From assembly GCA_046485285.1 (NCBI GenBank), contig JAWOHE010000038.1:1-21459 (forward strand): a stretch of DNA of 21,459 nucleotides. The letters are read 5' to 3'. How positions within the stretch are numbered: the stretch's first letter is position 1; every line of letters begins with the position of its first letter. The position numbers and the translations under genes are program-made. Shown piece after piece: positions 1-21,459 of the stretch. Source of the stretch: a bacterium. GTDB taxonomy: Bacteria; Hydrothermota; Tepidihabitantia; Tepidihabitantales; Tepidihabitantaceae. The notes below the pieces were generated by a model, which was given only the letters and a program-made list of their open reading frames with translations, did no database searches and was not told the origin of the DNA.

Positions 1-511
1 GGCGGCGCGTGTTGAGCTCCGGCCGCTCCGGGTCCCGACCCACGCGAACGTGCGCAATCACCGAGTCCGTCGCACAGTCAATCACCGCAACCTCGTTCTC
101 GCTGGCACAGGCGACGTAGATGCGGTTGCCCACCGAGTCCCAGAACGGCTGCGACGCCCCGTCAAGCGGGATCCTGCCGTACTCCCACAGCTCCGTGCCG
201 TGCGCGATTCAGACCGTGTCGTCCTCACCGTTGCCGTAAGCACAGTAGACACGATTGCTGACCAGGTTGACCGCCAGCCCACGAGGCATGAATACGTACC
301 TTGAGAAAGCTCCGAGGTTGTCCTCGCACCAGATGGTGAAGACCCAGTTCTCCTGGATCCCAACCAGGTACCCCTGCGGCCGGTTGTAGACGAGCCCGGT
401 CACCTCGCGGCCGGACCACACTGAATCCACGATGTACTGCCCGTACCCGGTCGCCGCCAGCGCGAGCAGGAGCACGAGGACCGCGGGGCGGAAGCATCGG
501 TAAGTGGCCAT
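1..511 (-). CDS. Secreted YVTN/YncE-like beta-propeller repeat protein, interrupted by an in-frame TGA at 211..209; 3' end lies outside the window
   Basis: ATG at 511 with signal peptide MATYRCFRPAVLVLLLALAATGYG. Repeats NRVYCAYGNGEDDTV* and NRIYVACASENEVAVIDCATDSVIAHVRVG are in the same frame on either side of the TGA. The frame stays open to base 1 (manual translation). Confidence 0.75.
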
Positions 512-529
512 CGTCTGTCCGCTGAACCG

Positions 530-558
530 AGTGTACGTCAGCCTGCCCCGGCCGTCAA
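530..558 (-). promoter_or_regulatory. Putative sigma70 promoter for the beta-propeller gene
   Basis: TTGACG (558..553), 17-nt spacer, TACACT (535..530). Confidence 0.55.
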
Positions 559-594
559 CCCGAAATACCCCTGGCCCGACCCGCGCGAGTCCGC

Positions 595-622
595 TTGACG
601 CGCCCGGCCCGTACGCTATCGT
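595..622 (+). promoter_or_regulatory. Putative sigma70 promoter for the 641..3223 gene (divergent pair)
   Basis: TTGACG (595-600), 16-nt spacer, TATCGT (617-622). SD GGAGG at 628-632. Confidence 0.5.
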
Positions 623-640
623 TGAGCGGAGGCAACCGTG

Positions 641-3223
641 ATGAAGATACTGCGCACTGCCGTCCTGCTGTCCGTCCTCGCCGGCCCGGCGCTCGCGGCC
701 CGGCCCTGGGCCCCGGCCGAGTTCGAGGCCTGGTATCGCGACTTCACCCCCCGGACCGTCGCCCGGCCCGAGACCCTGCTCTTCGGCCCGCGCCGCCACA
801 ACTACCTCGAACGCATCCGGCTGATGGCCGACTTCGTTGCCCGCCACCAGGTCGCGGACTCGAACTCGCCCGACTACGGCGGCATCATCGAGGCCGAGCA
901 CATGCCCAACGTCATCGAGACCGACAACACCCAGGAGGCAATCTGGGTCTGGTCGCGCTGGCACGAACTCACCGGCCGGGACGACTACGCCGAGAACGTC
1001 CGCCGGGCCTGGCGCTACGTGCTCGCCCACCCGGCCTACTGGGAGCACAACGGCGACCCACTCTCGCTCTGGTACGCGGTCTGGAACTCCGGCCTCGCGC
1101 TGATGGCCGAGGCCCGCTACCGGGCGGCGAGCGGCGACACGAGCTTCCGCGCCTACGCCGATTCCTGCCGCGGCTTCTACCTCGCGAACCCGCTCCCCCC
1201 CACCGGCTATCGCGACAACTTCGTCACGGCCCAGTCCTCGGGAATGGCGTATCCCTTCGCGGTCGGAACCGGCGACGCGGTCCTGCGCGACTCCGCCGTC
1301 GCGCGTGGCGCGCGCGTTCGGGCCTGGATCGAGGAGGACGCCGCCGCCCGGCTCGCCTGGCAGGACTGGGCGATGTCCGGCGGCACCGCGTTCTGGGGCG
1401 TCGCGAACTCGGTCGGCCGGGCGGACACCGCGGCCGGCCGTGCGTGGGTCGCGACCTACGCCGAGTCCCTGCCCGGCTTCTACCCGTCCGGCACCTGGAA
1501 CTGCTCGCACAACATCTGGCTCGCCAACGCCTACCGCGCCGCGGCCGAGCTCTCCGGCACGCGCGAGTGGCGGCTGATGCACCAGTACCTCGTCGACACC
1601 CTGCTCACCCGGGACACCGACCGCGACGGCGGCATCCCGGCGAACTGGACCGACCCGGACAACCGCGACCAGACCTGGGTTTCGACCTATCTCCACTTCA
1701 TGGGCTTCGAAGTCTTCACGACCCCGACCCACGACCGCGACGCGGCCCAGCTCGAGTTCGCCCTGCCCGGGCCGGGCCGGCTGGTCATCGCGCCTGACTC
1801 GGTGCCGGTTCTGGTCCCGGTCGCCAACGTCGGGCTCGAGCCGCTCGCCGGGGCGAGGACCGTCGTCAGCGGTCCGGGCTACTCCGACGAACTCGACTGC
1901 GACCTGCCCTTCCTCGCCTTCGACACCCTCACCGCCCGCCGGTTCCCGGTTCCCGCGCCCGGCGACTACACGCTGACCGCGGCAATCGCCGTGGCCGGCG
2001 ACGCGAACCCGGCCAACGACACGAGCCGGGTCAGCTTCAAGGCTTACGGGCTCCGGACCGTCTCGGGTACGCTGACCGACTCGAGCACCGCGGCCCCGGT
2101 ACCGGCCCGGCTCCATGCCTCGGTCACCGGCGACGCGGCGGTGTGGGACTCCTGCGAGACCGACCCGTCCGGCAACTACTCGCTCCGCATCATCGACACG
2201 ACCGTGACCATCACCGCCCGGCCCCGGGCGCCCTGGTATGACCGGAGCTGGGACTTCGTGATCGCCGGCGACACGACCATCGACCTCGCCACGCCGACCG
2301 CCCACCTCCTGCTCGTCAATAACGACCCGGCCGCCGCCTGGCAGGCGTACTACACCGATGCGCTCGACGCGCTCGGCGTGACCTGGACCGCCTGGTCGCG
2401 GCCGGACTCCGGCGCCCCGCCCTGGCGGCTGCTGCCCGAGCTCCGCTCGCCGACCGTCGTCTACTACTCCGGCGACGCGGCGACCGGCACGGTCCCGGCC
2501 GACGACCGCGACAGCCTCGCCACGCGCGCCGCCGCCGGGCTCAGCCTCCTGCTCTCCGGTCAGGACATCGCCGAGGAGCTCGCCGGCACGCCCTTCCTCG
2601 AGGACCTCTGCGGCGTCCAGTTCGACTCCTCGGGCTGGGCGCGGTTCTTCGTCTTCGGCAACCGGGCCGACTCCGCCGGCCGCCTCATCCACGCCATCGC
2701 CACTGCCGGCGGCGACGGCGCCGGGAACCAGCGCTCGCGGGATATGCTTTCGCCGCTGCGCAACGGCGCGGCGACGCTGATGGTCTACGACACGACGGCC
2801 GGCCCGGGCGCGGCGGTCCGCCGCCTCGACCCGCAGACCGGCAGCCGCATCATCACCCTCGGGTTCGGCTTCGAAGCCGTCAACCAGCCCTCCTCGCGGC
2901 CCGACCTCCTGACCCGGCCGCAGTTCCTCGCCCGCCTGCTCGACTGGCTCGGCCTCGCGACCGGCGTCGCCGAGCCGGTCCCGCCGCGGCCGCTCGCGCG
3001 CCTGCGCGCCGCGCCCAACCCGTTCCGGGAGACGGTCCGCTTCTCCGGCCTGCCGCCCGGCACCAGCCTCGCGGTTCACGACGCAACCGGCCGCCGGGTC
3101 GCGCTCGTTACCGCCCGCGACGGCAGCGCGACCTGGGACGGGCGCGGGCTGCCGGCCGGCGCCTACTTCGCCCGGCCGCTTGGCGGTGGCGGGCCGACCC
3201 TGCTCCTGCTCAAGCTCCGCTGA
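641..3223 (+). CDS. Secreted multidomain protein: alpha-helical (six-hairpin glycosidase-like) N-domain, CARDB/Ig-like domain, carboxypeptidase-regulatory-like domain, T9SS/FlgD-like C-terminal domain
   Basis: Signal peptide MKILRTAVLLSVLAGPALA. Ig-type motifs HDRDAAQLEF...GDANPANDT and VSGTLTDSST...TDPSGNYSL. C-terminal AAPNPFRETV...VHDATGRRV...WDGRGLPAGAYF...LLKLR. ATG 641 preferred over GTG 638 on SD spacing. The catalytic assignment is tentative. Confidence 0.8.
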   Translation: MKILRTAVLLSVLAGPALAARPWAPAEFEAWYRDFTPRTVARPETLLFGPRRHNYLERIRLMADFVARHQVADSNSPDYGGIIEAEHMPNVIETDNTQEAIWVWSRWHELTGRDDYAENVRRAWRYVLAHPAYWEHNGDPLSLWYAVWNSGLALMAEARYRAASGDTSFRAYADSCRGFYLANPLPPTGYRDNFVTAQSSGMAYPFAVGTGDAVLRDSAVARGARVRAWIEEDAAARLAWQDWAMSGGTAFWGVANSVGRADTAAGRAWVATYAESLPGFYPSGTWNCSHNIWLANAYRAAAELSGTREWRLMHQYLVDTLLTRDTDRDGGIPANWTDPDNRDQTWVSTYLHFMGFEVFTTPTHDRDAAQLEFALPGPGRLVIAPDSVPVLVPVANVGLEPLAGARTVVSGPGYSDELDCDLPFLAFDTLTARRFPVPAPGDYTLTAAIAVAGDANPANDTSRVSFKAYGLRTVSGTLTDSSTAAPVPARLHASVTGDAAVWDSCETDPSGNYSLRIIDTTVTITARPRAPWYDRSWDFVIAGDTTIDLATPTAHLLLVNNDPAAAWQAYYTDALDALGVTWTAWSRPDSGAPPWRLLPELRSPTVVYYSGDAATGTVPADDRDSLATRAAAGLSLLLSGQDIAEELAGTPFLEDLCGVQFDSSGWARFFVFGNRADSAGRLIHAIATAGGDGAGNQRSRDMLSPLRNGAATLMVYDTTAGPGAAVRRLDPQTGSRIITLGFGFEAVNQPSSRPDLLTRPQFLARLLDWLGLATGVAEPVPPRPLARLRAAPNPFRETVRFSGLPPGTSLAVHDATGRRVALVTARDGSATWDGRGLPAGAYFARPLGGGGPTLLLLKLR

Positions 3224-3236
3224 CCCGGACGCGAGA

Positions 3237-3262
3237 CGGCGGGCGGGAGGTCCCGCCCGCCG
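3237..3262. terminator. Perfect 11-bp hairpin between convergent genes; possible bidirectional terminator
   Basis: CGGCGGGCGGG-AGGT-CCCGCCCGCCG. No U-tract on either strand. Confidence 0.55.
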
Positions 3263-3280
3263 CAGAACGGACTGCCGGAA

Positions 3281-4639
3281 CTACTGCCCGATAATGACCT
3301 TGACGGTCTCCCGGCTGCCCCGGCCCCTGACGTAGTAGACGCCCGGGGTGAGATGCCGGACGTCGTTCGCGCCCGGCTCGAGATCCATCACCTCGCGGCC
3401 GGACACGTCGAGCAGCGTCGCCGGCCGGGCGCCGGGCAGCGCCGGCAGGTTCAGGACGCCGCGCACCACCGTCGGGAGCCGGTCGGCGGCCACGCCGATG
3501 CCCGGGCTCTCGGCGATGCCCGCGGGTACGACCCAGACCGTCCGGGCCAGCACGTTGTTCTCCCAGACCATCTCGGCCCGGATGCCCCAGGTGCTGCACC
3601 GGGCCTGGAACTGGCCGCGCACGAGCGGCGTCCACGCCGAGAAGTCCAGCGTGTCGAGCCGACCCGGCTGGAGGATGACCGAGGCGGTGTCCCAGTAGCC
3701 GTCCGAGACCTCGAATCGCGCCCGGATGAGGTCCGGCATCGTACCCCGGTTCTCGACCTGCACCGACGGCACGACCGCCCGGCCCGAGTCGGCGCTGTCC
3801 GCCGGCGCGAACATCCGCGTCACCGCGACGTCGTAGACGTTCACCTGGCAGACCCCGTCCCGGTGGTTGTTGGGCTGGATGTCGTCGCCGGCCAGCTCGG
3901 TCGAGCACCGGACGCTGAGCTGGCCCCGTTCCCGCGCGGCCCAGGCCGGGAACTCGACGTAGCGGAGCTGGCCCGGGCCGTGGCCGGTCACCGTCGCGAC
4001 CTCGTCGTAGCTCGAGCCGATGCGCATCCGCACCTGGTAGCTCTCGACGTTGTTGGCGTAGTTATACACCGAGCACGCCGGCACGACCACCGCGGCCGAG
4101 TCGAGGCTCCCGGTCGGGCTGACTATCCTCGTCACCCCGACGTCGTGGTCGATCGGGTTCGGCAGGTACTGCCGGATGAGCGCCTCGATCTGCGCCTCGT
4201 TGTATCCTTCGGCGATGTAGCGGATGATGCCGTCCGGCCCGACGATGTAGTTGAGCGGGACGTAGCCGTTCTGGCGGTAGACCCCCCAGACCGTGCCGTT
4301 GTCGCGTACGAACGGGTAGCTGTACATCCGGGCGTACTGCAGGAGCACGCTCGGCGCCTCGTTCAGGTTCACCGCCAACGGCACGAACCCGTTCGGGCCG
4401 TAGCTCTCGTAGAAGACCTGCAGGCGCGGCAACTCCGCGCGGCAGGTCGGTCAGGTCGAGGTCCAGAAGTTCAGCAGGACGACGCTGCCCCGGAAGTCTG
4501 ACAGCGAGTGGTATTGCCCCGCGGTGTCAGGCAGGCTGAAGTCCGGCGCCTCCTGGCCAACCTGAAGGACCGCCAGCGCGGGCCCGGCCAGGGCCAAGAG
4601 ACCGACCAGCACCGGCAGGACAGGACGGGCTCTGCTCAT
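3281..4639 (-). CDS. Secreted TlpA/AhpC-TSA thioredoxin-fold selenoprotein (UxxC, Sec63) with two CARDB/Ig-like domains and a T9SS-like C-terminal domain, 452 aa
   Basis: Track ORFs 4451..4639 and 3281..4432 are in frame and joined by TGA 4453..4451, giving APDFSL...VVLLNFWTST-U-PTCRAELPRLQ. The TGA sits exactly at the first Cys of the TlpA WCxxC motif. A strong hairpin follows, selB/selD are in the window, and the SD is GAGGTGA. Confidence 0.92.
4415..4448 (-). promoter_or_regulatory. Candidate bacterial SECIS element of the TlpA-like selenoprotein
   Basis: mRNA reads UGA-CC-GACCUGC-C-GCGCGG-[AGUUG]-CCGCGC-CU-GCAGGUC: 7+6 Watson-Crick pairs, with the loop 16 nt after UGA and a GU in the loop. 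Confidence 0.8.
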
Positions 4640-4692
4640 GCATCACCTCTTCTTCTGTTGCGGCCATCGGGATTGCGCTTTGCCGACACCAT

Positions 4693-4720
4693 ATCGTATT
4701 CACGGCCCCGGCCCGGTCAA
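4693..4720 (-). promoter_or_regulatory. Putative sigma70 promoter for the selenoprotein gene
   Basis: TTGACC (4720..4715), 16-nt spacer, TACGAT (4698..4693). Confidence 0.5.
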
Positions 4721-4811
4721 GCCCGCACCGCCGGGAAGCTGCGCTGAGGATGAACCACAGAGACATCAAGAGGGAGACAATCGCCGGGTTCGAAGCCGGG
4801 ATTCTCCGTGC

Positions 4812-4887
4812 TCGTGCCCTGGTGTTGAATCCGGCGCGAACCGCCGGGGTTCTGCCCCGGGGCCTTCCGGCTTCGTGCCTTGGTGTT
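4812..4887. repeat. 15-bp direct repeat pair flanking a small hairpin in the divergent intergenic region
   Basis: TCGTGCCCTGGTGTT (4812-4826) and TCGTGCCTTGGTGTT (4873-4887) are 14/15 identical. CCGGGG-TTCTG-CCCCGG lies at 4844-4860. Confidence 0.5.
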
Positions 4888-4912
4888 CTATTCGGGACGC
4901 CCGGCACCGGCC

Positions 4913-4940
4913 TTGACTTCCTCCGCCTTTTGGCTAACTT
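4913..4940 (+). promoter_or_regulatory. Putative sigma70 promoter for ktrB, possibly giving a near-leaderless transcript
   Basis: TTGACT (4913-4918), 16-nt spacer, TAACTT (4935-4940). ATG follows 8 nt later with no clear SD. Confidence 0.45.
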
Positions 4941-4948
4941 CAGGGCAA

Positions 4949-6691
4949 ATGTCGTTCTTCCGCCCGGTGCGAGTGATTCGCACCCTGCACGAGACCCCGC
5001 GCTGGGTCGGCCGCCTGCACTGGCTGACGACCGCGCTGGTCGGCGTCGCCCTGCTGCTCGTCATCGCCCGGTCCGGCTACGGTCTTGTCACGACCCCGCT
5101 CCTGCGCGGCGCGGTCGTCGGCTTCAATTTCCTGGTCCTCGCCGCGTTCGCGGCCGACGTCGTGCTCGGGTTCGTTACCGCGCAGTCACGCTGGCAGCAC
5201 TTCAAGCGCCGCTGGTTCGACGTCGCCGTGCTCGTGCCGATCGGGGTCGCCATCGCCGCCGGCGGCACGGGCATCACGTTCGTCGTCCTGCGCCAGTTGG
5301 TCGTCGTCGGCCAGGCCTTCACCCGCTCCCAGCGCTTCGCCGGCTTCCTCGAGGAAATGCGGCTCCAGCCGGTCCGGCTGCTCGCGCTCAGCTTCCTCGC
5401 GATGATCGCGCTCGGAACGCTCTTCCTGACCTTCCCGGCCGCGACCCGCGACGGCTCGGTGACCGGCATTGTCGACGCGCTCTTCACCGCGACGTCGGCG
5501 ACCTGCGTCACCGGTCTCATCGTCCGGAGCACGCCCCACTACTGGTCCGGGTTCGGCCAGCTCGTCATCCTGGTCCTGTTCCAGCTCGGCGGGCTGGGGA
5601 TAATGACCTTTTCGGCCAGCCTGGCGGTCGTGCTCGGCCGCAGGCTCGGGCTCGGCGAGCGCAGGACCGTCTCCGACATCATCGGCGAGTCGCGCAACGT
5701 CGACATCGCCCGAATCCTGCGCTACATCATCTCGATTGTCCTGACCGTTGAGCTGGTCGGGACGCTGCTCCTGTTCCTGCGCTTCCTGCCCGATTTCCCA
5801 CGCTGGACCGACGCGCTCTGGAATGCGGCGTTTCACTCGGTCTCGGGCTTCTGCAACGCCGGTTTTTCGCTCTTCGACGATTCGCTGGCCCGCTACCGGG
5901 TCGACCCGGCGGTCAACCTCGTGATGGTCGCGCTGATTCTCACCGGCGGGCTCGGGTTCGTGGTCGTTCGCGAGCTCTTCAACCGCACCACCCTCCGCCG
6001 CGGCCCGCTCTTTGGCCTGCGCCGGCTCAGCGTCCACGCCCGGCTCGTCCTCGCCACTTCTTTCGTGCTGGTGGTTACCGGCACGGTCGTGTTCTTCTTC
6101 ACCGAGTACGACCGCGCGCTGGCCAGCCTGCCGACCGCCGGCAAGCTGCTGGCCGCGCTGTTCCAGTCGGTGACCGCCCGCACGGCCGGGTTCAACACCG
6201 TGTCGTTCGAGGCGCTCCACCCGGTGACGCTGTTTCTCTGGGCGATGCTGATGTTCGTCGGCGCCTCGCCTGGCGGCACCGGCGGCGGCATCAAGACGAC
6301 GACCTTCGCCATCCTGCTGCTGTCGGTCCGGAACCGCGTCCTCGGCCGCGAGGACATCACCGTCGGACAGCGGGTCGTTCCGCGCGATGTGATCTACCGG
6401 GCGACCTCGATCGTCGCGGTCGCGGGCGGGCTGGTCGCGCTGGCGTTCGCCCTGCTGCTGCTGACCGAGCGACAGCCGTTCGAGAACCTGCTCTTTGAGA
6501 CCTTTTCCGCGTTCGGGACCGTCGGCCTGTCCACCGGGCTCACCGCCGAACTCAGCGCGGCGGGCAAGGTCGTCATCACCGCGCTGATGTACGTCGGCCG
6601 GATCGGACCGCTGACCCTGGCGCTCGCGATGCGCACCCGCCGGGCCCAGGTCGCCATCGGCTTTCCCGAGGCGCGGGTGCTGGTCGGCTAA
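4949..6691 (+). CDS. ktrB: Ktr/Trk potassium uptake membrane subunit (KtrB/TrkH family) with an extra N-terminal membrane domain
   Basis: Four selectivity-filter motifs TCVTGL, FCNAGF, ARTAGF and FGTVGLS, plus GASPGGTGGGIKTTT and MYVGRIGPLT. Start placed at ATG 4949, downstream of the promoter. Confidence 0.92.
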   Translation: MSFFRPVRVIRTLHETPRWVGRLHWLTTALVGVALLLVIARSGYGLVTTPLLRGAVVGFNFLVLAAFAADVVLGFVTAQSRWQHFKRRWFDVAVLVPIGVAIAAGGTGITFVVLRQLVVVGQAFTRSQRFAGFLEEMRLQPVRLLALSFLAMIALGTLFLTFPAATRDGSVTGIVDALFTATSATCVTGLIVRSTPHYWSGFGQLVILVLFQLGGLGIMTFSASLAVVLGRRLGLGERRTVSDIIGESRNVDIARILRYIISIVLTVELVGTLLLFLRFLPDFPRWTDALWNAAFHSVSGFCNAGFSLFDDSLARYRVDPAVNLVMVALILTGGLGFVVVRELFNRTTLRRGPLFGLRRLSVHARLVLATSFVLVVTGTVVFFFTEYDRALASLPTAGKLLAALFQSVTARTAGFNTVSFEALHPVTLFLWAMLMFVGASPGGTGGGIKTTTFAILLLSVRNRVLGREDITVGQRVVPRDVIYRATSIVAVAGGLVALAFALLLLTERQPFENLLFETFSAFGTVGLSTGLTAELSAAGKVVITALMYVGRIGPLTLALAMRTRRAQVAIGFPEARVLVG

Positions 6692-6703
6692 AGGAGGCTT
6701 GCG

Positions 6704-7393
6704 ATGAAGCAGTTTGCGGTTATCGGGCTCGGAACCTTCGGCGGCCGGGTCGCCCGGGCGCTGGTCGGCAAGGGCGCCGAGGTCATCGGCCTCGACTCCG
6801 ACCCGGCCCGGGTCGAGCAGTTCAAGGACGAACTCACCCAGACGCTGGTTGTCGACGCGACCGACGAGGAGGCGATCGCCCATTCGGGCGTGCTCGACGT
6901 CGACGCGGTCGTCGTCGCGATGGGCGAACGGATGGAAGCTGCGATTCTCGTCACCGCCATCCTGCGCCGGCTCGGCGCCGGCCACGTCATCGCCCGGGCC
7001 TCGTCCAGCCTCTACGCCCAGATCTTAGAGGACGTTGGCGCGGACCGGACCGTGCTCATTGAAGAACAGATGGCCGACCAGGTCGCCAAGACCCTGGTCG
7101 CGCCCGACCTGCTCGACCAGATAACCCTGTCAAGCGGCCACAGCCTCGCCGAGATGAAACCGCGCCGCGAGATGGTCGGCCACAAGCTCGGCGAGCTTGA
7201 CCTCCGGCGGCGCTACGGCATCAACGTCGTCGCAATCAAGAAGCGCCTGCCGGTCGTCACCGAGACCGGCGAGAGCGACTACGAAGTCCGGGTCAACGAC
7301 ATTCCCGGCCCGGACGACCGGGTCGAAGAGAGCGACGTCCTCGTTCTCGTCGGTCGCGACGAGGACATCGAAAAGCTCTCGACCGGCAGGTGA
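6704..7393 (+). CDS. ktrA: Ktr/Trk RCK regulatory subunit (KtrA/TrkA family)
   Basis: MKQFAVIGLGTFG Rossmann motif and RCK_C LDLRRRYGINVVAIK. SD AGGAGG at 6692-6697. Confidence 0.93.
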   Translation: MKQFAVIGLGTFGGRVARALVGKGAEVIGLDSDPARVEQFKDELTQTLVVDATDEEAIAHSGVLDVDAVVVAMGERMEAAILVTAILRRLGAGHVIARASSSLYAQILEDVGADRTVLIEEQMADQVAKTLVAPDLLDQITLSSGHSLAEMKPRREMVGHKLGELDLRRRYGINVVAIKKRLPVVTETGESDYEVRVNDIPGPDDRVEESDVLVLVGRDEDIEKLSTGR

Positions 7394-7396
7394 CCC

Positions 7397-8713
7397 GTGC
7401 GGCTGCGCGCCCCCCGGCGACTCGGCGTCCGCTCCGCCTCCCTGCGCGGCCGGATGGTGCTCGCGATGCTCGCTTCGGCCGCGCTGGTGCTCCCGGTTGT
7501 CCTCATCTCGCTGTTCTACATCCGGCGGATGAACGACGCGGTCACCCGCATCGTCCGCGAGGACGTCGAACTCATCCACGTCGGCGACAACATCTCGCTC
7601 GGCTTCGCCCGGGCCCGGCGCGACGAGAGCAACTTCCTGCTCTACCGCGACTCGAGCTACCTTGACCAGAGCCGCGCGGCGGTGGCCCACGTCGTCGAAC
7701 TCGCCGGGCGCGGCCGCGCGCTCGTGCCGGCCGCCGCGGCCGACCTCGACGCCATCGTCCTGCTCGTCGCGCGCTACCAGGCCCTGAGCGACACCCTGCT
7801 CCGGATCCCGGCCCGGGCCGGCGGCATCACCCCCGACCTCGCGCGCCTGCGGCGGGAGCACGCGGCCCTGCTCGGCCGGGCCGCCGCGGCCCCGGAGGGC
7901 GCCCGCCGGGACTCACTCCTCGAGGAAGCCGGCCGCCTCGCCGACGGGCTCACCATCGCCGCCCCGGGCGGCCGCGCGCTCGACGACAGCCTCCGGGCCA
8001 TCCAGCAGGAGATCGTCGCCCGCAGCGAATCGGTCGTCGCCCGCGCCCTCCAGCGGGTCGAGAGCCACCGCCGCGAGGCCCGCCGGATGGCGACCTGGGG
8101 CCAGCGCAACATCATAACCGCCCTGCTCCTGACCGTCATCGCGCTCGTCTGGCTGCTCATCATCCTGCCCCGGCAGGCGGTGTTCCCGATCAAGCGGATG
8201 ATGAACGCCCTCCGCCGCGCCGAGAGCGGCGACCTGGCGGTCCGGGTCAAGCTCGCGACCGGCGACGAGCTCGGCCAGCTCGCCCGCCAGCTCAACCGCA
8301 CGCTCGCCCGGCTCGAGGAGTTCGACAGCGGCAAGGTCGAGCGCATCCTCCAGCTCGAGCGCCGGTTTCGCCTGCTCATCAACGACATCGCCGAGGGCGT
8401 CCTCGTCGTCGACCGGGCGTCCTCGATCCTCGCCGCCAACCCGGCGATGGAGGAACTGCTCGGCCGGCCCGCAAGCGAAGTCCGGGGCCGCCGGGTCCGC
8501 GCGTGCGAGCCGCTCGGATTCATGTTCGAGCCGCTCGAACGGGTGCTCGCCGGTTCGACCGGGCACCAGGAGTGCGACGTCCTGCCCGGCCTGCCCGGCT
8601 CCGCGGTCTGCATCGAGGCGTTGCGCAACCGCGGCGGCGATGTCGTCGGCGCGCTCATCGTCATCAGCAACCCCCGCCGGCCGGAAGTGCCGGACGACAC
8701 GCCAAGCGCCTGA
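7397..8713 (+). CDS. Membrane sensor: TM, extracytoplasmic helical domain, TM, HAMP, PAS, with no output domain
   Basis: Two hydrophobic helices, HAMP PIKRMMNALRRAESGDL...DELGQLARQLN, and PAS LINDIAEGVLVVD...ANPAMEELLG. The protein ends soon after the PAS domain. Confidence 0.85.
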   Translation: MRLRAPRRLGVRSASLRGRMVLAMLASAALVLPVVLISLFYIRRMNDAVTRIVREDVELIHVGDNISLGFARARRDESNFLLYRDSSYLDQSRAAVAHVVELAGRGRALVPAAAADLDAIVLLVARYQALSDTLLRIPARAGGITPDLARLRREHAALLGRAAAAPEGARRDSLLEEAGRLADGLTIAAPGGRALDDSLRAIQQEIVARSESVVARALQRVESHRREARRMATWGQRNIITALLLTVIALVWLLIILPRQAVFPIKRMMNALRRAESGDLAVRVKLATGDELGQLARQLNRTLARLEEFDSGKVERILQLERRFRLLINDIAEGVLVVDRASSILAANPAMEELLGRPASEVRGRRVRACEPLGFMFEPLERVLAGSTGHQECDVLPGLPGSAVCIEALRNRGGDVVGALIVISNPRRPEVPDDTPSA

Positions 8714-8717
8714 GTGG

Positions 8718-9569
8718 TCAGACGTCGCGCCGGTAGACGACCCGGCGCGGGAAGGGTATCTCGACCCCGGCCTTGTCGAATGCGCTCTTCAGCAGGAGCC
8801 GGAGCTCGCGCTCGACCGACCATTGCCGCATCGGTCGGACCGTCACGACGACCCTGATTGTCAACCCGGACTCGCCCAGGTTCAGGAGTCCCTGTACCTC
8901 GGGCGGCGAGAGCGCGACGTCGCCGTGCTCCGCGTACCACCTGTCCGCCGCCTCCCGCGCTACCGCCATCCCCTTCTCCGCGTCCTGCTCGTAGGCGATG
9001 TCTACGGTCACCATCGCCCGCATGAAGTCACGATTCATGTTCCCGAACCGCGTCAGCTCGCCGTTGGGGATCGTATGGAGCGTCCCGTCGTAGCTGCGGA
9101 CCTGGGTCCGCCGGATGCCGATGAACTCGACCGTGCCCCGGACCTCGCCGGCGACGATGTAGTCCCCGACATTCACCGCGTCCTCGAAAAGCAGGAAGAA
9201 CCCGGCCAGGAAGTCCCGCACCAGCGCCTGGGACCCGAACCCGACCGCGAGCCCGACCACCCCGGCCCCGGCCAGTATCGCCGTGAAATCCACTCCCAAG
9301 ACCCGCAGGACCATCACCAGCGCCACGAAGAAGAACACGTAGTAGACGAGGCTTCGCAGGACCGTCATCGCGGTCCTCGCGCTCGGCTTCTGCGCCAGCC
9401 GGGAATGACCGGAAAGCAGCCGCCCGAGCAGGCGCCGGACAACCAGCGACAGGAACCAAGCGCCTGCCACGATCGCCAGTACCTGGCCGGCCTTGATTGC
9501 CAACCCCGCCAGCCGTTCCGCCGACCACAGCCGGGCGCTGAGCTCCCTGATCACCTCACGCCAGAGCAC
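8718..9569 (-). CDS. mscS: Small-conductance mechanosensitive channel family protein
   Basis: LAGAGVVGLAVGFGSQALVRDFLAGFF, VGDYI, GTVEFIGIRRT, IPNG and GVEIPFP motifs. GTG start overlaps the selD TAG. Confidence 0.92.
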   Translation of the reverse strand: MLWREVIRELSARLWSAERLAGLAIKAGQVLAIVAGAWFLSLVVRRLLGRLLSGHSRLAQKPSARTAMTVLRSLVYYVFFFVALVMVLRVLGVDFTAILAGAGVVGLAVGFGSQALVRDFLAGFFLLFEDAVNVGDYIVAGEVRGTVEFIGIRRTQVRSYDGTLHTIPNGELTRFGNMNRDFMRAMVTVDIAYEQDAEKGMAVAREAADRWYAEHGDVALSPPEVQGLLNLGESGLTIRVVVTVRPMRQWSVERELRLLLKSAFDKAGVEIPFPRRVVYRRDV

Positions 9570-10612
9570 TACTCACCTCTCACCTCCAGCCGGCCGGCCC
9601 GGCCCTCGGCAACCTCGCCAACCTCGGCCGCCTCGACCCCGGCCGCAAGGAGCTCCTCGGCCATCTTCCCTGCCTGCCCCGGCGCGATGGCAACCAGCAG
9701 GCCGCCCGACGTCTCCGAGCCCCAGAGCAGGTTGCGGTCCGACTCGGACACCGCGCCGGACCATTCGACGAACCCGCCAAACGCCTGCTCATTCATCGCC
9801 ACCCCGGCGTCGACCAGTCCCCGGGCCGCGAGCGCCCGCGCGCCGGGCAGGAAGGGCAGCCGCTCGAACTGCAGGCGCAGGGCTACTCGACTCGCCGCGG
9901 CCATCTCCTGGGCGTGGCCCAACAGGCCATAGCCGGTGATGTCGGTCGCCCCGTGCGCACCGTACGCCAGCATCGCCCGCGAGGCCGCGCGGTTGAGTGC
10001 AACCATCGAACGGACCGCTGCCCCGGCGAGTTCCGGGTCCGGCTCCTCGTCCGAGAGCGACTGCTGACCGAAGATTCCGGTGCCGAGGGGCTTGGTCAGA
10101 ACCAGCACGTCGCCCGGTCTCGCGCCGTCGTTGCCGACGATCCGGTCGGGCGAGATCGTCCCGGTGACCGCCAGCCCGTACTTGACCTCCTTCTCGTTGA
10201 AGGTATGCCCGCCGACGACGACCGCTCCGGCCTCCTCGACCGCATCCTGCCCGCCGCGCAGTATCTCCACCAGCCACTCCTTCGGAGCCGGCGCCGGGAA
10301 CCCGACAATGTTCAGGACCGTCAGCGGCTCACCGCCCATCGCGTAGACGTCCGACAGCGAGTTCGCGGCCGCGATCCGCCCGTACGTATGCGGGTCCTCG
10401 ACCATCGGGGTCAGCAGGTCCACCGTCTGGACCAGCGCCAGCCCCTCCCGCAGGAGGAACACGCCGGCATCGTCGGCGGTGTTGATGCCGACCAGTAGTC
10501 GCGGGTCATTCGGCGGCTTGAGTTTTTCCAACACCAGCGCCAACTGCGCCTTGCCGAGCTTGGACGCTCAGCCCGCGCAGCTGACGGTGGCCAGGATTCC
10601 ACGTCTTGGCAT
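9569..10612 (-). CDS. selD: Selenide, water dikinase (selenophosphate synthetase), selenocysteine-containing (Sec15), 347 aa
   Basis: ATG 10612 with SD AGGAGG. MPRRGILATVSCAG-U-ASKLGKAQL has TGA 10570..10568 at the catalytic Cys/Sec position. Also DDAGV, QTVD, AANSLSDVYAMGG, GGHT, LTKPLGTG, TDITGYGLLGH and ETSGGLL. Confidence 0.96.
10528..10557 (-). promoter_or_regulatory. Candidate SECIS element of selD
   Basis: UCGGCA-A-GGCGC-[AGUUG]-GCGCU-GG-UGUUGG, loop 22 nt after UGA. Same loop as the TlpA hairpin; the lower stem is wobble-rich. Confidence 0.62.
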
Positions 10613-10616
10613 CCGG

Positions 10617-12548
10617 TTACTCCTCCTTCCTGCGCGCTGGTTTGTCATCCCCGACAGGCACGCGGCGCAGCACGCGCTTGTCGCCGCGGCGCTGGGTCAG
10701 TCCCGTCGAGTCGAAGTGATTGAGCAGCGGTATCGCGTAGCGCCGGGTCGTGCCCAGCGCCTGCCGGACTTCGGTCGCGGCAAGCTCCGCGCTCTTGGCG
10801 AAAAGCGCGGTCAGGACCTCGCGGGCCTCGGAAATCGCGTCGCGATGGAAGACCACGCCCTCACCGACGTCGACCAGCACGCCTGTCTCGAACAGCGCGG
10901 TCCGGACACGCTCGGCAACAGCCTTGCGCGCCCCGGCCATCGTCTCGGCAAGGTCGGGTGGCGAGAACCGTCCGGCCCGGACCGCCGCGGCGGCAGAATC
11001 GAACAGCGCCTGCTCCTCGGCCACCAGCCGGATCTGGTGTCCCGGACGCCGGAGCCGCCCCGCCTCGTCGACGAGCTCGCCCGCCTCGACAAGCTCACCG
11101 GTCACGTGCTCGAACAGTGGCACCGAGAACCCGCGGCCGGCCCGGGCCCGCAACTCGGGTCGCTTCAGGCCGACCCGGAATGGGCTCTCGCGGTGGAACT
11201 CCTCGGTCGCCGCGACGACCGCAGCCCGCGCCCGGGCGAGGTTCTCGGCGTGGACGACATAGTCCCGACCCTCAAACCGGAATCGCACCGCCCGGCCCTC
11301 CTGCTCCAGCGCGGACAGGTGAGCGGCAAAGTCCGCCTCGACCATCACCAACGCCCGGGCGAGCTGGTCCGGCTGTCGCGCCTCCAGCCCGTCCCTGGCC
11401 AGCGCCTGTTCTAGCACCGCCCGGGAATCGCCGGTGCTCTGGGCCTCGAGCCGGGCAATCGTCGCCGCATCGAAGCGCCGCTCCCGCACCGCGCCCGGTT
11501 CGAGCACGACGCCACCGCCGATGGTGTGCTGGGGCGAGTAGGAGCGAAGGACGTAGTGGTCATTCCAGTCACAGACGACCGGCTCCTCAAGCCGAAGCTG
11601 AACCAGCCCCTCCTCGCCCGGCGCGAGCTGCTTCCGGTCCAGCAGCACCGCTCGGCCCATCACCTCCGACGTCCCGATGTGAACCCGGACCCGGGTCATG
11701 TTTCGAAGCGGCCGCTCCGGCCCGGCCAGGAGCGCCAGCGTGCCATTCAGCACGTCGGTCGGCATGTAGTATCCCGGCGTCGCCACGACGAAGCCGCGCG
11801 CGACGTCCTCCCGGGCCAGCCCCTGCAGGTTGAGCGCTGCGCGGTCGCCAACCCGCGCCTCGCCGACCGCCAGATTGTGGCGCTGGATGCCCCGGACCCT
11901 GACCTCGTGTCTGCCGGGCAGGAGTTCGAGTCGGTCGCCGACCCGGCACGACCCGGACAGCACCGTCCCGGCGACCACCGTGCCGAAACCCTTGATGATG
12001 AAGCTCCGGTCGACCGGCATCCGAAACACGCCGCGGTCCTTCCGGCCGCGCACCTGCGCCACCAGCGCCTCGAGCGCCGCCCGTACCTCCTCGACGCCCT
12101 GCCCGGTCGCCGCCGAGGCGGCGATGACCGGCGCGCCTTCGAGGAACGAACCCCTGACGAGCTCGGCGACGTCATCGCGCACGAGCTCGAGCCAGTCGGC
12201 GTCGGCCAGATCGGCCTTGTTGATGACGACCATCCCGCGCTCGATGCCCATAAGCCGGCAGATGTCGAAGTGCTCGCGAGTCTGGGGCATCACCCCGTCG
12301 TCGGCCGCGACGACCAGCACGACCACGTCGATCGTGCTCGCCCCGGCCAGCATGTGCCGGACGAACTTCTCGTGCCCGGGGACGTCGATTATTGTCACCG
12401 AGTCGGAGAGGAACGCGAAGCCGAGGTCGGTCGTCATCCCGCGCTCCTTCTCTTCCTTGAGCCGATCCGGGTCGGTCCCGGTCAGCGCCCTGACCAGCGC
12501 GCTCTTGCCGTGGTCAATGTGCCCGGCCGTGCCGACGACGACGTGCAT
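10617..12548 (-). CDS. selB: Selenocysteine-specific translation elongation factor
   Basis: [40 protein letters not shown] and the C-terminal winged helix [14 protein letters not shown]. Confidence 0.97.
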
Positions 12549-13987
12549 CAGCGGCGGCTCCGCCGGCTCGAGCCCGGGATGCCCAGCTCGGCACGGTACT
12601 TGGTAACTGTTCGGCGGGAGAGCTCGATGCCGTGCTCGGTGCGCAGGCGCGACTCGATAGCCTCGTCGCTGAGCGCCTGCTTCGGGTCCTCGCTCTCGAC
12701 CATCCCGCGGATGATGTCCTTGATGCTCGCCCGCGACCGGTCGCCGGCCCCGGCGTTGAAGAAGTGCTTGACCGGGAAGATCCCGTGCTCGGTCTCGATG
12801 TACTTGCCGGTCGAGGCGCGGGAGACCGTCGAGGGATGCACGCCGATGAGCGCGGCCGCGTCGGCCATCGTCGCCGGCTTGAGGTGCTCGGGGCCGTGCT
12901 CGAAGAACCCCGGCTGGAGGTCGATGAGCGCCTGCATCAGCCTGCGCAGCGTCCTTCGGCGGGACTCGATCGCCCGGAGGAACATCATCGCCCGGTTGTA
13001 TCTCTGCCGGGCAAACTCGACCTGCTCCCTGGAGTAGCGCGACGGGTTGCGGAGAATCTCGACGTAGCGACGCCCGAGCCGGAGCCGCGGCTCGCGGTCA
13101 TCATTGTACTCGAACGCGAGCCTGCCGTCGCGCCGGAAGACCGTGAAGTCCGGCGAGACGTACTCGGCCGGCCGGCCCGCGAACCGCCGGGCCGGGCGCA
13201 TCTCGAGGCCGTGGATGCACTCCGCCGCCCGGCGGACTTCTTCCTCGGTCGTGCCGGCGAGCTTCGCGATCTTGGCGAATTGCATCTCGAGCAGGCGCTC
13301 CCAGAACTCGGCCACAACCCGGTACTCGAGGCTGTCGGCCGGATGGCCATGCAGGCGGAGCTGGGTGAGCAGCGCCTCGCGGCGATCGCGGCAGGCGATG
13401 CCGCCCGGCTCGACTGCCCGGACCAGCTCCAGCACCTCGTCCAGCCGAACCGGATCGAGTCCGTGGGTCGCGGCGAGCTCGTCCGGCGCAACGGTGAGGA
13501 ACCCGTCCTGGTCCAGCGACTGGAGGACGATCTCCGCGGTCCGGGCGCCTTCGTCGTCGAGCCGGGCGCGGAGCCCGGGCAGGAGCGCGGCGGCGAGCCC
13601 CGGCCCCTCATCCGCCGCCAGCTCCATCGGGTCGGTGTCCGGCCCGCCGTACTCCTCGCGCGGGGTCACGTGGTAGTCCTCGGAATCGAGCAGCTCCAGG
13701 AACTCCTCGGTCTCCCGCGAGGCCACGTCCGGGCCCTCTTCGGTCTCTGACACGAGCTTCTCCGACCCGACGGCCGGGATGTCGGCTGGCGCCGGGCTCG
13801 CCTCGATGTCGACCGGCTCGGCCGCGTCCGGCGCTTCCTCGAGCACCGGGTTCTCCTCGAGCTCGCGGCGGGCCAGCACCTCGAGCTCAAGCGCGGTCAG
13901 CGGCAGGAGCTTGAGCGTCAGGATGAGCTGGGGAGTGAGCCTGAGCTCGAGCCCGAGCCGCTGTTCGAGCCTGAGCGAGTCCTTCAT
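12548..13987 (-). CDS. rpoN: RNA polymerase sigma-54 factor
   Basis: Region [30 protein letters not shown] and RpoN box SRRTVTKYR. Confidence 0.96.
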
Positions 13988-14706
13988 ATCCGGAACCGCT
14001 CGCCGAGGTACACCCGCCGGGCCCGCTCGTCGCGGACTAGGTCCTCGGACGTTCCCGAGAGCAGGACCCGCGCGTCGTACATTATGTAAGCCCGGTCGGT
14101 GATCTCGAGGGTCTCGCGGACGTTGTGGTCGGTTATCAGGATACCGAGCCCGTCGTTGCGGAGCCCGCGGACGATGTCCTGGATTTCCGCCCTGACAATC
14201 GGGTCGATCCCGGTGAACGGCTCGTCGAGCAGGAGGTAGGCCGGCCCGGCCGCAAGCGCCCGGGCAATCTCGACCCGGCGGCGCTCCCCGCCCGAGAGCG
14301 TCTGCCCCTTCTGGCCCGCGAGCTGGGCGACGTTGAACCTCTCAAGCAACTCGCCCACCCGCGCCTCGCGCTGCTCCTTCGGGTAGTCCAGCATCTCGAG
14401 AATCGCCAGGATGTTCTCGCGGACGGTCAGCTTGCGGAATATCGACGGCTCCTGCGAGAGGTAGCCGAGCCCGAGCCGGGCCCGGCGGTAGACCGGCATT
14501 CGCGTGATGTCCCGGCCGTCGATCTCGATGCTCCCGGCCTCCGGCCGGATGAAACCGGTCACCATGTGGAAGGTCGTCGTCTTGCCCGCGCCGTTCGGGC
14601 CGAGCAGGCCGACAATCTCACCACGGGCAAGCTCGAGCCCGACTTCGTTGACGACCCTCCGGCCGGAATAACCCTTGACCAGCCCCCGAGCGATGAGACC
14701 GCTCAT
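13984..14706 (-). CDS. lptB: LPS export ABC transporter ATP-binding protein
   Basis: GPNGAGKTT, LSGGERRRVEIARAL, LLDEPFTGIDP, ITDHNVRETL and VYLGE motifs. Real start is ATG 14706 (TGATG overlap); the track ORF over-extends upstream. Confidence 0.95.
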   Translation of the reverse strand: MSGLIARGLVKGYSGRRVVNEVGLELARGEIVGLLGPNGAGKTTTFHMVTGFIRPEAGSIEIDGRDITRMPVYRRARLGLGYLSQEPSIFRKLTVRENILAILEMLDYPKEQREARVGELLERFNVAQLAGQKGQTLSGGERRRVEIARALAAGPAYLLLDEPFTGIDPIVRAEIQDIVRGLRNDGLGILITDHNVRETLEITDRAYIMYDARVLLSGTSEDLVRDERARRVYLGERFRI

Positions 14707-15662
14707 CAGCTCCCCGGTTCTCCGCCGCCGCGCTCGACGAGCCAGCCGCGCGCCAGCCGCTCGACCTCGACGACGTCGAGCTCGCCCCGCTCGAGCCGGA
14801 TGGTGATGACCTCGCCCGCGACCTCGACCTCGCTTGTCCCGGTCGACCGGTACCGGCCCTGCGCGCCGCCGGTCACCGCGACCCGGCGCAGCGCACCGGA
14901 CTCGACCGCCAGCCTGATCGTGTCCCCGGTCGTGCTCGACAGCGAGTCCGCGACGCGCGGGCTTCCCCAGGCGACCCCGGTGTCCGCCCGCGTCCACCAG
15001 TATAGGGAGTCCGCGGTCAGCGAGGTCGCCCGGGTGCCGACCCGGACCCCGCCGGCGAGCAGGGCCGATCCGTCCTCGCCGTGCCAGGTCATCGTCCGGG
15101 CCCCGGCGGTCACAGAGTCACCCTCGCTGATGACGAGTTCGGGCTGGGAGTCGACCTCGCCGACCCGGCTGTCCATCCAGTACCGGCCGCGAGCACCCCG
15201 GAGCGTGAGCCCGTTGCCGGGCGTCCGGATCTCAAGGCCATCGTCCGCCTCGACCCGGCCCTCCTCGACGAAGTAGAGCAAGTGGGGCGCGGCAATCGAG
15301 AGCGAGTCAAGCTCGACCCGGACCCGGCCGAACAGCTCGGTCACCCGGGCGTCGAGCCGGTAGACCGCCGAGTCGGCCTCGACGCGCGAGCGCGGATCCA
15401 CGATCCGCACCGATTCGCTCACCACCGCCACGCCCCGGCTCTCGTTGAACCGGGCAAACCGGGCGGTGATCAACGTCGAGCCATCGACTATCGTCACGCT
15501 GTCGCGGAAGACGGTCTCCTGGCCGTTCGGGGTCTGGACAATCTCCATCCGCCGGGCGTGCAGGTCGGCCGCGCCGGCGCCAGCGCCGAGGACAACAGAC
15601 GCGAGGACAATTCGAGCGATCAGGGAGGAGGGGCAACAGGAACCGGGGATGATCGGAGTCAC
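14706..15662 (-). CDS. lptA: LptA/OstA-like beta-jellyroll protein, extended form
   Basis: Signal-like N-terminus, repeated beta motifs (VEADSAVY, LTADSLYW, TGDTI), and position between lptC and lptB. Start is uncertain. Confidence 0.75.
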   Translation of the reverse strand: MTPIIPGSCCPSSLIARIVLASVVLGAGAGAADLHARRMEIVQTPNGQETVFRDSVTIVDGSTLITARFARFNESRGVAVVSESVRIVDPRSRVEADSAVYRLDARVTELFGRVRVELDSLSIAAPHLLYFVEEGRVEADDGLEIRTPGNGLTLRGARGRYWMDSRVGEVDSQPELVISEGDSVTAGARTMTWHGEDGSALLAGGVRVGTRATSLTADSLYWWTRADTGVAWGSPRVADSLSSTTGDTIRLAVESGALRRVAVTGGAQGRYRSTGTSEVEVAGEVITIRLERGELDVVEVERLARGWLVERGGGEPGS

Positions 15663-16267
15663 TTTTCTCCCTTCACCCCTGCCCCTTCCTCGCTCCCCGC
15701 TCCGTCTCCGGTTTGCGGCTCGAAACGGTAGTCGGCGCTGCCGGTGACCTCGCTCTGGATTTCAATCCGCTCGAGCCCCGCGTCCGAGACCAGCCCCTGA
15801 CCGCGGACCTCGCCGCGCGGGGTCAGGATTGCCACCGCCGCGTCGGTCCGGACCAGCCGGGTCTCGTTGTTCCACGACAGCGAGTCGGTCGCGAGCAAGG
15901 TGCTGTCCGCGGTCCGGACCTCGACATTCCCGCGCGCGACGAGGTCGTTCGAGCGCGACTGAAGCGTCCCCTCGTCCGCGACCAATACCGCCCGCACCGC
16001 GCGCGCCTGGTCGTAGAACGTCACCCGCGGCCGCGAGACCTCGACCCGGCCCTCGCGATCGAAGACCTGCGCCGTGTCCGCCGCCAGCGTGTAGAGCCGC
16101 TCGCCGCTCGAACTCTCGTGCATCGTGAAGCCCTCGATGACCTGGTCCGGCCTGTCACCCGAGTCCGCGGCCGGCGCCGGCTCCCGGCACGCGGTCGCGA
16201 GCACCGCCAGCGCAAGCCCCGCACCGGCCGCTCGATGAACCCGCCCCAGCCACCTGCCCCGGGTCAC
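15659..16267 (-). CDS. lptC: LPS export periplasmic protein LptC (lipoprotein-type signal)
   Basis: GTG 16267 overlaps the upstream TGA (GTGA) with SD GGAGG. Lipobox LATAC, and motifs LVADEG, GNVEV, LATDSLSW, VRTDAAV, GQGL. Confidence 0.85.
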   Translation of the reverse strand: MTRGRWLGRVHRAAGAGLALAVLATACREPAPAADSGDRPDQVIEGFTMHESSSGERLYTLAADTAQVFDREGRVEVSRPRVTFYDQARAVRAVLVADEGTLQSRSNDLVARGNVEVRTADSTLLATDSLSWNNETRLVRTDAAVAILTPRGEVRGQGLVSDAGLERIEIQSEVTGSADYRFEPQTGDGAGSEEGAGVKGEK

Positions 16268-16993
16268 GCCGCCTCCAGCGCCCCGGCCTTGCCCCAGAAC
16301 ACCCAGTCGGCCGGCCGACGCCTGACCTCGGCAAGGAGGCATCGAAGCGCGTGCCCGGCGTCCCCGGCCGGGTACACCCTGACGCGGAGCCGGCCGCGCT
16401 CGAAACTGCAGAAGAGCGGCACAACGCCGGTTCGCCCGGCCAGCCGGAACGCCGGCCCGGGCATCCGCATCCGTACCCCGTCCGCCTCGGCCAACACCAT
16501 CCGCCCCCGGCTGGTATTGTCAAGCATGAAACCGACAAGACCACTGCGGCCGGCAACGAGCTCGGCCGCGCCACGGATGAGCCGCACGCCGGGACGGGTC
16601 CGCGTGCCGCGCAACCGCCGGTCAAACGCCCGGTCCGCCTGGCGCCCGACCGCCAGCGCGACCAGGTGCCCCCGGGCCCGGAACACCGCGGGCAGGAACT
16701 CCCAGGCCCCGAAATGAAAGGAGGCCATCGTCATATGCAGTAACTGTTCCATCGACTGCTGAATCTGATTGTCCCCGCTAACTTCCGCCTTGTCAATAAG
16801 AAACTGGCCCTGCCGTCCGTCCTGGCGGGCCATCAGCGCCAGATTTCGGCCGACCTGCCAGCCGTTCTCGACCCAGAAGAACACCCTTTCCCGGCCGAAC
16901 AGGATTCGGTGATTGCGGCCCGTCTCCACCCGCGCGGAGCGGCTGAAAAGCAGGTAGGCGAGGACCGCCAGGCGTGCGAGCAGTACCGCCGGG

Positions 16994-18649
<1,656 letters not shown>

Positions 18650-18680
18650 CTATCGCCTCCCCCGGGCCGGCGTCAAGGCG

Positions 18681-18702
18681 CGGGGCGGGAAACCCCGCCC
18701 CG
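18681..18702 (-). terminator. GC hairpin downstream of rpmJ; possible terminator
   Basis: CGGGGCGGG-AAAC-CCCGCCCCG on the + strand. No clear U-tract. Confidence 0.45.
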
Positions 18703-18744
18703 TGGGAAAGTCGGCCCGGCGCGTCCGCAATGCCAAACGGCCTG

Positions 18745-18861
18745 CTAGCCCTGGCGCTGCTTGTGCTTCGGGTCCCGCTTGCAGATGACCCGGACGACGC
18801 CCCGCCGCTTGACGATCTTGCAGTGGGCGCAGCGCTTCTTCACCGAAGTCTGCACTTTCAT
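18745..18861 (-). CDS. rpmJ: 50S ribosomal protein L36, zinc-binding type, 38 aa (absent from the ORF track)
   Basis: Manual translation [38 protein letters not shown], with SD AAGGA. Confidence 0.97.
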
Positions 18862-18874
18862 CGCGCATTTCCTT

Positions 18875-19099
18875 TCACTTGAACCGGTAGATTATCCTGC
18901 CCCGGGACAGGTCGTAGACCGAGAACTCGACCGTCACCCGGTCGCCGGGCAGGATCCGTATCCAGTGCTTGCGCATCCGGCCCGAGATGTGCGCCAGCAC
19001 CGAGTGACCGCTGTCGAGCTCGACCTTGAACACCGCGCTCGGCAGCGTCTCGCGAACGACGCCCTCGAACTGGATGAGGTCTTTCTTATCCTTGGCCAT
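18875..19099 (-). CDS. infA: Translation initiation factor IF-1
   Basis: [38 protein letters not shown]. Confidence 0.98.
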
Positions 19100-19844
19100 T
19101 GCCGGTCAGGACTTCTGCCTTTCTATCACAGACGAGGATTGTATGCTCGAAATGGGCCGATGGCAAGCCGTCCTTTGTCACGACCGTCCAGCCGTCGGAC
19201 AGCGTCACGACGTCGAACCCGCCGAAGTTGACCATCGGCTCGACCGCCAGCGTCATCCCGGCCTCGAGCCTCACCCCGCGTCCGGACCGCCCGTAGTTCG
19301 GCACCTGCGGCTCCTCGTGCAGCTCCCGGCCGACGCCGTGGCCGCACAGTGCCCGCACCACCGAGTAGCCGCGCTCCTCCGCGTACTGCTGGATGGCGTG
19401 GCTGACGTCGCCGACCCGGCTCCCGGCCCGGCACTGGGCGAGCCCGGCCGCGAGCGCCTGCTCGGTCGCCCGTAACAGCGCCGCCAGCTCGTCCCTGACC
19501 GCGCCCACCGGCCAGGTCCGCGCCGAGTCGGCGATCATCCCGCCGACCGTCACGCCCGCGTCGATCTTGCAGACGTCACCGGCCCGCAGCCGCCGGTCCG
19601 ACGGGATGCCGTGAACCACTTCTTCGTTCACGCTGATGCACGTCGCCGCCGGGTAGCCCCGGTAGCCGAGGAAAGTCGGCGTCCCGCCCCGGGACCGGAT
19701 TTCCCGCTCGCACAGCGCGTCCAGCTCCCGCGTCGAGACGCCCGGCCTGATTGCCGCGCCGGCCAGGTCCAGCGCCCGGGCCAGCACCCGGCCCGCCTCG
19801 CGCATCCGCTCGAGCTCGCGGCCCGACTTCAAGCTGATTGCCAG
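19086..19844 (-). CDS. map: Type I methionine aminopeptidase (start CTG 19844 or TTG 19832)
   Basis: [16 protein letters not shown]...[22 protein letters not shown] and SAHFEHT. Confidence 0.95.
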
Positions 19845-19852
19845 CGCGCGCC

Positions 19853-20515
19853 TCAGTCCGCGGCCGTCCGCTCCACCAGCTTCGCCAGCTCGGCGAACAC
19901 CCGGTCCCTGCCGATGCCGCCGTCAATCCGCTCCAGCCGGAACCGGTCCTCATAGTACTGCACCAGCGGCTCGGTCTGCTCGTGGTACACCCCCAGCCGG
20001 TCGCTGATGACCTGCTCGTTGTCGTCCGGCCGCTGGTACAGCTCGCCGCCGCACCCGTCGCAGACGCCCGGGGTCGCCGGCGGCATGAACGACAGGTTGA
20101 AGATCCGGCCGCACTTCCGACACTGCCGCCGGCTCGACAGCCGCTTGACGACCTCCGCGTCGGCGAGGTCAATAAGCACCGCCATATCGACCTTCTGCCC
20201 GTGCCCCTCCAGCACCCGGTCGAGGCCCTCGGCCTGCGGAATCGTCCGGGGGAAGCCATCGAACAGGATGCGCTTCGTCGCGTGCTCGCTGACGAACGCG
20301 TTCACCACCTCGAGCACGACCTCGTCCGGCACCAGCTTCCCGGACGTCACGTACTCCTCGACCTCGATGCCGACCGGCGTCCGGCGCTTGATGTGGTCGC
20401 GGAACACCTCGCCGGTCGAGTAGTGAACGAAAGAAAGCTTGTCGCGAAGCAGCTCGGCCTGGGTGCCCTTGCCGCTCCCGGGAGGACCGAGCAGGACGAT
20501 ATTGACAGGGTTCAT
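19853..20515 (-). CDS. adk: Adenylate kinase with four-Cys zinc LID
   Basis: GPPGSGKGTQ, DGFPRT, RRQCRKC...CDGC and QRPDD. Start set at ATG 20515 with SD AGGAG. Confidence 0.97.
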   Translation of the reverse strand: MNPVNIVLLGPPGSGKGTQAELLRDKLSFVHYSTGEVFRDHIKRRTPVGIEVEEYVTSGKLVPDEVVLEVVNAFVSEHATKRILFDGFPRTIPQAEGLDRVLEGHGQKVDMAVLIDLADAEVVKRLSSRRQCRKCGRIFNLSFMPPATPGVCDGCGGELYQRPDDNEQVISDRLGVYHEQTEPLVQYYEDRFRLERIDGGIGRDRVFAELAKLVERTAAD

Positions 20516-20571
20516 CTTGAGACTCCTATTCGCGCCGTGCACGAGAACCCGCACAGCTTTCAGTCGCCGGC

Positions 20572-20600
20572 AGTCTAACCGCGCGACCCGCGCCAGTCAA
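20572..20600 (-). promoter_or_regulatory. Sigma70 promoter for adk-map-infA-rpmJ
   Basis: TTGACT (20600..20595), 17-nt spacer, TAGACT (20577..20572). Confidence 0.65.
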
Positions 20601-20679
20601 GCCACGCCCGCCGCGGACCGGGCAAGACGCAGAGACCCCAGGGAAGACCCTTCATCGCCGTCTCCTGTGGAAGCGACAT

Positions 20680-20724
20680 CCCCTTCGACTTAGCTCAGAG
20701 CTTGCCCTGAGGTACTCGAAGGGG
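20680..20724. repeat. REP-like palindrome of CCCTTCGA...TCGAAGGG type
   Basis: CCCCTTCGA-CTTAG-CTCAGAGC-TT-GCCCTGAG-GTAC-TCGAAGGGG. Confidence 0.7.
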
Positions 20725-20779
20725 CAGGCTCCGCGTGGCGGAGTGGAGTAGCCCTTTCCTGTTCCGGTTCCTGGTCCTC

Positions 20780-20859
20780 TGTAGGAGCGACATCCCTGTC
20801 GCGATTAGGAGACGCATCGCGGGCAGGAAGGATGTCGCGGTTTGGAAACCGCTCCTACA
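20780..20859. repeat. GTAG-type REP doublet (REPIN-like)
   Basis: Perfect inverted ends TGTAGGAGCG (20780-89) and CGCTCCTACA (20850-59). Internal palindromes GCGACA-TCCC-TGTCGC and GCGGTTT-GG-AAACCGC. Confidence 0.72.
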
Positions 20860-20899
20860 TCCGATTCGCGCCTTACGCGAGAGCCCGCACCGCACGGAA

Positions 20900-21159
20900 C
20901 GCACACCCTCCCGCATCTCGAACGACGCGCCGCGGGCCCGCCCGCGCGCAACGCGCGGGCAGGCCCGCAGGTAATCCGCAACCAGCTCCAGCGTCGGGCG
21001 CCGCACCCGGCCGTGCTCAAGCTGGCTGAGATGCGAATAGCAGCCAGGCTCGCGGCCCACCAGGTGCGCCAGCTCGACCAGGCTCAGCCCGGCCCGAAGC
21101 CGCAACCCGCGTTACGCCGCGCCCGGCGCAACCGTCTCTCCCGGGCTGAAGCCAGCCAC
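20900..21159 (-). pseudogene. Decayed XRE-family helix-turn-helix regulator
   Basis: GTG 21159 AGFSPGETVAPGAA*(TAA 21114..21112)RGLRLRAGLSLVELAHLVG...HLSQLEHGRVRRPTLELVADYLRAC, then a palindromic insert and read-on into REP DNA. The 3' boundary is approximate. Confidence 0.65.
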
Positions 21160-21168
21160 CTTCACATT

Positions 21169-21196
21169 ACTACCTATAACTTATGTTAGTGGAAAC
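21169..21196. other. dif-like tyrosine recombinase site (11-6-11)
   Basis: ACTACCTATAA-CTTATG-TTAGTGGAAAC, an AT-rich 28-mer with a TAA-N6-TTA dyad. Confidence 0.45.
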
Positions 21197-21279
21197 TAAC
21201 GGCCCGGCCAATCGCGAAATCGCCGCAATTGGTTGAAAAATCAGCACTTCACTCACCTCCGAATTTACCCCCTCCCCCA

Positions 21280-21459
21280 TACCCCCTACCGTACCCCCTA
21301 CCGTAGGGGGTACCGTACGGGGAACCGTAGGGGGTACGGTTGGGGGAACGGTTAGCCCTACCGTTGGGGGAGCCGTTAGCCCTACGGTTGGGGCAGCGGT
21401 AGGGGTAGCCGTAGGGCATACGGTTGGGGTAACGGTTGGGGGAACGGTAGGGCATACGG
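21280..21459. repeat. Degenerate 12-bp tandem array, at least 15 units, running off the window end
   Basis: Units fit T(A/T)NNNNN(T/A)(A/G)C(C/G)G, for example TACCCCCTACCG, TAGGGGGTACCG, TTGGGGGAACGG, TTAGCCCTACCG and TAGGGCATACGG. No indels. Confidence 0.9.

Follow-up and report, generated by a model that had tools for sequence, protein, structure and literature searches.

A predicted selenoprotein from an uncultured bacterial phylum joins a ResA/TlpA-like redox domain to CARDB-like repeats and a sorting-type tail

In the 21,459-nucleotide stretch of DNA analysed here (the window), two minus-strand open reading frames, 4451..4639 (62 aa, start ATG) and 3281..4432 (383 aa, start TTG), were listed separately although they share one frame; the stop of the 62-aa ORF is a TGA at 4451-4453. 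The locus raises the question of whether this TGA ends a gene or encodes selenocysteine (Sec) and, if the latter, what kind of protein is made and where it would act. An earlier note on this DNA had proposed that the two ORFs are one gene. The joined translation agreed with this: it contained only one in-frame TGA, located in NFWTST-U-PTC, and reading this codon as U gave a single 452-residue protein with one recoded position (U63). The strings that the note had quoted, ALA|VLQ (residues 21-26), HDVGVTRIVSP (at residue 165), YDVAVTRMFAP (at residue 269) and the tail LLDVSGREV...PGVYYVR...KVII, were all present in the joined protein. The basic features of the gene are as follows.

3281-4639, minus strand: complete coding sequence of 452 codons, followed by a TAG stop (3281-3283), with TGA63 read as Sec
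4442..4453, minus strand: active-site motif U63-P-T-C66, with the Sec codon TGA at 4451-4453; aligns with the CxxC of ResA
4642..4649, minus strand: Shine-Dalgarno-like sequence GAGGUGAU, ending 2 nt before the ATG, identified by eye

The genes trkH and trkA and a histidine kinase gene are divergent from the selenoprotein gene, and an 861-aa ORF at 638-3223, which had no family matches, is convergent with it. Within the window, no functional link between the gene and its neighbours emerged, and no cytochrome c maturation or cytochrome oxidase gene was linked to it.

If TGA63 were a true stop, the locus would be either a pseudogene or two genes, one for a 62-aa peptide and the other for a 383-aa protein translated from the internal TTG. 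TGA is indeed the commonest stop of this genome (520 of 901 long frames end with it); in the window it ends rpoN, lptB, trkA, the histidine kinase gene and the 861-aa ORF. In addition, of the 21 relatives retrieved, 16 have public gene calls that start directly behind the motif. However, a break at this point would split a thioredoxin fold through the active site, and the 62 upstream codons, signal peptide included, were conserved in all 26 aligned orthologues; G28, A31, P32, F34, P37, D38, G51, V54 and W59, upstream of the TGA, were invariant among them. A total of 28 full-length matches were found in 27 of the 272 genomes of the phylum, all within one family (f1), whose public relatives carry the label candidate division WOR-3; 26 of the matches contained one TGA and two contained none. 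The earlier note had suggested looking for a conserved TGA and for Cys-for-TGA homologues, and had considered that all close homologues might have TGC or TGT. Counted over 27 orthologous loci, one per genome and all from one family, the codon was TGA in 25 and TGC in two, at exactly the same position, with protein identities to the window protein of 43-73%. The reality of the TGA in the window rests on 25 independent assemblies rather than on raw reads; a search of sequencing runs returned one DNA run with 0.06 of the sampled words and listed no RNA run. A sequencing error or a pseudogene break at TGA63 is very unlikely.

The region downstream of the TGA was also analysed for a cis element directing Sec insertion, and a hairpin was identified.

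4415..4448, minus strand: SECIS-like hairpin, nt 6-39 counted from the U of UGA
4424-4440, minus strand: conserved apical stem-loop GCGCGG-AGUUG-CCGCGC within the SECIS-like hairpin

The 6-bp hairpin starts 13 nt after the UGA. The whole element folded at -28.2 kcal/mol (z -2.96), and none of 200 shuffled sequences folded as well. The apical 6-bp stem was fully paired in all 24 distinct Sec sequences, with compensatory changes from GC to UA in two of them and from CG to AU in one; its covariation score was 0.147 against a shuffled mean of 0.091, a value that none of 500 shuffles reached. Codons 67-72 had the lowest synonymous-codon entropy of the 173 six-position runs (0.246, compared with a gene mean of 1.07). 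A review of selenoproteins gives four constraints for the bSECIS, namely loop sequence, upper stem, UGA-loop spacing and minimum free energy (PMC13188914). The hairpin agreed with all four as given there, having a 5-nt loop AGUUG with G followed by U, an upper stem of 6 bp, 16 nt from UGA to loop and a minimum free energy of -28.2 kcal/mol. An Rfam scan of the window at gathering thresholds gave no matches. A conserved hairpin with compensatory changes just downstream of the TGA argues, like the retention of that codon, against termination, and we consider a true stop extremely improbable.

Sec insertion requires dedicated machinery, and two of its genes lie in the window.

9569..10612, minus strand: selD (TIGR00476, 320 bits), with its own in-frame TGA at 10568-10570 (SCAG-U-ASK)
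10617..12548, minus strand: selB, the Sec-specific elongation factor (TIGR00475, 358 bits; cut-off 242)

Both genes are located 4.9-7.9 kb from the start of the selenoprotein gene, as the earlier note had reported, and SelD itself is Sec-containing. ARAGORN found no tRNA in the window; the tRNA-Sec sits on another contig, C49, where it scored 73.2 bits and was also called by ARAGORN. SelA was found in the genome with 537.7 bits. The case of a genome without selA/selC and with an unrecoded selD, which the note had raised as a ground for doubt, does not apply here, and the machinery is complete, with tRNA-Sec, SelA, SelB and SelD all encoded. Because both the cis element and the complete machinery are present, we infer that Sec is inserted at this codon: the locus would be one gene for a 452-residue selenoprotein precursor, and the hairpin 13 nt downstream would recruit SelB and Sec-tRNA(Sec) to UGA63.

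The note had expected standard pipelines to split such a gene or call it a pseudogene, and public gene calls do split or truncate it. The same 16 of 21 fetched public proteins of the long form were N-truncated at the Sec codon, and so were 25 of the 27 closest public proteins of a shorter paralogue, which consists of head and tail only. The truncated entries bear the names 'hypothetical', 'FlgD Ig-like' or 'T9SS sorting domain' protein, which hide the redox domain from users of the databases; NCBIfam-based annotation would keep missing these proteins because no curated model reaches its cut-off. The locus exposes a systematic annotation error and extends the selenoproteins of an uncultured phylum by a well-supported architecture.

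We then examined the N-terminal part of the joined protein.

4571..4639, minus strand: signal peptide, residues 1-23, with MSRAR, a hydrophobic core and ALA before the predicted cut
4154..4570, minus strand: ResA/TlpA-type thioredoxin-fold domain, residues 24-162, identified with Pfam, NCBIfam, Foldseek and phmmer

The signal peptide with a cut at ALA|VLQ, proposed in the earlier note, was judged by eye, and its layout was common to all 26 aligned orthologues. Consistent with this, pLDDT was low over residues 1-21, and the match to the ResA soluble domain began at residue 28. The HMM scan suggested for the AhpC-TSA family placed the following domain among ResA/TlpA-like proteins: Pfam matches of the window protein were AhpC-TSA (1.4e-20) and Redoxin (2.9e-16), and the NCBIfam models of ResA, TlpA and DsbE scored 72, 46.5 and 30.7 bits against cut-offs of 170, 230 and 123, respectively. 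With all three scores below the cut-offs, the protein counts as part of the superfamily but not as an equivalog of any named enzyme. The AF2 model (mean pLDDT 86.3) matched ResA best in Foldseek (2h1b_C, TM 0.89, rmsd 1.7, 138 columns), and phmmer against PDB found ResA at 1.4e-15. The model had the extra N-terminal hairpin and the central insert of the family, with the CxxC-type dyad at helix 1. The ResA alignment set U63, C66, E69 and P71 on the CxxC..E.P pattern, and the invariant Glu69 and the cis-Pro128 loop occupied the positions of ResA Glu80 and its cis-Pro.

A different activity, that of a peroxiredoxin-like selenocysteine peroxidase, has to be weighed against this assignment. The best Pfam match was AhpC-TSA, weak NCBIfam matches to thiol peroxidases were obtained (for example, PRK09437 with 22.9 bits), and Sec-peroxiredoxins are a known family (Table 1, PMC13188914). 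However, helix 1 begins with the UxxC motif, an arrangement shared with thioredoxin-type oxidoreductases, and the best structural and NCBIfam matches were ResA, TlpA and DsbE. The PxxxTxxC signature given in PMC13188914 is absent, because there is no Pro at -7 and the -3 residue varies among orthologues (T, Q, V, E, A, H, N). A peroxidase is therefore improbable. Judged from the sequence and its conservation, the gene most probably encodes a genuine Sec-containing, extracytoplasmic TlpA-like oxidoreductase; we put the probability of this reading at about 0.9. In such an enzyme, Sec63 would be the attacking nucleophile and Cys66 would resolve the mixed selenenylsulfide, as the chemistry of the family suggests.

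Compared with ResA, TlpA and CcmG (DsbE), which have a thioredoxin fold of cd02966 type, the protein has the same fold, helix-1 dyad, cis-Pro loop and N-terminal export signal, and a Glu and a Pro six and eight residues after the first active-site residue. It differs from them in having Sec in place of the first Cys and about 290 extra residues after the catalytic domain, which make up the two CARDB-like domains and the sorting-type tail. TlpA-like selenoproteins with UxxC are already known, as the earlier note had stated, and the redox module corresponds in fold class, UxxC motif and Pfam families to the type listed in Table 1 of PMC13188914; in the passages of that review used for this comparison, the type is mentioned without a fused CARDB domain or sorting tail. 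The words T9SS and 'sorting' do not occur in the review. NF041054, the model of a ResA-like WAxxUGC selenoprotein, shares the ResA-like fold and the active-site Sec and matched all 26 orthologues weakly. The window protein is not a member of it: the score was 33.7 bits against a cut-off of 300, and the motif is W-x-x-x-U-x-x-C instead of WAxxUGC.

TlpA-like domains outside the cytoplasmic membrane also occur in the surface-exposed thioredoxin lipoproteins Etrx1 and Etrx2 of Streptococcus pneumoniae, which are fed by CcdA and serve MsrAB2. The entry 4hqz, which we take to be an Etrx structure, was among the fold and sequence matches of the window protein. Unlike the latter, Etrx1 and Etrx2 are lipid-anchored Cys enzymes of a Gram-positive host.

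The redox domain is followed by two beta-sandwich domains.

3836..4147, minus strand: CARDB-like beta-sandwich 1, residues 165-268, with conserved C189 and C245 (AF2, VIA-align)
3524..3835, minus strand: CARDB-like beta-sandwich 2, residues 269-372 (VIA-align, profile against PDB)

The earlier note had called the two repeats CARDB-like, and fold comparison agreed, whereas the window protein itself gave no match to Pfam CARDB (PF07705) at E values up to 0.1. With VIA-align, domain 1 matched Ig-like domains (Z 11.5 and 11.4), and the top match of domain 2 was 3idu_A, the CARDB domain of PF1109 (Z 13.3, rmsd 2.0, 103 residues), which exceeded generic Ig-like folds by about 2 Z units. Among PDB sequences, a profile built on this region matched 3idu (7.2e-5) and 2kl6 (8.7e-5), and Pfam CARDB matched 5 of the 26 orthologues, with a best value of 2.2e-4. 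For the two-domain model, Foldseek was less informative than VIA-align: all its matches were long tandem Ig alignments with high rmsd, for example to the C-terminal domains of transglutaminases. The two domains may serve as a rigid spacer. Other large ORFs of the genome, on contigs C70 and C48, carry this CARDB-like module as well, together with T9SS tails above cut-off.

The last part of the protein bears on where the enzyme would act.

3284..3472, minus strand: C-terminal beta-rich tail, residues 390-452, with weak likeness to a T9SS type A sorting domain

The note had described this tail as T9SS-like. The likeness held in weak form for the window protein and more clearly for its orthologues; the window tail stayed below the curated cut-offs (TIGR04183, 14.7 bits against 23; PF18962, 13.4 against 27). 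At E values up to 0.05, TIGR04183 matched 18 of the 26 orthologues, with a best value of 1.3e-6, and FlgD_ig matched 19. PF18962 was the sole Pfam family that matched the short tails (5 of 7). When a short tail was aligned with the long FlgD_ig-type tails of other orthologues by hhalign, a probability of 72.8% and an E value of 3.2e-5 were obtained. In domain order (signal peptide, head, Ig-like domains and sorting domain), and in the TIGR04183, PF18962 and FlgD_ig-type tails found across the orthologues, the protein resembles T9SS cargo; it differs in its sub-threshold tail, and the core T9SS machinery of the genome is not demonstrated. Literature searches found no selenoprotein described as T9SS cargo, and neither the long architecture, which the note had held to be undescribed, nor the shorter paralogue was found described.

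The possible surface display put forward in the note is the weakest part of its reading. The genome contains 77 matches to TIGR04183, and on contig C96 a PorU-like gene adjoins a PorV-like gene; the PorU-like matches scored 298 and 62 bits against a cut-off of 420, and the PorV-like match 77.6 against 250. SprA (TIGR04189, PF14349) and GldM (TIGR03517) were not found in this 88% complete genome, in searches whose controls were also silent, and the GldK model gave weak partial matches only (85-98 bits, cut-off 350). Given these silent controls and the incompleteness of the genome, the missing SprA and GldM are no evidence for or against a T9SS.

Alternatively, the same selenoprotein may be kept in the periplasm, with the tail as a decayed or non-sorting Ig-like domain, and be reduced by DsbD/CcdA in the manner of classical ResA, TlpA or CcmG. 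The sub-threshold scores of the window tail and the missing SprA and GldM (with silent controls) are compatible with this, as is the presence of one DsbD_TM gene of DsbD/CcdA type above its cut-off (G000:C68:8119-8745, 77.1 bits). To our knowledge, the close relatives with solved structures are all extracytoplasmic reductases that receive electrons from a DsbD/CcdA-type protein. Against a periplasmic location, a clear FlgD_ig/T9SS-type tail stands at the same position in 19 of the 26 orthologues and is homologous to the short tail by hhalign; the genome has 77 such tails and the PorU-like/PorV-like pair, and the layout of head, CARDB and tail recurs in other ORFs whose tails are above cut-off. 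We regard retention in the periplasm as possible but doubtful. For the tail as a T9SS-type sorting signal that brings the redox head to the outer membrane or past it, rather than leaving it periplasmic, the chances appear about even.

According to the model that we favour, the precursor would be directed by its signal peptide to the Sec translocon, and the mature N-terminal domain would be a ResA/TlpA-type thiol-disulfide oxidoreductase, an activity that is predicted. The spacer would be followed by a tail serving as a sorting signal of the T9SS-CTD kind, the least certain step, so that export beyond the periplasm is suggested by sequence features. The best guess for the substrate is disulfides of extracytoplasmic or extracellular proteins. 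A surface enzyme would work outside the cell, where no NAD(P)H-linked reductant is available, and would have no known reductant, which speaks against such a location; the DsbD/CcdA-type gene would serve a periplasmic enzyme. Tentatively, and at somewhat less than even odds, we suggest that a C-terminal domain of T9SS type sorts this selenoprotein family, which would be the first of its kind, and that a CARDB stalk holds the Sec head at the outer membrane or beyond it. Together with the short paralogue, the family would then make up an extracellular thiol-exchange system based on selenium, found throughout the WOR-3 lineage and overlooked altogether by present annotation. Should the sorting tail be functional, the family would pose a concrete question, namely by what means and to what end selenium chemistry is employed extracellularly.

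The two orthologues with Cys in place of Sec were also considered. Loss of the Sec machinery was rejected as the cause of these Cys long forms, as both genomes (G184 and G223) have SelB above the cut-off. The use of Cys in genomes that encode SelB shows that the function can do without Sec. A maximum-likelihood tree of the 27 long forms, with the short paralogue as outgroup, placed the two Cys forms as successive basal branches of the window's clade; two changes are needed to explain this topology, namely two losses or else a loss plus a regain. As the branch to the outgroup was long (1.46), no conclusion was drawn on the direction of change between Sec and Cys. These natural Sec/Cys pairs within one orthologue group provide ready material for comparison.

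The residue before the second Cys was His in four of the five distinct variants of Cys long forms (three CGHC, among them that of G184, and one CQHC; the fifth was CGAC) and in none of the 25 Sec long forms. His at +2 was rejected as a general rule for Cys forms, the motifs of the short paralogue being CPYC and CPTC.

The ORF listing reports the target gene as two minus-strand open frames, 4451..4639 (62 aa, ATG) and 3281..4432 (383 aa, TTG), which share one frame; the stop of the 62-aa frame is a TGA at 4451-4453. When 4639 to 3281 was translated with TGA read as U, a single 452-residue protein with one recoded codon, U63, was obtained (...LLNFWTST-U-PTC-RAELPRL...), and all sequence strings quoted in an earlier note on this DNA were present in it. 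On the minus strand, a Shine-Dalgarno-like GAGGUGAU can be read from the sequence, with 2 nt between it and the ATG. The protein is arranged as follows:

Residues 1-23: Sec-like signal peptide (MSRAR, hydrophobic core, A-L-A), recognized by eye
Residues 24-162: ResA/TlpA-type thioredoxin fold (Pfam, NCBIfam, Foldseek)
Residues 165-268: beta-sandwich 1
Residues 269-372: beta-sandwich 2
Residues 373-389: linker, low-confidence in the model
Residues 390-452: beta-rich tail

Five independent lines of evidence identify TGA63 as a selenocysteine codon. A search of 272 genomes of the phylum with the joined protein gave 28 full-length matches from 27 genomes, every one of them in family f1, to which the window belongs; exactly one internal TGA was present in 26 of them and none in two. 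Codons were checked in 27 extracted loci, the second copy of genome G212 being left out. The first position of the [U/C]xxC motif was TGA in 25 loci and TGC in two (genomes G184 and G223), so that the search returned both conserved TGA and Cys-for-TGA homologues, at exactly the first Cys of the TlpA motif where the earlier note had placed the TGA. Protein identity to the window protein ranged from 73% down to 43%; the TGA codon has thus persisted through considerable divergence. Conservation extended to the 62 codons upstream of it, with G28, A31, P32, F34, P37, D38, G51, V54 and W59 invariant among the 26 aligned orthologues. A sequencing error was rejected as the source of TGA63 because the same codon occurs in 25 separate assemblies; the one sequencing run found contained 6% of the sampled words. 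Genome-wide reassignment of TGA is not the case either: TGA ends rpoN, lptB, trkA, a histidine kinase gene and an 861-aa ORF (638-3223) in the window; the genome (GC 69%) has 901 open frames of 500 codons or more, and 520 of these stop at TGA.

The 64 nt from the UGA onward folded at -28.2 kcal/mol (z = -2.96; 0 of 200 shuffles as good). The apical GCGCGG-AGUUR-CCGCGC (nt 14-30) was present in every Sec-bearing orthologue, and its six pairs were paired in every cell of the alignment (25 sequences, 24 distinct). Compensatory double changes occurred at G14-C30 (to U-A, two loci of one genus) and at C17-G27 (to A-U, one locus). The covariation score of the whole 13-pair helix was 0.147; shuffles averaged 0.091, 0 of 500 reached the observed score, and slid controls gave 0.029-0.076. 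The lower stem was conserved only in part, each of its pairs being paired in 42-96% of cells. The bacterial SECIS model in the legend to Fig. 2 of PMC13188914 has four constraints, including a spacing of 16-37 nt and an MFE below -7.5 kcal/mol. The target hairpin agreed with all four as quoted there, having a 6-bp upper stem, a loop of 5 nt in which positions 2 and 3 are G and U, and a UGA-to-loop distance of 16 nt, the lower limit of the range. Among 24 aligned Sec forms, codons 67-72 (R-A-E-L-P-R), which encode the hairpin, had the lowest synonymous-codon entropy of 173 six-position runs (0.246; the mean for the 178 conserved degenerate positions was 1.07), with Arg67 fixed as CGC (22/22), Ala68 as GCG (23/23) and Glu69 as GAG (24/24). 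This pattern reflects selection on the RNA and not on the protein alone. In the two Cys forms, the G184 stem carried one C·A mismatch and a changed loop, and the G223 stem one U·G wobble; these changes go in the expected direction, but with n = 2.

The selenocysteine machinery was found in the window and elsewhere in its genome (G000):

Window 9569-10612, minus strand: SelD, with its own in-frame TGA at 10568-10570 (SCAG-U-ASK)
Window 10617-12548, minus strand: SelB, 358 bits against a cut-off of 242
G000:C49:6554-6644: tRNA-Sec, 73.2 bits against a cut-off of 47; tRNA-SeC with anticodon tca by ARAGORN
Contig C3 of G000: SelA, 537.7 bits against 267.9

The proximity of SelB and SelD to the target gene, noted earlier, was thus borne out, with SelA and tRNA-Sec encoded outside the window and SelD recoded too. 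selD is itself a selenoprotein gene, of which the ORF listing gives only the post-TGA part (9569-10543). selD begins 4 nt after the end of selB; therefore, the two genes probably form an operon.

The catalytic domain matched the Pfam families AhpC-TSA (1.4e-20) and Redoxin (2.9e-16) and the NCBIfam models ResA (72 bits), TlpA (46.5) and DsbE (30.7), all three well under their equivalog cut-offs. An AlphaFold2 model built from the 26 orthologues had a mean pLDDT of 86.3, and its best Foldseek matches were Bacillus subtilis ResA structures (top match 2h1b_C: target-normalized TM 0.89, rmsd 1.7 Å, 138 columns), in agreement with the TlpA-type UxxC thioredoxin domain proposed earlier. A HMMER alignment to a ResA chain placed U63 and C66 on the CxxC, the invariant Glu69 on the Glu three residues past the second Cys, Pro71 on the next Pro, and V-P128-L-N-Y on the cis-Pro loop. 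PDB titles list C74A, C77A and E80Q structures of ResA, indicating that the same residues have been studied there; ResA Glu80 tunes the active-site pKa values. The peroxiredoxin signature PxxxTxxC was absent from the target family, which has no Pro at -7 and varies at -3. None of the curated NCBIfam selenoprotein models came near its cut-off for the target (NF041054, 33.7 bits against 300). The signal-peptide layout was identical across all 26 orthologues.

Modelled alone, the two-domain spacer had a pLDDT of 93.3. A VIA-align search of 48,161 representative chains gave as best match the CARDB domain of Pyrococcus PF1109 (3idu_A), aligned to the second domain (Z 13.3, rmsd 2.0, 103 residues, 23% identity); the first domain resembled generic Ig-like modules (Z 11.4-11.5). 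A sequence profile of the region matched 3idu (7.2e-5) and 2kl6 (8.7e-5), and Pfam CARDB matched five of the 26 orthologues (best 2.2e-4) but not the window protein. From these fold and profile matches and the sparse Pfam matches, "CARDB-like", the earlier wording for the two repeats, is a fair description, whereas membership of the CARDB family is not established. Cysteines were conserved among the 26 aligned orthologues at C189 and C245 (first domain) and C348 (second). The module recurs in other large ORFs of G000, at least two of which (on contigs C70 and C48) end in above-cut-off tails; a head-CARDB-tail order therefore seems to be a layout that this genome uses commonly for its exported proteins.

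The earlier note had also read the tail as T9SS-like and the protein as possibly surface-displayed. The HMM scan it had named gave, besides the AhpC-TSA match, a sub-threshold, weak likeness of the tail to sorting domains of T9SS type A (TIGR04183, 14.7 bits with a cut-off of 23; PF18962, 13.4 with 27). PF18962 was the sole Pfam family matched by the short tails (5 of the 7 orthologues sharing that tail). In the remaining 19 orthologues the tail is longer by about 22 residues, and this long tail matched FlgD_ig in 19 of 26 orthologues (best 2.7e-12). TIGR04183 matched 18 of 26 at E ≤0.05 (best 1.3e-6). Profile comparison with hhalign (probability 72.8%, E 3.2e-5, 46 columns) indicates that the two tail types are homologous. 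G000 (2.34 Mb) had 77 TIGR04183 matches at E ≤1e-3, mostly above the cut-off, and 14 control genomes had none. Two PorU-like ORFs of about 1,300 aa (G000:C96:13894-18018 and G000:C28:1409-4624) scored below curated cut-offs (298 + 62 and 258 + 96 bits against 420), as did a PorV-like ORF directly after the one on C96 (77.6 against 250). GldK gave partial matches only, and SprA (TIGR04189, PF14349) and GldM gave no match in G000, which is 88% complete; the SprA and GldM models were silent in the controls as well. On these results taken together, a C-terminal-domain sorting pathway in this organism is plausible but not demonstrated. The selenoprotein finding is real and the earlier interpretation holds, with its T9SS and surface-display part unproven.

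A short paralogue of 258 residues lies at G000:C7:24760-25536 (= L040:1261-2037; plus strand). It has a signal peptide, a TlpA-like domain (U59, NFWQST-U-PVC-RAELPRL) and a FlgD_ig/T9SS-type tail, without CARDB domains. Searched against the phylum, the TlpA domain alone gave 55 further matches at E ≤1.3e-23 besides the 28 long forms, mostly in f1 with a few in more distant families; 49 contained one internal TGA and six none, the TGA position being checked in the G000 copy. Two genomes of the distant family f39 (G257:C6, G258:C3) carry several TlpA-like genes clustered per contig, with one in-frame TGA each. One of these genes sits within a 697-aa open frame, which suggests that further fused or tandem Sec-TlpA forms exist outside f1.

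SelB was above the cut-off in 41 of 44 f1 genomes, including both with Cys long forms; loss of the Sec machinery is thus ruled out as the cause of those forms. G222 (f1, 92% complete) is the sole family genome that combines a Cys short form with no above-cut-off SelB, giving only an EF-Tu-like match of 178 bits, and in this single case the Sec trait may have been lost. On the tree, two Sec/Cys changes were needed, either two losses or one loss and one regain. The five distinct Cys long forms (L013/G184, L016/G223 and public proteins P0005 and P0007-P0010) read CGHC three times and CQHC and CGAC once each; His before the second Cys occurred in 0 of 25 Sec long forms. A His in this place is the DsbA/PDI arrangement, in which the attacking thiol has a lowered pKa. 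It would be consistent with a requirement for a deprotonated nucleophile, a role that Sec fills by itself; since the Cys long forms are closely related and CPYC and CPTC are the motifs of the short-form Cys proteins P0088 and P0094, we treat the pattern as a lead only.

The public relatives, labelled candidate division WOR-3, are affected as the earlier note had expected of standard pipelines. Among 21 long-form relatives fetched, 16 start 3-25 residues past the motif and the other five are full-length Cys forms; the 27 closest short-form relatives comprise 25 proteins of 165-209 aa and two full-length ones with Cys. Names, where given, are "hypothetical protein", "FlgD immunoglobulin-like domain containing protein" or "T9SS type A sorting domain-containing protein". 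Sec-bearing relatives in public protein collections are therefore systematically mis-annotated and N-truncated. The redox module is of a known kind, since Table 1 of a 2026 review (PMC13188914) lists three UxxC families of the same fold class as predicted selenoproteins; the words T9SS and "sorting" are absent from that review. Full-text searches found no literature joining selenoproteins or T9SS with WOR-3; "type IX secretion" and "selenocysteine" do co-occur in one paper. Searches on MAG and TlpA Sec-containing selenoproteins likewise returned nothing on the target family, as judged from listings, in keeping with the earlier view of an undescribed architecture. The target thus combines a selenoprotein chemistry that is already known with a multidomain form that is undescribed and apparently exported, the review's families being compared by description only. 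For the bacterial selenoproteome it is a solid addition, and for a whole lineage it provides a useful annotation correction.

The analysis shows one reading frame, a UGA and a hairpin that are both conserved, the Sec machinery, and the order and folds of the domains, and we consider a genuine Sec-containing extracytoplasmic TlpA-like oxidoreductase highly probable (about 0.9). By analogy with related families, Sec would be inserted at codon 63 in a SelB-dependent manner, and the protein would undergo Sec-dependent export and signal-peptide cleavage. Sec63 would then attack a substrate disulfide, Cys66 would resolve the intermediate to give an intramolecular selenenylsulfide, and an external reductant would recycle the enzyme. 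A DsbD/CcdA-type gene is present in the genome, and its product could reduce the protein while it is periplasmic. With moderate confidence, the tail may target the protein to the outer membrane or carry it across, the CARDB pair serving as a spacer. Export beyond the periplasm is an evenly balanced prospect; extracellular sorting of a selenoenzyme, if confirmed, would raise the interest of the target.

At 4880-8713 (plus strand) lie trkH, trkA and the gene of a histidine kinase with a PAS domain, all divergent from the target gene and with no apparent functional link to it. The 861-aa ORF at 638-3223 (plus strand) is convergent with the target gene and had no Pfam or NCBIfam match; it ends in ...WDGRGLPAGAYFARP..., resembling the long FlgD_ig/T9SS-type tails. 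Between the two genes, at about 3240-3266, lies a GC-rich inverted repeat.
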